Positions 1 to 64,000 of a DNA stretch of 64,000 nt are shown here, piece by piece. Positions within the stretch are counted from its first letter, which is position 1; every line of letters begins with the position of its first letter. The notes beneath the pieces are model-generated. The model was not told the DNA's origin. It was given only the letters and a program-made list of their open reading frames with translations, and searched no databases. This DNA comes from Acidimicrobiia bacterium. GTDB lineage: Bacteria > Actinomycetota > Acidimicrobiia > Spongiisociales > ZC4RG35. Location: the NCBI GenBank assembly GCA_049578105.1, contig JBAULI010000017.1:3-64002 (forward strand), in the 5' to 3' direction. The position numbers were made by a program, and so were the translations under genes.

Positions 1-498
1 GGGGAGAAACCCCATCTCAGCGTGGTGGCCGATCTCGACGCCCTCCAGGGTGTGGCCGGCGGGTTACATGAGACCGAAACCGGACAGGTGCTCACCGTCT
101 CTCAAATCCGGGCACTTGCCTGTGACTCGTCGGTGAGCCGGATCGTCCTCAACCCAGACTCGGAGATCATCGACATCGGACGGAAAACCCGGGTGATCCC
201 CACCGCCCTAAGACGGGCCATCATCATCCGGGATGGCCATTGCACCTGGCAGGGTGGCTGCGACCGTCCCGCCCGCTGGTGTGACATCCACCACGACCAG
301 CATTGGGCCGACGGAGGAGAAACCAGCCTCCACAACTGTCGGCTCCTCTGCCGCTACCACCACACACTCACCCACCAACTCGAACAACAGGCCGGACGGC
401 CCCAAAGACAATGGGCGAGGTGGCACACACGAGAGACCAGCCTCCTTCCTGCAGGTTTCGACTTGGCCCGTCGCCCACAGCTGGTGCGAAGGGATTGA
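1..498 (+). CDS. HNH endonuclease, DUF222/13E12-repeat family; C-terminal part, 5' end outside the window
   Basis: Frame 1 is open from nt 1 (GEKPHLSVVADLDALQG...). The C-terminus carries the HNH motif IRDGHCTWQGGCDRPARWCDIHHDQHWADGGETSLHNCRLLCRYHH, typical of actinobacterial DUF222-HNH proteins. Confidence 0.7.
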   Translation, partial: GEKPHLSVVADLDALQGVAGGLHETETGQVLTVSQIRALACDSSVSRIVLNPDSEIIDIGRKTRVIPTALRRAIIIRDGHCTWQGGCDRPARWCDIHHDQHWADGGETSLHNCRLLCRYHHTLTHQLEQQAGRPQRQWARWHTRETSLLPAGFDLARRPQLVRRD

Positions 499-574
499 GC
501 CCCCCGGGGTCTGGGGGCATGTCGATCGGTGACTTCGACGCCGTTGAGTGTCAGCGGTAGCTGACCGAGGGCAT

Positions 575-1591
575 CTAACCCGACCAGCGAACGACGATCT
601 CGCGTTGGAGATTGGGAATGGGCAGTGAGGTGGCTTCCTCGGCGATTGCATCTCGGGTCTTTCGACCGAGCTTGCTCCAGCTCTCCAATGTGACCGAGTG
701 GTTGGCTCGACGCCATGTCCCCACTATCTCACCCTCGGCGAGGATGGCGCCCGGCCAGACCCGAGGAGTCCACAGCAGGGGCCGGTTTCGAGCATCCGGC
801 ACCAGGAGCTCGCGGTCGTCACCCCAGCAGAGAAAATATGAGTCGCCACTCGGCAACAGGCGAGGGGTAGACGGTGGTCCCGCTGGGGCGAGGACCGTCT
901 CGACATCGCTGGTGAGCAGCCAGGCTTCGCCGATGGGGGTTCGGACCTGTGTCAGCTCGCTCCCGAGCGCCTCGAACGCATCCATGCCCGACGGTGTCTT
1001 GATCCCGGCCCACTTTGCGAAGGAAATGGCGGTGCTCGGGCCGAATACGTGCAGGTATCGGCGAGCCAGCTCGAGACGGGCGTCCTTTGGGTCGATCGAT
1101 GGTGCCGGCACCGTGTGAATGGTGGGCTGTCGGGCGCCCTCCCAGCGGATGGCGATCGTGCCCGTGGGTGCTGCGTTCCTGAGGTAGTTGGGATGCTCAC
1201 CCAATGCGCGGCCGGCCTGGGCATAGGTCATGCTTCGGCCATCGAGTAGTCGACTCAGACGTGTGGCCAGGTCTTCCGAGAGACGCCGTTTCGCAGGGTC
1301 GTCGGAGAGCCGTCCCAGAGAGAAGATCCCGAAGTCGCGCTTCGACACCACATAGGCGCTGAATCGCGGTCCCCAGAGCTGTGTCAACTCCGGGTCTTCC
1401 CACGCGGTGGGCCGGGTCCCCTCGACTCGAGCATGTATCGACAACAGTGCCGCACGCGGCATGCTGTCCTGCAGCCCGGCCCACGCCGCCTGGTGAAGTG
1501 AGGGACCTCCCTGTTGCATACGAGTGTCCAAGGTGCCCGCCCGGCGACGGAAGGCGAGGATCCGGGAGCGATCGAGGATGAGAGGGGTCAT
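575..1591 (-). CDS. Winged-helix DNA-binding domain protein (YcaQ/AlkZ-like, DUF1006 family; putative crosslink-repair DNA glycosylase)
   Basis: 338-aa ORF, with the ATG at 1591 chosen inside the longer track ORF (575..1663). Overall composition and length resemble the YcaQ/AlkZ family. The family assignment is from memory only. Confidence 0.45.
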   Translation of the reverse strand: MTPLILDRSRILAFRRRAGTLDTRMQQGGPSLHQAAWAGLQDSMPRAALLSIHARVEGTRPTAWEDPELTQLWGPRFSAYVVSKRDFGIFSLGRLSDDPAKRRLSEDLATRLSRLLDGRSMTYAQAGRALGEHPNYLRNAAPTGTIAIRWEGARQPTIHTVPAPSIDPKDARLELARRYLHVFGPSTAISFAKWAGIKTPSGMDAFEALGSELTQVRTPIGEAWLLTSDVETVLAPAGPPSTPRLLPSGDSYFLCWGDDRELLVPDARNRPLLWTPRVWPGAILAEGEIVGTWRRANHSVTLESWSKLGRKTRDAIAEEATSLPIPNLQREIVVRWSG

Positions 1592-1668
1592 TTCGCGATT
1601 CTGCCTGCTTCGGCGGGGCGAGGACGCCGTGGGCTCGGGGCTACGGATTTTGGCGAGCCTCAACGCGG

Positions 1669-2124
1669 CTAATCGATCTCCTCGACATCGATCACGTCTC
1701 CCGGGTATTCGGTCGGCCCCCGGGCGGTGGTGAAAACGGTCACCCGGTTGGAAAAGCGCTTGGTGACGAAGTCATAGACATAGCCGCGCACGAAGGGAAC
1801 CAACAGCAAGAACCCCAAGGTATCGGTGATGAATCCGGGTGAGATGAGAAATGCTCCGGCAACGAGGATCGAGGCGCCATCGACCAGCTCCCGGCCCGGC
1901 AGTCTCCCCTGGCTCCATTTGCCCTGGATACGACTCAGCACGGAGATCCCCGCCCTCCGCACCAGATAGGACCCGATCAGGGCGGTGGCGACTGCGAGCC
2001 CAAGCGCCCAGCCCAGACCTATCCAGGATCCGACCAAGAAGAAGGTCAGCATCTCGGCGATGGCGACGAGGGCGAAGAACGAGAGAAACCTCACAAACCC
2101 AACGCTACCGGTGAATTGGAACAA
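1669..2124 (-). CDS. fxsA: FxsA family membrane protein
   Basis: Two to three TM helices and the conserved PGFITDTLGFLLLVP motif of FxsA/UPF0716. Confidence 0.75.
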   Translation of the reverse strand: MFQFTGSVGFVRFLSFFALVAIAEMLTFFLVGSWIGLGWALGLAVATALIGSYLVRRAGISVLSRIQGKWSQGRLPGRELVDGASILVAGAFLISPGFITDTLGFLLLVPFVRGYVYDFVTKRFSNRVTVFTTARGPTEYPGDVIDVEEID

Positions 2125-2248
2125 TTGGTGTGTCGGAGGTGTTGGGCCTTCAGACCGGGTAACGCTTATACTCGGTCGGACAACAGGACGCTTTTAACCA
2201 GGTGGGCGCCTTTGGCACCCACCTGAATTGTTGTGGAGTGACCGAGAA

Positions 2249-2719
2249 ATGACGACTGTTACGGACATTTGGACGGTGGTGGAGCCGTATCTCGCCGCCG
2301 AGCACCTCGAGCTGGATGACCTCGAGATGCTGGGTCGCGGGCCTGGTCAACTACTCAGAGTGGTCGTCGATGGTGAGGGTGTGAACATCGATCGTCTCGC
2401 CGACGTATCAAGGGGCATCTCGAGGTTGCTCGACAACGAGATCGAGTTGGCCGAGTCCTATCAGCTCGAGGTGACATCACCCGGGTTGGAGAGGAATCTG
2501 CGTCGCCCGGCCCATTATCGCAAGTCACTTGGCCGTGAAGTGGTGGTCAAGATCGCCGACGGTGACCTGAAGACCACTCTGCGTGGGACGGTGACCGACG
2601 CAGGCGACGACTTCTTCGTCGTCGAGGCCGACGGTGAGCCGGTCACAGTCGATTATGAGGACGTGCTCACCGCCAAGACGGTGTTCCGGTGGGAGAAGGC
2701 CCCGAAGCCGGGCCACTGA
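2249..2719 (+). CDS. rimP: Ribosome maturation factor RimP
   Basis: The N-terminal ...VEPYLAAEHLELDDLEM...LLRVVVD... and C-terminal Sm-like/KH part match RimP. The gene lies immediately upstream of nusA. The ATG at 2249 (MTTVTD) is preferred over the longer track ORF. Confidence 0.85.
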   Translation: MTTVTDIWTVVEPYLAAEHLELDDLEMLGRGPGQLLRVVVDGEGVNIDRLADVSRGISRLLDNEIELAESYQLEVTSPGLERNLRRPAHYRKSLGREVVVKIADGDLKTTLRGTVTDAGDDFFVVEADGEPVTVDYEDVLTAKTVFRWEKAPKPGH

Positions 2720-2728
2720 AGGAGAATC

Positions 2729-4036
2729 ATGCAGCTCGACACGATGATGGAGGCCATTGAGGTGCTCGCACGCGAGCGTGGTGTCGCGGTCGACACCATC
2801 CTCGATGCGTTCGCCAATGCCCTGGTTGCCGCCTACAAGCGGAGCCCCGGCGCGGCCGAGGAGGCCAGGGTCACCATCGATCCCGACTCGGGCGAGGTGA
2901 TCGTTTACGCGCAGGAGCTCGACGAGGATGGCAACGTGACCTCGGAGTGGGAAGACACCCCCGAGGGTGAGGCCTTCGGGCGCATTGCGGCGCAGTCTTT
3001 CAAGCAGGTCATGCAGCACAAGCTTCGCGAGGCGAAGCGAGAGCACGTATACGAGATGTACGAAGGGCGGGAGGGCGATCTCGTGACGGGTCTGGTCCAG
3101 CAGGTGGATTACCGATCGGTCATCCTCGACCTGGGTGACGCCGAAGCGATACTCCCCGGATCGGAGCGGATCCCATTCGAGCGTCTCGAGCGTGGCAACC
3201 GTGTCAAGGCGCTGATCCTCGAGGTGCGAAACGAGCCGAAAGGCGCTCAGATAGTCGTGTCCCGTTCCCACCCCGACCTGGTCCGGCGGCTGCTCGAGCT
3301 CGAAGTCCCCGAGTTGACCGACGGGACGGTCGAAATCGTCAACATCGCCCGTGAGCCCGGGCATCGGACCAAGATCGCGGTGATTTCCAACGATCCCAAC
3401 GTCGACCCCAAGGGCGCCTGTGTCGGCGGCAGGGGATCACGGGTCCGTCAGGTGGTCAACGAGCTCCGGGGCGAGAAGGTCGACGTGGTGCAATGGCGTG
3501 ACGACATCGGCCAGTTCATCGCCGAAGCCCTCGGCCCGGCCAAGGTGAAAGAAGTCCACATCGACGAGGAGACGAAGACCGCCGACGTCGTCGTGTCCGA
3601 GCATCAGCTCTCCCTTGCCATCGGCAAGGAAGGTCAGAATGCGAGATTGGCGGCGCGTCTCTCCGGATACAAGGTCGACATTCGATCGGACCAGCCAGAG
3701 ACAGTCGAGGTGCCCGAGGAGCCGGCGGCCGCCGAGACCACCGAGCCCGCGGGAGATTCGGCCCCAACCGAGTCGCCGGCAGATGATGGAGCTTCTCCGG
3801 AGAGCCCCGTGGAGGAGACCACAACCGCCGGGGACCCGACGCCCGAGTCTGATGACGCCGAGGGGGCCGCCACCGCCGAAAGTGTCGACGAGATCGAGAC
3901 GGCAGAGCCGGCGCTCGCCGAAGACGATGCCGGCGAGGGCCTCTCGGATGTGGCACAGGAAGCGGAGAACGTGGAGGATGTGGGCGGCGAAGACGAGACG
4001 ATCGAGGCCGGCCAGGATGACGACGAGAGCGAATGA
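2729..4036 (+). CDS. nusA: Transcription termination/antitermination factor NusA, with an acidic C-terminal extension
   Basis: Conserved NusA N-terminal, S1 and KH domains (…GDLVTGLVQQVDYRSVILDLGDAEAILP…, …KGACVGGRGSRVRQVVNELRGEKVDVV…) followed by a D/E-rich tail. Classic rimP-nusA-infB context. Confidence 0.9.
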   Translation: MQLDTMMEAIEVLARERGVAVDTILDAFANALVAAYKRSPGAAEEARVTIDPDSGEVIVYAQELDEDGNVTSEWEDTPEGEAFGRIAAQSFKQVMQHKLREAKREHVYEMYEGREGDLVTGLVQQVDYRSVILDLGDAEAILPGSERIPFERLERGNRVKALILEVRNEPKGAQIVVSRSHPDLVRRLLELEVPELTDGTVEIVNIAREPGHRTKIAVISNDPNVDPKGACVGGRGSRVRQVVNELRGEKVDVVQWRDDIGQFIAEALGPAKVKEVHIDEETKTADVVVSEHQLSLAIGKEGQNARLAARLSGYKVDIRSDQPETVEVPEEPAAAETTEPAGDSAPTESPADDGASPESPVEETTTAGDPTPESDDAEGAATAESVDEIETAEPALAEDDAGEGLSDVAQEAENVEDVGGEDETIEAGQDDDESE

Positions 4037-4049
4037 GGGTTTTTGAAGC

Positions 4050-6074
4050 GTGAGGGTTTATGAACTGGCCCGTGAGCTTGGCCTGGACTCGAAGGATCTC
4101 CTTCAACAGGCCCAGGACCTGGGCATCGAAGTAAAGACGGCATCTTCGGGCTTGGATGATGAGGCCGCCGAGTTGCTGAAGCTGGCAGTGGCCGGTGACG
4201 AGGCCGTGTCCGCCGAAACGGAAGCGCCCGAGCCCGAGCCGGAGTCGCAGCCGCAGGCGGTGGAGGAGAAGGTGGCAGCGCCGTCATCGCCGCCCCCGGC
4301 GGTGGAGAAGCCGGCGGATGTGAAGATCGTCTCGATACCGCCCGGGGCCACGGTCGCCGAGTTCGCCGAGGCCATCGGGATATCGCCGACCGACGTCGTG
4401 ACCGAGCTCCTCATGCGGGGACAACCGGTAGGGGTTGGCCAGCCGATGCCGGCGTCCCTTGTCGAGCCCGTTGCAGAATCCTTTGGTTACATGGTGGACG
4501 TGGAGGCTCCGCCACCGGCTCCGGCGGTCGCCGAACAGCCGGTATTCGAAGATGAAGATTCCACCCTGGTCGGGCGTCCACCAGTTGTCACCGTGATGGG
4601 TCATGTCGATCATGGCAAGACGACGCTTCTCGACACGATTCGCAAGGCAAGCGTCGCCCAGGGCGAGCAAGGTGGCATCACACAGCACATCGGGGCATAC
4701 CAGGTCGAGGTCAACGGCCACCCGATCACCTTCATCGACACTCCGGGGCACGAGGCGTTCACCGCCCTCCGCGCCCGCGGTGCCAACATCACGGACATCG
4801 TCGTCCTCGTCGTCGCTGCCAACGACGGTGTGAAGCCGCAAACGGTGGAGGCCATCTCGCACGCCAAGGCCGCAGGCGTCAAGATGATCGTCGCCATCAA
4901 CAAGATGGACATGCCGGGCGCCGACCCCTTGAGGGTGCGTACCGAGCTGACCGAGCACGACGTCATCACCGAGGAGCTCGGCGGTGACATCCCCAGCGTC
5001 GAGATCTCGGCCATCAACGGCAATGGGGTGGATGACTTGCTCGATGTGATCGATCTGATCTCCCAACTCGAGGACTTCCGGGCAAATCCGGACGCCAATG
5101 CGTCGGGAGTGATAGTCGAGGCCCAGTTGGAGAAGGGCAAGGGAGCCGTGGCAACTGCCATCGTTCAGCGTGGCACCTTGAGGCAAGGCGACTCGTTCGT
5201 CGCCGGCGCAGCTTCAGGGCGGGCCCGAGCCTTGATGAACGAGGACGGTGACCAGATAAAGAGTGCCGGCCCGTCATCACCGGTTCAGATAATGGGTTGG
5301 GACGAGGTCCCCAGCGCCGGCGATTTCCTGGAAGTGGTCGAAGACGATCGTGAGGCCCGACGGATCGCCGCCGAGCGTCAGGAGGAGGAGAAGCTGGCCA
5401 GCCAGGCGATGCCATCGGCTCGTGATCGTCTCGAATCCCTGCTCGAGCAGCTTCGCTCCGAGGAGGCGACCCTGAACGTGATCGTGAAGGCAGACGCCCA
5501 GGGATCACTCGAGGCGTTACGTGATTCGATCGCCAAGATCGAGCGCGAGGGAGGTCGGATCCAGATCGTGCACGGGGCGGTCGGTGGCATCAACGAGAAC
5601 GACGTGACTCTGGCCGAGGTCACCGACTCGGTCGTCGTCGGCTTCAACGTCAGACCCGAGCCAAAGGCGAGGAAGGCTGCCGAAGCGGCTGGCGTCCAGG
5701 TCCGCACCTACGGCATCATCTATGAGCTCCTCGACGAGATCGAGCAACTGCTGGTAGGCCAGCTGGCACCCGATGAGGAAGAGCAGGTGCTCGGCACGGC
5801 GGAGGTTCGAGCCATCTTCAAGGTCCCACGCGCCGGCACGGTCGCCGGCTGCTATGTGGTCGAGGGTGTCGTGCAGCGCGGCGCCAAGGCCCGGCTGCTT
5901 CGGGATGGCGTGGTCATCCACGATGGGATCATCTCGTCGCTCAAGCGGTTCAAGGACGACGTGCGTGAGGTGGCTGCCGGCTTCGAGTGTGGCATGGGAT
6001 TCGAGAACTACAACGACATCAAGGAAGGCGACAGCATCGAGGTCTACCTGATTCGCGAGGTGGCCCGCACCTGA
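4050..6074 (+). CDS. infB: Translation initiation factor IF-2
   Basis: GTG start. N-terminal MRVYELARELGL... domain, low-complexity linker, G domain (VVTVMGHVDHGKTTLLD, DTPGHEAF, NKMD) and the C-terminal IF-2 domains. Confidence 0.95.
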   Translation: MRVYELARELGLDSKDLLQQAQDLGIEVKTASSGLDDEAAELLKLAVAGDEAVSAETEAPEPEPESQPQAVEEKVAAPSSPPPAVEKPADVKIVSIPPGATVAEFAEAIGISPTDVVTELLMRGQPVGVGQPMPASLVEPVAESFGYMVDVEAPPPAPAVAEQPVFEDEDSTLVGRPPVVTVMGHVDHGKTTLLDTIRKASVAQGEQGGITQHIGAYQVEVNGHPITFIDTPGHEAFTALRARGANITDIVVLVVAANDGVKPQTVEAISHAKAAGVKMIVAINKMDMPGADPLRVRTELTEHDVITEELGGDIPSVEISAINGNGVDDLLDVIDLISQLEDFRANPDANASGVIVEAQLEKGKGAVATAIVQRGTLRQGDSFVAGAASGRARALMNEDGDQIKSAGPSSPVQIMGWDEVPSAGDFLEVVEDDREARRIAAERQEEEKLASQAMPSARDRLESLLEQLRSEEATLNVIVKADAQGSLEALRDSIAKIEREGGRIQIVHGAVGGINENDVTLAEVTDSVVVGFNVRPEPKARKAAEAAGVQVRTYGIIYELLDEIEQLLVGQLAPDEEEQVLGTAEVRAIFKVPRAGTVAGCYVVEGVVQRGAKARLLRDGVVIHDGIISSLKRFKDDVREVAAGFECGMGFENYNDIKEGDSIEVYLIREVART

Positions 6075-6367
6075 TGCGAGCTGCGGCCTTGAAGGTCGAG
6101 CTGCACTTGCCGAACCCTCGATCGCTCAAGGCGAAGCGGGCCGTGCTGAGACCACTTGTAGAGGGGCTGAAACGACTGGGCTCCTACAGCGTCGCCGAGG
6201 TGGATCATCACGATTCGTGGCAGCGTGCCGCCATCGGGATCGCCATCGTCGCTCCCGACGGGCGGAGTCTGGCGATGCAGGTCTCGAAGCTTCATCGCTA
6301 CCTTGATGCCCAGCCCGAGGCAGACGTCCTGGAGATCCTGATGAGCGAGATAGAGGAGCCGGAATGA
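6074..6367 (+). CDS. DUF503 (YlxP-like) protein
   Basis: MRAAALKVELHLPNPRSLKAKRAVLRPLVEGLKRLGSYSVAEVDHHDSWQRAAIGIAIV matches the DUF503 family typically found between infB and rbfA. The ATG overlaps the infB stop (ATGA). Confidence 0.7.
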   Translation: MRAAALKVELHLPNPRSLKAKRAVLRPLVEGLKRLGSYSVAEVDHHDSWQRAAIGIAIVAPDGRSLAMQVSKLHRYLDAQPEADVLEILMSEIEEPE

Positions 6368-6726
6368 GTGGGGCAAGCCCACGCATGCTCAAGGTCAACT
6401 CCACCATCAAGCAGGTCCTCGCCGAGGAGATCGAGCGTCTCAACGACACGAGGCTCGATCTGGTGTCGGTGACGGCGGTAGACACCAGCCCGGATCTGCG
6501 ACATGCCATGGTATTCATCGACGTTCTCGGCTCGGATCGGACCGACGACGCCCTGGCGGCATTGAAGAAGGCCTCGAGACGTCTGCAGTCCGCCATCGGT
6601 AAGCAGGTGAGGATGAAGTTCACGCCGACTCTCGAGTTCATGGTGGATCCCGGAGTCATAGCCGGGGAGCGTATCGAGTCGATCTTGCGTGAGATCGACC
6701 AGGGGAGAGACGACGAAGATGAATGA
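6364..6726 (+). CDS. rbfA: Ribosome-binding factor A
   Basis: MLKVNSTIKQVLAEEIERLNDTRLDLVSVTAVDTSPDLRHAMVFIDVLG is a typical RbfA KH-like sequence. 4-nt overlap with the upstream gene. Confidence 0.85.
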   Translation: MSGASPRMLKVNSTIKQVLAEEIERLNDTRLDLVSVTAVDTSPDLRHAMVFIDVLGSDRTDDALAALKKASRRLQSAIGKQVRMKFTPTLEFMVDPGVIAGERIESILREIDQGRDDEDE

Positions 6727-7690
6727 GCAGAGAGCGATGGAGGCGGCCGCCGAGGCGATCATGGCGGCCGACGACTTGGCACTGGCCTGCCATGTCGGGC
6801 CGGATGGAGACGCGCTCGGCTCGATGATCGGGTTCGGCATGGCGGCGAGAAATGCCGGAAAGACCGTCGTGGCCGGCTTTGGCTCGCCATTCAAGGTCCC
6901 CGGAAACCTCTCGTTCCTCCCCACCGACCTACTGGTTCATCCTGACGATTTTCCCAAAGAGCCTCGGACGATGGTGGTCTTCGATGCGGGTGTGAAGGAC
7001 CGTCTCGGGGAGCTGGGCTCTGCTGCCGGGCGCGCCGGCACCTTGATCGTGCTGGATCACCACGCCACCGGGAGTGACTTCGGCGACATCGCCGTGGTCG
7101 TGCCGGAGGCGGCAGCCACCGGGGTGCTCGTGGTTCGATTGCTGGACGAGCTCGGCTGGCCCATCACGCCCGAGGTGGCCACATGCCTCCACACCGCGAT
7201 CGTCACCGACACAGGGCGCTTTCAATACCAGGCCACCACCCCATACGTCTTCGAGCTCGCCGCCAGACTGGTGAGCGCAGGAGCCCGTCCCTCGGAGATC
7301 GGCGAGAAAGTCTACGAACAGGCTCCGTTCGGGTACCTGAAGGCCGCCGGTGCCGCTCTGAGCCGAGCGACGCTGGATCGTGAGCTCGGACTGGTCTCCA
7401 CCGTCATCACCGAACGCGAGCTCGACGAGGCCGGGATCGACTGGGGCGACATGGACAACTTGATCAACACGGTTCGATTGGCAGAAGAGGCCGATGTGGC
7501 CTTGGTCATAAAGGTCCACAACGACGGCCGGGTGAAGTTGAGCCTGCGGTCCCGAGGTGCCACGGACGTGGGCGGTCTCGCCGCCGCGATGGGAGGCGGG
7601 GGTCATCGATTGGCGGCCGGCGTGAACTACGCCGGGTCCGCCGAGTCAGCCCTCGACGAAGTCAGGAAGCGGATCGGAGACCACAGGTGA
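6719..7690 (+). CDS. nrnA: DHH/DHHA1 phosphoesterase (NrnA-like bifunctional oligoribonuclease / pAp phosphatase)
   Basis: N-terminal DHH motifs (ACHVGPDGDALGSM, LIVLDHHATG) and a C-terminal DHHA1-like GGGGH motif. Sits in the conserved position between rbfA and truB. Confidence 0.8.
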   Translation: MNEQRAMEAAAEAIMAADDLALACHVGPDGDALGSMIGFGMAARNAGKTVVAGFGSPFKVPGNLSFLPTDLLVHPDDFPKEPRTMVVFDAGVKDRLGELGSAAGRAGTLIVLDHHATGSDFGDIAVVVPEAAATGVLVVRLLDELGWPITPEVATCLHTAIVTDTGRFQYQATTPYVFELAARLVSAGARPSEIGEKVYEQAPFGYLKAAGAALSRATLDRELGLVSTVITERELDEAGIDWGDMDNLINTVRLAEEADVALVIKVHNDGRVKLSLRSRGATDVGGLAAAMGGGGHRLAAGVNYAGSAESALDEVRKRIGDHR

Positions 7691-8565
7691 CGAGGGGCTT
7701 CCTCGTGATCGACAAGCCGGGCGGGATGACCTCGACCGCCGTGGTTACGCGGGTGAAGAGGGCCACAGGGGCCAAGAAAGTCGGCCATGCGGGCACACTC
7801 GATCCGATGGCGACCGGGATGCTGGTCGTGGCACTCGGAAGAGCAACCCGGCTCATCCGCTACATACAGGACCAACCGAAGGAGTATCTGGCCACTGCGA
7901 TGTTCGGAGTCGCCACGGACACACTGGATTCGGACGGCGCCGTGATCTCTCGAGAGCCCATGAGTTTCACCATCGCCGAGCTCCGTGAAGTGGCTGCGCG
8001 GTTCGTGGGGACGACCCATCAGGTGCCCCCGATGGTCTCCGCTTTGAAGCATCAGGGCCGCCGGTTGTATGAGCTGGCGCGTCAGGGGGAGGTGATCGAG
8101 CGCGAAGCCCGTCCTGTGGAGATCCACGAGCTCGAGATATCGGCGGTCGGCACGGAGCCGTACCCGGAGGTGAAGTTCCGCGTCGTGTGCGGCAAGGGCA
8201 CCTATGTGCGCTCGCTGGCCGATGACCTCGCCGGCGCTCTCGGTGGGGCGGCTCATCTCACTGAGTTGCGCAGGACTCGGACCGGGGGGTTCGCCATCGA
8301 TCGTGACGGGATCTCGCTTCAGTCTCTCGAGGAGTGGCGTGACAGGATCATCGAGCCGGCCAAAGCCCTCGAAGACCTACCTGCGGTGACGGTGGGCGCC
8401 GAGACGACGCGGGGAGTCTGCAATGGCATGCCTTTCGTCGGTGGGGAGATGGTCGGGATGCCCGAGGATTCCGCTGTTCGTGTGCTCGACGCGACAGGAG
8501 CGCTGTTGGCCGTCTATCGGAGACGTGGCGACCAGGCCAGGCCCGAGGTGGTGATCGGCCCATGA
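7687..8565 (+). CDS. truB: tRNA pseudouridine(55) synthase TruB
   Basis: GFLVIDKPGGMTSTAVVTRVKR...GHAGTLDPMATGMLVVALGRATRL is the TruB catalytic-Asp motif region. C-terminal PUA-like region present. Confidence 0.9.
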   Translation: MTRGFLVIDKPGGMTSTAVVTRVKRATGAKKVGHAGTLDPMATGMLVVALGRATRLIRYIQDQPKEYLATAMFGVATDTLDSDGAVISREPMSFTIAELREVAARFVGTTHQVPPMVSALKHQGRRLYELARQGEVIEREARPVEIHELEISAVGTEPYPEVKFRVVCGKGTYVRSLADDLAGALGGAAHLTELRRTRTGGFAIDRDGISLQSLEEWRDRIIEPAKALEDLPAVTVGAETTRGVCNGMPFVGGEMVGMPEDSAVRVLDATGALLAVYRRRGDQARPEVVIGP

Positions 8566-9485
8566 GAGTCCTATCGGGACCGTGGCTCGAGTGGCCCGCG
8601 GTGCAGACTTCCACGGCGATCACCATCGGTGTCTTCGACGGTGTTCACCTGGGGCATAGAAGCCTGCTCAAGTCGGTGCTCGAGTCCGGGCTGACACCCG
8701 TGGTCCTGACATTCGATCCCCATCCGGCAGAGGTGTTGGCACCCGGCTCACATCCCCGACTGCTCACAACCGTCGACGAGAGGATCGAATTGCTCGGCAG
8801 CATGGGCATCGAGGTCGTGGGCGTACTCGACCTGGCCGAGATCAGGAGCTTCCCGCCCGAGAGATTCGTCGGCGAGGTCCTCATCGAGAAGCTGGGGATG
8901 TCCCATCTCGTGACGGGGACCGATTTCCACTTCGGAAGAGACCGGGCAGGCGACGTCGGTTTCCTCATGGCTGCCGGCGAGCGTCTTGGCTTTACGATGG
9001 ATGTCGTCGACCTCGAGGACCATGGAGGTGTGATCTCGTCGAGTCGGATCCGCGCTCTCGTCGAGGGAGGGGAGGTGGCCGAGGCGGCCGATCTCCTCGG
9101 GTCGGATTTCACGCTCACGAACATCGTCGTGACCGGTGACCGGCGTGGGAGGGAGCTCGGCTTCCCGACGGCAAACCTGGATCCGCCGGACCGGAAGGTC
9201 ATACCCGGACACGGCATATATGCCGGCAAGGCGCGTGTCGATGGTCGGTGGCACGCCGCCGCCATCAACGTCGGCGTCCGCCCGACGTTCGACGGGACGG
9301 GGATGGTCATCGAGGCCTACATCCTCGACTTCGACCGGGACCTGTATGGAGAGGCCCTCACACTCGAATTCGTCGAGAAGCTGCGCCCGGAGCTCAAATT
9401 CGACGATGTCGCCGATCTCATCTCGCAGATGAAGGTGGACGTCGAGATGGTCAGGGCAATCGTCGAAACGCCGGCGCAAGGGTGA
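8562..9485 (+). CDS. ribF: Bifunctional riboflavin kinase / FMN adenylyltransferase
   Basis: ITIGVFDGVHLGHRSLL (FAD-synthetase HxGH motif) and a C-terminal riboflavin kinase domain (…GFPTANLDPPD…YGEALTLEFVEKLRPE…). Confidence 0.9.
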   Translation: MRVLSGPWLEWPAVQTSTAITIGVFDGVHLGHRSLLKSVLESGLTPVVLTFDPHPAEVLAPGSHPRLLTTVDERIELLGSMGIEVVGVLDLAEIRSFPPERFVGEVLIEKLGMSHLVTGTDFHFGRDRAGDVGFLMAAGERLGFTMDVVDLEDHGGVISSSRIRALVEGGEVAEAADLLGSDFTLTNIVVTGDRRGRELGFPTANLDPPDRKVIPGHGIYAGKARVDGRWHAAAINVGVRPTFDGTGMVIEAYILDFDRDLYGEALTLEFVEKLRPELKFDDVADLISQMKVDVEMVRAIVETPAQG

Positions 9486-9492
9486 TTCCGAG

Positions 9493-10647
9493 ATGTCCGT
9501 GGAGAGACGTCATCGCATAGCGGCCGGAAGCCCGGTCGTGGTGAAGGCCGGGACGTCGAGTCTGGTCAAGGCCGGCGGTCGTCTGGATGACGAGGCGTTG
9601 CGGACGACGGTGGGACATGTCGTCGGCCTCGCCCGTGAAGGCTACAAGCCGGTCCTGGTGTCCTCCGGGGCCGTCGCAGCGGGCATGCCGGCGCTCGGAT
9701 TGGAACATCGGCCGACAGACGTCCCAGGGCTACAGGCGGCGGCTGCTGTGGGTCAAGGGCTCCTGATGGAGCGGTACGCCACCCTGTTCGCCGAAGAGGA
9801 AATGGTTGTCGGGCAGATACTGCTCACCAAGGACCTGCTGGCCAGCCGTCTCCAATACCTGCACGCCCGCGACGCCTTGCAGCGACTGCTCAGCCTCGGT
9901 GTGGTCCCGATCATCAATGAGAACGACACGGTCGTCGTCGACGAGTTGAGGCTCGGCGACAACGATCGGCTCGCAGCGGTGGTCTCGCACCTGGTGAATG
10001 CGGGCATCCTCGTGATCCTCACCGACACACGAGGCCTCTACTCCGCCGACCCGCGTGTCGTCGAGGAGCCCGAGCTCCTCACGGCGGTTCACGCCACCGA
10101 CCTCGCTCTCGACGAAGTGGCGGGGGGAGCGTCTGGCCCGTTTGGCTCCGGTGGGGCGGCCACGAAGGTGGCAGCGGCGCGAATGGCCGCCTGGTCGGGC
10201 ATCCCGACGGTGATCGCCGATGCTGGCCAGGAAGGAGTGGTGGCATCGGCAGTGAATGGCGACGAGGTCGGGACCTGGGTGGCCCCACACCCGGAGAGGC
10301 TGGCTGCCCGGAAGCTGTGGATAGCGTTTGGCCAGCGCTCCGAGGGCCGGATAATCGTGGACGCCGGCGCCGCCGAGGCCCTGATCGGTCAGGGAAAGTC
10401 TCTGCTCGCAGTCGGTGTCACTTCGGTCGAAGGAGAATTCGAGGCGGGCGCCGCCGTCGACGTCGTGGACGAGATGGGTGTCTCGATAGGAAAGGGTGTG
10501 ATCGGGCTCGGCTCATCCGGGGCCCGAGAGGCGGTGGGAAAACACAGTTCTGAGGTCGGGGTCCTCATACATCGCGACGACTTCGTCCGATTGGCGCCAC
10601 CGCCGGTTTCCGGAGCCCGCCTGAGCGCCGATAGGCTCCCGACGTGA
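9493..10647 (+). CDS. proB: Glutamate 5-kinase (with C-terminal PUA domain)
   Basis: VVVKAGTSSLV... amino-acid kinase fold, a …GSGGAATKVAAAR… motif and a C-terminal PUA domain (IIVDAGAAEALIGQGKSLLAVGV). Confidence 0.9.
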   Translation: MSVERRHRIAAGSPVVVKAGTSSLVKAGGRLDDEALRTTVGHVVGLAREGYKPVLVSSGAVAAGMPALGLEHRPTDVPGLQAAAAVGQGLLMERYATLFAEEEMVVGQILLTKDLLASRLQYLHARDALQRLLSLGVVPIINENDTVVVDELRLGDNDRLAAVVSHLVNAGILVILTDTRGLYSADPRVVEEPELLTAVHATDLALDEVAGGASGPFGSGGAATKVAAARMAAWSGIPTVIADAGQEGVVASAVNGDEVGTWVAPHPERLAARKLWIAFGQRSEGRIIVDAGAAEALIGQGKSLLAVGVTSVEGEFEAGAAVDVVDEMGVSIGKGVIGLGSSGAREAVGKHSSEVGVLIHRDDFVRLAPPPVSGARLSADRLPT

Positions 10648-11882
10648 TCGACGAGGTTGGAAAGCGAGCTAGCGATGCCTCTCATCTGCTTCGGGGCTCC
10701 ACGGGCTCCGCCCGCGCCGCGGCTCTGATTGCGATGGCCGACGCGATCATCGAAGACTCGGCCTCGATCCTGGAAGCCAACGCCCAAGACATGGGCCAGG
10801 CAAGCGTCGAAGGCATCGCCGGGGCTCTCCTTGACCGACTCCGACTCAACGACGATCGGCTCTCGAGCATGGCCGCCAGCCTCCGAAAGGTCGCCGCCCT
10901 TCCGGACCCGGTTGGTCGGGAGACGGGAGGTTGGTCGCTGTACAACGGGATCAGGCTGCATCGCGTCCGGGTGCCCCTCGGAGTGGTGGCCGTCATATAC
11001 GAGGCGCGCCCGAACGTCACGGCTGACGCTTCCGGTCTCTGCATACGCTCCGGCAACGCGGTGATCCTCAGGGGCTCGTCGTATGCCTTCCGATCCAATC
11101 GATCGATCACCGATGCGCTCAGACGTGCATTGAGGGAAGCCGGTTTGCCCGAGGACGGCATCCAACTCCTCGGTGACACCACGAGGGAGGGGGCGCGCGC
11201 CCTGATGCAAGCCACCGAATGGGTCGATCTCCTGGTCCCTCGTGGCGGTCCGGGCCTGATCGAAGCCGTGAGGAGGGACGCAACGGTCCCAACTGTCATC
11301 GATGGCTCGGGCAACTGTCATGTCTACGTCGACGTGGACGCCGATCTGGCCAAGGCCACCGCCATCGTGCTGAACGCCAAGACCCAGCGTCCCGGTGTCT
11401 GCAATGCCGCCGAGAAGCTCCTCGTTCATGGGGCCATCGCCGAGGAATTCCTCCCAGCGATGGTCAAAGCCCTCGAGGCCGAGGGGGTCGAGATGCGCGG
11501 CGATCATCGGGTGCGGGAGATAGCACCGGCCGTGGGGGAGGCGGGTGAGCAGGACTGGTCGACCGAGTACCTGGACATGATCATCGCCATAGCGATAGTC
11601 GATGACGTCGGTGGCGCCATCGAGCACGTTCGTCGTCATGGCACGGGTCACACCGAGGCGATCGTCACAGAGAGCATTCCCACGGCGCAGCGGTTCATCG
11701 ATGGGATCGACACAGCCGTGGTGGCGGTGAATGCGTCGACCCGGTTCACCGACGGGGAAGAGTTCGGTTTTGGCGCCGAGATCGGGAACTCGACGCAGAA
11801 GCTCCATGTGCGTGGGCCGATGGGCCTGGAGTCACTCACCAGCGAGCGATACGTCCTGTACGGGGACGGGCAGACACGATGA
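10644..11882 (+). CDS. proA: Gamma-glutamyl phosphate reductase
   Basis: Aldehyde-dehydrogenase-like ProA sequence with a catalytic Cys region (GSGNCHVYVD...CNAAEKLLVH). 4-nt overlap with proB. Confidence 0.9.
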   Translation: MIDEVGKRASDASHLLRGSTGSARAAALIAMADAIIEDSASILEANAQDMGQASVEGIAGALLDRLRLNDDRLSSMAASLRKVAALPDPVGRETGGWSLYNGIRLHRVRVPLGVVAVIYEARPNVTADASGLCIRSGNAVILRGSSYAFRSNRSITDALRRALREAGLPEDGIQLLGDTTREGARALMQATEWVDLLVPRGGPGLIEAVRRDATVPTVIDGSGNCHVYVDVDADLAKATAIVLNAKTQRPGVCNAAEKLLVHGAIAEEFLPAMVKALEAEGVEMRGDHRVREIAPAVGEAGEQDWSTEYLDMIIAIAIVDDVGGAIEHVRRHGTGHTEAIVTESIPTAQRFIDGIDTAVVAVNASTRFTDGEEFGFGAEIGNSTQKLHVRGPMGLESLTSERYVLYGDGQTR

Positions 11883-11970
11883 TCGCTGTCGGGGCTGAGG
11901 TTGCGGTTAGGTCCAGCCGCACTGCTACACTTGCCGTTGTTCCCCCGGATCAATTCAGGTTTAACGCGTA

Positions 11971-12228
11971 ATGAAGACAACCACCGAGATAGTCGCCGAG
12001 TACGGGACTCATGACAGCGACACCGGCTCGCCGGAAGTGCAAGTCGCCCTGCTCAGCGAGCGGATCAATCATCTGACCGAGCATCTCCGTGAACACAAGC
12101 ACGATCATCACAGCCGGCGTGGCCTGCTGATGATGGTGGGCCAGCGCCGCCGCCTCCTCGACTATTTGCGTAGACAGGATGTGGAGCGATATCGAAGTCT
12201 CATCTCCAAGTTGGGACTCCGACGCTGA
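11971..12228 (+). CDS. rpsO: 30S ribosomal protein S15
   Basis: …[50 protein letters not shown]… is near-canonical S15. Confidence 0.95.
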
Positions 12229-12236
12229 TTAGATTT

Positions 12237-12306
12237 CGTGAGGGCGGGTGACCGCTCCTCACGTTCATGGGGCTCATGCCCCAACCGAACCCGACCGGTA
12301 GTCGGG
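12237..12306 (+). promoter_or_regulatory. Structured rpsO-pnp intercistronic leader: rpsO 3' hairpin plus two further hairpins (candidate Actino-pnp-type cis-regulatory / RNase III processing region)
   Basis: Long imperfect hairpin CGTGAGGGCGG-GTGA-CCGCTCCTCACG (12237-12263), then GGGGC-TCAT-GCCCC (12269-12282), then CCCGAC-CGGTA-GTCGGG (12290-12306). All lie in the 205-nt leader before the pnp GTG at 12434. No U-tract follows the first hairpin. Confidence 0.45.
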
Positions 12307-12433
12307 AGCAAGACGGCTACTGCCCAAGCAGAGCCCAAAGATGAGCCCTGCCAGTTGTCAGTGGCGATGCCTCACGAGACAGGAGGCATGACCACTGCCA
12401 ACGGGCGCGGCTCCCAAACACAAGGAGCACTTA

Positions 12434-14836
12434 GTGCCCGAAATCTCCGTAACGGGGACCATCGGCGGCAAAGAGTTCGTCCTGAGCACCGGCAAGCTTG
12501 CCGGTCAGGCCGACGGCGCCGTTGTCGCCCGTCTCGGCGGAACCCAAATGTTGGTTACCGCCACAGCAAACAAGAAGTTGCGAGAGGGTGTCGATTTCTT
12601 CCCCCTCACGGTCGACTTCGAAGAGCGCATGTACTCGGTGGGGAAGATCCCCGGGTCGTTCTTCCGTCGTGAGGGTCGTCCCTCCGAGCAGGCCATCTTG
12701 ACCTGTCGACTCATCGACCGGCCACTTCGTCCATCGTTCGCAGACGGCTACAGGTGTGAGACCCACGTGGTCGTCACATCGCTGGCAGTCGATCAAGAGA
12801 ACCCGTTCGACGTGGTCGCCCTCAACGGCGCCTCGGCCGCTCTGACGGTCAGCTCGATTCCCTTCCAAGGCCCGATCGGCGGGGTGCGCCTCGGTCTGAA
12901 GAACGGGGAGTGGATCCCATTCCCAACCCACGATGATCTCGAAGAGTCCGTCTTCGAATTGGTCGTCGCCGGTGGCCGGAACGACGAAGGTGGGATCGAC
13001 GTCATCATGGTCGAGGCCGGTTCGACTCCGAACGGTCTCCGCCTGATCGCAGACGGGCAGGCCCCGTCCGACGAGGACACGGTGGCCCGTGGGCTCGAAG
13101 AGGCGAAGCAATACATCGGCGAGGCAATCGATCTCCAGAACGAGTTGGCCGCCAAGGTCACGAAGAAGGAGGTCGAGTGGCCGATCGCCCTCGACTACAC
13201 CGACGAGATGTTCGACCGGGTCCGCCAGATCGCGGAGCCAAAGCTCGCATCGGTCGTGTCCATCGCAGACAAGCAGGAGCGCAATGCGGCTCAGGATGCG
13301 GCCCTCGAGGCCACGATCTCCGAATTGGGCTTGGCAGAGGATGACGACGAAGGTCGCACTCAGGCTGGTCGCGCCTTCAAGTCGGTCCTGAAGGACCTGA
13401 TGAGAAAGCGCGTGGTCGAAGAGGGGATCAGGCTCGATGGTCGCGGCCCTACCGACATCCGGCCGATTTCGGCCGAGGTTGGCCTGGTGCCGCGTACCCA
13501 TGGGTCCGGGCTCTTCACACGTGGTGAGACCCAGGTGCTGAACCTGACCACGTTGGGGATGCTCAAGATGGAGCAGATGCTCGACACGCTCGCCCTCGAG
13601 GACTCGAAGCGTTACATGCATCACTACAACTTCCCGCCGTTCTCGACCGGCGAAGCCGGATTCATGAGAGGCCCGAAGCGTCGTGAGATCGGGCACGGAG
13701 CTCTTGCCGAGAAGGCCGTGCTCCCGGTGATACCCACCGAGGAAGATTTCCCGTACGCCTTGAGGCTCGTCTCCGAGGTCCTGTCCTCGAACGGCTCGAC
13801 CTCGATGGCCTCCGTGTGCGCATCCTCCCTGTCCCTGATGGATGCGGGTGTGCCGATTGCCGCCCCCGTGGGCGGCATCGCAATGGGCCTCATCGAGAGG
13901 GACGGAAAGTACGTCACTCTGACCGACATCTTGGGAGCCGAGGACGCCCTGGGCGACATGGACTTCAAGGTGGCCGGGACGAGAGACGTCATCACTGCCC
14001 TTCAACTCGACACAAAGCTCGAAGGTCTTCCCTCCGAGGTGCTGGCCAAGGCGCTCGATCAGGCGAAGGCAGCTCGTCTCATCATCCTCGACAAGATGGC
14101 TGAGGCAATCTCCGAGCCACGCAAGGAGATGAACGAGTACGCACCGCGCATCGAGTCGATCGAGATCCCCAAGGACAAGATCGGCGAGGTGATCGGTCCC
14201 AAGGGAGCCGTCATCCGCGAGCTCGAGGAAGTGACCGGTGCCGCGATCGAGATCGAAGAGGCCGACGGCAAGGGAATCGTGAGGATTGCCTCCTCCGATG
14301 GTGCCGCCCTGGCCGCCGCTCGGGAGAAGATCACACAGATCGCATTCCCACCAGAAGTCGAGCTCGGCGAGGTCTATCACGGCAAGGTGGTCAACATCAC
14401 CAAGTTCGGGGCGTTCGTGAACATCCTTCCCGGACGTGACGGTCTGCTTCACATCTCGCGTTTGGACGGCTCGAAGCGCGTCGAGCGCGTCGAGGACTAT
14501 CTGACCGATGGCCAGGAGCTCGACGTTCGGGTTCGTGAGATCGATCGGGGGAAGGTCAGCCTCGAGCTGGTCAACGCCCTCGAAGGGGCGACACTCCCCG
14601 ACTCGGAGCCGGCTCGCCAGGGTGGCGGTGATCGTGGTCGTGACAACGGCGGCGGTCGTGACCGTGATCGGGGCAGTCGCGATCGCGGGGGCCGTGAGCG
14701 CAGCGGTGGCGGTTCGAGGGACCGAGAGAAGCAGCCCGCGAGCAGCGAGGCCGGCTCTCAGCAGAGCGGTGGCGGCGAGCGGCGCCGTGTGGCCAAGAGC
14801 TTCGACGAGGCATTCGAAGAGATGAGCGAATCCTGA
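12434..14836 (+). CDS. pnp: Polyribonucleotide nucleotidyltransferase (PNPase) with a roughly 80-aa C-terminal Arg/Gly/Asp-rich tail
   Basis: Two RNase PH domains, KH and S1 (…GEVYHGKVVNITKFGAFVNILPGRDGLLHIS…). The protein then continues with GGGDRGRDNGGGRDRDRGSRDRGGRERSGGGSRDRE…. Good RBS (AAGGAG) 7 nt before the GTG. Confidence 0.95.
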   Translation: MPEISVTGTIGGKEFVLSTGKLAGQADGAVVARLGGTQMLVTATANKKLREGVDFFPLTVDFEERMYSVGKIPGSFFRREGRPSEQAILTCRLIDRPLRPSFADGYRCETHVVVTSLAVDQENPFDVVALNGASAALTVSSIPFQGPIGGVRLGLKNGEWIPFPTHDDLEESVFELVVAGGRNDEGGIDVIMVEAGSTPNGLRLIADGQAPSDEDTVARGLEEAKQYIGEAIDLQNELAAKVTKKEVEWPIALDYTDEMFDRVRQIAEPKLASVVSIADKQERNAAQDAALEATISELGLAEDDDEGRTQAGRAFKSVLKDLMRKRVVEEGIRLDGRGPTDIRPISAEVGLVPRTHGSGLFTRGETQVLNLTTLGMLKMEQMLDTLALEDSKRYMHHYNFPPFSTGEAGFMRGPKRREIGHGALAEKAVLPVIPTEEDFPYALRLVSEVLSSNGSTSMASVCASSLSLMDAGVPIAAPVGGIAMGLIERDGKYVTLTDILGAEDALGDMDFKVAGTRDVITALQLDTKLEGLPSEVLAKALDQAKAARLIILDKMAEAISEPRKEMNEYAPRIESIEIPKDKIGEVIGPKGAVIRELEEVTGAAIEIEEADGKGIVRIASSDGAALAAAREKITQIAFPPEVELGEVYHGKVVNITKFGAFVNILPGRDGLLHISRLDGSKRVERVEDYLTDGQELDVRVREIDRGKVSLELVNALEGATLPDSEPARQGGGDRGRDNGGGRDRDRGSRDRGGRERSGGGSRDREKQPASSEAGSQQSGGGERRRVAKSFDEAFEEMSES

Positions 14837-14858
14837 ACCCAGGGATTCCAATGATGTG

Positions 14859-14892
14859 AAAGGGACGGGCTTGCCCGTCCCTTTCGCTTTTG
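14859..14892 (+). terminator. Intrinsic terminator of pnp
   Basis: GGGACGGGC-TTG-CCCGTCCC stem-loop followed by a TTTCGCTTTTG T-tract, 25 nt after the pnp stop. Confidence 0.8.
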
Positions 14893-14927
14893 CGTCATAG
14901 ACTCGCACCAAGTGATCTGGGGGCAGG

Positions 14928-15635
14928 ATGGCGGTTGAGACTCGCGGAGTCGTGCAGTTGCGTGGCACATCCAAACGCGTCCCCGTGACCGTTCGCGCCG
15001 ACCACCATCACCTGTGGGTCGCCTCTGGCGACGACGTGATCGGCGACTGGGACGTGTCGAACATCGGCATCCAGGCTCTAAATGACGGTTTCTCGCTCAG
15101 GGTCGAGGGTGAGGAGATCATCCTGAAGACAGATGACGATCCCGGCATCGCCGAGGAGATCGGCATGATGGCGGCCTCGCCGCGTCTGGCGAGACGTCTT
15201 GCCGCATCCCATCCCCCTGAGGAGAGGGTCCCCTCACCCGAGCCGATGCCGATCAGGTCGAATCTCGGCCCGATCATCTTCGCCCTCGGAGGTGCATTGA
15301 TTCTCGCAGGGGGATTCTTCCTGCGTCAGGACCCGGAGTTGACGGCGGACAATCGATCGGTTGTCGAAGGCTTGCAGTCTTCCGGGCGCTTCTGGCTCGC
15401 TTTCGTGATCGGCGGCCTGGCGATGGCGGCCACTGGCTACGTGCTCGCCCGTGGCTCTCGCTGGGCACGGCTCGTTGCCGGGGTGGTGATGGTGGCGATC
15501 GTGATCCTCTTCGGGGTGGCCGCCTCGACTTCTGCGCCGGCGACCCAGCACCTTCTCGCCTACGGCTTCGTGGCGGGGGGGATCGTGGTCGGCGTTGCGG
15601 TCCTCTTCAGCGAGAACTTGAACGACGGTGGCTGA
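14928..15635 (+). CDS. Hypothetical membrane protein (N-terminal soluble domain plus about 4 TM helices)
   Basis: ORF with a GGGCAGG RBS-like purine stretch. The C-terminal half is hydrophobic (LGPIIFALGGALILAGGFF…, FWLAFVIGGLAMAATGYVLA…). The N-terminal domain shares the motif pattern aG..iG.W..h.IQ…EG..i…DDP with ORF 22296-22628. Confidence 0.5.
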   Translation: MAVETRGVVQLRGTSKRVPVTVRADHHHLWVASGDDVIGDWDVSNIGIQALNDGFSLRVEGEEIILKTDDDPGIAEEIGMMAASPRLARRLAASHPPEERVPSPEPMPIRSNLGPIIFALGGALILAGGFFLRQDPELTADNRSVVEGLQSSGRFWLAFVIGGLAMAATGYVLARGSRWARLVAGVVMVAIVILFGVAASTSAPATQHLLAYGFVAGGIVVGVAVLFSENLNDGG

Positions 15636-15655
15636 GCGGCGTTACCGTCCCCCCG

Positions 15656-16546
15656 GTGCCTGAGCTCCCGGACATCACGGTCTACATCGAGGCATTGGAG
15701 ACCCGAGTCCTCGGTGAGACGCTACGCGGTGTGAGAGTGGCATCCCCCTCGGTGCTGCGCACCTATGACCCTCCCTTCGACGCAGCGGTTGGCTCGCGAG
15801 TCGAGGCGATTCATCGCGTCGGGAAGCGGATCGTGTTCGAGTTCGCGGATGAGACATACATGGTTATCCATCTCATGGTGGCGGGGCGGCTTCGTTGGGA
15901 GACCACTGGCAAGCCGATCCCGAAGAAGGTTGGTTTGGCGGCTCTCGACTTCGACCCCGGATCTTTGATCCTCACCGAGCAGGGAACCAAGAAGCGGGCC
16001 GGGATCTGGGTCGTTGGAAGTTGGGAGGATGTCGCCAGACTGGATCGTGGGGGAGTGGAGCCACTCGACATCGACACCGCGGAGTTCGGGATGGCACTGA
16101 GAAGGGAGAATCGCACCCTGAAGAGGGCACTGACCGATCCCCGGATCTTCTCCGGCATCGGCAACGCATACTCGGATGAGATCCTCTGGAGGGCGATGCT
16201 CTCACCGGTCAAGAGGACAGGTCAACTGAGTGACGATGAGATCCGGAGGCTTCACGAGGCGGTCATGGTCTCACTGACCGAGTGGACCGCCCTGTTGAGG
16301 GCAGAAGTGGGGGAAGGATGGCCGTCGAAGGTGACCGCCTTCCGGGATGAGATGGCAGTCCACGGGAAGTACGGGGTCCCGTGCCCGCGCTGTGGGTCCA
16401 AGGTGCAACGCATCGTCTACGCCAGCAACGAGACGAACTATTGCGCCACATGTCAGACCAACGGCAAGCTCCTCGCCGATCGCTCGCTGTCGCGTCTACT
16501 CAAGGACGACTGGCCCAAGACACTGGAAGAAATGGAAGAGGCCTGA
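15656..16546 (+). CDS. Fpg/Nei family DNA glycosylase / AP lyase
   Basis: GTG start giving MPELPD (catalytic Pro2). H2TH region and a C-terminal zinc finger CPRCGSKVQRIVYASNETNYCATCQ. Confidence 0.85.
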   Translation: MPELPDITVYIEALETRVLGETLRGVRVASPSVLRTYDPPFDAAVGSRVEAIHRVGKRIVFEFADETYMVIHLMVAGRLRWETTGKPIPKKVGLAALDFDPGSLILTEQGTKKRAGIWVVGSWEDVARLDRGGVEPLDIDTAEFGMALRRENRTLKRALTDPRIFSGIGNAYSDEILWRAMLSPVKRTGQLSDDEIRRLHEAVMVSLTEWTALLRAEVGEGWPSKVTAFRDEMAVHGKYGVPCPRCGSKVQRIVYASNETNYCATCQTNGKLLADRSLSRLLKDDWPKTLEEMEEA

Positions 16547-16559
16547 TCGATATTGCTTA

Positions 16560-16575
16560 TCGAACATATGTTCGA
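16560..16575. promoter_or_regulatory. LexA (SOS) box TCGAAC-ATAT-GTTCGA upstream of imuA'
   Basis: Perfect 16-bp palindrome matching the Gram-positive/actinobacterial Cheo-box consensus TCGAAC-N4-GTTCGA. Lies 10 bp before the TTG start of the imuA'-like gene. The identical 16-mer occurs at 43480-43495 before dnaE2. Confidence 0.75.
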
Positions 16576-16584
16576 TAAGCTCGA

Positions 16585-17274
16585 TTGCCCGGCAATGGAG
16601 TCAGTTTGGGCATCGAAGGTGTTGCGCTCCGAGATGCAGCGTCGTTTCTAGATCTCGATGAGAGAGACGAGAGAGATGAGAGAGATGAGAGATATCTGCG
16701 TCTTCAGCCGGGCAGGGTCGTCGAGCTGGTCGGAGCACCTGGCTCCGGGCTCACACGACTGGGTCTGAGACTCCTCGCCGAGCCCTCGAAGCAAGCTCCT
16801 GTCGTTGCATTGGACACCAGGGGTTGGATATCGCCGGAGGCTGCATGGGAGACAGGTGTCCTATCCGACAACCTGATAATCGTGCGTTGTGGCAACAGGA
16901 GTGTTTGGCCGAAGGTCACGGCTGCCCTTCTCGAGGGGATCAGGGCCCTGTATGCCGAAGTTCCCGTCGGTGTCAGAGATCACGATCTGCGTCGTCTGGC
17001 GGCATTGGCCAGGGCTCGCCGTGTCTCGATCGTCATGCGTTCCATGGGTAGTGGCCTGCCTGTGGGTGTGGCTCATCTGAGGCTCCGTGCAATTGGGGTC
17101 ACCTGGGAGGGCGCCGATCAAGGTCATGGCCGGTTGAAGAGACGTCGTCTCCATTTGGAGGCATCAGGAAAGGGAGCGGCAGGCACGACCCGTCGATTCG
17201 AGGTGGAGGATGAAGGTTCGGACGCTGTGCGTGTGGTTTCCGATGTGGTCTTTGGGGAGGCCAGACGCCCCTGA
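16585..17274 (+). CDS. imuA': ImuA'-like SOS mutagenesis protein (RecA-fold / SulA-like), with an internal (ERD)n repeat
   Basis: TTG start right after the LexA box. Contains VVELVGAPGSGLTRLGLRLLAE (P-loop-like, as in ImuA/ImuA'). Overlaps and precedes imuB as in the mycobacterial imuA'-imuB cassette. N-terminal DERDERDERDER is encoded by a GAGAGAGAY tandem repeat. Confidence 0.55.
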   Translation: MPGNGVSLGIEGVALRDAASFLDLDERDERDERDERYLRLQPGRVVELVGAPGSGLTRLGLRLLAEPSKQAPVVALDTRGWISPEAAWETGVLSDNLIIVRCGNRSVWPKVTAALLEGIRALYAEVPVGVRDHDLRRLAALARARRVSIVMRSMGSGLPVGVAHLRLRAIGVTWEGADQGHGRLKRRRLHLEASGKGAAGTTRRFEVEDEGSDAVRVVSDVVFGEARRP

Positions 17275-18697
17275 GGATGAGCCGGTGCTCATCGTCGACG
17301 ACCGTGTCGTCGGCGCTACCGGCGAGGTCATGGAGTCAGGGGTGAGTCTGGGGATGGCTCGTCGAGAAGCAGAGGCTCTCGCCCCTTTCGCCACTGTCAT
17401 GATCCGTGACTCCGGCGAAGAGGCGCGTCGCTTCGAGCCCGTGCTCGAGAGGATCGAGGATCTCATCCCCAGGGTCGAGGTCGTTTCCCCCGGTCTAGTG
17501 CTCATCCCCATCGGTGGGGCGGTTGGCTTCTACGGTGGTGAGACCGCCCTTGCCCGGCGTGTGGCAGATGTGCTCGAAGAGGCCACCGGCCAGATGCGGG
17601 GTGGAGGAGCCATGATCGGGATCGCCGATGGGCCATTTGCCGCCAGGTGGGCGGCGGCCACGGCGCGTGTCGGTGAGCCCAATGTGGTCTCGGACACCAT
17701 CCGCTTCCTCTCGGGCCTCGACCTGGTGGCGCTTCGTGAGAGCATCGACGCAGATGAGCTGATCGACACTTTCCGATGGCTGGGGATCTCCACTCTCGGC
17801 GAGTTGTCTCGTCTTCCCAGGGAGGCACTCGCCACTCGTTTCGGGAGCCCGGGGCTTCTGGCACATCGTCTCGCAAGTGGTGATGACCGGGCGGTCGACC
17901 CAAGGCAAGTGCCTTTGGATCTTGCGGTAGATGCAGTCTTCGAAGAGCCACTCGTCGATCTGGACTCGGTCGCCTTTGCCTCTCGGGCTCTCTCGGAGCG
18001 TTTGCTCAAATCCTTGAGAAAGGAGGGAATCGCCCCGCATCGGGTGGTCATCGTCGCCATTTCGGGATCTGGCGAGAAGAGAGAGCGTGTATGGCGCTCC
18101 GCCGATCCTTTCACCGAGCGGCAACTCTCAGATCGCGTGTGGTGGCAATTGCGCGCTTGGGTCGAGTCTGGCGGTGTGCCGGGTGGAATTGCTCGTCTTC
18201 GCATCGAGCCGGCAGATCTGTCGGATCACGGGAGGCAGCTGGGTCTGCTCCAGGACGAGACACCAATGATCGAGGCTGGACGGGCGCTGGCGCGGGCACA
18301 AGCCCTCGTCGGCCCCGATGGTGTCCTCCAGGGTCGGGCTCAGGGGGGGCGAATGCCGCAAGAGCGCGTTGCATGGTCACGATGGGGCGAGCCTCCGGTG
18401 ACGGCAGACAGGGACCCGTCTGCTCCATGGCCCGGTTCCACACCTTCCCCCTCCCCGGCACTGGTTCCCTCGAGCCCCGAGCCACTCGAGGTCGAGTGGG
18501 ATGACGGTGTGCCCACCAGGATCAGGCTTGGGACGAGATGGGAGCCGGTTCTCACCTGGAGCGGGCCCTGGCGTCTCAGCGGTCGTTGGTGGGCAGGTGA
18601 GATGGACGTCGATCGTTATCAACTCGTGACCTCGGTGGGGGCATTGCTCTGCACGGTTTCTGAAGGCAGGGCATATCTCGCCGGGATATACGACTGA
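17210..18697 (+). CDS. imuB: ImuB, Y-family-polymerase-like mutasome subunit
   Basis: N-terminus MKVRTLCVWFPMWSL…RREAEALAPFATVM…RRFEPVLERIEDLIPRVEVVSPGLVLI…FYGGE…IGIADGPFAARWAA closely follows the ImuB pattern (R.L.LWxPdWp … FEPV … GIAdg.FaA.lAA). 495 aa. Confidence 0.8.
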   Translation: MKVRTLCVWFPMWSLGRPDAPEDEPVLIVDDRVVGATGEVMESGVSLGMARREAEALAPFATVMIRDSGEEARRFEPVLERIEDLIPRVEVVSPGLVLIPIGGAVGFYGGETALARRVADVLEEATGQMRGGGAMIGIADGPFAARWAAATARVGEPNVVSDTIRFLSGLDLVALRESIDADELIDTFRWLGISTLGELSRLPREALATRFGSPGLLAHRLASGDDRAVDPRQVPLDLAVDAVFEEPLVDLDSVAFASRALSERLLKSLRKEGIAPHRVVIVAISGSGEKRERVWRSADPFTERQLSDRVWWQLRAWVESGGVPGGIARLRIEPADLSDHGRQLGLLQDETPMIEAGRALARAQALVGPDGVLQGRAQGGRMPQERVAWSRWGEPPVTADRDPSAPWPGSTPSPSPALVPSSPEPLEVEWDDGVPTRIRLGTRWEPVLTWSGPWRLSGRWWAGEMDVDRYQLVTSVGALLCTVSEGRAYLAGIYD

Positions 18698-18741
18698 CCG
18701 ATCGGACGGGCTGCTCGGCGCCCTTCCGTCTTACCGCTGCG

Positions 18742-19734
18742 TCAAGGCTCCAGCAAGACTGGATATTGGCGGATGTCGATCGCCGAGCCGTCCTTGGCCG
18801 AGTCGTCCCAGACGACGAGGGAACCCATCTGCCGACGATCGACCGTGTAGGGGATCGTGAAGTCGAAACTTCCCCATCCCGTGCCGAGGTCGGTCATGGC
18901 CTGGCCTTCGGCGAGGACATGGTCCTCGGCATCGGTCAGTCTGTAGAGAAATGCAGCTTCGAAGACGGCGCCGAACCCAGTGACACGCAACGGGTTGGAG
19001 GCGCGACCCCCGTACACCGGGCGCTCTATGTCGAGCGCCGCTGCGAATTCCAGATAGTCGTCCCGCGTGACTGGCCGATCCACCAGTTGCCCATCACCGG
19101 TTTGAGCCTGGATCTTCAGGCCGTCCTGATGGAATTCGACCCGGTCAACGGTGTCGAAGCGTGTGAGGGTGAACACGACCTGGGCGAGCCGCTGAGCGGT
19201 GGCCGCTGATGCATCGCTTCCCTCGAACTCCGACGAGAGGTCGATGGTTGCAAGACCGTCCTCGATGTCGAGACCGAGCACGTCGACACCCTCGGGTATG
19301 AGTGTCGAGATCTCCGGGATGTCGGAGACGGTATCCGCCGATGGGCCGGCCAGAAGCTCCTCGATGGCAGCCCGGGCGACGGCGAGTGTGTGGGGCACCA
19401 CTCTGGCCACCGGGACCAGGAAGGGCCCTGGGCGTTCCGGATGGCCGGCCTCATCGATGTAGAAATAGACCCCGAGCTCGATCGGCCCCGCCGGTTGTGT
19501 GGTCGTGGTCGTCGAGGCAGCGATCGTCGTCGTGGTGGTCGCAGTCGTGGTAGGGGTGGTGCTGGATGAGGGGGCGGGGGCGGTGGTGCTCGGCGTCGAC
19601 ATCGAAGTCGAGGTGGATCCAGGGATGGTGGTTTGACCGGGGCCCACCGCGGTGGTGCTGGTAGTCGATGCGACGCCACCACAAGCAGCGACGATCATGG
19701 CCAGGCAAGTGAGAGCCGTCATCGGCTTCCGCAT
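18742..19734 (-). CDS. Lipoprotein with GerMN and Gmad2 (Ig-like) domains and an S/T-rich linker
   Basis: Signal/lipobox MTALTCLAMIVAACGG, then a Thr/Ser/Pro-rich linker, then a GerMN-like region (…GPFLVPVARVV…AAIEELLAGPS…) and a C-terminal Gmad2-like region. RBS GAGGAG 6 nt before the ATG at 19734. Paralog of 46837-47757. Confidence 0.65.
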   Translation of the reverse strand: MRKPMTALTCLAMIVAACGGVASTTSTTAVGPGQTTIPGSTSTSMSTPSTTAPAPSSSTTPTTTATTTTTIAASTTTTTQPAGPIELGVYFYIDEAGHPERPGPFLVPVARVVPHTLAVARAAIEELLAGPSADTVSDIPEISTLIPEGVDVLGLDIEDGLATIDLSSEFEGSDASAATAQRLAQVVFTLTRFDTVDRVEFHQDGLKIQAQTGDGQLVDRPVTRDDYLEFAAALDIERPVYGGRASNPLRVTGFGAVFEAAFLYRLTDAEDHVLAEGQAMTDLGTGWGSFDFTIPYTVDRRQMGSLVVWDDSAKDGSAIDIRQYPVLLEP

Positions 19735-19828
19735 CAGATACTCCTCGATAGGTTTCGGCACTGTCACCGATGAGACGTTGCGGTGAGCTCTCCCGGGTGA
19801 CGTCTCGTCTGTCTTCCGGTGACCGGGG

Positions 19829-20572
19829 TCAGACTCCTACCTGGCCTCCGAGCGCGGCGACCCGACCGGCAATCTGATCGAAGACCTCGTCTCGAAGCGC
19901 TCCGGTGTCGCTGTGTGTGAGGCCTTCGGTCTCGATCGGCTTGTCGATCACGGCGGTAACGGTTCCGCCGTGCAGCCACGGCTGACCGGGTGGCCAGGCT
20001 CGAAACGAGCCGTGGATGGTCAGGGGGAGCACGGGCAGTTGCCCGGCGATGGCCATGGTGAAGGCGCCCTTCTTGAACCCCCTCAGAACGCCATCTCTGG
20101 GTCTGGTGCCCTCGGGGTAGATGATGAGGCTTCGACCTGCGGCGATCAGATCCTTGGCTTGCTGGTTGACGCGGGCGTGTATCGCCCCCCTTGCCTCGCG
20201 GTCGACTTCGACGATGCCAACGGCGCGCATTCCCTGGGCCAGGACCGGGATCCGGAACAGTTCCTTCTTGGCGAGAAAGCGGATCGGGAACGGGACGGCA
20301 AGGAGACAGGCCATTATGTCGAGGGCCGATTGATGGTTGGCCACCACGACATAGGATCGCTGCGGATCGAGGTTGGCCGAGCCCTCGACGATCAACTTCG
20401 TGCCGGATGTGAACAGCCAGATCCGGCTCCAGCTGCGGATTATCTCGTCGATCACCGGTGAGGTGTCGTCGAAGAGCGCGATGACGAGAATGACGGCCAC
20501 GGCGACGATCGTGGCCGCGACCCCACACGTGACGCAGATGATCGTCCGCGGCACGTCGATGATCATTCGCAT
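19829..20572 (-). CDS. plsC: 1-acyl-sn-glycerol-3-phosphate acyltransferase (lysophospholipid acyltransferase family)
   Basis: N-terminal TM helix. HX4D motif VVANHQSALD. …FPEGTRPRDG… (PEGTR motif). Confidence 0.8.
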   Translation of the reverse strand: MRMIIDVPRTIICVTCGVAATIVAVAVILVIALFDDTSPVIDEIIRSWSRIWLFTSGTKLIVEGSANLDPQRSYVVVANHQSALDIMACLLAVPFPIRFLAKKELFRIPVLAQGMRAVGIVEVDREARGAIHARVNQQAKDLIAAGRSLIIYPEGTRPRDGVLRGFKKGAFTMAIAGQLPVLPLTIHGSFRAWPPGQPWLHGGTVTAVIDKPIETEGLTHSDTGALRDEVFDQIAGRVAALGGQVGV

Positions 20573-20600
20573 CGTTCGAGCCTAGTTCTGGCCCCTAGCC

Positions 20601-21155
20601 TTGCGGGTGATGGAAAAGACAACGCTCAGGTCCGAGATGAGGGCGATCGACGACCTGCCCCCGGATAGCGAATCGGCGGTCGTCGACGGCCTGTTCGCCT
20701 GGCTGTCCGGTCGCCTGCCCGGCACCATCTCCGGTTATCTGGCGATGCCCGGAGAGGTGGATCTCGAGCCCTTGCTATTGCGTCTCCCCGGCTGGCGATG
20801 GATCCTTCCGCGGGTCGAGGAAGATGGCTCGCTGACATTTCGTGATGTCGATGCCCCCAGGGAGAGACACCCTTTCGGAATGGAACAGCCGGCAGATTCA
20901 GGGCCGATCGTCCCGGTGGCCGAGATCGACGTCCTTCTGGTGCCGGGGCTTGCCTTCGACCTGCGCGGTGACCGTCTCGGGAACGGGGCCGGTCATTACG
21001 ACCGAGTGCTATCGGGGCTTCGCTCCGGAGCCGAGACCATCGGCATCGCCCCTGCGGCTCGTGTCGTCGAAGAGGTTCCGATCGAGCCGCACGACCAACG
21101 GGTTCGGTGGTTGGCGACCGAGCAGGGTGTCATCCGCTGCCATCCCAGTATGTGA
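20601..21155 (+). CDS. 5-formyltetrahydrofolate cyclo-ligase
   Basis: …GYLAMPGEVDLEPLL… and …LLVPGLAFDLRGDRLGNGAGHYDRVL… are the MTHFS family signature motifs. Confidence 0.8.
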   Translation: MRVMEKTTLRSEMRAIDDLPPDSESAVVDGLFAWLSGRLPGTISGYLAMPGEVDLEPLLLRLPGWRWILPRVEEDGSLTFRDVDAPRERHPFGMEQPADSGPIVPVAEIDVLLVPGLAFDLRGDRLGNGAGHYDRVLSGLRSGAETIGIAPAARVVEEVPIEPHDQRVRWLATEQGVIRCHPSM

Positions 21156-21546
21156 TCCGATCGACTTTCAACACGACGGCAGGGCCAGAGGGTGGCCGTT
21201 CTCGATAGTGGTGGTACTTGCCGGCCAGGGCAACGCGGGCAGTCTCCCATTCCGTGCCTCGGGTCACGACGATCGCCGCCCCGTCGACCCGCACCCACCA
21301 CAGCTGCGTCCAGTCGTCCTCGTAATGATCTGCCAACACCGAGGCACGAGGGTTGAGCCGGACATTGGCGAGTCGCTTCAGCTCGTTGCTCGCCTTGGGC
21401 TTGTGATCGACCATGTGCACGATCTGACCATCGACGACCGCAAACGTGATGGGGACGACGTGCGGCCACCCGGTCTTGGTGATGGTTGCGAACCTGGCCA
21501 CGCGTTCGGCCTCGAGACGCTCGAGGGCCTCAGGTTCGTTCATGCA
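21130..21546 (-). CDS. PPOX-class F420-dependent oxidoreductase (pyridoxamine 5'-phosphate oxidase-like)
   Basis: …ARFATITKTGWPHVVPITFAVVDGQIVHMVDHKPKASNELKRLANVRLNPRASVLADHYEDDWTQLWWVRVDG… is the typical F420-dependent PPOX-class split-barrel sequence. Start chosen at MNEPEAL. Confidence 0.75.
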   Translation of the reverse strand, partial: CMNEPEALERLEAERVARFATITKTGWPHVVPITFAVVDGQIVHMVDHKPKASNELKRLANVRLNPRASVLADHYEDDWTQLWWVRVDGAAIVVTRGTEWETARVALAGKYHHYRERPPSGPAVVLKVDRITYWDGSG

Positions 21547-22276
21547 AGCCCGATAGCAGGGGCTCGAGAGTCCGCCATGCCGAGTCGGCCCAGCGGCGGT
21601 GCCCGGCCGGGCTGACATGGAACAGATCTGCCGACCAGAGCCCAGGATCCTGGTACCACAGGCTCGGGTTGTCCGAGCGCTGGTCGACGACATAGGCGCC
21701 ATGGCGACCCGCGACTTCATGATGGATGCGGTCGAAGGCGGCCGATCGTCTGGTCATCATGTTCCGAAGCGGGGGATACAAACGGGGGATGGTCCCCATG
21801 TCGCCGACGCCCGAGGTGATGATCAACGCTCCGGTGCTCTCGAGGGCCGACAAGAGATGGTCCAGATTCTCTTCGAAGGCACGGTGGGTGACGCCTTTGA
21901 TGGCGTCATTGGCTCCGACGGAGACCAGCACGAGGTGCGGTCCGTAGGCCAGGGCCGGTTCGAGCTGAGAGCGAATCAGATCGGATGCCTTGGATCCGCT
22001 GACGGCGTAGGAGCGAAGGTCGACGCGCCAAGTCTCGGCGAGTCGTTGACACAGCACGGAGACCCAGATGTCTTCTGGCCCGTTGACACCGGGGGCCGTC
22101 ACCGAGGAGTCGCCGAGCACGACCACCCGCAATTCTGGGTGGATTGGATCGCCGAATCGGCCCGACGGGTCGAATTCCTGGAGCTCGGGAACGGGTCTCA
22201 GCACCGCATAAGCGACCTCGGCGCCTACGACGATCGCTCCGGCAGTGAATCCCTTCTTGAGAAGACCAGTAACCAT
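21530..22276 (-). CDS. SGNH/GDSL family hydrolase
   Basis: VVVLGDSSVTAPG (GDS block), …SVGANDAIKG… and …ITSGVGDMG… blocks of the SGNH fold. Confidence 0.75.
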   Translation of the reverse strand: MVTGLLKKGFTAGAIVVGAEVAYAVLRPVPELQEFDPSGRFGDPIHPELRVVVLGDSSVTAPGVNGPEDIWVSVLCQRLAETWRVDLRSYAVSGSKASDLIRSQLEPALAYGPHLVLVSVGANDAIKGVTHRAFEENLDHLLSALESTGALIITSGVGDMGTIPRLYPPLRNMMTRRSAAFDRIHHEVAGRHGAYVVDQRSDNPSLWYQDPGLWSADLFHVSPAGHRRWADSAWRTLEPLLSGLHERT

Positions 22277-22295
22277 CGATTCACCTGTGGTCGAT

Positions 22296-22628
22296 TCAGC
22301 TGGTGGCTTCTTCGATCCTCGCTTTGAGCCCGTATCGGCCCTTGGCTCCGGTCAGGTCGATGATGGCGCCGGCGGCATCCGAGAAGGCGGACGGATCGTC
22401 GGGGAAGAACTCGAAGTGGTCACCCTCGATGTCGAAGGCGAACCGATAGATCGAGGTCCGTTGGATCTCCAGACGGTGGAGCGACCACGAGCCCATGTGT
22501 CTCTTCCCTGCCGTTATGCGCAGGCGTCCTTCATCGATCTCGATCGTGACCGAAGTCGGCTCGAGCCGATGTCCCTGTAAGCGCCCCTCGTAATAAGCCA
22601 TCCCGCCACATAACTTAGTCGCTTTCAT
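22296..22628 (-). CDS. Hypothetical small protein (shares a motif with the N-terminal domain of 14928-15635)
   Basis: Start chosen at MKATK (AGGGAGG precedes it but the spacing is very short). The alternative start is MAYYEG at 22601. Sits between marR and the SGNH hydrolase on the same strand. Confidence 0.4.
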   Translation of the reverse strand: MKATKLCGGMAYYEGRLQGHRLEPTSVTIEIDEGRLRITAGKRHMGSWSLHRLEIQRTSIYRFAFDIEGDHFEFFPDDPSAFSDAAGAIIDLTGAKGRYGLKARIEEATS

Positions 22629-22668
22629 CCTCCCTGAACAGGGGAGATAGATCAATAGTCGCCTCGTG

Positions 22669-23214
22669 TCACACCCTTTGGGGATCGACGACCACGTCGC
22701 CTGCCATCCGTCGGATGGGGCCGAGTCGACGGGTGAGACCATCCAGCTCGTCGTCATCGAGGCCAATCGAGGAAAACACCGTATTCACTCTCTCCGTCGC
22801 CGACCTCAGGGTGTCCCTGCCCCGTTGGAGCAACACCGCCAGGACGACTCGATTGTCGATCTCGTCGGTCTCCCTCCTGATCATGGCGTCTCGCTCCAGT
22901 CTCTTGACCGCACTCGTCACACTGGCCGGGTGGACCTGTAAGCGTTGGCCGATCTTGCCCATGGGCAACCGGCCATTGCGGGTGAACCCGAGTAGTCGAA
23001 GGATCTCGAAACGGGCAAAGGTCAGGCCCTCGGGGGCCAGCGCCTCCTCGACCCTCGACACCAGGATCTGGTGAACCCTCACGATCGTGGTGACGGCCGC
23101 CATCCCAGCGGCCGCCTCCTGCCAGCCATGTGCCACCCATTGGCGTCTCGCCTCGGCAATGGGGTCGAGAAGGGCGAGGGCGCGTTCAGGTGTTCCTGGA
23201 TCGTCCACTTTCAT
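22669..23214 (-). CDS. MarR family transcriptional regulator
   Basis: Winged HTH: …LTFARFEILRLLGFTRNGRLPMGKIGQRLQVHPASVTSAVKRLERDAMIRRETDEIDNRVVLAVL…. Confidence 0.85.
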   Translation of the reverse strand: MKVDDPGTPERALALLDPIAEARRQWVAHGWQEAAAGMAAVTTIVRVHQILVSRVEEALAPEGLTFARFEILRLLGFTRNGRLPMGKIGQRLQVHPASVTSAVKRLERDAMIRRETDEIDNRVVLAVLLQRGRDTLRSATERVNTVFSSIGLDDDELDGLTRRLGPIRRMAGDVVVDPQRV

Positions 23215-23266
23215 GCTGACCCCACACTCGGTGATCCGTTCGTCATGACCTCCGGCCTTCCAGATC

Positions 23267-23280
23267 CTTTGACATCAAAG
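23267..23280. promoter_or_regulatory. Palindrome CTTTGA-CA-TCAAAG in the marR / icmF divergent intergenic region (candidate MarR operator)
   Basis: Perfect 6-bp arms with a 2-bp spacer, 19 bp upstream of the icmF ATG and about 50 bp upstream of the marR start. Confidence 0.3.
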
Positions 23281-23298
23281 TAATCTCACCATACACTA

Positions 23299-26200
23299 GT
23301 GAGGACGATGGATGGCTATCAACCGACGAACAAGATTCGCTTCGTCACTGCCACCTCGCTCTTCGACGGCCATGACGCCTCGATCAACATCTTCCGGCGA
23401 ATTCTCCAAGCCTCGGGTGCGGAGGTCATCCACCTCGGGCACAACCGGACCGGGTTGGACATAGTGGAAACCGCCATCGAGGAAGACGCTCACGCCATTG
23501 CCGTCACGTCGTATCAGGGTGGTCATCTCGAGTTCTACAAGTACCTGCGCGACCTGTTGGTGGAGCGTGGAGCGCCGCATGTCCGGATCTTCGGCGGTGG
23601 AGGGGGCACGATCCTTCCCGAAGAGGGCGCTGAGCTCGCCGAATATGGGATCACACGGATCTACTCGCCTGACGACGGTCGGACGATGGGTATGCAGGGG
23701 ATGGTCTATGACATGCTCGAGCGGTCAGACTTTCCCTCGGGTGAGCTGGACAGCGGTTTCGACCCTGCCCATCTGAGCACCACCCAGCATCAGATGATCG
23801 CCAAGCTCATCTCGGCGGCCGAGAACCACCAGGAGAAGTACCCGGACGTGTTCGCCGAGGTGGAGCAGCTCGCCGCATCGTCGTCTGCGCCCGTGGTGGG
23901 CATCACGGGGACCGGTGGATCGGGCAAGTCGAGTCTGGTCGACGAGATGATCCGCAGACTGCTCCTGGACGCCCCGGAGCTGAGTCTCGCGGTGATCTCG
24001 GTCGACCCCTCGAAGCGGAGGTCCGGGGGCGCCCTCCTCGGTGACCGGATCAGGATGAACGCCATCCCACATCGGCGTGCCTACATGCGCTCGCTGGCGA
24101 CTCGTCAGTCCAACCTCGCCCTCTCTCCCCACATCCCCCATGTGATCGACGTGGTCAAGGCGGCAGGCTTCGACTTGGTGTTGCTGGAAACTTCAGGGAT
24201 CGGTCAGTCCGACACCGAGATCGTCGACTTCTCCGACGTCGCGGTCTATGTGATGACACCCGAATACGGCGCGGCGACCCAATTGGAGAAGATCGACATG
24301 CTCGACTTCGCCGATCTGATCGCGATCAACAAGGCCGACAAGGCAGGTGCCCAGGATGCTCTCCGGGACGTCCGCAAGCAGTACAAGCGAAACCGGCTCG
24401 AATTCAGTGCCGAGGACGCCGATTTGCCGATCCACCTGACGGTGGCCTCGGACTTCAACGACCCCGGCACCAACAGGTTCTACGCCGCTCTGGTCGATGT
24501 CCTCGGCGGAGCAGGGCTTCACATGCCACCGATACCGGCTCGTCCGGTCGGAGACGCGAGCAAGCAGCACGTCGTGCCTCCAGAACGCAGTCGCTACCTC
24601 GCCGAGATCGTGGAGCGGATACGCGAATACGACAAATGGGCCGGTGCCCAATCGGAGTTGGCCGAGAGGCTCTATCGGTTGGCCGGGGCATCCGAGGAGG
24701 GTGCAGATGTCGACGATCGGCTCGAGCGGGTCTCGAGTGAATTGGACCCCGCCAACCTGCAGGCACTGGATGATTGGGACGAGCTCGTCGAGCGATATGG
24801 GGGGGACGAGCTCACATATCGGGTGCGTGACCGGGAATTCACGGTGTCGTTGCGCGAGGAGACACTGAGCCACACCTCTATCCCCAAGGTCTCGCTGCCA
24901 CGTTTCCGGTCGTGGGGCGACCGCCTCAGATGGCTGCTACAGGAGAACGTGCCCGGTGAGTATCCGTTCACCGCCGGAGTGTTCCCGTTCAAGAGTGGCG
25001 AGGAGGAGCCGGCCCGCATGTTCGCCGGGGAAGGCCCGCCCGAGCAGACCAATCGGCGGTTCCACTACTTGGCCGCAGGGATGACCTCCAAGCGCCTATC
25101 GACGGCATTCGACTCCGTGACCCTCTATGGGGACGAGCCCGATGAGCGACCCGACATCTACGGCAAGGTCGGCAACTCCGGTGTGTCGGTTGCCACCCTC
25201 GACGACGCCAAGAAGTTGTACTCGGGATTCGATCTCGTCGATCCGAGCACATCGGTCTCGATGACGATCAACGGCCCGGCCCCCATGATCCTCGCCTTCT
25301 TCCTGAACACCGCCATTGATCAGGCCTGCGAGAAACACATCATCGAGAACGGTCTCCAGGCTGAGGTGGAGTCGACGATCGCAGAGATATACGGGGATCG
25401 GCCACGGCCCCGGTATCACGGCGAATTGCCCCCTGGCAACGATGGGCTTGGGCTGATGCTGCTCGGTGTGACAGGCGATCAGGTGCTCCCGCCCGAGGTG
25501 TACGAGCGCATCAAGTCAGACACGATCTCACGGGTGCGGGGCACGGTTCAGGCCGACATCTTGAAGGAGGATCAGGCACAAAACACCTGCATCTTCTCCA
25601 CCGAGTTCGCCCTTCGGATGATGGGTGACATCCAGCAATACTTCGTCGACAACGATGTCAGGAATTTCTATTCGGTCTCGATCAGCGGCTATCACATGGC
25701 CGAGGCCGGGGCCAACCCGATAACCCAACTCGCCTTCACGCTGGCCAACGGGTTCACCTATGTCGAGAACTATCTGGCCAGAGGCATGGAGGTCGATGAC
25801 TTCGCTCCCAACCTGTCCTTCTTCTTCTCGAACGGGATCGACGCCGAATATGCCGTCATCGGTCGGGTAGCGAGGAGGATATGGGCCAAGGCGATCAAAC
25901 ACCGATACGGTGGGAACGAGAGGTCGCAGAAGCTGAAATATCACATCCAGACGTCGGGCAGGTCGCTTCACGCCCAGGAGATCGGCTTCAACGACATCAG
26001 GACCACGCTTCAGGCCCTGTATGCGATCTACGACAACTGCAACAGCCTGCACACCAATGCCTATGACGAAGCGATAACGACGCCGACCGAGGAATCGGTG
26101 CGTCGCGCCCTGGCGATCCAGCTCATCATCAATCGCGAACTGGGGCTGGCCAAGAACGAGAACCCGTTGCAGGGAAGTTTCATAATCGAAGAGTTGACCG

Positions 26201-26637
26201 ACTTGGTGGAAGAAGCTGTCCTGCTCGAGTTCGAGCGTCTCAACGGTCGCGGGGGAGTGCTGGGGTCGATGGAGCGTCAATACCAGCGGACCAAGATCCA
26301 AGAGGAGTCGCTGTACTACGAGCAACGGAAGGAGTCCGGCGCCTATCCCGTCATCGGGGTCAACACCTTCATCTCCAAGGAGGGCTCACCTTTCGTCACT
26401 CCTGAGAAGCTGGTTCGCTCCAGTGGTGAAGACAAGGAGCGTCAGATCGCCAATCTGAGGGCATTCGTCGACCGTAATCGAGAGGTTTCGGCCTCGAGCC
26501 TGGCCGAGCTCCAACGTGTCGCCGTCGCCAATCAAAACACCTTCCACCAGCTGATGGAGACCACCAAAGTCGCCTCACTCGGTCAACTCTCCAATGCCCT
26601 ATATCAAGTCGGCGGGCAATATCGCCGCAACATGTGA
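23299..26637 (+). CDS. icmF: Fused isobutyryl-CoA mutase IcmF (B12-binding domain, MeaB-like GTPase, mutase catalytic domain)
   Basis: N-terminal B12-binding domain (…[14 protein letters not shown]…VIHLGHNRT…), central G-protein chaperone ([16 protein letters not shown]…INKADK) and a C-terminal acyl-CoA mutase substrate domain. 1112 aa matches the IcmF architecture. Confidence 0.85.
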
Positions 26638-26680
26638 TGGGCCTTCATCGATGAGATGAATCTCCGTCTTGTCTTTCGAC

Positions 26681-26709
26681 TTACGATACGATACGGTATC
26701 GTTTCGTAA
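26681..26709. promoter_or_regulatory. Near-perfect 29-bp palindrome upstream of the MFS-TetR operon (candidate TetR operator)
   Basis: TTACGATACGATACGGTATCGTTTCGTAA: 13+13 bp arms with 2 mismatches. Lies 33 bp before the MFS start. The TetR gene is translationally coupled downstream. Confidence 0.45.
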
Positions 26710-26741
26710 TTCTCGGGTAGAGAGAGAACGGAGTCAGAGAA

Positions 26742-28292
26742 GTGGATGCCGAGACGATTCATCGCAGACGCTGGGTGACCTTGGGTGTGCTTTCACTCAG
26801 CCTGGTCATCATCGGTCTGGACAACACGATCCTCAACGTCGCCCTACCGACGCTGGTGCGCGAACTGAATGCAACGGGCAGCCAGTTGCAGTGGATGGTG
26901 GATGCCTATGTCCTGGTGTTCGCCGGTTTGCTGCTCACCATGGGAGCGCTCGGCGATCGGTTCGGGCGAAAACTCGCATTGAATGTGGGTCTGGTCATCT
27001 TCGGGGCGGCTTCGATAGGTGCCGCTTTCGCCGACTCGGCCAACATGCTCATCGCGGCGAGGGCGATGATGGGTGTCGGGGGCGCCTTGATCATGCCGTC
27101 GACTCTCTCGATCATCACCAACATCTTCGAAGGCGCCGAGAGAGGACGCGCCATCGCAGCCTGGGCCGCCGTTGCCGGTCTGGGGATCATCGTCGGGCCT
27201 GTGATCGGTGGTTGGCTGCTGGAGAACTTCTGGTGGGGATCGATCTTCCTGATCAATGTCTTCATCGCAATCGTGGCCATCGTGGCGGGGATCGGCTTGG
27301 TCCCCGAGTCGAAGGACCCGGACGCGACACCCCTCGACCCGGTGGGCGCCGTGCTCTCGGTCGCAGGGCTGGTGACGCTGGTCTATGCGATCATCGAGGC
27401 GCCCTCGAAGGGGTGGACGGATGGGCTGGTCCTTGGCGGTTTCGGTCTGGCCGTGGTGCTGATCAGCGTCTTCTTGTGGTGGGAGACACGTGTGGCCCAT
27501 CCGATGTTGCGTCTCGAATTCTTCGAGAACCCCAGGTTCAGTGCTGCCAGTGTGGCGATAACCCTGGTCTTCTTTGCGATGTTCGGGACCGTGTTCCTCC
27601 TCACTCAGTACCTCCAGTTCGTGCTCGGGTTCACTCCGCTCGAAGCCGGGTTCCGAGTGATGCCGGTGGCGACGATGATCGTGGCCGCCCCTCTGTCAGC
27701 GCGATTCACCGAGAGGTTCGGCACCAAGCGGGTGGTGACCACAGGCCTCGTGATCGTGGCCGGCGCAATGACGATCCTGGCGTTGATCAACGTCGACTCG
27801 GGCTATGGCCATGTCGCCTTGGCGATCTCTCTGCTCGGTGCGGGGATGGGAACGGCGATGGCACCGGCGACGGACTCGATAATGGGATCACTGCCGCTGG
27901 CGAAGGCCGGGGTCGGCTCTGCCATGAACGACACCACCCGTCAGATAGGTGGCGCATTGGGTGTTGCCATCCTCGGCAGCGTGCTCGCCTCGTCCTATTC
28001 GTCGTCGATGGCACCCGTCGTGGCCTCGCTGCCACCGCAGGCGGCAGCTCAGGCATCGGACTCCATCGGCGGCGCCGTCGGGGTGGCCGCACAGTTGGGT
28101 GACGCCGGCACCGCCCTCTTACGGGCGGCGATGAGCTCGTTCATCGATGGGATGCAGACGGCTGTCTGGGTTGCTGCTGCGGTTGCACTGCTCGGGGCGA
28201 TCCTGACCTGGCTCTTCTTGCCGGCGCGGCCCAGGGAGACAACGGCCGCCGACACGACCATGGGCGCCGGCGAGGCCCCGGCGCTGGGTTGA
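26742..28292 (+). CDS. MFS transporter, DHA2 (EmrB/QacA-like, 14-TMS) drug:H+ antiporter family
   Basis: …LDNTILNVALPTL…, …GRLGDRFGRK… motif A and 14 predicted TM segments over 516 aa. Confidence 0.85.
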   Translation: MDAETIHRRRWVTLGVLSLSLVIIGLDNTILNVALPTLVRELNATGSQLQWMVDAYVLVFAGLLLTMGALGDRFGRKLALNVGLVIFGAASIGAAFADSANMLIAARAMMGVGGALIMPSTLSIITNIFEGAERGRAIAAWAAVAGLGIIVGPVIGGWLLENFWWGSIFLINVFIAIVAIVAGIGLVPESKDPDATPLDPVGAVLSVAGLVTLVYAIIEAPSKGWTDGLVLGGFGLAVVLISVFLWWETRVAHPMLRLEFFENPRFSAASVAITLVFFAMFGTVFLLTQYLQFVLGFTPLEAGFRVMPVATMIVAAPLSARFTERFGTKRVVTTGLVIVAGAMTILALINVDSGYGHVALAISLLGAGMGTAMAPATDSIMGSLPLAKAGVGSAMNDTTRQIGGALGVAILGSVLASSYSSSMAPVVASLPPQAAAQASDSIGGAVGVAAQLGDAGTALLRAAMSSFIDGMQTAVWVAAAVALLGAILTWLFLPARPRETTAADTTMGAGEAPALG

Positions 28293-28876
28293 TGTCTTCA
28301 CGACGATCACCCGGTCGTCCCAGGGACAGTGCCCTGGATGCCCTCGTGATGGGCTCCGTTCTCGACGTGATCGAGGACGAGGGTCTGCGTGGCTGCAGTA
28401 TCGACGAGGTGGCGGCCCGAGCCGGAGTGAGCAAGGCGAGCATCTACCGACGATGGGACTCCAAGGAAGATCTCGTAATCGACGCCGTGGCTTGTCTGGC
28501 CGACTCGGTGGTCATCCCGTTCAAACGGGAGATCAGAGCGGATCTCATCTCGATCGTGAGCCAGATGGGCTCGTTCATAAATGAGATGCCTGCCGGCTCG
28601 GTGTTCCCCTGGCTGGTAGGCGAGGTGGCCGCCGGCACCAAGATCGGCCGCCGTTATGCCGAGGCGGTGATTGCTCCCAGACGGCGAATGGTGGTCGAAC
28701 TCATAGAGGGCGCCATCGCTCGAGGCGAGCTTCGTTCCGAGCTCGACGTCGAATTGGCGGTCGACATGCTCATCGGGCCGATCCTGGTCAGGAAGTTGAC
28801 AGGCCATTCGCCCCGTGGTGAGGGGGATTGGGCCGAGAGTCTGGTTGGAGGGCTCTTGGACGGGTGGCGTCCGTAG
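28289..28876 (+). CDS. TetR/AcrR family transcriptional regulator
   Basis: N-terminal HTH …GLRGCSIDEVAARAGVSKASIYRRWDSKEDLV…. ATGA overlap with the MFS gene. Confidence 0.85.
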   Translation: MMSSRRSPGRPRDSALDALVMGSVLDVIEDEGLRGCSIDEVAARAGVSKASIYRRWDSKEDLVIDAVACLADSVVIPFKREIRADLISIVSQMGSFINEMPAGSVFPWLVGEVAAGTKIGRRYAEAVIAPRRRMVVELIEGAIARGELRSELDVELAVDMLIGPILVRKLTGHSPRGEGDWAESLVGGLLDGWRP

Positions 28877-28953
28877 GCGCCCTCTCGTCTTCTCAGGTAT
28901 CTTGTCGACTGTCCGGTGCGAGAGACCAAGACGTTGTGACGGAGGCGCCAAGC

Positions 28954-29553
28954 ATGAGACCATCGATACACACACGGGCCCGTTCGGTGTCGACCGCTGC
29001 AGTGGCTCTCGCATTGATCTGCGCCTCGTGCGGCTCCGGTGGGGAATCGGGGGATACCACACTCACGACAGTGGGGCAGACCGAGACACAGACTTCTAGC
29101 GACTCCACGGAGCCAACCACCACGACCGTTGGCGATGTGTCGGCTTCCGAGATCCCGGACCCCTGTGCGCTGCTCACCCCCGCCGATCTCGAGGCGGCGA
29201 CCGGGCTCACCTTTGGGGAAGGCGTGTTCAACGAGTCCCTCTCGAGCGACAGCCAGTCGATCTGCGACTGGACGTCGTCGGGCTCCGAGTTCGCCACGGC
29301 GCAGGTCTATCTGGCTCCGGATGCCGGTGGCGTCTTCGACACGGCAAAGAACGGTGCGGCAAGTGCGTTCACGCTCGTCGACATCGACGTTCCCGGGGCG
29401 TCGGCGGCATATGCGACCGAGGAAGGAAGCATCTCAGGGATGCAAGTGCCCGGGTTCTACCTCCAGGTGTCTTACATCCCGTCCGGGCCTGGCAATGTCC
29501 TCGATGCAACCACCGAGCTGGCCACCGAGGCCGTGGCAGCCCTGGGGGGCTGA
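28954..29553 (+). CDS. Putative secreted protein / lipoprotein (DUF3558-like)
   Basis: Signal peptide with a Cys-containing end (ALALICASCGSGG), an S/T-rich linker and a DPCALLTPADLEAATG motif reminiscent of DUF3558 lipoproteins. GGAGG RBS before the ATG at 28954. Confidence 0.5.
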   Translation: MRPSIHTRARSVSTAAVALALICASCGSGGESGDTTLTTVGQTETQTSSDSTEPTTTTVGDVSASEIPDPCALLTPADLEAATGLTFGEGVFNESLSSDSQSICDWTSSGSEFATAQVYLAPDAGGVFDTAKNGAASAFTLVDIDVPGASAAYATEEGSISGMQVPGFYLQVSYIPSGPGNVLDATTELATEAVAALGG

Positions 29554-29557
29554 CGAA

Positions 29558-30805
29558 CTAGGGGAGCCTCCTCAGCGCCGCCCGAGCGTGGGCCTCCAGA
29601 CCTTCCATCCGGGCCAGCGTCACGGTGTCCTCCACCATCGTGGCCGGGTCGTCGAGACGCGACCAGGTGGGTGACCGCAGAAAGGTCATGACCGACAACC
29701 CGGATTGGTACCTCGCTCCACCGCCGGTCGGCAGGACATGGTTGGGGCCGACCCCGTAGTCGGCGAACGCTTCCGCACTCCCGGCGCCGATGAACAACGA
29801 CCCATAGGAGCGCAGCCGCATCGCCGTCTCCTCTGCAGGGCCAACGTGCAAGGCGAGGTGCTCGGGGGCCAACCGCTCGGCGATTCCAGTCGCTTCGGCC
29901 AGGTCGGAGACCACGGTGGCAAACCCGTTGCCCAGGGCAGTGGTGGCCGTGGCCGAGGTGGGCAGGTCGCTCAGTTGGTCCCGGATCCGGATGTCCACGG
30001 CATCGGCGAGGGCGGCGCTGGTCGTGACCAGGATCGGAATCGCATCGACGTCGTGTTCGGCCTGGGCCAGCAGGTCGGCAGCCACCAGGTCGGGGTCGGC
30101 GCCATCGTCGGCGATGACCAGGATCTCGCTGGGCCCGGCGAGGCCGTCGATCCCGACTTCGCCGAAGAGGTGCTTCTTGGCAGCCGTCACCCACTTGTTG
30201 CCGGGGCCTACGATCATGTCGCAAGGAGGCGTAACCACTCCAAAGGCGAGCGCGGCGATGGCCTGGGCGCCACCCACGGCCAGAAGCCCGTCGGCACCTG
30301 CAACCGAAGCAGCGGCCAGAGTGGCCGGTGTGGGGCGTGGCGAGGCGACCCAGATCGAGTCGACGCCGGCCACGGCCGCCGGGACGACCGTCATCAAGAC
30401 GGAAGAAGGGAGGGGATGCCGCCCACCGGGGGCATAGGCACCAACTCGACTCACCGGGATCCACCGGTGCCCGGCCCGCCCCCCTTCAACGGGCACATCG
30501 AGCTCTGAGAGGCCACCGAGTTGGGCTCGGGCAAATCGCGCGATGCGGTCCCGGGTCCGATGGAGCGTGGCGAGATGAGCGGAGTCGAGACCCTCCGTCG
30601 CGGCCGCCAGGGATTCGCGGTCATACGTCAGCTCGTCACCCGGCCCGATATCACCCAAAGACTCTCCGTGACGTCGTAGGGCGGTCTCACCACCGGAGCG
30701 AACGCTCTCGACGATGTCGACCGCGGTCTTCATGGCCTCGGCATCGACGGCTGGCCTCGTGTGTCGCTGCACCTCACCAGCTTCGATTCGCTCGAGGAGG
30801 GTCAT
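29558..30805 (-). CDS. hisD: Histidinol dehydrogenase
   Basis: 415 aa with …GPGNKWVTAAKKHLFGEVGIDGLAGPSEILVIADD…AQAEHD… HisD signatures. ATG overlaps the hisA-IE stop (ATGA). Confidence 0.9.
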   Translation of the reverse strand: MTLLERIEAGEVQRHTRPAVDAEAMKTAVDIVESVRSGGETALRRHGESLGDIGPGDELTYDRESLAAATEGLDSAHLATLHRTRDRIARFARAQLGGLSELDVPVEGGRAGHRWIPVSRVGAYAPGGRHPLPSSVLMTVVPAAVAGVDSIWVASPRPTPATLAAASVAGADGLLAVGGAQAIAALAFGVVTPPCDMIVGPGNKWVTAAKKHLFGEVGIDGLAGPSEILVIADDGADPDLVAADLLAQAEHDVDAIPILVTTSAALADAVDIRIRDQLSDLPTSATATTALGNGFATVVSDLAEATGIAERLAPEHLALHVGPAEETAMRLRSYGSLFIGAGSAEAFADYGVGPNHVLPTGGGARYQSGLSVMTFLRSPTWSRLDDPATMVEDTVTLARMEGLEAHARAALRRLP

Positions 30806-32064
30806 GATTCCTTGGGCTTCCTGTCCATCGGTCGGCGTGTCACCCGCAGCTCTCTCCGATCGAGCACTTCTTCGACCGCCTCGAGCGACGAGCCCGCCTC
30901 CGTCAGCTTCACCAGTAGGAAGTAGAGGAGATCGGCCGCCTCCTCTTCCACATCGGCGGGCTCCGTTGCCGCAGCCAGCTCTCCGGCCTCCTCGATCAGC
31001 TTGGCTGCCAGGAGGTCCGGGTCGCGAAGCAGTTTGGCTGTGTTCGATGCCGGTGATGGGCTCGAACCGATCCCGGACAGCCGTCGTTGGAGACGGGTCA
31101 CACCACGATCCTCTCCCCAGCAGGTCCGTGTGCCCGTGTGACAGAAGCCATCGTGCTGATGGACCATGAACCGGAGTGTGTCGCGATCGCAGTCGACGTC
31201 GACTGCCAGCAACTCCTGCACTGCGCCTGAAGTCTCGCCTTTGACCCAGATTCCTCGGGATCTGCTGTGATACACCCCCCTCCGGGTGTCGATGGCATCG
31301 TTGAGGCTCGCCGCATCGGAGAAGGCCATCCCCAAGGCCACCCCACTCTCGTCGATTACGACAGTGGGCCACAGCCCGTCGACGCGGTCGGAGCGCAAGA
31401 TGGCTGACATCGCGTCGCCAAGAGTCAGCTCCCCTGTGTACAGGGCCATGCCGACCTGGGCATCGGCACCGATGCGATCCAGGATCTCCAGCTCTTCGGG
31501 CGTGCTGACGCCCCCGGCGATCGTCACCGGTGTTCGCCCGGCTGCGGCGACGACTTCCGTCGCCCGGATGAGATCTGTCCCGGCCATGTGCCCTTCGTGC
31601 TCCACGAATGTGACGAGGAAGCCGCCGCACAGGTCTTTCAACTCCTCGACACGCTCCAACAGACCAGACTCGGTCGTGCGCCGCCAGCCATGGCTGAGAA
31701 CCCTCCCCCCTCGGGAATCGAGAGCCACGATGACCCTCTCCTTGGGCAGTTGCCTCAACAGCTCCGGGGTGGCGGCCGTCCCGATGATGATCTTCGAAGC
31801 CCCGCGGTCGAGCCATCTCAGGCATGCCTCGATATCGCGGATACCACCACCGACTCTGATCCTCGCCCGATGGCACAACTCGGATATCAGCGCCTCATTG
31901 TCGCCCTCGCCCCGAGCGGCATCGATGTCGATCACCGCCACCTCGCCCACGACCGAGAAATTGTCGAGGAGAGGGCGTGGGTCGCCGGCATCCAGCACCT
32001 CGGTCTCACCCTCTATCAATTGGAGAGCCCGGCCGGCGGATATGTCGATCGAAGGGACTATCAC
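30802..32064 (-). CDS. hisA-hisIE: Tri-domain fusion: HisA/PriA-like ProFAR isomerase, HisI PR-AMP cyclohydrolase and HisE PR-ATP pyrophosphatase
   Basis: N-terminal about 240 aa (beta/alpha)8 HisA (MIVPSIDISAGRALQLIEGE…VGGGIRD…AGGVSTPEELE…). Middle HisI (…GIWVKGETSGAVQELLAVDVDCDRDTLRFMVHQHDGFCHTGTRTCW…). C-terminal HisE (…LLAAKLIEEAGELAAATEP…EEAADLLYFLLVKL…). One continuous frame of 420 aa. Confidence 0.8.
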   Translation of the reverse strand: MIVPSIDISAGRALQLIEGETEVLDAGDPRPLLDNFSVVGEVAVIDIDAARGEGDNEALISELCHRARIRVGGGIRDIEACLRWLDRGASKIIIGTAATPELLRQLPKERVIVALDSRGGRVLSHGWRRTTESGLLERVEELKDLCGGFLVTFVEHEGHMAGTDLIRATEVVAAAGRTPVTIAGGVSTPEELEILDRIGADAQVGMALYTGELTLGDAMSAILRSDRVDGLWPTVVIDESGVALGMAFSDAASLNDAIDTRRGVYHSRSRGIWVKGETSGAVQELLAVDVDCDRDTLRFMVHQHDGFCHTGTRTCWGEDRGVTRLQRRLSGIGSSPSPASNTAKLLRDPDLLAAKLIEEAGELAAATEPADVEEEAADLLYFLLVKLTEAGSSLEAVEEVLDRRELRVTRRPMDRKPKES

Positions 32065-32816
32065 GGTCGAACCTCGAAGCCGGCATCAGCAAGCGCGGCT
32101 TTCAGGTCAGCCACCGTCGTGTCGCCGTCATGGAGGATCGAGGCGACCAACACCGCCGAGGCACCGGCACGAACGGCCTCGATCAGATGCTCGGCGTTGT
32201 CTGCTCCCCCCGACGCGATCACCGCCACCGGCACCGAATCGCTCACACGAGTCAGGAGGTCGGTGTCGTAGCCGGTTCTGGTCCCATCGCGGTCCCAGCT
32301 CGTGAGGAGGATCTCCCCGGCGCCGAAGTCGGCAGCGGTCCGGCACCACTCGACCACGTCGATGCCGGTCCGGGTCGCCCCGCTCTCTATCACGACCTCC
32401 CAGCTGGTTTCGTTGGAGGCCGCATCCACGGCCAGGACGGTGCACTGGGCCCCGAAGCGAGTGGCGATTTGCTCGATGAGGTTCGGGTCACGGACGGCGG
32501 CGGTGTTGACACCGACCTTGTCGGCTCCGGCTTCGAGAAGCCGGCCGGCATCGTCCGTCGAGCGCACGCCTCCGCCGACGGTGAGGGGGATGGAGAGCTC
32601 GGCGCGCACCCTCTCCACGGTCTCGATTGCGTGTGAGCGGCCCTCCGGGGTGGCCGAGACGTCGAGAAGCACGATCTCGTCGCCACCCTGGCCCTGGTAG
32701 AGGGCGGCGGCTTCCACGGGATCACCGGCGTCGCGCAGGTCCTGGAAGCGAACACCCTTCACCACCCTTCCGTCCTTGATGTCGAGACAGGGGATCACCC
32801 GGGTTGCCAGGGTCAC
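32061..32816 (-). CDS. hisF: Imidazole glycerol phosphate synthase, cyclase subunit
   Basis: GTG start giving VTLATRVIPCLDIKDGRVVKGVRF… as in canonical HisF. The start overlaps the hisH stop (GTGA) and the stop overlaps the hisA-IE start. Confidence 0.9.
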   Translation of the reverse strand: MTLATRVIPCLDIKDGRVVKGVRFQDLRDAGDPVEAAALYQGQGGDEIVLLDVSATPEGRSHAIETVERVRAELSIPLTVGGGVRSTDDAGRLLEAGADKVGVNTAAVRDPNLIEQIATRFGAQCTVLAVDAASNETSWEVVIESGATRTGIDVVEWCRTAADFGAGEILLTSWDRDGTRTGYDTDLLTRVSDSVPVAVIASGGADNAEHLIEAVRAGASAVLVASILHDGDTTVADLKAALADAGFEVRP

Positions 32817-33409
32817 GATGCCCTCAGCCAGCGATCGATGATCGACACCCCCCAGTCGCCTGAGAGCTCGGGGTGGAATTGCAGGGCGAGCACCGATTGG
32901 CGCTCGATCGCGGCGATGAATCGCCCGCCATGGTCCGCCGTCGACGAGACCCATCCCCTCGGGGCATCCACGAGTCGGTAGGAGTTGGCGAAGTAGGCCC
33001 AGCCCGGCTCCAGGTAGCGCGAGCTGGGGTTGGCCTCGACCGTGTTCCACCCGAGCTGGGGAACCCTCACGTTGTCGCCGAATCGAGTGACGCTCTCATC
33101 GAGGAGACCGAGACCCAAGACACCGGGGCTCTCCGTGCTGTCCCGGCACAGCAGCTGCATCCCGACACACACGGCGAGGGTAGGGGAGCCGGCCCGGGCC
33201 CGATCGAGGATGGGCTGGCTCAGTTGGAGTCTGTCGACCGCCGTCATCGCCGCACCGAAGGAGCCGACACCAGGCACGACCAAGTGATCGGCGTCGGACA
33301 CATCGCAAGGCGATCGCGCGAGACGGGTGGTTGACCCCAGACGGCGAAATGCGGAGCGGACACTGGCAATGTTGGCCGTGCCGGTGGGCACGATGACCAC
33401 CTCTGTCAT
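32813..33409 (-). CDS. hisH: Imidazole glycerol phosphate synthase, glutamine amidotransferase subunit
   Basis: Class I GATase: …LVVPGVGSFG…, catalytic Cys in LAVCVGMQLL, …LQFHPE…. Confidence 0.9.
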   Translation of the reverse strand: MTEVVIVPTGTANIASVRSAFRRLGSTTRLARSPCDVSDADHLVVPGVGSFGAAMTAVDRLQLSQPILDRARAGSPTLAVCVGMQLLCRDSTESPGVLGLGLLDESVTRFGDNVRVPQLGWNTVEANPSSRYLEPGWAYFANSYRLVDAPRGWVSSTADHGGRFIAAIERQSVLALQFHPELSGDWGVSIIDRWLRAS

Positions 33410-33990
33410 CCCAGGCTTCCCTTGGTGCTCGGCACTCCGGAGCCGTTTGGCCTCACCGCCATGCGTAGGGCGAGGGCCAGGGCCTTGAAGCTCGCCTCGG
33501 CCCTGTGGTGGTCGTTGTCACCACGCAGCACGTCGACATGGAGCGCCAGCTTCCCCTCCATGGCCAGCGATCGAAGGAAGTGGGTCAGGTTCTCGGTCGC
33601 CACCTCGCCGACCGAGGGGCGAGCGAAGGGGATAGAGATCTGCGGCCAGGGTCGGCCGGAGAGGTCGACTACCGCACGTGCCAGTGATTCGTCCAGTGGT
33701 GCATATGCGTAACCAAATCGCTCGATGCCCGATCGATCGCCGAGGGCCCGGTCGAGGGCCCTGCCCAGGGCGATGGCGCAATCCTCGACCGTGTGGTGGT
33801 CATCGACCCGGACATCCCCCGTGGCGTCCAGCTCGAGATCGAAACCGGCGTGTTTGGCCAGGGTGCCCACCATGTGATCGAGGAAGCCCAGCCCCGTCTC
33901 GACTCGGTGAGCCCCACTGCCGTCGAGGTCGAGATGGCACCGGACATCTACTTCACTCGTCTCTCGTCTGACATCTGCGGATCGGGTCAT
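33406..33990 (-). CDS. hisB: Imidazoleglycerol-phosphate dehydratase (monofunctional)
   Basis: …RRETSEVDVRCHLDLDGSG… and …HHTVEDCAIALG… IGPD motifs. 194 aa, with no phosphatase domain. Confidence 0.9.
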   Translation of the reverse strand: MTRSADVRRETSEVDVRCHLDLDGSGAHRVETGLGFLDHMVGTLAKHAGFDLELDATGDVRVDDHHTVEDCAIALGRALDRALGDRSGIERFGYAYAPLDESLARAVVDLSGRPWPQISIPFARPSVGEVATENLTHFLRSLAMEGKLALHVDVLRGDNDHHRAEASFKALALALRMAVRPNGSGVPSTKGSLG

Positions 33991-35660
33991 GGGAGCAACT
34001 CCTCCAGTTCATTGACATGGTCGAGGACGCGGGCTGCGTCTTTCAGTGTCTTGCGGGTCTCGAGCGGATCGTCACCAGGGGCGATCACCCCGATCGGAAC
34101 CACCCCGGCCCGACGGGCGGCGACGATGTCGTCGATGGTGTCGCCGATCATCCACGCCCGGGAGACTCCGAGCAGACTGAGCGCCTTGGAGAGGGGGGCG
34201 GGCTCCGGCTTCAGAGGTCCGTCCTCGCGGGTCACCAGGGCATCCAAGGTCTCGAGTAGGCCAAAGCGATCGAGGAACTCTTCGGCGTCCGAGCGAGGGC
34301 GACCGGTCACCACGGCCAGGGGCAGGGCGCTCCGCCAGCGTCGCCATCGGGCCGGCTCGACGAGGAGGGACTCTTCTGCCTTCAAACCGGGACGGCCGTT
34401 CTCCCCCTGATATCGCCTCTCATATGAAGCCGTGACCTCATCCAGGCTGACGTCGATTCCCTGATCTGTGATCAGCCGATGTGTGAGGGCCCAGTCGTCG
34501 TTGGCGTGGCCGGCCGCCTTCATCACCGCGACATGCTCTGTCGTCGCTTCGACGCCGAAATCCAATGCGGTTTCGACGATCGCCCGCGTCTGTGATTTGC
34601 TGACGTCCGCCAACACGCCATCGAGGTCGAAAAGCAGAGCTTGGGGCGCCATGGCGACCTCCAGCGTGCTGAGCAGACGATCGAATCTCGCCCGATGCCC
34701 GGGCAAGGTGATGCGGATCGATTGCTCCAGACCTTCACGCCCGGGAAAGGTGCGCAGGGCCACACCGAGCGACGCGGCCGCATCGGCCACCCATGGTGTC
34801 GAAGGTGTCCTTGCCAGGATGAAGTTCGCTTGTGATCCCAGGACTTCTGCACCCAGAGTGGTGAGACGCGAGGTGAGGTCGCTCCTCTCCTGCCGCACCT
34901 CGTCCACGATGCGGGTCAGCTCGACTCTCGGCCGTCGAAGACGAGCCGAAGCGATGCCGGCCGACAGAGCTGACACGGAATACGGGCTCCCGTAGGCGGC
35001 GACGGTCGAGACGAGCGGGACCGCGCCGAGGAGATACCCGACCCGGAGTCCCGCCAGCCCGTAGGCCTTGGACAGGGTCCTCACCACCACCACGTTCTCC
35101 AGCCCGAGCGCCGTGGGCGTCAGATCGAGGTCGGCGAACTCGGCGTAGGCGGCGTCCAGGACGAGGAGGGGAACCCGGGCGGCGAGCTGAACCAGGTCGT
35201 CCGCCGTGGCCACCTGGCCCGTGGGATTGTTCGGTGAGACCACGAAGACGGCGTCGGTGTCGTCGGTCACCAGACCCAACAACGCTTCCAGAGGGAAAGC
35301 ACCATCCCACCATTGAGCCTGCGACAGCCTTGCCCCACGCTGTTCGGCATATCTGGAGATCATCTCGAACGTGGGGTAGGTGCTGAGAACCTCGCCACCT
35401 TCTCGAATGAAGGCCAGAAAGCACCTGAGCAGGGCGTCGTCACCGCCTGCAGTCACCAGGACCCGGCCGGGCTCGAGCCCGTGGAGGGCCGCTATCTGCT
35501 CGCGAAGTGTGCCGGTGTCCGGGTACCTCTGGACGAGACGGGCGGGGTCGTCGAGCGAGGCGATCAGGTCTTCTGCCGGGGAGGTCCCCTCGTTTCGGGA
35601 CAGGTCGAGGTCGATCTGAGCGTCGAAGGCCGGTGTTTCGTAGGCAGATACGTCCCTCAT
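33987..35660 (-). CDS. hisC: Histidinol-phosphate aminotransferase fused to a C-terminal HAD-superfamily phosphatase domain (candidate histidinol-phosphatase)
   Basis: N-terminal about 350-aa class-II aminotransferase (…VVSPNNPTG…, PLP Lys in LSKAYGLAGLRVGY) runs in frame into a HAD domain with all four motifs: LLFDLDGVLAD (I), LAVVTGRP (II), K in LKPEP (III), GDTIDD (IV). The start ATG overlaps the hisG stop. Confidence 0.8.
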   Translation of the reverse strand: MRDVSAYETPAFDAQIDLDLSRNEGTSPAEDLIASLDDPARLVQRYPDTGTLREQIAALHGLEPGRVLVTAGGDDALLRCFLAFIREGGEVLSTYPTFEMISRYAEQRGARLSQAQWWDGAFPLEALLGLVTDDTDAVFVVSPNNPTGQVATADDLVQLAARVPLLVLDAAYAEFADLDLTPTALGLENVVVVRTLSKAYGLAGLRVGYLLGAVPLVSTVAAYGSPYSVSALSAGIASARLRRPRVELTRIVDEVRQERSDLTSRLTTLGAEVLGSQANFILARTPSTPWVADAAASLGVALRTFPGREGLEQSIRITLPGHRARFDRLLSTLEVAMAPQALLFDLDGVLADVSKSQTRAIVETALDFGVEATTEHVAVMKAAGHANDDWALTHRLITDQGIDVSLDEVTASYERRYQGENGRPGLKAEESLLVEPARWRRWRSALPLAVVTGRPRSDAEEFLDRFGLLETLDALVTREDGPLKPEPAPLSKALSLLGVSRAWMIGDTIDDIVAARRAGVVPIGVIAPGDDPLETRKTLKDAARVLDHVNELEELLP

Positions 35661-36523
35661 GGCACTATCTGGTCGAGTCGGGTGACGGCTATGTCGCTGG
35701 CTCCGAGCTGTTTCAGGAGAGGGATGAGTCGGGGCAGCTCGTCCCGAGGCACTGCGGCCTTCACCGCCATCCCCATGCCGCCGTGGAGTGGGGCGACGGT
35801 GGGCTCCCGCATCGCGGGGACGTTGGCGATGATCGCATCGAGATCCTCGAGCGGGACGTTGCACTCCAGCATGACCCTTTGTCGCGCCTCGAGGACGGAG
35901 CGAAGGCCGAGGACGAGGTCGTCGATGGGCTCCTTCTTGGCGGGGTCCGTCATGGCGAGCTGTGAGGCGTAGAGCCGGGTGGAGGACGTGAGCAAGACGT
36001 CGACGACGACGAGGCCATTGGCGGCAAGCGTCTCGCCCGTGGCCGTGTTGTCGATGATCACGTCGGCATCTTCGGGTGGGAAGACCTCTGTCGCCCCGTA
36101 AGAGTGAACGAAGTGGGCCGAGACGGCGCGGTCGGCGATCCACTGCCTGGTGAGACGCTCGTACTCGCTGGCCACCACCAGGCGCCGGTCGGGGAGCGCC
36201 TCTCCCTCCAGGAGGCCTTCGGGCACGGCAGCCACGATTCGCACCGGGTCCAGACCCGTGTCGAGCAACTCGACGAGGTCGGCCTGCTTCTCTGCAACCC
36301 AGTCCGCACCGGCAAAACCGATGTCGCGAGTCCCGGATGCGAGCATCTCCACGATGTTCTGCGGCTTGAGGAGCTTGACCTCGAAACCGGATTCCGAGAG
36401 CACCGGGCGATACCCCCTCTGACCGACGCGGAGGTCCATCCCGGCATCCCTGAACAGGGCAAAGACGCCCGACTCCATGCGTCCTTTGGGAAGGGCCATG
36501 TGGATTGTTGGCGTATCGATCAT
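35657..36523 (-). CDS. hisG: ATP phosphoribosyltransferase, long form with C-terminal regulatory domain
   Basis: 288 aa. …ALPKGRMESGVFALFRDAG… catalytic domain plus a C-terminal His-binding regulatory domain. Strong RBS GAGAGGAG before the ATG at 36523. Confidence 0.9.
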   Translation of the reverse strand: MIDTPTIHMALPKGRMESGVFALFRDAGMDLRVGQRGYRPVLSESGFEVKLLKPQNIVEMLASGTRDIGFAGADWVAEKQADLVELLDTGLDPVRIVAAVPEGLLEGEALPDRRLVVASEYERLTRQWIADRAVSAHFVHSYGATEVFPPEDADVIIDNTATGETLAANGLVVVDVLLTSSTRLYASQLAMTDPAKKEPIDDLVLGLRSVLEARQRVMLECNVPLEDLDAIIANVPAMREPTVAPLHGGMGMAVKAAVPRDELPRLIPLLKQLGASDIAVTRLDQIVP

Positions 36524-36556
36524 GTTGCTCCTCTCCGCCGATGCGGTCGGAGCCCT

Positions 36557-36590
36557 GGGAAACAGAAGCGCCGACCTCGTTGGTCGGCGT
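36557..36590 (-). terminator. his attenuator: Rho-independent terminator between the leader peptide and hisG
   Basis: Transcript sense: GAA-CGCCGACC-AACGA-GGTCGGCG-CUUCUGUUUCC. An 8-11 bp GC-rich stem, 5-nt loop and U-rich tail, 33 nt upstream of the hisG ATG. Confidence 0.65.
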
Positions 36591-36624
36591 TCAGAATGGT
36601 TTGAGTGTTCGCTTCAGCCCATCG

Positions 36625-36681
36625 TCAGCCGACCCGTGACGGGTGGTGATGATGGTGGAGGTGGGCGAACGTCGGGTTCAT
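36625..36681 (-). CDS. hisL: his operon leader peptide MNPTFAHLHHHHHPSRVG (18 aa, six His in seven residues)
   Basis: ATG AAC CCG ACG TTC GCC CAC CTC CAC CAT CAT CAC CAC CCG TCA CGG GTC GGC TGA, read on the minus strand. The 3' end GGGTCGGC can pair with the terminator 5' arm GCCGACC (antiterminator). Lies between a putative promoter and hisG. Confidence 0.65.
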   Translation of the reverse strand: MNPTFAHLHHHHHPSRVG

Positions 36682-36690
36682 GTGCCCTGA

Positions 36691-36718
36691 AGCATAGGGC
36701 GTGAGGCCCTGTCCGCAA
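36691..36718 (-). promoter_or_regulatory. Putative sigma-70-type promoter of the his leader (TTGCGG-N16-TATGCT), divergent from valS
   Basis: In transcript sense, TTGCGG ACAGGGCCTCACGCCC TATGCT ends 11 nt before the leader ATG. Motif match only. Confidence 0.3.
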
Positions 36719-36757
36719 CTCCCGATCCCGACGGGGGCCGGGTTACCCTTCGCCGCG

Positions 36758-39292
36758 ATGACGAGAAACATCCCGGAAAAGCCGAAGCTCGAGGGTCTCG
36801 AGGCCAAGTGGATGGATCGTTGGGAGTCGGAGGGCACCTATCGATTCGACCGCTCCATGGAGCGATCGCAGATCTTCTCGATCGACACGCCCCCGCCCAC
36901 GGTGTCCGGATCGCTACACATGGGATCTGTGTTCGGCTACGTGCAGACCGATGCAGTGGCCAGATATCGACGTATGACCGGGATGGAGTTGTTCTATCCG
37001 ATGGGTTGGGATGACAACGGTCTCCCGACCGAGCGCAGGGTGCAGAACTTCTACGGTGTCAGATGCGATCCGTCTCTTCCATACGACCCTGGTTTCGAGC
37101 CGCCGGACGCCCCTGCCGAACCTCCGACGCCGATCAGCCGGCGCAACTTCGTCGAACTCTGTCACGGGCTGACCGCAGAGGACGAGCAGGTCTTCGAGAA
37201 GACGTGGAGGAGCATCGGGCTCTCCGTGGATTGGACCCAGAGCTACGCGACCATCGACGAGCACAGTCAGCGGATCAGTCAGAAGGCCTTCCTGGCCAAT
37301 CTGCAACGGGGAGAGGCGTACTCACAGGAGGCGCCGGTCCTATGGGACGTCGACTTCAAGTCGGCCATCGCCCAGGCCGAGTTGGAGGATCGCGATCGGC
37401 CGGGCGCCTATCACCGGGTCGCATTTCATGGTGATGACGGAGCCCGAGTGTTTGTCGAGACCACCCGCCCGGAGCTGATCGCCGCCTGTGTGGCATTGGT
37501 GGCTAACCCGGACGACGAGCGGTATCAGGATCTCTTTGGGAGCACGGTCAGATCGCCTCTGTTCGATGTCGAGTTGCCGGTCGTGGGTCATGAGCTCGCC
37601 GATCCCGACAAAGGCAGTGGCATCGCCATGGTCTGCACTTGGGGGGATACGACCGATGTCACATGGTGGCGGGAGCTGGATCTTCCGACACGACCTGTGC
37701 TGCAGCACAACGGCCGTTTCCGTGATGACACGCCGGAATGGCTCGGATCGGGCGCTCCGCAGGCCGCCTACGACGCCATAGCTGGTCTCCACCCGAATCA
37801 GGCTCAACGAAAGATGGTCGAGATGCTGGGTGAGTCCGGGGATCTCGAGGGGGAGCCGCGGCCGATCACACATCCGGTCAAGTTCTACGAGAAGGGAGAC
37901 CGGCCGCTGGAGATCGTGTCGAGTCGTCAGTGGTACATCCGCAACGGGGGGCGTGACCCCCAGTTGAGGGATGAGCTGTTGCGACTGGGCAAGGAGCTGG
38001 ATTGGATCCCGGATTTCATGGCCGTTCGCTTCGAGCATTGGGTCAACGGTCTGAATGGCGATTGGTTGATATCCAGGCAGCGCTTCTTCGGTGTCCCTCT
38101 TCCGATCTGGTATCGGATCGATAGAGACGGCGAGATCGACTATGACCATCCGATCTTGCCCACCCTCGATGACTTGCCGGTAGATCCGACCTCGGACACC
38201 GCCCCCGGCTACGAAGAGGCCCAGCGGGGAGAGCCGGGTGGTTTCGTCGGTGATCCAGACGTCATGGACACGTGGGCGACGTCGTCACTCACACCGCAGA
38301 TCGCCGGTCACTGGGATGACGACCCTGATCTCTTTTCCCGCGTGTTTCCCATGGACATGCGTCCCCAAGGCCCCGAGATCATCAGGACTTGGTTGTTTTC
38401 CACACTGCTTCGATCGCACTATGAGCATGGTGTGCTGCCATGGGAGCACGCGACGATCAACGGGTGGATCCTCGACCCCGATCGCAAGAAGATGTCGAAG
38501 TCCAGGGGCAACGTGCTCACTCCCATCCCGCTGATCGAGGAGTATGGGGCCGAGGCGATCCGCTACTGGGCGTGCAATGGTCGCCCCGGGGTGGACACCG
38601 CGTTCGACCTGGGAGTTCTCAAGATCGGGCGTCGTCTTGCGACGAAGATCTTGAACGCATCCCGTTTTGCCTTGGGGTTCGGGGGCGACGAAGGCCCGGG
38701 AGCGATAAGCAACGAGGTGGATCGTTCGATGCTGGCCGCACTGGCCTTGGTGGTTCGCGAGGCCACCGCCGCATTCGAGGACTTCGACTACGCCCGCGCC
38801 CTCGAAGTCGCCGAGCGCTCGTTTTGGACCTGGACGGACGACTATGTCGAATTGGTGAAGTCGAGGGCCTACGAGGGGGGTGAGTCGGGCGCCTCCGCCC
38901 ATGCGGCGCTACAGCTGTCGCTGTCGGTGTATCTCCGTCTCTTTGCACCATTCCTGCCCTTTGTCACCGAAGAGGTGTGGTCATGGTGGAGGGAGGGGTC
39001 GGTGCATCGATCGTCGTGGCCGCAGACGAGTGAGCTCGAAGAGCATGGTGGCGATCCGAGGACCCTGGCTCTCCTGGGTGAGGTGCTCACTGCAGTCCGT
39101 CGAGCGAAGTCGGACGCCAGGCTGTCGATGCGAGCCGAGTTGGAGAGCTTGACCGTGGCGGGTAGTGACACAGATCTCGGTTTGCTTCGACAGGGAGAGG
39201 ACGATCTGCGTGCGGCGGCTCGCGTGGGTCGGGTGACGTATGTCGAGGGGGAGTTCGATGTGACTGCCGTGGTGGTCGACACCCCCGAATAG
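36758..39292 (+). CDS. valS: Valine--tRNA ligase (short actinobacterial/archaeal-type form)
   Basis: Class I motifs: PPTVSGSLHMGSVFGY (HIGH-type) and KKMSKSRGNV (KMSKS). Editing and anticodon-binding regions present. 845 aa from the ATG at 36758. Confidence 0.9.
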   Translation: MTRNIPEKPKLEGLEAKWMDRWESEGTYRFDRSMERSQIFSIDTPPPTVSGSLHMGSVFGYVQTDAVARYRRMTGMELFYPMGWDDNGLPTERRVQNFYGVRCDPSLPYDPGFEPPDAPAEPPTPISRRNFVELCHGLTAEDEQVFEKTWRSIGLSVDWTQSYATIDEHSQRISQKAFLANLQRGEAYSQEAPVLWDVDFKSAIAQAELEDRDRPGAYHRVAFHGDDGARVFVETTRPELIAACVALVANPDDERYQDLFGSTVRSPLFDVELPVVGHELADPDKGSGIAMVCTWGDTTDVTWWRELDLPTRPVLQHNGRFRDDTPEWLGSGAPQAAYDAIAGLHPNQAQRKMVEMLGESGDLEGEPRPITHPVKFYEKGDRPLEIVSSRQWYIRNGGRDPQLRDELLRLGKELDWIPDFMAVRFEHWVNGLNGDWLISRQRFFGVPLPIWYRIDRDGEIDYDHPILPTLDDLPVDPTSDTAPGYEEAQRGEPGGFVGDPDVMDTWATSSLTPQIAGHWDDDPDLFSRVFPMDMRPQGPEIIRTWLFSTLLRSHYEHGVLPWEHATINGWILDPDRKKMSKSRGNVLTPIPLIEEYGAEAIRYWACNGRPGVDTAFDLGVLKIGRRLATKILNASRFALGFGGDEGPGAISNEVDRSMLAALALVVREATAAFEDFDYARALEVAERSFWTWTDDYVELVKSRAYEGGESGASAHAALQLSLSVYLRLFAPFLPFVTEEVWSWWREGSVHRSSWPQTSELEEHGGDPRTLALLGEVLTAVRRAKSDARLSMRAELESLTVAGSDTDLGLLRQGEDDLRAAARVGRVTYVEGEFDVTAVVVDTPE

Positions 39293-39331
39293 TTGCCCGA
39301 TGGGCGCATCTAAGCTAGAGTTGCTGCAGCA

Positions 39332-39982
39332 ATGCAACAAGATACGATGTTGCGGGCTGCGGTCATCGGAGATGTCATAGGGTCCCGGCAAGCTGAGGAC
39401 CGTGAGCAGCTGCAGCAATCGCTTCGAATCTGCCTGGCGGGCGTGAACGAGATGGTCGAAGCGGTCCAGCCCCTGTCGGTGACCCTGGGCGACGAGTTCC
39501 AGGGAGCTTATCCGACGATGGGAAGGGCTCTCCGCGCCACGCTGCTCCTGCAGGCGACCCTGAAGGGGACGGCGGACCTGAAGATCGGGATCGGTTGGGG
39601 GGAGCTCTACTTTGGCGACGAGCGGACACCACTCGACCAGGACGGCCCATGCTGGTGGCGAGCGAGAGACGCCCTCGATTCACTGGGGGAACGAGCCGGG
39701 AGACATGGGGTCCCGCAGAGCCGAAGGACGGCATGTCTCACGGGGACCACAGCTGACGACCTCATCGGAGGGTATCTCACGGTGAGGGATCACATCGTCT
39801 CCGAATTGGATGCCTTGGACGGCCAAATCCTGAAGGGACTCGCATCCGGGAAGAGACAGATCGAACTGGCCGCCGAACTCGGCCTGAACAAGAGCTCGAT
39901 AAGCAGAAGGGTGCAGGGTCATGGGATTCAGTCTCTCCTTCTCTCCGTTCCCGACCGGCTGCCCCTGGAGGGCCCGGCATGA
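39332..39982 (+). CDS. SatD-family-like protein: N-terminal nucleotide-cyclase/GGDEF-like palm motifs plus C-terminal HTH
   Basis: AVIGDVIGSRQ and SVTLGDEFQGAY resemble the two metal-binding Asp motifs of class III cyclase/GGDEF palm domains. The C-terminus …ILKGLASGKRQIELAAELGLNKSSISRR… is a sigma-70 region-4-like HTH. The 12-bp palindrome TTGCTGCAGCAA overlaps the start codon. Confidence 0.5.
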   Translation: MQQDTMLRAAVIGDVIGSRQAEDREQLQQSLRICLAGVNEMVEAVQPLSVTLGDEFQGAYPTMGRALRATLLLQATLKGTADLKIGIGWGELYFGDERTPLDQDGPCWWRARDALDSLGERAGRHGVPQSRRTACLTGTTADDLIGGYLTVRDHIVSELDALDGQILKGLASGKRQIELAAELGLNKSSISRRVQGHGIQSLLLSVPDRLPLEGPA

Positions 39983-40332
39983 GCCATCAATTGAGCCGGT
40001 GGCTCGTGTGGGTCGTTGGAGCCGTCCTCCTGACATGGCCATCCAACGTCTTGGTCCGATGGCTGTTGGGGATGGCGCGGATGAGATCGCCGGCCGACCT
40101 GAACCGCGCCGGTCGATGGATAGGAGCTCTCGAGCGTCTCCTGATCTACGTACTGGTCCTGATGGGATCGGCGGCGGCGGCGGGGCTCGTGGTGGCAGCC
40201 AAGAGCATTCTCCGTTTCCCGGAGATCAGCTCGAAGCCGGCGACCATCGACCCCGAATACGTCCTGATCGGGTCATTGGCCAGCTGGCTGCTTGCCTTCG
40301 TCGCCGCTGGTGTGGCGCTCACCCTTACCTGA
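39979..40332 (+). CDS. DUF3307-like small membrane protein, translationally coupled to the SatD-like gene
   Basis: ATGA overlap with the upstream gene. 117 aa with 3 predicted TM helices (…WLVWVVGAVLLTW…, …LLIYVLVLMGSAAAAGLVVAA…, …IGSLASWLLAFVAAGVALTL). Confidence 0.5.
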   Translation: MSHQLSRWLVWVVGAVLLTWPSNVLVRWLLGMARMRSPADLNRAGRWIGALERLLIYVLVLMGSAAAAGLVVAAKSILRFPEISSKPATIDPEYVLIGSLASWLLAFVAAGVALTLT

Positions 40333-40349
40333 GTTGGATCAGGGCTGTT

Positions 40350-40514
40350 TCAATCCCGGTAGCCGGACGCCCTGATCGCTTTGCCCTGTTTGGTGGCCTT
40401 GTCCTTGGCCGCTTCCCGGCTCTTCTTGTCCCCGGCCGTGTAGTGGTATTTCTTACCGGCGTCGCCCCATTGGTAGTAGGGGCCGTCTCCGTCCTTGCCT
40501 CTGTGAACCGGCAT
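40350..40514 (-). CDS. Small basic hypothetical protein (54 aa) MPVHRGKDGDGPYYQWGDAGKKYHYTAGDKKSREAAKDKATKQGKAIRASGYRD
   Basis: Strong RBS GGAAAGGAG 6 nt upstream of the ATG. Lys-rich and without TM segments. Convergent with the DUF3307 gene. Confidence 0.5.
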   Translation of the reverse strand: MPVHRGKDGDGPYYQWGDAGKKYHYTAGDKKSREAAKDKATKQGKAIRASGYRD

Positions 40515-40618
40515 CTGTCGCTCCTTTCCACGAGTGTTGGATACCCGCGGCCCCCGGCCGTCAAAACCCGTGCGAGTAGCGCCGTTTTCGCCTCTTCGCC
40601 CACGGGTAAGAAGATGAG

Positions 40619-41104
40619 ATGAGCATTTCCCTGAAATCCGGCCAGCACCTACCTGATTACGGTCTGCCCGCATCGACCGGCCAGACTCTCACGACGGATT
40701 CGTTTCGAGGAAAGATGCCTGTCGTCTTCGTCTTATTTTCCGACCTCGAGAGTGACGTGAATGTCTCCCTTCTCGAAGACCTCAATGAGCATCTGTCCGA
40801 CTTTGGGTCGGAACGCTCCCAGATCCTGGGTGTGGTCAAGGAGGCCGCACGCACGGTTCGGAGTCGGACCGATGAGATGGGGATTCGATTCCCGATCCTC
40901 GCCGATGCGGCCGGAGAGATGTCACGGGAATTCGGGGTTGGATTCGCTGAGGAGGGTGAGCAGCCGGTGATTGTCATCGCCGATCGAGAAGGTCGGCTGG
41001 TTCGTGGCTTTGACCCAGCTCCCGTAGAGGGGCTCGTCGGTGCCGCTCTGACCACGATACGTGGCCTCGGCTCGGGTGCGGTGATGGCACACGATTCGAA
41101 ATGA
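40619..41104 (+). CDS. Peroxiredoxin-like (AhpC/TSA / Bcp-fold) protein with no cysteine
   Basis: …LPDYGLPASTGQTLTTDSFRGKMPVVFVLFS… and …IRFPILADAAGEMSREFGV…VIVIADREGRL… follow the Bcp/peroxiredoxin pattern, but the TPGC(T) peroxidatic-Cys motif is replaced by DLESDVN. The protein has zero Cys. Confidence 0.45.
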   Translation: MSISLKSGQHLPDYGLPASTGQTLTTDSFRGKMPVVFVLFSDLESDVNVSLLEDLNEHLSDFGSERSQILGVVKEAARTVRSRTDEMGIRFPILADAAGEMSREFGVGFAEEGEQPVIVIADREGRLVRGFDPAPVEGLVGAALTTIRGLGSGAVMAHDSK

Positions 41105-41270
41105 ACCAACGTCTTCCCGGGGCCCGCGATGACCGGCTCTGCTGTTCTCAGACATCGCGGCTCCCCATGGATAGGCATCGCCGTCTTGACCGGGGCCGAG
41201 ACTCACCTTCCTGCCCAGCGGCGCAGATGGCGATACCGTCGTCGTCGACCCTCGCCACCGAGCGTGACGA

Positions 41271-42254
41271 TCAGCGGGTGAAGACAGTCGTCCCGTTCCG
41301 GTCGGCAATCCGCAGACGCCCGGTGAGATAGAGGTGCTCCAGGTGTGACACCGTCTCCAGAAACGCCAGCCGACTCTCGAGTGGGGTCAGATTGGGCCGG
41401 AAGGACTTCAACATCACATCCCAGGCGGTCTCGTCGACCTCGTGCACCAGATCGGCCATGTCGAGCAGACGCCGATCGTGGTGGAGCAGGATCTGACGAG
41501 CTCTCTCTTCACCTTGGTCGATCAGCGTGCCATGGGCCGGGTAGGTGACGCCCACCCGCATCTCCACGATCCGGCTGAGGGACTCGAGATAGTCGCCCAG
41601 GGGGTCTCCCAGGCCCTCGTCCCACATGATCACCGGTGATATCCGGGGAAGGACATGATCACCGGAGAAGAAGATCCCGGTCTTCGTGTCGCGAAGACAG
41701 ATGTGGGCAGAGTCATGACCCGGCGTGTAGACGACCGCGAGTCGGCGACCCGAGCCGAGCTCGATCTCATCTCCGTCGGATACCGTGTGGTCAGGGGGGT
41801 CGATGACCGGCATGTAATCGGGACGATGGCCGATCTGGGTGGCAACCGTGGCGAGCATCGAAGACGGGACACCGTGTTTGTGGCCAATCCTGGTCAGCCG
41901 TTCCACATAGCCTGGTGTGTCGTTGTAGCGATCCACGAATCTGGCGGCCTGCTCGTGCATCACGAATCGACAACCCCATTCCCGGACGAGCCGGGATGAC
42001 ATTCCCACGTGATCGGGGTGGAGATGCGTAACGACCAGCGTGTGCACAGCTGATTCGTCGAGACCGAGGCTTTCGAATCCCTGACGCAATGCGTCCCTGC
42101 CCGGCTCCCAGTCGGTGCCACAATCCAAGAGGAGAAGGCCATCGCCGGCCTCGAGCGCATAGGTGTTGACCCATGCCGGGCTACGGAAGGGGAGAGGGGC
42201 AGGGATCAGATGGATCCCGTTTCCCAGGGATTGTGGTGGTGGCGGGGCGGTCAT
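41271..42254 (-). CDS. MBL-fold metallo-hydrolase
   Basis: …VVTHLHPDHVGM… (HxHxDH motif) plus downstream His/Asp ligands. Confidence 0.8.
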   Translation of the reverse strand: MTAPPPPQSLGNGIHLIPAPLPFRSPAWVNTYALEAGDGLLLLDCGTDWEPGRDALRQGFESLGLDESAVHTLVVTHLHPDHVGMSSRLVREWGCRFVMHEQAARFVDRYNDTPGYVERLTRIGHKHGVPSSMLATVATQIGHRPDYMPVIDPPDHTVSDGDEIELGSGRRLAVVYTPGHDSAHICLRDTKTGIFFSGDHVLPRISPVIMWDEGLGDPLGDYLESLSRIVEMRVGVTYPAHGTLIDQGEERARQILLHHDRRLLDMADLVHEVDETAWDVMLKSFRPNLTPLESRLAFLETVSHLEHLYLTGRLRIADRNGTTVFTR

Positions 42255-42305
42255 CGAGGTCGTCGGGCTCGAGCGGGCAGTCGAAACGGCGAAGCGGCCG
42301 CGCCT

Positions 42306-42530
42306 CTAGCCGTGCTCGACCGGGTCCATGATCCCGAATGTGATGTCGAGGGTCACGGAGAACACCGTGGGCGCACCGGAGTCGTCGACCTTGCCGCCGA
42401 CCTTCACCACTTTGAAGCTGTGGATATCCGAGATCGTCGATGCCGCCCGAGCCAGGACGGTGCGAACAGCGTCCTCGATCGACCCGCCTGCCTGGCCGGA
42501 GAGACGGATCGTCTTCGTTATCGATGACAT
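42306..42530 (-). CDS. Dodecin family flavin-binding protein
   Basis: 74 aa with …KTIRLSGQAGGSIEDAVRTVLARAASTISDIHSFKVVKVGGKVDDSG…FSVTLDITFGI, the dodecin pattern. Confidence 0.7.
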   Translation of the reverse strand: MSSITKTIRLSGQAGGSIEDAVRTVLARAASTISDIHSFKVVKVGGKVDDSGAPTVFSVTLDITFGIMDPVEHG

Positions 42531-42557
42531 GAAGCCTCCTGCCGTGACGGTAGCCGT

Positions 42558-43424
42558 TCAGAGAAGCGTCATGATCGAGTTGGCGACACTCGAGGCGCCA
42601 GGCCCCAGGAGCAGGGTGTAGTGATTCAGGCCGGTCAGCATCTCCACCCTGACATTCGGATTGCGGGACCGTGCCTCGGTTGCGGCTGCGACCGACATGA
42701 AGCCCCCGGGGCGATCCAACATGTCGTGGTCAACCACCACAACATGCGTTGGGACGGTGAGCTCGAAGACAGCCTTGTTGGCCTGCTCGTCGAAGAGCAT
42801 GTCGCGTCCACCATCGATGATCGCCTTGCCGTTGGCCCGGCTGACCACCGCTCCGTTCAGCTCCTCGGCGTCGTAAGAGAACACGGTGCTCAACCTGGGG
42901 ATCCACCGACCGGAGAACGCGGGATGGGATTGCCAGAACTCGAGGTAGTCGTCCATCGACGAGTATGTCCGATCGAAGCGGTCCAATGCGGGGCCGATCA
43001 GCTTCTTCAGGACCACCTCCGGGGCCTCGTTCTCGTCGAAGTCGATTGGGAGGCCCCCATCGAGGAGCACGACGCCACCTATTCGCCCGGTCCGGGTGCT
43101 GGCATAGAGAGCCGTGAGCCATGCCCCCATCGAGTAGCCAACGAGAACGGTCGTCTGGATCTCGAAGTGATTGAGGCAGGCGGAGATGTCGGGGGCAAGG
43201 GAGTCGAGGCCGAATGGCCCGGGAGCTTCGGAGCTCTGCCCCCGTCCCCGTAGATCGGGGGCGATTATCCCCAGTCCCTCGGGGAGGCTCAAGATGACGG
43301 GCAGCCACCATCTCGAGTTGCCGGTGAGGCCGTGGACCAGCGTCACGGTCGGGTTGCCGGGTATCGCCGGCCGATACCACACCGAGATTCGCCCACGGTC
43401 GACAGGGACAGAGGTGTCCTGCAT
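42558..43424 (-). CDS. Alpha/beta-fold hydrolase
   Basis: …TLVHGLTGNSRWW… (oxyanion HG), nucleophile elbow VGYSMGAW, C-terminal His. Confidence 0.75.
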   Translation of the reverse strand: MQDTSVPVDRGRISVWYRPAIPGNPTVTLVHGLTGNSRWWLPVILSLPEGLGIIAPDLRGRGQSSEAPGPFGLDSLAPDISACLNHFEIQTTVLVGYSMGAWLTALYASTRTGRIGGVVLLDGGLPIDFDENEAPEVVLKKLIGPALDRFDRTYSSMDDYLEFWQSHPAFSGRWIPRLSTVFSYDAEELNGAVVSRANGKAIIDGGRDMLFDEQANKAVFELTVPTHVVVVDHDMLDRPGGFMSVAAATEARSRNPNVRVEMLTGLNHYTLLLGPGASSVANSIMTLL

Positions 43425-43479
43425 GCCGGGGAAGAGACTATCCCGTCTGCTCGCCCCGTGGACTAGTCAATCGATTCGG

Positions 43480-43495
43480 TCGAACATATGTTCGA
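43480..43495. promoter_or_regulatory. LexA (SOS) box TCGAAC-ATAT-GTTCGA overlapping the dnaE2 start codon
   Basis: Same perfect 16-mer as at 16560-16575. The central ATATG contains the dnaE2 ATG (43488-43490). Confidence 0.75.
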
Positions 43496-46400
43496 TATGA
43501 TCCGTGGTGTGAGCGGATATGCCGAACTGCATTGTCATACGAACTTTTCGTTTCTCGATGGTGCTTCCCACCCTGAGGACCTCGTCGATCAGGCATTGAG
43601 CATGGGATATGAGGCTCTTGCCGTGACGGATCACGACGGCTTCTACGGGGTATCGCGCTTCTGGCAGGCGGCGAAGGAGAGCGGTCTACCCGCAATCTAC
43701 GGAGTGGAGGTCGGGATGCCATCGGAATCTGGCACGACGAGTGATCCGGTGACCGCCGCCGAGGAATGGGATCGGAGACGTCATGCGCGCACGAAGGGAG
43801 GAACCGGGCGTTTGAGACGAGGGCGCAACGTTCGTTCCCACGGCACCAAACCGGTGAATCTCCCTGATACCGATCATCTGGTCCTTCTCGCCGGGTCGCC
43901 CGACGGATATCGCACTCTCTCGAAGATGGTCACGCGGGCACAGATGCGTGGAGAGAAGGACCTCCCCATATACACCTGGGATGATCTCGCCGACACTGCG
44001 GCCGATCGTGACATCAATGCGCTAACCGGCTGTCATCTCGGCGCGGTGCCAAAGGCTGCGATACGTGGCGACCTCGGTGGCACCGTCCAACAAGCGTCGA
44101 GGTTGCGTGAGATCTTCGGCACACGTCTGCATGTCGAGTTATGGCACCACGGGATGCCCGAGGACGATTGGAGAAACGACCTGATGTGGGACGTTGCCCA
44201 GAGATTGTCCCTGCCGGCGGTGGCAACGAATCAGGTCCACTATCACCGGCGAAGCGATGCCTATCTGTCCGAAGTCCTCGCTGCCATCGGTGGCAGGAGG
44301 ACCCTCGACGCGGCGGACGGATTCCGCCCGGCAAGCGATGAGAGGTATCTCAAACACCCTGGCGAGATGCTCTCCCGGTTCACCCGATACCCGGGTGCGG
44401 TTGCACGAAGCGCCGAGCTCGGTCGGCGGCTTGCCTTCGATCTCGCACTCGTCGCTCCCCGCCTGCCTGACTTTCCCATGCCGGGTCACTTCCGGGACGA
44501 GATGGACTATTTGCGGCATCTCACCTGGCAAGGAGCCAGGACGGTGTATCCCGGCGGCCAGGATGGCATCGACCCAGATGCCCGCCATCGTCTCGAGCAC
44601 GAGCTGGACATCATCGAGCGGCTTGGCTTTCCCGGGTATTTCCTCGTCGTCAAGGACATCGTGGACTACGCCAGGTCTCAGGACATCTACTGCCAGATTC
44701 GCGGCTCCGGGGCCGACTCTGCGGTATGTCGTTGTCTCGACCTGACCAGGGTCGACCCCATCAGGCTCCACCTTCCCTTCGAGCGGTTCCTCTCAGAGGA
44801 GAGGGGCCGGCCCCCTGACATCGACATCGATTTCGAAGCCGATCGTCGTGAGGAGGTGATCCAATACTGCTATCGGAAGTATGGGCGGGAGCGCGCCGCC
44901 ATGGTGGCCAATGTGATCACCTATCGGGCCAGATCCGTGCTGCGTGATGTCGCCAAGACATTCGGGTTCACCCAGGCACAGGTCGACGGTCTGACCAAAT
45001 TCGTCGACACCAGGGACCCGGCGCAATTACGGCTCGACACACCGCTGCCCGAGGGCATGACGGCCGAGATGATCTACGACATCTGCTGGCGTCTCGACGG
45101 GTACCCGAGACATCTCGGGATCCACTCGGGCGGGATGGTGATCGCCGACCGGCCCCTTTGGCAGGTAGTGCCGCTGGAGTGGGGCAGGATGGAAGGCAGG
45201 ACGGTCATGCAATGGGACAAGGACGACTCGGCGGCCGTCGGGATCGTGAAGTTCGACTTGCTCGGCTTGGGCATGCTGAACGCACTCCATCTCGCCCACG
45301 ACCTGATCGAGGATCAGCACGGGATCGACGTCGATCTGGCGATGATCCCCCAGGAAGAGACGATCTATCGCTCCATCACCAGGTCGGACACCGTTGGCTT
45401 GTTTCAGATCGAGTCACGTGCACAGATGGCGACGCTTCCCAAGATGAAGCCAAAGACCTTCTACGACCTGGCGGTGGAAGTGGCGCTCATCCGGCCCGGC
45501 CCGATCCAAGGTCAGTCGGTTCATCCCTATCTCCGACGACGCAACGGGGAAGAAGAGGTTCGATACCCCCATCCTTCTGCCCGTCCAATCCTGGAGAAGA
45601 CACTGGGTGTGCCGATCTTCCAGGAGCAACTGATGGAGTTGGCGCGTGTGTGCGCCGGATTCGATGGTGGCCAAGCCGATCGACTTCGGCAGGCGATGAC
45701 TCACAAACGCTCCGAGCGAGCGATGGGGAGACTGCGTGAAGAGGTGTATGTCGGCATGGCGCGCCAAGGGATCATCGGTGACGCCGCCGACGAGATATGG
45801 GAGAAGTTGCAGGGGTTTTCCAGCTTTGGCTTTCCGGAAAGCCACTCGGTGAGCTTCGCATACATCGTGTACATGTCAGCCTGGCTCAGGTTCCACTACC
45901 CGGCCGAATACCTCGCGGGGCTCCTCAATGCACAGCCAATGGGCTTCTACAGCCCCAACTCCCTCGTTCAGGACGCCCAGCGTCATGGCGTTGTGGTGTT
46001 GGGCCCGGATGTGAACCTCTCATGGCACGACTGCACCATCGAATCGATCGAAGCCGATCGTGACGATGTGGTCGATTACCTCGGTGAGGCCTGGCGGCGG
46101 GGGAGAGGCGCGCTCGACGATCCGATGCGGCCTCCTGTCGGGGTGCGGATGGGTTTGCGCTACGTCAGAAACCTTGGAGAGAGAGAGGTGACACGCATCG
46201 AGGCGGCACGGATCCTGGGTGGGGAGTTCACCTCGCCATCGGATCTCGCATTTCGCACCGGGCTCTCGGTGGAGTCGTTCGAGGGTCTGGCAGCCTCAGG
46301 TGCGCTCGAGTCGATCGGCTTGGGTCGCCGGGAGGGGATGTGGGCGGCGGGGGCGCTGGCCGAGATCGACCCCGAGCGGTTGGCTCTGTCCCCCGGGGTG

Positions 46401-46826
46401 GATGCTCCAGCCTTACCGGGCATGGGAGAGGAGGAACAACATCGGGCCGACCTGTGGGCAACCGGAGTGTCCAGTCGTCATCCAATGAGCTTTGTGCGGG
46501 ATCAGCTCGCAGATTGCCTGACCGCTGCCCAGGCTCTCGACATGCAACGCAACGGAAGCAGGATAAAGGTCGCAGGTGTGGTGACACACCGTCAGCGTCC
46601 CGGTACGGCCAAGGGTGTCTACTTCCTCAACCTGGAGGACGAGACCGGGTTGCTCAACATCGTGGTCTTGCCCGATGTGTGGGCGAGACATCGTCACGTG
46701 GTGCGAAAGAGCCCGGCGTTGATCATCCATGGACGTCTGGAGTTCCATGACGGTGTCACCAACATCGTGGCCAGGGACTTCGAGCCGATCGGGATCCAGA
46801 CCGTCCGGTCGCGTGACTTTCGGTGA
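43488..46826 (+). CDS. dnaE2: Error-prone DNA polymerase III alpha-like subunit DnaE2
   Basis: 1112 aa. PHP domain (…AELHCHTNFSFLDGASHPEDLV…ALAVTDHDGFYG…), polymerase core (…IHSGGMVI…, …GIVKFDLLGLGML…), OB fold. Size and SOS box are typical of DnaE2 (ImuC) rather than DnaE1. Confidence 0.9.
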   Translation: MFDMIRGVSGYAELHCHTNFSFLDGASHPEDLVDQALSMGYEALAVTDHDGFYGVSRFWQAAKESGLPAIYGVEVGMPSESGTTSDPVTAAEEWDRRRHARTKGGTGRLRRGRNVRSHGTKPVNLPDTDHLVLLAGSPDGYRTLSKMVTRAQMRGEKDLPIYTWDDLADTAADRDINALTGCHLGAVPKAAIRGDLGGTVQQASRLREIFGTRLHVELWHHGMPEDDWRNDLMWDVAQRLSLPAVATNQVHYHRRSDAYLSEVLAAIGGRRTLDAADGFRPASDERYLKHPGEMLSRFTRYPGAVARSAELGRRLAFDLALVAPRLPDFPMPGHFRDEMDYLRHLTWQGARTVYPGGQDGIDPDARHRLEHELDIIERLGFPGYFLVVKDIVDYARSQDIYCQIRGSGADSAVCRCLDLTRVDPIRLHLPFERFLSEERGRPPDIDIDFEADRREEVIQYCYRKYGRERAAMVANVITYRARSVLRDVAKTFGFTQAQVDGLTKFVDTRDPAQLRLDTPLPEGMTAEMIYDICWRLDGYPRHLGIHSGGMVIADRPLWQVVPLEWGRMEGRTVMQWDKDDSAAVGIVKFDLLGLGMLNALHLAHDLIEDQHGIDVDLAMIPQEETIYRSITRSDTVGLFQIESRAQMATLPKMKPKTFYDLAVEVALIRPGPIQGQSVHPYLRRRNGEEEVRYPHPSARPILEKTLGVPIFQEQLMELARVCAGFDGGQADRLRQAMTHKRSERAMGRLREEVYVGMARQGIIGDAADEIWEKLQGFSSFGFPESHSVSFAYIVYMSAWLRFHYPAEYLAGLLNAQPMGFYSPNSLVQDAQRHGVVVLGPDVNLSWHDCTIESIEADRDDVVDYLGEAWRRGRGALDDPMRPPVGVRMGLRYVRNLGEREVTRIEAARILGGEFTSPSDLAFRTGLSVESFEGLAASGALESIGLGRREGMWAAGALAEIDPERLALSPGVDAPALPGMGEEEQHRADLWATGVSSRHPMSFVRDQLADCLTAAQALDMQRNGSRIKVAGVVTHRQRPGTAKGVYFLNLEDETGLLNIVVLPDVWARHRHVVRKSPALIIHGRLEFHDGVTNIVARDFEPIGIQTVRSRDFR

Positions 46827-46836
46827 CCCGGCCCAC

Positions 46837-47757
46837 CTACGGGCTCATCCGATAGCCAAATGGCTGGATTCGCTCGTTGATCACAGTTCCGTCCTTGGCG
46901 GACAGCTCGTAGACGCGGACGCTGAGCTCCGCCGGCATTGGCGGAAGGTCCGATGCTTGGAAGGTGACGCTGAAATAGCCCCAATCCATGCCGTCGGTGG
47001 TCTGGACGTAGGGGACGTCCGCCACCTTCCTCCCGTTGGTGTCGAGGATCTCCATCTGGAACACCCCTTCGAATGCGGCAGCGATCCCGGTGACCGTGAC
47101 CGGTGGTGGCGTCCATTCCTCGAAGGCGGGGTGTTCAACCAAGATCCCCGGCATGACATCTCTGAAGCTCATACGTGTCATCGGATCGTCCAGGACCAGG
47201 CCCTCACTCGAGAAGACTCTCACCGGCTGCCCGTCCAGCTGGAGCCGAACTCCGGTCACGGAGGTATCGAAGCCGGTGACGGTGAAGACGAGCTGAGCCA
47301 TCCGAGCTTGCATCGAGAAGGTTCCTCCGCCGTCTGCGAACTGTGTGGACAGGTTGACGGTCGCGACATCATCGGCCACCTCGACGCCGAGCAGGCGGGT
47401 CCCGTCAGGGATCTCCGAAGTCAGGCCGAGCTCCTTCTCGCTGGGTGTCTGCCCGAACAGGCTCTCGATGGCTTCTTGCAATGTGTCGGCGTTTCGTGCC
47501 GCCGGTGCCAGGAACGGCCCCATCCGAAAGTCACTTCCGCCGGACTCATGGAGGAAGTAAGCAGCCACCAGGTGGGGGAGCTGTGTTGTGGTCGTGGGCG
47601 TCACAGTCGTGGTCGTTGTCGTCGGCCCGGTGGTGGTCGTGAATGGCCCGGTGGTCGTGGTCATCGAGGACGTGGTGGTTTCGATGACGGCCGTCGTCGT
47701 GACCTCCCCGGCATCCGATCCGCATGCGACCAAGGTGAATACGAGCGCGACGAACAT
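46837..47757 (-). CDS. Lipoprotein with GerMN and Gmad2 domains and a Thr-rich linker (paralog of 18742-19734)
   Basis: Lipobox LVACGS, a TTTTGP-rich linker, then …GPFLAPAAR…AIESLFGQTP… (GerMN) and a C-terminal Ig-like Gmad2 region. Alignable along its whole length with the first copy. Confidence 0.65.
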   Translation of the reverse strand: MFVALVFTLVACGSDAGEVTTTAVIETTTSSMTTTTGPFTTTTGPTTTTTTVTPTTTTQLPHLVAAYFLHESGGSDFRMGPFLAPAARNADTLQEAIESLFGQTPSEKELGLTSEIPDGTRLLGVEVADDVATVNLSTQFADGGGTFSMQARMAQLVFTVTGFDTSVTGVRLQLDGQPVRVFSSEGLVLDDPMTRMSFRDVMPGILVEHPAFEEWTPPPVTVTGIAAAFEGVFQMEILDTNGRKVADVPYVQTTDGMDWGYFSVTFQASDLPPMPAELSVRVYELSAKDGTVINERIQPFGYRMSP

Positions 47758-47876
47758 GCTGAATCTCTTGATGGCCCACCTCTCTCAAGGGGCTCCGCCA
47801 TGATGACTCGCTCAACGGATTGGCGTTAGGGCCAAACGTCCTCAAGTGGGGAGATCTCGGTCACATCGGGCTGCGA

Positions 47877-48482
47877 TCAGGTCGAGGAGATGGATATCCG
47901 GCCGGCCGACGCCTCGATCAGGTCCTCGGACAGTTTGTCGACCTTCGCTACGGGCACCTCGAGGTCCATTGTCACCTGGCCGGCATACGAGGCTGCGGTG
48001 ACAGTCGCCCCATGGGCGGATATCGCCGACTCTGCCATCGCTGTCAGGTCGTAGGCGAAGACCAGTCGCATGGGGGTGGTGACCGGGGTGGTGACCATGT
48101 CGGCGGTGGCGAGAACGGTCCCCGTCGCGCGCCCGTAAGCTCGCCTCAGACCGCCACGGCCGAGCTTGGTGCCTCCGTAATACCGGGTGATCACCACGAT
48201 CACGTCGGCCACCCCGGCTTCCTCGAGTCTGTGGAGGATCGGTGAGCCGGCCGTGCCCACAGGCTCCCCGTCATCGTTGCTTCGTGTTTGGCCGGTGGCG
48301 AGTCGATATGCCCAGACATGGTGTGTCGCCGAGGGCTCTCTCCCCCTTGTCGCTTCGAGAAAGGCCATGGCTTTGGCGTGGGAGTCGACCGGCGAGAGGT
48401 CGGCGATGAAGCGCGAGCCTTTGATCTTCTCGATTTCGATGCGGACAGGTGAAGTGGCCGTCCGAATCGTCAGGTCATCCAC
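47877..48482 (-). CDS. IMPACT/YigZ family protein (UPF0029)
   Basis: …KGSRFIADL…ATHHVWAYRL…DDGEPVGTAGSPIL…ADVIVVITRYYGGTKLGRGGLRRAY… is the canonical IMPACT N-terminal domain. Confidence 0.8.
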   Translation of the reverse strand: MDDLTIRTATSPVRIEIEKIKGSRFIADLSPVDSHAKAMAFLEATRGREPSATHHVWAYRLATGQTRSNDDGEPVGTAGSPILHRLEEAGVADVIVVITRYYGGTKLGRGGLRRAYGRATGTVLATADMVTTPVTTPMRLVFAYDLTAMAESAISAHGATVTAASYAGQVTMDLEVPVAKVDKLSEDLIEASAGRISISST

Positions 48483-48616
48483 CGCCGGCTAGCCGACCGA
48501 GTGGGCGGAGACAGCCAGGTCACGAAATCCTCGCGAATGGAGTGGCGGGCAATTCGTGTGCCCCGGTGTGCCGTGCCACTGGATCACGAGCCCGATCCGC
48601 ACTCCTGGTCCCCCGG

Positions 48617-49249
48617 TCAGCCCTGGCAGACGAAGATGTCCCAGCCGGCCCCGTGATAGACCTCCCATGCGGCAGCCGCAATTGACGCCTCGGCATCGGT
48701 CGGGTCGGCACCGGGGAACCCGGCATTGGTCGAACGCTCATCCCAATACTTGGGCAGATGCTGGAACAACCCGATCGCGCCAGTCCTCAGGTTCACGGAA
48801 TTGGGGTCGAATCGGGATTCGCACCATGCAACCCTGACGGCGCGGTTGACGTCGCGAGAAGTGAAATACTTGGAAACCAGGGCTCGCACCTCGACCTGGG
48901 ACAGCCAGCCTGAGGCATCGGACATCGTCCCCGGGGAATTCGAGTCCTGGGATGCGGTTGCTGCGGCGCCCGGCGTAGCCGTGGTGAGCTCAGGCATCTG
49001 GGTGTTGTCAATGTCGGACTGGGGTTGACCGGGATCGCCGGCCAGAAGGGCAAATGTGAGCCCGGCATATGCGCCAGTCGTGTGCCCGATCACCCGTTCG
49101 GGCGCGGCAGTAGCCGGGTCGGTTCCGGCACCACCAGAGGTGCCGAACGCCGCGAATCCGGCCAAGGCCAGAAGCACGACAGCCGCCCATCCAGCGACGA
49201 ACGAAAGGCGTCTCAAACGCATCAGAAGTGACTCCAAAAAGCAGGCCAA
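48617..49249 (-). CDS. Secreted lytic-transglycosylase-like (SLT/lysozyme-like domain) protein
   Basis: Signal peptide/TM MRLRRLSFVAGWAAVVLLALAG, a low-complexity linker, and a C-terminal …AWCESRFDPNSVNLRTGAIGLFQHLPKYW… motif (ES…GxxGLxQ) of the SLT family. Confidence 0.55.
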   Translation of the reverse strand: MACFLESLLMRLRRLSFVAGWAAVVLLALAGFAAFGTSGGAGTDPATAAPERVIGHTTGAYAGLTFALLAGDPGQPQSDIDNTQMPELTTATPGAAATASQDSNSPGTMSDASGWLSQVEVRALVSKYFTSRDVNRAVRVAWCESRFDPNSVNLRTGAIGLFQHLPKYWDERSTNAGFPGADPTDAEASIAAAAWEVYHGAGWDIFVCQG

Positions 49250-49317
49250 CGTGCCCGCTTGCCCGGGTCATAACCCTACCGAGATGTGGATAACTGGGGC
49301 AACTCGTACGCTGCTCC

Positions 49318-50409
49318 TCAGCCGGTTCGCACCAGCTTCGAAACGACACCTTCCCAATGGTCGCGGGCCGGATCCAACAGGTCGAAGTGGCCCAGTCCGG
49401 CGACGATTTCGACTTCGACCGTGTTCTGCAGGCGGGTCGCTTGTGTGACCGGCACCAACTCGTCGGCGTCCCCGTGGAGGAGGGTGGTGTCGACACCGGG
49501 GGTGATTCGGGGCGGTGCCCCCGAATCGAGCAATGTCCGTGCCTCCCGAGCGCCGGGGCCATCTGCGATGGCAATCAGAGACAGGTCGGTCACGGCAGCC
49601 AACCCGATGACCGAGGTCGTGGCCGGGATCGAGCGCCGACCACCAGCCCACAGGGCGAGAAACCCGCCGGCCGAGTGCCCGACCAGGTTCAAGTGCCCCA
49701 ACTCCGGCATGTCACGGGTCAGGTGCCCGATGGCGGTCTCGACGTCGTGAGCCGAGCCGGGCCAGCCGCCACCGGTGCCGAGACGGCGGTATTCGACGTT
49801 CCAGGTGAGAAAGCCCCGACGCGTCAGATCCACCGCGAGGGACTCGAGCCCGTCCCGTTCCCATTGGCGAAGCCAGAACCCGCCATGGACCAGGGCCACT
49901 GCCCCGATCGGTTCCCCGGCGGGTCTCCTGAGATCGGCGACGTGATCGGCGGCGGGACCGTAGGCGATCGTCACGATCTCGACAGCGGATCGATTCACCA
50001 GGTGTCGCAACGCATCGCGGTAGCCGGCGAAACCGCGGCCGACGATGCTGCGCACACAAGAGGCAGCCACCAGGGACACGGATCGCCATTTCTCCCTCGA
50101 GTAGATATCCGAGATATGCACCTCGACGACAGGAAGGCCCCGGGCGAGGATGGCATCACCGATGGCTCTCGACGTGTGAGTGAGCGCACCGGGGTTGATC
50201 AAGAGGGCGTCGGCCTCGGACTCTTGGATGGCATCGACCAGCGACCCCTCCGAGTTGCTCTGGACGAAGCTCGTGTCCACCCCCATGGAATGTCCCCAAG
50301 CCGATATCCGCTCCTCCAGCTGGGAGAGTGTCATCGAACCGTAGATCTCGGGCTGTCGTGTCCCGAGGAGGTTCAGATTGGGCCCATGCAGGATCGAGAC
50401 ACGCATCAC
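49318..50409 (-). CDS. aroQ: Fusion: type II 3-dehydroquinate dehydratase (AroQ) plus alpha/beta-hydrolase fold-3 esterase domain
   Basis: N-terminal 145 aa MMRVSILHGPNLNLLGTRQPEIYG…VEVHISDIYSREKWR… carries the type II DHQase Arg/Tyr and HIS(N/D) motifs. In frame follows …ALVHGGFW… (HGG oxyanion motif) and GHSAGG (nucleophile elbow) plus a distal HGDAD/His. Start overlaps the stop of the downstream gene's neighbour (ATGA). Confidence 0.65.
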   Translation of the reverse strand: MMRVSILHGPNLNLLGTRQPEIYGSMTLSQLEERISAWGHSMGVDTSFVQSNSEGSLVDAIQESEADALLINPGALTHTSRAIGDAILARGLPVVEVHISDIYSREKWRSVSLVAASCVRSIVGRGFAGYRDALRHLVNRSAVEIVTIAYGPAADHVADLRRPAGEPIGAVALVHGGFWLRQWERDGLESLAVDLTRRGFLTWNVEYRRLGTGGGWPGSAHDVETAIGHLTRDMPELGHLNLVGHSAGGFLALWAGGRRSIPATTSVIGLAAVTDLSLIAIADGPGAREARTLLDSGAPPRITPGVDTTLLHGDADELVPVTQATRLQNTVEVEIVAGLGHFDLLDPARDHWEGVVSKLVRTG

Positions 50410-51212
50410 GCCACCTCCGGGAGGTGATCCTCGACCAACCCCCGGGCCCCGCTGATCACCGATGGGGGAAGGGTGCCGAGAGACAGGTCGAAGTTGGCGG
50501 AGAACGAGTCGATGATGGCTTGCATCACCTTGTCGGTATCGAGACCGGGGGAGCGGTCGGCCAGCGAGCCCGAGGTTCGCGGGTCCCAGTCGAGGCGCAG
50601 TGCCCGATAGACGGGGATGAGAACGTCGCGAATGCTGGAACCGTCGTCCACCACAACGACACCCCCGACGTGGGCCCCTCCCCGTACGAGACGTTGGCCG
50701 ACACCCATGACCTTCACCCTCCCGGCGACGTTCACCGACCAGTCCCCCGGGCAGTATTCCCCTGGGATCTGGCCAATCCGGGCGTCGATCCCGAGCATGC
50801 CGAAGGCGTCGGCCATGATCCGCGATATGACACGGAACCGTCTTTCGATACCGGACCGCGGGTCGCTGTCCGGGATGGCCCAGGCAAACGCAATGGTCGA
50901 CTCGTGGAAGACTGCCGCTCTTCCACCTGCCAGTCGCTCGACCGCAGCGAACCGGTGCGCCTTGGCGGCGTGGACCGCCTCGCGATAACCCGTTTGGACC
51001 CGATCGGCTCGACCAAAGGCAACAATGCGAGTGGGGACATGGAGCCGTAACACGCCATCGGCGAGAACACCCGAGGCGACGGCAGCGAGGGTGGAGTGGC
51101 TCACCGCCACGTCCATCGCGGGGTGGTCCCGGTAGGAATCCGTTACCAGTGTGAAGCGAGGCACAACCAGGAGGATAAGGGCGTCGGTGTTACCGTCTGC
51201 GGACCTTGTCAT
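50406..51212 (-). CDS. Lipoate/biotin protein ligase family (BPL_LplA_LipB catalytic-domain) protein
   Basis: 268 aa from the ATG at 51212. The sequence …RIVAFGRADRV…ESTIAFAWAIPDSD…KVMGVGQRLVRGGAHVGGVVVV… resembles LplA/LipB-type catalytic domains. Family-level call only. Confidence 0.5.
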   Translation of the reverse strand: MTRSADGNTDALILLVVPRFTLVTDSYRDHPAMDVAVSHSTLAAVASGVLADGVLRLHVPTRIVAFGRADRVQTGYREAVHAAKAHRFAAVERLAGGRAAVFHESTIAFAWAIPDSDPRSGIERRFRVISRIMADAFGMLGIDARIGQIPGEYCPGDWSVNVAGRVKVMGVGQRLVRGGAHVGGVVVVDDGSSIRDVLIPVYRALRLDWDPRTSGSLADRSPGLDTDKVMQAIIDSFSANFDLSLGTLPPSVISGARGLVEDHLPEVA

Positions 51213-51254
51213 CGTTGAGGGAACGGCGTATGAAGCGTCGATCGTTGAGAGGTC

Positions 51255-52043
51255 ATGAAGGGGCACATCACGACAGGAGCGAACCTGCGACATCGCGCCC
51301 GCACGGCGACCCTGGTCGCAATCGTGTTGCTGGTGGCCGCATGTGGTGATGCCCCATTGGGCTCCCTGGGTCGTCGATCCTCGCATTGGATCGACGAGCC
51401 GACCGTGGTGACCACCACGACGGTGCCGACGACGGTTCCGATCGTCATCACGGCCGACTCGCTCATGTGGTACAACGACACGATCGGCGGGCAGTTCCTC
51501 GACGACCCGGAGGCCCTCAAGAACCTGATCTTCGGGCGGCGGGGTGGTGACCTCTACGTGCAGTCGAGCAAGGCAGAGATCGAGACCTTGCTCCCAGATC
51601 TCGAGTTCCCGTCCACAGCTCCCTATCTCTCCGAGTACGTGACGTCTCAGATCGTCTTCGACAACGATGGCGAGCTCGCCACCGATCCGATCGCCGCTTT
51701 CGGCATCTGGTCCTCAGAGCCATACACCCGGTCGAGGTCGGTCGCACAGCTCGTGATCCTTCGGGTCTCCAAGGATGCGGTCGCCGCCGACGAAGTCTCC
51801 CAACCTGGTGCGGATCTCTCCTGTGCCCGTTTCTCCGACCGCAGCACCGAGACATGCGCGACGTCCGAGGTCGATGGTCGGCCGACCTGGATCCTCACCG
51901 CCTCCAACGGGACCACATTCATCTTCTTCAGGTCGCCGTATCGCTATGAGTTGTTCGCCCGCTCATTCATCTCCACCACGGTGCTCGAGGAGATGGCCTC
52001 CGACCTGGTACCGCTGTCGGATCTAGGTGGAAACGGCGGATAA
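51255..52043 (+). CDS. Hypothetical lipoprotein
   Basis: Signal peptide with lipobox LLVAACGD, then T/V-rich linker. No recognisable domain. Confidence 0.5.
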   Translation: MKGHITTGANLRHRARTATLVAIVLLVAACGDAPLGSLGRRSSHWIDEPTVVTTTTVPTTVPIVITADSLMWYNDTIGGQFLDDPEALKNLIFGRRGGDLYVQSSKAEIETLLPDLEFPSTAPYLSEYVTSQIVFDNDGELATDPIAAFGIWSSEPYTRSRSVAQLVILRVSKDAVAADEVSQPGADLSCARFSDRSTETCATSEVDGRPTWILTASNGTTFIFFRSPYRYELFARSFISTTVLEEMASDLVPLSDLGGNGG

Positions 52044-52145
52044 CCTCAGAGCTCCTACCCGGAGGACCTCATTTTCCATTCCGGTGGCTGGTGGAGCTAC
52101 CTGCAATACGACGCAGAGAACGATCGCCCCGACGTAGATCGGGCC

Positions 52146-53966
52146 TTGTTGCGCCGGGTGTGGTCCTATGGGAGGCCGTACGGAGCCGGTCTGGTCGGGG
52201 TACTCGTCACGATCCTCATCATCTCGGGGTTGGGGGTAGTGCCTCCAATCCTCATCCGGTCTTTGCTCGACCAGGCGATTCCGAACAAGGACATCGGCCA
52301 GTTGACATTGCTCGGTGCCGGCATGATCGCCGTTCCCCTGATCAACGCCCTCGTCGGGGTGGCACAGCGATGGTGGTCCTCCAAGGTCGGGGAAGGGATC
52401 ATCTTCGACCTTCGCCGAGAGCTGTATGGGCACCTGCAGAGCATGTCCCTCCGATTCTTCACCGCCACCAAGACGGGCGAGTTGATGAACCGTCTGAACA
52501 GTGACGTGGTTGGTGCCCAGCAGGCCATCACCGGCACGCTCGTGACGATCGTGTCGAACGTCGTCTCGGTTGCCTTCATCCTCGTGGTCATGTTCCAGGC
52601 CGAATGGCGGTTGACCTTGCTGGCTGTCGCCGCCCTGCCCTTGTTCGTGATTCCGGCACGCCGAGTCGCCAAGGTGCTCCGTCGAGTGACACAACAACAG
52701 ATGGAGCATCAGGCCAAGATGTCAGGGATACTCCAGGAGACGTTCAATGTCAGTGGCGCCCTCCTGGTTCGTCTCTTCGGAAGATGGGATGAGGAGGCCG
52801 ACCGGTTTGGAGAGCAGGCCGGCCTGGTGCGCGATCTCGGTGTCCGCCGCTCGATGGTGGGAAGGGGATTCTTCGCTGCCCTGGGGCTCGTCTCCGCGGT
52901 GGGGACCGCAGCGGTCTTCTGGGTGGGTGGCTTGATGGTCATCAGAGGTGGGCTCACCACGGGCACGATCGTCATGTTCTCCGCGTTGCTCGCCCAGTTG
53001 TACGGGCCTTTATCCGCCATTTCGAACTCGCGTGTGGAGTTCGCCACGTCCCTGGTCTCTTTCGAGCGAGTCTTCGAGGTTCTCGACCTGGAGACGGACA
53101 TTCCGGAGCCGATGAGCCCCGAGCCTCTCGCCCAGGCGAGAGGCAGGGTCGAGTTCGACGACGTGTGGTTCCGCTATCAGAGCGACACACCGGAGGGTCT
53201 CGACGCCGTCAGGCGCTTCACCTGGCGGGGACGTGGCGACGAGGGGGCCCCGGTGCCCCAGTCCTCGACTCGACAGTGGGCATTGAAAGATCTGAGCTTC
53301 ACCGCAGAACCGGGAACGCTGACGGCCTTGGTGGGCCCTTCCGGAGCAGGTAAGACGACCATCTCCTATCTCGTGCCGAGGTTGTACGACGTCACCAAGG
53401 GCTCGGTGCGCATCGACGGCCACGATGTGAGGAATGTCTCCCTGCGTGACCTGGCCGGCGCCATCGGCGTGGTGACCCAGGAGAACTACCTGTTCCACGA
53501 CACGATCGGGGCCAATCTTCGATACGCCCGGCCCGATGCGAGTCAGCAGCAATTGTTGGAGGCGGCGAGGGCAGCCAATATCGACGAGATGATCGGCCGT
53601 CTTCCAGACGGCTATGAGACGATCGTGGGCGAGCGGGGTTACCGGCTGTCCGGCGGCGAGAAACAGAGGATTGCGATCGCCCGGGTCCTTCTGGAGGATC
53701 CACGGATCCTGATCCTGGACGAGGCGACATCGCATCTGGATTCACGGTCTGAGGCACTCATCCAGGAGGCTCTGGAGACACTGATGAAGGGTCGCACGTC
53801 TTTGGTGATCGCCCATCGTCTCTCGACCGTTCGCAAGGCGGATCAGATACTGGTCATCGACGAGGGTCGGCTGGTCGAGCGAGGAACCCATGCCTCCTTG
53901 GTGGAGAAGGACGGTCTGTATGCCTCTCTGTACCGGACACAGTTCGTCGAGGCGGCGTCGGCCTGA
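52146..53966 (+). CDS. ABC transporter, fused permease/ATP-binding exporter (MsbA-like)
   Basis: Six N-terminal TM helices. Walker A GPSGAGKTT, ABC signature LSGGEKQRIAIARVLL, Walker B ILILDEATSHLD, H-loop. Confidence 0.85.
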   Translation: MLRRVWSYGRPYGAGLVGVLVTILIISGLGVVPPILIRSLLDQAIPNKDIGQLTLLGAGMIAVPLINALVGVAQRWWSSKVGEGIIFDLRRELYGHLQSMSLRFFTATKTGELMNRLNSDVVGAQQAITGTLVTIVSNVVSVAFILVVMFQAEWRLTLLAVAALPLFVIPARRVAKVLRRVTQQQMEHQAKMSGILQETFNVSGALLVRLFGRWDEEADRFGEQAGLVRDLGVRRSMVGRGFFAALGLVSAVGTAAVFWVGGLMVIRGGLTTGTIVMFSALLAQLYGPLSAISNSRVEFATSLVSFERVFEVLDLETDIPEPMSPEPLAQARGRVEFDDVWFRYQSDTPEGLDAVRRFTWRGRGDEGAPVPQSSTRQWALKDLSFTAEPGTLTALVGPSGAGKTTISYLVPRLYDVTKGSVRIDGHDVRNVSLRDLAGAIGVVTQENYLFHDTIGANLRYARPDASQQQLLEAARAANIDEMIGRLPDGYETIVGERGYRLSGGEKQRIAIARVLLEDPRILILDEATSHLDSRSEALIQEALETLMKGRTSLVIAHRLSTVRKADQILVIDEGRLVERGTHASLVEKDGLYASLYRTQFVEAASA

Positions 53967-53969
53967 TCC

Positions 53970-54344
53970 TCACGCACCCCTGGTGAGGTTGTCGATCAGC
54001 AACTGCTGGTCGGTGGCGAGTAGCAACACTTCCCCGTCGTGTGAGAGCCAGAGTCGTGGGCCGGCCCTGAGCCAGACGTTCTTGGGGAGTGCATCGAGGT
54101 TCTTGCGCTTCTTGGCGGTGGGAGGGGCATAGGCCAGAGTGCTGGCCGTCGGGCCGCCGAGCACGTCGAGATGACCGATGAGGTCATAGCTGCCAAAGAG
54201 ATATGCCATCGCCTCGGCCGAGTCGAGGGGTCCCGTATCGGAGAACCACTCGATCACTCCGCAGTCGGCGCACGAGGTGACTGCGACCCGTCCCATCCAG
54301 GTCGGTTTGTGCTCACACGATTCGGTCAACTTCATGTTGGCCAC
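53970..54344 (-). CDS. Hypothetical protein (possible Cys-rich / zinc-binding N-terminus)
   Basis: 124-aa ORF convergent with the ABC gene (4-nt gap). SCEHK…SCADCG cysteine cluster. No family recognised. Confidence 0.35.
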   Translation of the reverse strand: MANMKLTESCEHKPTWMGRVAVTSCADCGVIEWFSDTGPLDSAEAMAYLFGSYDLIGHLDVLGGPTASTLAYAPPTAKKRKNLDALPKNVWLRAGPRLWLSHDGEVLLLATDQQLLIDNLTRGA

Positions 54345-54419
54345 GCTACGACCAGGGTGTGACAGATTCGGCTGCGCTCGGCGACGAGACGTCGGTATCC
54401 GCCTAGAGCCCAGATCCGT

Positions 54420-54929
54420 CTATAGCTCGAGGGCCGGCATTTCCTGAGTGTCCTCGAATCGGGGACCGGGAACCAACAGGACCGGGAGATGAGACTTCTC
54501 CATCACACGAGCCGACACACTCCGCCAGGCTTCTTCGGTGAAAAGTCGGCGTGTCGCCCCCATCATCACCAGCTCCGCTCCCGTCGCTTCGGCGGTGCCG
54601 ATGATGGCCTCGGCCGGGTCGTCTCCCTCCACGAATCGCACCTCTGCCTCCATGCCGGACGCCCTCAGCGCGGCGACGATCGGCTGGACTGCCTTCTGTC
54701 CTCTCTCCTCGAGATAGCGGGCTGCCTTCGCCTCGGCGTCGGAGGAGCCGATCGGCGAGTCGTCGAGGAACGAACGGCGCACGTCGTCGTCGAGAGATTC
54801 GAGGAAAGACCGAGGGACCTGCACGACCGTCATCACCGTGACGTTCCCATGGTCGGAATGGAGACGCCCGCACAGGTCGGCTACCGGCGCCGCTGGAAGG
54901 ACCCCGGTCGTGGCGATCAGGATGCGCAC
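54420..54929 (-). CDS. Universal stress protein (UspA family)
   Basis: MRILIATTG… and the C-terminal ATP-binding motif …ELVMMGATRR… (G-x2-G-x9-G(S/T)-like). Confidence 0.8.
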   Translation of the reverse strand: MRILIATTGVLPAAPVADLCGRLHSDHGNVTVMTVVQVPRSFLESLDDDVRRSFLDDSPIGSSDAEAKAARYLEERGQKAVQPIVAALRASGMEAEVRFVEGDDPAEAIIGTAEATGAELVMMGATRRLFTEEAWRSVSARVMEKSHLPVLLVPGPRFEDTQEMPALEL

Positions 54930-54976
54930 CCGATCAAGATTAGGGTTTCCGGTCTGGCTGTGCCGTTAGGAGAGAC

Positions 54977-55474
54977 GTGGATCCCGAGCTCGTCAACAAG
55001 GTGACCTGGAAGATCCCGAACGCACTCGTGCTCATCGGGTCGGCTTCGGGTGAAGAGTGGAACGGCATGACGGCCTCTTGGGTCACTCAACTGTCGATGG
55101 AGCCGGTGCTGATCGGGGTCGGCATCGACAACAAGTCCAGGACGCATCGGCTGATCACCGAAGGGGGCTCGTTCTCGGTCAATCTCTGGCCATCGGACGA
55201 CACCCGGGTCTTCGTCAAGTTCTCCAAGCCCGCCGAGAGGGAGAACGACAGCCTGAACGGACGGCCGGTGACAGTGGGAAGGACCGGCGTCCCCATCTTC
55301 GACGAGTCTCTGGCATGGATGGAGTGCGAGGTTCGCAACACGGTGGACTTTGGCACTCACACGTTGTTCGCAGGCGAGGTGGTAGACGCCGGCATCAACG
55401 ACGAGGAGAGGGATGCGGCGTCTCTCTCCGACACGAGGATGAAGTACGGCGGGGTCAAGAGGGGCGGTCACTGA
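54977..55474 (+). CDS. Flavin reductase-like (FMN-binding split-barrel) protein
   Basis: …ALVLIGSASGEEWNGMTASWVTQLSMEPVLIGVGI…GGSFSVNL… is the typical flavin reductase domain. Confidence 0.8.
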   Translation: MDPELVNKVTWKIPNALVLIGSASGEEWNGMTASWVTQLSMEPVLIGVGIDNKSRTHRLITEGGSFSVNLWPSDDTRVFVKFSKPAERENDSLNGRPVTVGRTGVPIFDESLAWMECEVRNTVDFGTHTLFAGEVVDAGINDEERDAASLSDTRMKYGGVKRGGH

Positions 55475-55494
55475 CCAACCCGGTGAGGAGTGAG

Positions 55495-56271
55495 ATGCAG
55501 ATTTCGGTGGAGGGAAAGGTCGCAATCGTCACCGGCGCCAGTCGTGGGATCGGTATGGCGACGGCGCTCGAGCTGGCGATGAGTGGGGCGAGTGGCGTGA
55601 CCATCACCTCGCGGAAGCCGGAGAACATCGAAGCGGCCGCATCCGAGCTGTTCGAAGCCGGAGTCGACCCGGATCGACTGCTGGCTCTCCCGGCGAGAGC
55701 GGACTCGGAGGAGGCGGCTGAGGCAACCGCCAAAGCGACGGTCGAGCGCTTCGGGTCATGTGACATCCTCATCAACAACGCCGGGACGAACCCGTCGGCC
55801 GGAGCGCTGATGGATGTCGACATGGGGGCCCTCGACAAAACATGGGCTGTCAATCTCCGCGCTCCCTTGCTCTGGGCACGCGCGGTCTATCGGGCATGGA
55901 TGGAGAAGCACGGAGGATCGATCGTCAATGTCGCATCGGTCGGAGGTTTGCGGGCCATGCCCATCACCGGCGCCTACAACATATCCAAAGGCGGCCTCGT
56001 GCACATGACCCGGCAATTGGCCCTCGAATTGGCTCCCACGATTCGGGTCAACGCCGTCGCACCCGCCGTGGTGAAGACGCGCCTCTCGGAGATGCTGTGG
56101 CAGAACGAGGAGATGGCTGCGCGAACCCATCCCCTGAACCGGCTCGGCACGCCTGAGGATGTGGCGCGTGCCATCGTCTTTCTCGCATCTGACGCGGCGG
56201 ATTGGATGACGGGCGTCATCCTGCCGGTTGACGGTGGTGTGACAGAAGCGTCTTCGGCCGGCATCTCCTGA
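55495..56271 (+). CDS. SDR family oxidoreductase
   Basis: GKVAIVTGASRGIG (TGxxxGxG), NNAG, catalytic S…YxxxK (…YNISKGG…). RBS GAGGAG before the ATG at 55495. The longer track ORF from 55057 is rejected. Confidence 0.85.
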   Translation: MQISVEGKVAIVTGASRGIGMATALELAMSGASGVTITSRKPENIEAAASELFEAGVDPDRLLALPARADSEEAAEATAKATVERFGSCDILINNAGTNPSAGALMDVDMGALDKTWAVNLRAPLLWARAVYRAWMEKHGGSIVNVASVGGLRAMPITGAYNISKGGLVHMTRQLALELAPTIRVNAVAPAVVKTRLSEMLWQNEEMAARTHPLNRLGTPEDVARAIVFLASDAADWMTGVILPVDGGVTEASSAGIS

Positions 56272-56274
56272 GAT

Positions 56275-57420
56275 ATGGTCTCGAGCCATCCCGAGCCCGA
56301 ACCCGACCTGGCCCTGGCCTATCTCACCGGGCAACGTCCCGACCGGGCTCTCTTCGATCATGCAGGGGCGCTGCGCGACGAGGGAAAGGGTCGCGTGGTC
56401 ACATACAGCCGCAAGGTGTTCATCCCACTCACGACGCTTTGCCGCGACCGTTGCACATATTGCACGTTCGCCAAGCCACCTGGAGCGGGCGGGACTTATC
56501 TGGATCCGGGCGAAGTCTTGGCAGTGGCCCGGGCCGGAGATGAGCGTGGGTGCACCGAGGCGCTCTTCACGCTCGGTGATCGCCCCGAGCAGCGGTGGCC
56601 GCAGGCGAAGGAATTCCTCGCTGAGCGCGGCATGACCTCGACCATCGAGTACGTCGCTGAGATGTCGGCTCTCGTCAGGGATGCCACGTCCTTGTTCCCG
56701 CATGCCAACCCGGGGGTTCTGGACGAGGATGACTTCGTCTTGCTCAGGCCGACGAACCCGTCGATGGGGATGATGCTCGAGAACATCTCGGAGCGGTTGC
56801 TCGAGACCGGCATGCCTCACCACGGGTCGCATTCGAAGCATCCGTCGCAGCGAGTGGCGACCATCGAGGCCGCCGGACGGGCGAAGGTGCCATTCACGAC
56901 AGGGATCCTGGTCGGAATCGGTGAGACACCCGATGAGATCGTCGACTCGTTGTTCGCCCTGCGGGATCTCCGGGATTCCACCGGTGCGATACAAGAGGTG
57001 ATCGTCCAGAACTTCCGAGCAAAGGCCGACACGCCGATGAGAAGATCGGCGGAGCCGGTTCCTCGGTGGTTCTCTCGTGTAGTCGCCTTGACCCGGTGGA
57101 TCATGGGAGCCGAGGCCAATGTCCAGGTGCCGCCAAATCTCACCGAGAACTTCGAGATCTATCTGGCAGCGGGAATCAATGATTGGGGCGGTGTATCGCC
57201 TCTCACCATCGACTGGGTCAACCCGGAGGCTCCGTGGCCACACCTGGACGAATTGGCGGGGAGGACGACGGCGGCCGGGCATGAGCTGCGGCCTCGTCTT
57301 CCGGTCTACCCCGAGTACATCACGACGGAATGGCTGGCCCCCGAGTTGTACCAAGATGTGACCTCAGCGGTGGACCGCGACGGTTTGGCCAGGACTCAGA
57401 CAGTGTCAGGAGTGAAATGA
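56275..57420 (+). CDS. cofG: FO synthase subunit 1 (7,8-didemethyl-8-hydroxy-5-deazariboflavin synthase), radical SAM
   Basis: …YSRKVFIPLTTLCRDRCTYCTFAKPP… (CxxxCxxC) and the CofG pattern. F420-related context (PPOX-class F420 enzyme elsewhere in the window). Confidence 0.85.
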   Translation: MVSSHPEPEPDLALAYLTGQRPDRALFDHAGALRDEGKGRVVTYSRKVFIPLTTLCRDRCTYCTFAKPPGAGGTYLDPGEVLAVARAGDERGCTEALFTLGDRPEQRWPQAKEFLAERGMTSTIEYVAEMSALVRDATSLFPHANPGVLDEDDFVLLRPTNPSMGMMLENISERLLETGMPHHGSHSKHPSQRVATIEAAGRAKVPFTTGILVGIGETPDEIVDSLFALRDLRDSTGAIQEVIVQNFRAKADTPMRRSAEPVPRWFSRVVALTRWIMGAEANVQVPPNLTENFEIYLAAGINDWGGVSPLTIDWVNPEAPWPHLDELAGRTTAAGHELRPRLPVYPEYITTEWLAPELYQDVTSAVDRDGLARTQTVSGVK

Positions 57421-59276
57421 GCATCACCTTTCTCAGGATTCGACCGGCCGAGGGTCTTGCCGAGCCGAGTGCCACCAGCCGTGTCCGGGAGGGGACGACT
57501 GCCGTCGAGATGGCCGGGCCAACTGCGCTCGAGGTCGAGGCGGGTCACGGAGCCGGTTTGTTGGTGGTGTCCAACACGGTCTCGGACGTGGAGCCGGCCG
57601 GCTGGGTGGTGACGCCGGCAGGCGCCATCGAGCTTGCCGACCGTGGGGTCCCTGGATGGCGCATGACGGTGATCCACGAGGGAACCGACGAAGAGGTCCT
57701 GAATGCCCTGGCCAGATCACGAGCCAGATTTCTGCGGTCATCGAGGTCAGGTGTGCGAGAGTCTGCCGCCATCGCTGGATTGCCCGGTTTGTGCTGTGAG
57801 GTGTCGGTGTTCGTCGACGAGGTCGAGCACGCAGTGAGAGCCGTGGAGGCAGGGGCGACCGATCTCCTGCTCAGGGACTGGGACGTGGAGCGGATCGGTG
57901 AGTTGAGACGGGCCCTCGGGTCTCGGGGCCTGGTCGAGCGCACCGTCTTCCCGCTGGCAGTCGAAGTCGACGAGGCGCGATCGAACCTGGCGGCGTCGTG
58001 TCTTTCTGCCTGGATGAGGCAAACCGACGGGTCGGGCGCAGCCCGGCCACGTCACACCTGGGCGCCAGGCAAGGATCTCGCTCCGCCGGTGCCGGAGCAC
58101 CGGTTCTCTGCCGAGTGGCTCGATCGACGCTGGGAGGAGGGTCGGGCGAAGGAGTATCCCGAGAGTGCCGGCCGGCTGGCAGAGATACTCGATCGGTCTC
58201 TCGAAGGGATCGCGCCGACCGAAGCGGAGATCGAGCGTCTCTTTCGGGCCAGAGGAGATCAGGTCGATGCCGTGGCCCATGTCGCCGATGAGTTGAGGCG
58301 ACGTGCCAACGGAGACGTCGTCACCTTCGTGGTCAATCGAAATATCAACTACACCAACCTGTGCTATTTCCGATGTGGGTTTTGTGCCTTCTCGAAGGGC
58401 CCACGCAGCCTCAACCTGCGGGGAGAACCGTATCTCATGGGTCTCGACGAGATCGTGGACCGGGCGGTGGAGGCGTGGGGCCGAGGGGCAACCGAGGTGA
58501 CCCTCCAGGGGGGGATCCATCCCGACTTCACCGGCAACTTCTATGTAGACGTCGTCAGGGGGATCAAGTCGGCTCTACCCGACATGCATATCCATGGGTT
58601 CACTCCCTTGGAGGTCTGGCAGGGTGCCGAGACACTGGGGATTTCTGTCCGCCGGTTCCTGACCGAGCTGAAGGAAGCCGGATTGGGGACGCTTCCGGGA
58701 ACGGCGGCCGAGATCCTCGATGACGAGATTCGCGTCCACCTCTGCCCCGACAAGATCCGGACCTCGCAGTGGGCCGAGGTGATGATGACCGCCCACGAGC
58801 TCGGTCTGAGGGCCACATCGACGATCATGTTCGGCCATATCGACCATCCGCGAGCGTGGGCTCGCCATCTGGAGGTCGTGAGGCAAATCCAGCGGCGCAC
58901 GGGTGGATTCACGGAGATGGTCCCGCTCCCGTTCGTCCACATGGGCTCGCCGATATACCTCCGTGGCCGATCACGTCCTGGCCCGACATGGGATGAGGTG
59001 GTGCTCGTTCACGCCGTCTCCCGTATCGCATTGGACGGCCTGGTGCCCAACATCCAGGCTTCCTGGGTGAAGTTGGGCCTCGATGGGGGCCGTCGTCTCC
59101 TCGACGCCGGGTGCAACGACATGGGTGGGACGCTGATGGGGGAGATAATCACGAGGTCTGCCGGGGCCGAGCACGGCCAGGAGATGGCGCCAGATCAATT
59201 TCGCGAGGCGATCCGGGCTGCGGGCCGGCAACCGGCCCTGAGGAACACCACATACGAGATCCTGCAACGAGCCTGA
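57417..59276 (+). CDS. cofH: FO synthase subunit 2 (CofH, radical SAM) with an about 245-aa N-terminal extension of unknown function
   Basis: ATG overlaps the cofG stop (ATGA). The CofH core starts around residue 250 (…VVTFVVNRNINYTNLCYFRCGFCAFSKGP…). The N-terminal 245 aa (MSITFLRIRPAEGLAEP…) has no recognisable radical-SAM motifs. Confidence 0.8.
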   Translation: MSITFLRIRPAEGLAEPSATSRVREGTTAVEMAGPTALEVEAGHGAGLLVVSNTVSDVEPAGWVVTPAGAIELADRGVPGWRMTVIHEGTDEEVLNALARSRARFLRSSRSGVRESAAIAGLPGLCCEVSVFVDEVEHAVRAVEAGATDLLLRDWDVERIGELRRALGSRGLVERTVFPLAVEVDEARSNLAASCLSAWMRQTDGSGAARPRHTWAPGKDLAPPVPEHRFSAEWLDRRWEEGRAKEYPESAGRLAEILDRSLEGIAPTEAEIERLFRARGDQVDAVAHVADELRRRANGDVVTFVVNRNINYTNLCYFRCGFCAFSKGPRSLNLRGEPYLMGLDEIVDRAVEAWGRGATEVTLQGGIHPDFTGNFYVDVVRGIKSALPDMHIHGFTPLEVWQGAETLGISVRRFLTELKEAGLGTLPGTAAEILDDEIRVHLCPDKIRTSQWAEVMMTAHELGLRATSTIMFGHIDHPRAWARHLEVVRQIQRRTGGFTEMVPLPFVHMGSPIYLRGRSRPGPTWDEVVLVHAVSRIALDGLVPNIQASWVKLGLDGGRRLLDAGCNDMGGTLMGEIITRSAGAEHGQEMAPDQFREAIRAAGRQPALRNTTYEILQRA

Positions 59277-59306
59277 GGCCGGCGCCCGGCTCCAAGCGAA
59301 GGGGTG

Positions 59307-62300
59307 TCAGCCTCGGTAGGTGAGCCCTCTGGGAGCTGTCGCAAAGCCCCATTCGGCCAGGGTCGGGGCCAGGCTCGACGTGGGCGCCGGCTGACCGTTG
59401 ACAGTGTTGACCGTGGTCCGTCGGTGCCGCTGAGCCACCTCCGCGAGGGAGCGCGCCAGATGATCGTGTAGCCCATTGTCCGTCTGGAGGACGGTGAGGT
59501 TGCGACGTCCTCGATCGAGATAGGCCACGAGGTCGCCTTCAGCCAAGAGCACGTATGCTCCGGCGTCGCGTGCCAAGCGCGCCTCAGGAACGTCGGGCCA
59601 GGGGAGTATGGACCCGTATGGGTTGGCCGGATCGGTGGCCGCCAGAACGACCATCCCGTTGTCGGGACCGGAGCGAAGACGGTCGACCGCACCTGGAAGG
59701 GCGAATTGGGAGCCACCCAGTCCCTCGACGAAGTAGCCCCTACGCACTCTCCCCGTCTCTTCCATGTGCGAGTACACGGGATAGAGGGCGCTGAAGCCAC
59801 CGGGGTAGCCCTCAGCCAGGACAACAGGGCGTGACACGACACCATGACGCTCGAGCAGGAGCTGTGCCCACGTGGCATGTCGCTCTGTCTCGGCGACACC
59901 GTCATTCACCAGGTGCTTGGTCAAGGACCATCGGCCCCCGGCATGGGTGGGGAATTGCGATGCCAGTGCACGACGACCCCTACTGCGGCCACTTCCCCCT
60001 CGTATGAAGGCGCGAACCGGTTCCATCGTGTCGTTGGTGATATGACCTGCCCACACCAAGTCCCAGAGGGCAGTGAGAGTGAGCTCCGGGTCCCCGCCGC
60101 CACAGCCGACGTAGATGTCGCGGAAGAAGCTGGCGCCACGAGTCTCCAGGAACTCGACGATGGCCTCGGAGGTCTCGCTGTCGATCTCTGCCACCGGGCC
60201 CCTCCAAAGAGATCCGAGGATCGAACGTGGATAGAGAGCCAGCTTTCCGTCGTTGACTCCGAGGGCACCATGACCTATCCAGACCAGATCGCCCTGTAGT
60301 AGGAGCCGGTCGAGGTGTTGCGCAGGTTCGGAGACCCGGGTCGAGAGGACGTCTCTCTCCAGGACGGACGCCGGGAGCACGGCGCCCGTGAGAAGCCGAG
60401 CCACCTCGGTGAAGGCGCTGGTCCCGGTCGGTGGATTGCGGCGTATCCCCTGCCAATCGATGAGAAATTCCGTGAAGGCGGTGGTTGTGACCGGCTCGAT
60501 CTCCTTCCGGAGCAGCGCCAGCGAGCGACGCTTCAAACGGCGAAGCACCTCGCGATCGACCCACTCTCGACCCTCGCCACCGGGACGGAAGGCACCGAGC
60601 TCGATGCGACCCTGCTGCGCCAATCTCGTCAGGATCTCGTCGACGACACCCATCGGGAGGGCGAGGGTTCGTGCGGCGTCGGCCGTGGAGAACGGCCCGT
60701 GGGTGCGGGCGTAGCGTCCGACTACGTCACCCAAGGGATCGTCCACGGGCTCGAGGAACACGTGGGCGACACCGGGTGGAGGTTGGACGCCGAGCGCATC
60801 GCGCAGGCGAGAGAGGTCCTCTGAGGCCACCCATCGGGTTTCGCCCCCGATCGTGACCTGATTGACCCGTCCTTGGGACTCGAGGTCGGCAAGGGCCCCA
60901 TCGATGTCGACTCCCTCACAACGGAATGCGATCTCTTCGAGTGGCAATGGACCGAGATCCCGGAGGAGGTCATGGATCCCGTCGGAACGAGTGACCCGCC
61001 TGCTCTCGGTCAGGTGCTGCAATTCCAGCTCCACGCCGGCCACCACCTCGGGATCGATCAATTCACGCAGCTCGCCTTCACCGAGAAGCTCTCGGAGCAG
61101 CTCACGATCGAGGGTGAGTGCCGCAGCACGACGTTCGGCGAGAGGGGCATCGGCCTCATAGAGATAGGCGGCGATGAACGAGAAGAGGAGTGATGAGGCG
61201 AATGGGCTCGGTGAGTCCGTCTCGACCGAGACGACGCGAATCTTGCGCGATCTGATGTCGGTCAGGATGTCGATGAGAGAAGGTACGTCGAAGTCGTCCT
61301 GGAGGATCTCGCGGTAGACCTCGAGCATGATTGGAAACGAGCCGAATTGCTTGGCCACTCCGAGGAGATCGGCCGAGCGGCGTCTCTGGAGCCAAAGTGG
61401 CGTCCTCTCGCCGGGGCGCCGGCGAGGGAGCAACAGCGATCGGCCGGCGGCCTCCCTGAAGCGCGCCGCGAACAGGGCGGTGTCGCCGAGATGATCGGTG
61501 AGGATCGACTCCAACTCCTCCGGCTCCGGCAAGAGCTGGTCCGCCCCCGGGGCCTCATCTGTGTCCGGAAAGCGAAATGCAATCCCATCGTCCGACCAGA
61601 TGACGTCGACATCTGTGCCGAAACGGCCCCTGAATACATGACGGAGAGTCATCGCCCATGGGGCGTGGACGCGCGCCCCGAAAGGTGAGAGCAGGACGAT
61701 CCTCCAGTCTCCGATCTCGTCGCGGAATCTCTCGACCACCACGGTGCGATCGGTGGGCACCGTCCCGGTCGCCTCCTTTTCCTCGGCGACGTAGGCGACG
61801 AGGTTCGACGCGGCGAACTCATCCAGACCGTGGTCGGCCCGGAGCCACCCTTCTGCCTCTTCTCGCCCCATTGCCGACAATTCGCGGGTGAACCGGCCAA
61901 CCGCCATGCCGGTGTCCAGAGGACGTCCCAGCATGTCACCGTGCCAGAAGGGCATCTTTGCCGCCGACTCACCGGGGGCGGGCACCACCTCGACCCGGTC
62001 GTGATCGATGCGCGTGATTCGCCAGGCCGTGCTGCCGAGCAGGAAGACGTCGCCCTCCCGGGACTCATAGACCATCTCTTCGTCCAACTCGCCCACGCGA
62101 CTCCCATCGGGCAGCGTGACCCGGAACAGGCCGCGGTCGGGGATCGTCCCGGCATTCGTCACAGCCAACTGGAGGGCGCCGGGCCGGGCGCTGACCTCAC
62201 CGGTGACCCTGTTCCAATTGATGCGAGGCCTGAGCTCGGCGAAGAGATCGGACGGGTACCGTCCGGCCAGCATGTCAAGGGTCTCGTCGAACACCTTTCG

Positions 62301-63680
62301 ACTGAGGCCGGCGTAGGAAACGGCTCTTCGGACCATTTGATAAAGGGCGTCGGCGCTCGTTTCACCGGCGACGACATGGGCAACCACCTGTTGCGACAGG
62401 ACGTCGAGAGGATTGGCCGGAATTCGCGTCGCCTCGACCGCACGTTTCGACATCTGGGAGGCGACCACGGCAGACACCAGAAGGTCGCCACGGTACTTGG
62501 GGAAGATCTTGGCCCGGGCCACCCCGCCCACCTGATGACCGGATCGGCCCACACGCTGCAGACCCGATGCGACCGATGTCGGAGCCTCGACCTGCAGGAC
62601 GAGATCGACGGCTCCCATGTCGATGCCCAACTCGAGTGAGGAGGTGGCGACCACCGCTTTGAGCTTGCCTCGCTTCAGATCCTCTTCGATCTGCAGCCTC
62701 TGCTCCCGGGCCACCGAGCCGTGATGAGCGCGCGCTACCTCTGCCCCGGCGAGGTTGTTGATCTCGGCGCACAGCCTCTCGGCCAGGCGGCGGGAGTTGG
62801 CAAAGACGATTGTGGAGCGATGCGCCTCGATCTGCTCGAGAAGCCGTGGATAGATCGCGGGCCAGATCGATCTGGTGGATCGGCGGTCGGGGTCGAGAGG
62901 ATCGGGGTCGCCCGGTCGGTCCATCTCCTCGACGGGGACCACGATTTCGAGATCCATGTCACGGTCGCGTGGGACATCGACGATCGTCACCGGGCGTGGT
63001 TCCCACACGTCTTCGTCGGTTCGGATCCCGCCACCCAGGAAGCAGGCAATCGTCTCGAGTGGGCGCTGTGTCGCCGACAACCCGATCCTCTGGGGCGGAT
63101 CGTCTGTGATCTCGTCGAGACGCTCGAGGGAGAGGGCGAGATGGGCGCCTCTCTTGGTGGACGCCAGGGCATGCACCTCGTCGACTATGACCCAGCGGAC
63201 ACTGTGAAGGACCTCGCGCGCCGCCGAGGTGAGTATCAGGTAGAGCGACTCGGGGGTGGTGATCAGGATGTCCGGCGGATGACGTCTCATTCGCTGGCGG
63301 TCGGCCTGAGGCGTGTCGCCGGTGCGGAGGAAGGTCTCGACTTCTGGCAGGTTCGGGCCACCGAGCCGGCTGGAGGCGTGACGGATGCCGGCGAGTGGGG
63401 CTCGCAAGTTTCGATCGACGTCATGGGCGAGCGCCTTCAGGGGCGAGATGTAGAGGACACGGCACCGATCGGTCTCGTCCGGTACCGGCTCGGTGAACAA
63501 GCGGTCGAGGGTCCATAGAAATGCGGCGAGAGTCTTGCCGGAGCCGGTCGGGGCATGTATGAGCGTGTGATCGCCGTTCGCGATGGCGGGCCAGCCCAGC
63601 CGCTGGGCATCGGTGGGCTCGCGGAACGAGGCTTCGAACCACGTCCTGGTCGGGGCGGTGAAAGTGGCGAGACTGTCCAC
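59307..63680 (-). CDS. lhr: Lhr-like ATP-dependent DNA helicase (long form)
   Basis: 1457 aa. N-terminal SF2 helicase core (…LIHAPTGSGKTLAAFLW…, DEVH, …), WH and Lhr-specific C-terminal domains. Confidence 0.9.
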   Translation of the reverse strand: MDSLATFTAPTRTWFEASFREPTDAQRLGWPAIANGDHTLIHAPTGSGKTLAAFLWTLDRLFTEPVPDETDRCRVLYISPLKALAHDVDRNLRAPLAGIRHASSRLGGPNLPEVETFLRTGDTPQADRQRMRRHPPDILITTPESLYLILTSAAREVLHSVRWVIVDEVHALASTKRGAHLALSLERLDEITDDPPQRIGLSATQRPLETIACFLGGGIRTDEDVWEPRPVTIVDVPRDRDMDLEIVVPVEEMDRPGDPDPLDPDRRSTRSIWPAIYPRLLEQIEAHRSTIVFANSRRLAERLCAEINNLAGAEVARAHHGSVAREQRLQIEEDLKRGKLKAVVATSSLELGIDMGAVDLVLQVEAPTSVASGLQRVGRSGHQVGGVARAKIFPKYRGDLLVSAVVASQMSKRAVEATRIPANPLDVLSQQVVAHVVAGETSADALYQMVRRAVSYAGLSRKVFDETLDMLAGRYPSDLFAELRPRINWNRVTGEVSARPGALQLAVTNAGTIPDRGLFRVTLPDGSRVGELDEEMVYESREGDVFLLGSTAWRITRIDHDRVEVVPAPGESAAKMPFWHGDMLGRPLDTGMAVGRFTRELSAMGREEAEGWLRADHGLDEFAASNLVAYVAEEKEATGTVPTDRTVVVERFRDEIGDWRIVLLSPFGARVHAPWAMTLRHVFRGRFGTDVDVIWSDDGIAFRFPDTDEAPGADQLLPEPEELESILTDHLGDTALFAARFREAAGRSLLLPRRRPGERTPLWLQRRRSADLLGVAKQFGSFPIMLEVYREILQDDFDVPSLIDILTDIRSRKIRVVSVETDSPSPFASSLLFSFIAAYLYEADAPLAERRAAALTLDRELLRELLGEGELRELIDPEVVAGVELELQHLTESRRVTRSDGIHDLLRDLGPLPLEEIAFRCEGVDIDGALADLESQGRVNQVTIGGETRWVASEDLSRLRDALGVQPPPGVAHVFLEPVDDPLGDVVGRYARTHGPFSTADAARTLALPMGVVDEILTRLAQQGRIELGAFRPGGEGREWVDREVLRRLKRRSLALLRKEIEPVTTTAFTEFLIDWQGIRRNPPTGTSAFTEVARLLTGAVLPASVLERDVLSTRVSEPAQHLDRLLLQGDLVWIGHGALGVNDGKLALYPRSILGSLWRGPVAEIDSETSEAIVEFLETRGASFFRDIYVGCGGGDPELTLTALWDLVWAGHITNDTMEPVRAFIRGGSGRSRGRRALASQFPTHAGGRWSLTKHLVNDGVAETERHATWAQLLLERHGVVSRPVVLAEGYPGGFSALYPVYSHMEETGRVRRGYFVEGLGGSQFALPGAVDRLRSGPDNGMVVLAATDPANPYGSILPWPDVPEARLARDAGAYVLLAEGDLVAYLDRGRRNLTVLQTDNGLHDHLARSLAEVAQRHRRTTVNTVNGQPAPTSSLAPTLAEWGFATAPRGLTYRG

Positions 63681-63744
63681 GACCCGAAGGTATCAGGCTG
63701 GAGAGACAAGATCTTCCGGAGTCGGACACCCCGGGACCGCATCT

Positions 63745-64000
63745 TCAGGCAGACATCTCCAAGGGGAGCCGGTTGACCTGGGCCAGTTCGAGGAAGATCT
63801 CCACCACCTGCGGGTCGAACTGGGTTCCGGTGTGTTGGCGGATTTCGTTGATGGCGAAGTCGACGGGGAGGGCAGGCTGGTAAGCCCGGGTCGACGTCAT
63901 GGCGTCGAAGGCGTCGGCCACCAGGATGATCCGGGAGAGGATCGGGATCTCGTCGCCCTTGAGCCCGAACGGATATCCACGCCCGTCGAATCTCTCATGG
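63745..64000 (-). CDS. HD-GYP domain protein, C-terminal part (5' end outside the window)
   Basis: Minus-strand translation …HERFDGRGYPFGLKGDEIPILSRIILVADAFDAMTSTRAYQPALP… contains the HD-GYP signature (HxRxDGxGYP). Stop at 63745-63747. Lies upstream of lhr on the same strand. Confidence 0.6.
   Translation of the reverse strand, partial: HERFDGRGYPFGLKGDEIPILSRIILVADAFDAMTSTRAYQPALPVDFAINEIRQHTGTQFDPQVVEIFLELAQVNRLPLEMSA

Follow-up and report, generated by a model that had tools for sequence, protein, structure and literature searches.

A predicted histidine leader-peptide attenuator upstream of the hisG-first operon of an Acidimicrobiia bacterium

Results

The his operon and its upstream region

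The window, that is, the whole 64,000-nucleotide stretch of DNA that was analyzed, carries on its minus strand a his operon that is complete for the pathway, as judged from ORFs and NCBIfam matches. Its first gene, and the first one expected to be regulated, is hisG (35657..36523, with the ATG at 36523), which encodes a long-form ATP phosphoribosyltransferase matching both TIGR00070 and TIGR03455 in NCBIfam, each above its cut-off. The rest of the operon (29558..35660, minus strand) consists of a hisC-HAD fusion, hisB, hisH, hisF, a hisA-hisIE fusion and hisD, and adjacent genes share a few bases of overlap. The Shine-Dalgarno region of hisG, GGAGAGGAG, can be read at 36528..36536 on the same strand. 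On the plus strand, the divergent gene valS starts with an ATG at 36758. The intergenic region between hisG and valS is 234 nt long and, as read from the sequence, contains the leader element alone. Since the leader is divergent from valS, the terminator within it is not attributable to any upstream gene.

The HisG protein is 96% identical to the protein of one Acidimicrobiia MAG. Moreover, its nearest relatives for which the source names the organism are labelled Acidimicrobiia, which identifies the host as an actinobacterium of this class. The GC content of the window is 0.61-0.66, about 63%, rather than the roughly 70% given in an earlier note on this DNA, which had been made from the letters alone.

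A His-rich leader ORF

Upstream of hisG, the minus strand contains an ORF of 18 sense codons (36625..36681; ATG at 36681-36679, TGA at 36627-36625) that encodes the peptide MNPTFAHLHHHHHPSRVG. It has the composition that the earlier note had described: five consecutive His codons, CAC CAT CAT CAC CAC (36643..36657, minus strand), which are the putative regulatory codons, and a sixth His codon two codons before the run (36661-36663, minus strand). His therefore accounts for 6 of the 18 leader codons, 5 of them consecutive, and the operon downstream encodes the whole His pathway. The run itself, CAYCAYCAYCAYCAY, or (CAY)5, is found at a single place in the 64 kb window and was absent from each of 100 dinucleotide-preserving shuffles. 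Folding of the 177-nt leader, compared with shuffles, gave a z-score of -3.5. In Pfam, the window peptide has no match to PF08047 (His_leader peptide, cut-off 25 bits), and the peptide of one relative scored 12.2 bits (E = 0.18) against the same model, below the 25-bit gathering score. An NCBIfam search of the leader peptides returned nothing.

Conservation of the leader in related genomes

For comparison, 80 genome loci with HisG identities of 62-84% were fetched. A simple ORF scan found His-run ORFs 5' of hisG in most of these loci, so the recurrence of such leaders in related genomes, on which the earlier reading depended, is indeed seen. Nearly all Acidimicrobiia loci have leader peptides of the type MNRLFAHAHHHHHPSRVG, and in nearly all of those fetched the ORF upstream of hisG ends in ...HHHH(H)P-x-[RW]-V-G-stop, with the stop 15 nt after the His run in most leaders of the Acidimicrobiia type. 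The run is kept in the relatives with synonymous CAC/CAT exchanges. Differing His-rich leader peptides were found in MAGs labelled Gemmatimonadales, Longimicrobiales, Planctomycetota, Myxococcota, Sumerlaeota and Gammaproteobacteria. The terminator begins 25-40 nt past the stop, mostly 33-40 nt, and ends 74-100 nt before the LPKG motif of HisG.

An alignment of 49 leaders was used to build a covariance model, R1. In the whole window, R1 has a single match (36558-36684, 115.9 bits), and among the 80 loci it has a full-length, same-strand match directly 5' of hisG in 66. The loci with a match are mostly from Acidimicrobiia, and some are from MAGs bearing other phylum labels. Matches outside the training set include loci L035 (100.6 bits), L053 (89.1 bits), L076 (44.6 bits), L073 (44.3 bits), L066 (42.0 bits), L079 (39.4 bits) and L074 (37.5 bits), as well as others. 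A second R1 match in locus L018 was rejected as an ordinary terminator behind an unrelated ORF. Because the same type of GC-rich stem ends that unrelated ORF, the likeness of terminators across phyla is not proof of common descent.

The leader does not belong to a known Rfam family by the searches made here. Run with permissive filters, cmscan matched no family at E <= 10 in positions 36000-37200, including no T-box, and the match to the His_leader model (RF00514) that the earlier note had suggested looking for did not appear in this region. Similarly, neither RF00514 nor a T-box was matched at E <= 1 in 11 related loci. The sole Rfam match, a lncRNA at E = 0.93, was attributed to chance.

Promoter and translation start of the leader

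A -35-like hexamer, TTGCGG (36713..36718, minus strand), and a -10-like hexamer, TATGCT (36691..36696, minus strand), can be read upstream of the leader ORF as its putative promoter. The earlier note had placed this promoter, TTGCGG-N16-TATGCT, 11 nt before the leader ATG; the element is conserved in relatives, but it ends 9 nt before the ATG. When 60 leaders were anchored on their ATG, the pattern TANNNT was found to end 6-11 nt (mostly 9-10 nt) before it in 51. Elsewhere within 45 nt 5' of the ATG, TANNNT was seen at just one further distance, and that in one locus. In 44 of these 60 leaders a TTG is located 15-19 nt 5' of the -10 hexamer, the commonest form of the -35-like hexamer being TTGCCA. 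Most relatives have the ATG of TATGCT in the reading frame of the ORF; in the window it is out of frame. This argues that the hexamer is conserved at the DNA (promoter) level.

A transcription start 6-8 nt downstream of the -10 box would leave a 5' UTR of roughly 0-4 nt. No Shine-Dalgarno sequence before the leader ORF is conserved among the related leaders. The AGGG that had been read as a weak Shine-Dalgarno sequence in the window is 3 nt away from the ATG, in the stretch that separates the -10 box from the likely transcription start, and is unconserved in the relatives; it was discarded. Judging from the promoter spacing, the leader ORF is probably leaderless or nearly so.

The intrinsic terminator

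Between the leader ORF and hisG lies the hairpin CGCCGACC-AACGA-GGTCGGCG (36569..36589, minus strand), followed by CTTCTGTTTC. The Rho-independent terminator that had been read here is also reported by a terminator scan, and in the folding its free energy is -16.3 kcal/mol. As RNA, the terminator 3:4 is composed of CGCCGACC-AACGA-GGUCGGCG and the U-rich tail CUUCUGUUUC (36568-36559), and occupies 36559..36589 on the minus strand according to the scan and to folding. The stem has 8 bp, of which 7 are GC pairs, and lies 46 nt upstream of the hisG start. The U-tract is interrupted.

Covariation was examined on 52 hits of R1, aligned by their fit to the model, a procedure that favours the modelled helices. 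In this alignment the terminator is 99.8% paired and three of its pairs are changed on both sides, including an A-U to G-C change in 13 sequences. None of 500 shuffles reached the observed covariation scores, and controls with slid positions collapsed. Two other candidate structures were rejected. One of them, a hairpin between the terminator and the hisG Shine-Dalgarno sequence, had no RNAalifold consensus structure. The other, a small hairpin formed by the U-tract with downstream purines, was no more stable than shuffles (mean z = -0.09).

Alternative pairings upstream of the terminator

RNAalifold returned two helices on the 49-leader alignment, the terminator and the core of a second hairpin, 1:2, in which CAYCACCC (the last His codons and the Pro codon) pairs with GGGUCGGNUG, including the UG of the UGA stop. 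In the window, hairpin 1:2 joins the His and Pro codons with CGGGUCGGCUGACGAUGG at the end of the ORF, stop included (36619..36655, minus strand), at -19.3 kcal/mol. Over 45 relatives the hairpin has a median free energy of -20.3 kcal/mol and a median z of -3.35, with z < -2 in 38 of them. In the alignment of 52 hits its core is 97.8% paired, none of 500 shuffles matches the observed score, and slid controls again collapse. This hairpin is absent from the earlier note, and it completes a four-segment scheme.

Region 2 has the core GGUCGGC (36628..36634, minus strand), which overlaps the last sense codons and may pair either with region 1 or with region 3. Its complementarity to the terminator arm GCCGACC had been pointed out before and is present at 36634-36628. 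GGUCGGC is the best complement of the 5' arm of the terminator. In those leaders of the Acidimicrobiia type in which the ORF stops 15 nt past the His run, this arm has its best complement at positions -10 to 0 from the stop. The predicted antiterminator 2:3 consists of GGUCGGC:GCCGACC over an inner GAUGG:CCAUU helix (36582..36634, minus strand; -20.4 kcal/mol).

The pairing choices were compared by folding under ribosome constraints. In the window, 2:3 is the MFE structure when a ribosome footprint occupies one of the five His codons, whichever it is, and the transcript stops short of region 4; in 56 of 61 loci, the stalled-ribosome fold likewise pairs region 3 with the ORF-end segment. With no ribosome, 1:2 forms and region 3 is left free, so that the terminator forms. 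A ribosome with its A-site on the UGA covers region 2, and region 3 then has no pairing partner in the fold. Of 45 relatives, 41 have a region 2-3 segment of greater stability than the terminator. When the full-length leader is folded to equilibrium, a stalled ribosome does not remove the terminator. The switch must therefore be kinetic, as in classical attenuators. According to these folding models, therefore, the leader has an alternative pairing that would exclude the terminator, would be exposed by a stall on the His codons, and would be masked by a ribosome at the stop.

The covariation of the three complementary segments, which the earlier note had proposed to look for, is borne out in part: the terminator carries compensatory changes, while the signal for the antiterminator is weak and its compensated variants are few. 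The antiterminator is 93-94% paired and nearly invariant within Acidimicrobiia, with no double-sided change there. With so little variation in the helix, a column-wise analysis of 2:3 covariation in this class gave no informative signal. On the alignment of 52 hits, 19 of 500 shuffles attained the observed 2:3 score, and the diagnostic position is UA in 33 sequences, UG in 6 and CG in 3, with four unpaired cells. In two loci, L020 and L027, an uncompensated C-A mismatch falls at the centre of the helix. Two bases of GGGUCGG, the U and the C, take no part in the 1:2 consensus helix but pair in 2:3, and they hardly vary. Several distantly related loci have matching variants. For example, L044, L085 and L086 have GGGCCGG together with CCGGCCC and GGCCGG in regions 3 and 4, L043 has GGCCGG with CCGGCC, and L079 has GGAAGCCGG opposite CCGGCUUCC. 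Six matches came from a scan of metagenomes for GGGCCGG variants; two were real leaders (L085 and L086), and the four others, incidental matches in coding sequences, were set aside.

Discussion

The above observations make it very probable that the element in front of hisG is a functional His-responsive leader-peptide attenuator, that is, a ribosome-mediated transcription attenuator. The attenuator reading is supported by the conservation of the architecture at the 66 of 80 loci, by the switch seen in the ribosome-constrained folds and by the covariation of the terminator, all of which agree with the 2:3 versus 3:4 logic first read from the window. The remaining doubt about this function comes partly from the weak covariation of the antiterminator and from the imperfect U-tract. 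We infer the promoter, the leaderless start, the coupling of transcription with translation, actual termination and the histidine response. We propose that transcription of the his operon is thereby made dependent on the supply of charged tRNA-His.

The proposed mechanism would be as follows. Transcription would begin at the leader ATG, or a few nucleotides before it, and a 70S ribosome would follow RNA polymerase closely as it translates the 18-codon ORF. Given ample His-tRNA, the ribosome would reach the UGA and cover region 2 (GGGUCGGCUGACGAUGG), leaving region 3 (CGCCGACC) free to pair with region 4 (GGUCGGCG). The resulting 3:4 hairpin with its U-rich tail would then stop transcription about 40-45 nt before hisG. 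If no ribosome is loaded, the His codons would hold region 2 in 1:2, and the terminator would form again. When His-tRNA is scarce, the ribosome would stall on one of the five His codons, covering region 1 and freeing region 2, which would pair with region 3 as the latter emerges. No terminator would form, and the polymerase would proceed into hisG, hisC-HAD, hisB, hisH, hisF, hisA-IE and hisD.

Other explanations of the same features can be considered. First, the leader ORF may sense His-tRNA as described, with the output lying in Rho-dependent termination or in the structure or translation of the hisG mRNA, and with the hairpin being mainly structural or stabilising. The imperfect U-tract is consistent with such an output, as is the sequence CGGCGGGAAGGA, which is conserved among relatives at the position of the hisG Shine-Dalgarno sequence and abuts it; there is also the example of mycobacterial leaderless Cys-rich short ORFs, which attenuate downstream genes (bioRxiv 10.1101/834739). 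However, almost all members have a hairpin with a U-rich tail (of 66 leaders scanned, 61 have a hairpin with at least 5 T in 9), and this hairpin carries compensatory changes. Moreover, it is located 46 nt 5' of the hisG start and would thus be unable to mask the Shine-Dalgarno sequence, and RNAalifold shows no conserved structure from the terminator to hisG. On balance, we find this explanation quite unlikely.

Second, the ORF may be a gene in its own right, with a terminator of its own, whose product is a His-rich micropeptide such as a metal binder; hisG would then be transcribed independently. No promoter-like site was found between the terminator and hisG. The association with hisG is kept across phyla with different labels, over which the peptide retains nothing but the His run. 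It is true that the N-terminal half of the peptide, MNRLFAH, is fairly well conserved within Acidimicrobiia. The C-terminal RVG, in contrast, is conserved in a way that tracks nucleotide pairing and not codon degeneracy: across the 49 aligned leaders the Val codon (GUC) shows no variation at its third position, whereas variation is seen at the first position of the Arg/Trp codon before it and at the third of the Pro codon, a pattern that argues for a constraint at the RNA level and not at the peptide level. A micropeptide would also leave the three mutually complementary segments without a role, and we regard it as very improbable. Finally, a ribosome-independent RNA sensor, be it a T-box, a riboswitch or the target of a His-activated RNA-binding protein, would have parallels in the T-box control of his genes in other Actinobacteria (PMC9413887, PMC3896937), but it can hardly be expected at this locus, given the lack of any Rfam match at the thresholds above in the leader and in the 11 related loci, and given that what is conserved is an in-frame ATG, a His run with synonymous variation and a stop within region 2.

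In its predicted operation as a leader-peptide attenuator, the element resembles the enterobacterial his attenuator, and the four-segment trp attenuator still more closely. The trp attenuator of E. coli follows the scheme of four segments with 1:2, 2:3 and 3:4 pairings. The logic of the present element is identical, with the regulatory codons in segment 1, the stop at segment 2, a 2:3 antiterminator and a 3:4 terminator, and super-attenuation is likewise predicted without translation. The two differ in the amino acid and in the phylum, and there is no homology between them. In enterobacterial hisL a Pro codon follows the His run, as in the leader here, and the alternative hairpins form a longer chain (A-F) in place of four segments. 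In addition, hisL has a conventional 5' UTR with a Shine-Dalgarno sequence, while the leader ORF here is probably leaderless. Both systems have a short His-run ORF before a hisG-first operon, and both have an intrinsic terminator and a mutually exclusive upstream pairing set by the position of the ribosome (PMC3896937, PMC9413887). However, the RF00514 and PF08047 models detect no homology in sequence or structure, and there are five plus one His codons here and seven in hisL (PMC3896937).

Attenuators of his operons have also been predicted in the Bacillus cereus group, Peptostreptococcaceae and Erysipelotrichales (PMC9413887). Like the present element, these Firmicutes attenuators have leader peptides rich in His, with runs of three to five His codons, together with a terminator and an antiterminator; they too were predicted by comparative genomics and are missed by RF00514 (PMC9413887). 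The operon heads differ in Firmicutes, where hisZ is named (PMC4833913), and the comparison of the two groups made here is one of their descriptions. In Actinobacteria, the picture has been a different one. A 2022 survey places his attenuators in Proteobacteria and the three Firmicutes lineages, and T-boxes in Actinobacteria (PMC9413887), and in a 2005 survey the regions upstream of actinobacterial his operons yielded no conserved RNA structure (PMC1262725). The hisD gene of C. glutamicum has a T-box but lacks a His-rich ORF (PMC3896937). The remark in the earlier note, that the actinobacterial his operons characterised so far use a T-box or lack regulation at this level, is consistent with these reports (PMC9413887, PMC1262725, PMC3896937). 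The T-box of the C. glutamicum hisDCB genes (PMC3896937) resembles the present element in that it is an RNA-level control of actinobacterial his genes responding to the charging of tRNA-His. It differs in sensing uncharged tRNA directly and in having no leader peptide, and the present leader has no T-box.

The element thus lies outside the catalogued his-leader families, as no Rfam, Pfam or NCBIfam model reaches its threshold. The mechanism is textbook; what appears to be new is the lineage in which it occurs, the seemingly leaderless start and a distribution that is wide and uncatalogued. An earlier prediction is possible, since a 2015 conference paper, known to us through its citation in PMC4833913, has His-containing leader peptides in Actinobacteria as its subject. 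A broader reading, to which we would give about an even chance, is that the element is the founding example of an uncatalogued his-leader family with a distribution that tracks one long-form hisG lineage through Acidimicrobiia and MAGs labelled Gemmatimonadota, Planctomycetota, Myxococcota and others, and with the leader ORF on a leaderless mRNA, so that 70S ribosomes load at the 5' end right behind RNA polymerase.

If so, these leaders would be a natural test case for the coupling of transcription and translation in such lineages. We know of no study of this coupling in Acidimicrobiia. In any case, the probable leaderless start would make the leader a simple system for asking whether leaderless translation couples to transcription. 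The sequence comparisons also predict that a deep actinobacterial class and several poorly studied phyla use classical his attenuation. The family could readily be added to RNA-family databases, where it would improve the annotation of thousands of MAGs. As the mechanism is a textbook one, the gain is in distribution and annotation and not in principle.

Among actinobacterial systems, the mycobacterial polycysteine short ORFs offer a precedent for the probable leaderless start. They too begin at the 5' end of the transcript, are rich in the codon of the pathway and control the operon downstream (bioRxiv 10.1101/834739). The codon is Cys there and His here, and the leaderless start, which was demonstrated for the mycobacterial ORFs, is suggested here by promoter spacing. 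Unlike these ORFs, the present leader is followed by a canonical terminator with its predicted antiterminator.

Leaders in genomes of other phylum labels

The same hisG lineage is present in MAGs labelled as other phyla (fetched loci L058, L071, L073, L074, L075, L078, L079, L080, L043, L061, L066, L068 and L076), with HisG identity of 62-67%. In these MAGs the layout of the His leader is the same but the peptide is different. Several bins labelled 'uncultured Acidobacteriota' have Acidimicrobiia-type leaders together with HisG identity of 78-79%. Therefore, either the gene and its leader were transferred jointly, or these bins are mislabelled. Likeness of the terminators across phyla is by itself no proof of homology, since this type of stem is generic in these genomes. 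For example, an ordinary terminator at the end of an unrelated ORF in another HisG-encoding locus (L018, positions 1014-1100), GACGCCGGCCCC-CGA-GGGGCCGGCGTC followed by a T-run, matches the 3′ part of the covariance model R1, built from 49 aligned leaders, with 20.2 bits.

Other sequence elements of the leader region

The -10 box TATGCT (window 36691-36696, minus strand) has an ATG embedded in it, as has the equivalent position in L004-L031. Most relatives have this ATG in the reading frame of the leader, where it would extend the peptide by MLxxD; a spacer shorter by 1 nt puts it out of frame in the window. The fact that the frame is not kept favours TATGCT as a promoter element rather than an alternative start codon.

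In most leader peptides, from both the window and the fetched loci, the His run is followed by a Pro codon. The enterobacterial HisL likewise ends with HHHHHHHPD. In the leaders considered here, the Pro codon contributes its CC to a pairing with the GG in region 2 (GGUCGGC, at the end of the leader ORF). Leader codons 2-4 also contain CCGAC (36670-36676, minus strand; CCGGC in the closest relatives), which may be a fifth pairing partner, given its complementarity to GUCGG of region 2 and of region 4, the 3′ arm of the terminator. This candidate partner is confined to one clade.

The U-rich tail of the terminator, in the window (at 36556-36568, minus strand, with the pairing bases included) and in relatives, is often pairable with the purines just 3′ of it (CUCG/CGAG, CUG/CAG, UUUUG/CAAAA); compared with shuffled sequences this fold adds no stability (mean z = -0.09). 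Directly before the hisG start, a CGGCGGGAAGGA-like sequence (36528-36545, minus strand) is strongly conserved in A3, the alignment of relatives over this stretch. A hairpin between it and CUCCGACCG is possible in the window; RNAalifold found no consensus structure for it across relatives.

Gene fusions in the his operon

The hisC gene (33987-35660, minus strand) carries, as a C-terminal fusion, a HAD-type hydrolase domain of the TIGR01548 family (residues 340-518). This domain could be the histidinol-phosphate phosphatase of the lineage, in which case one operon would hold all steps of the pathway. HisA (residues 2-222) and HisI plus HisE (residues 223-405) are joined in one 420-aa protein (30802-32064, minus strand), an unusual fusion of three activities.
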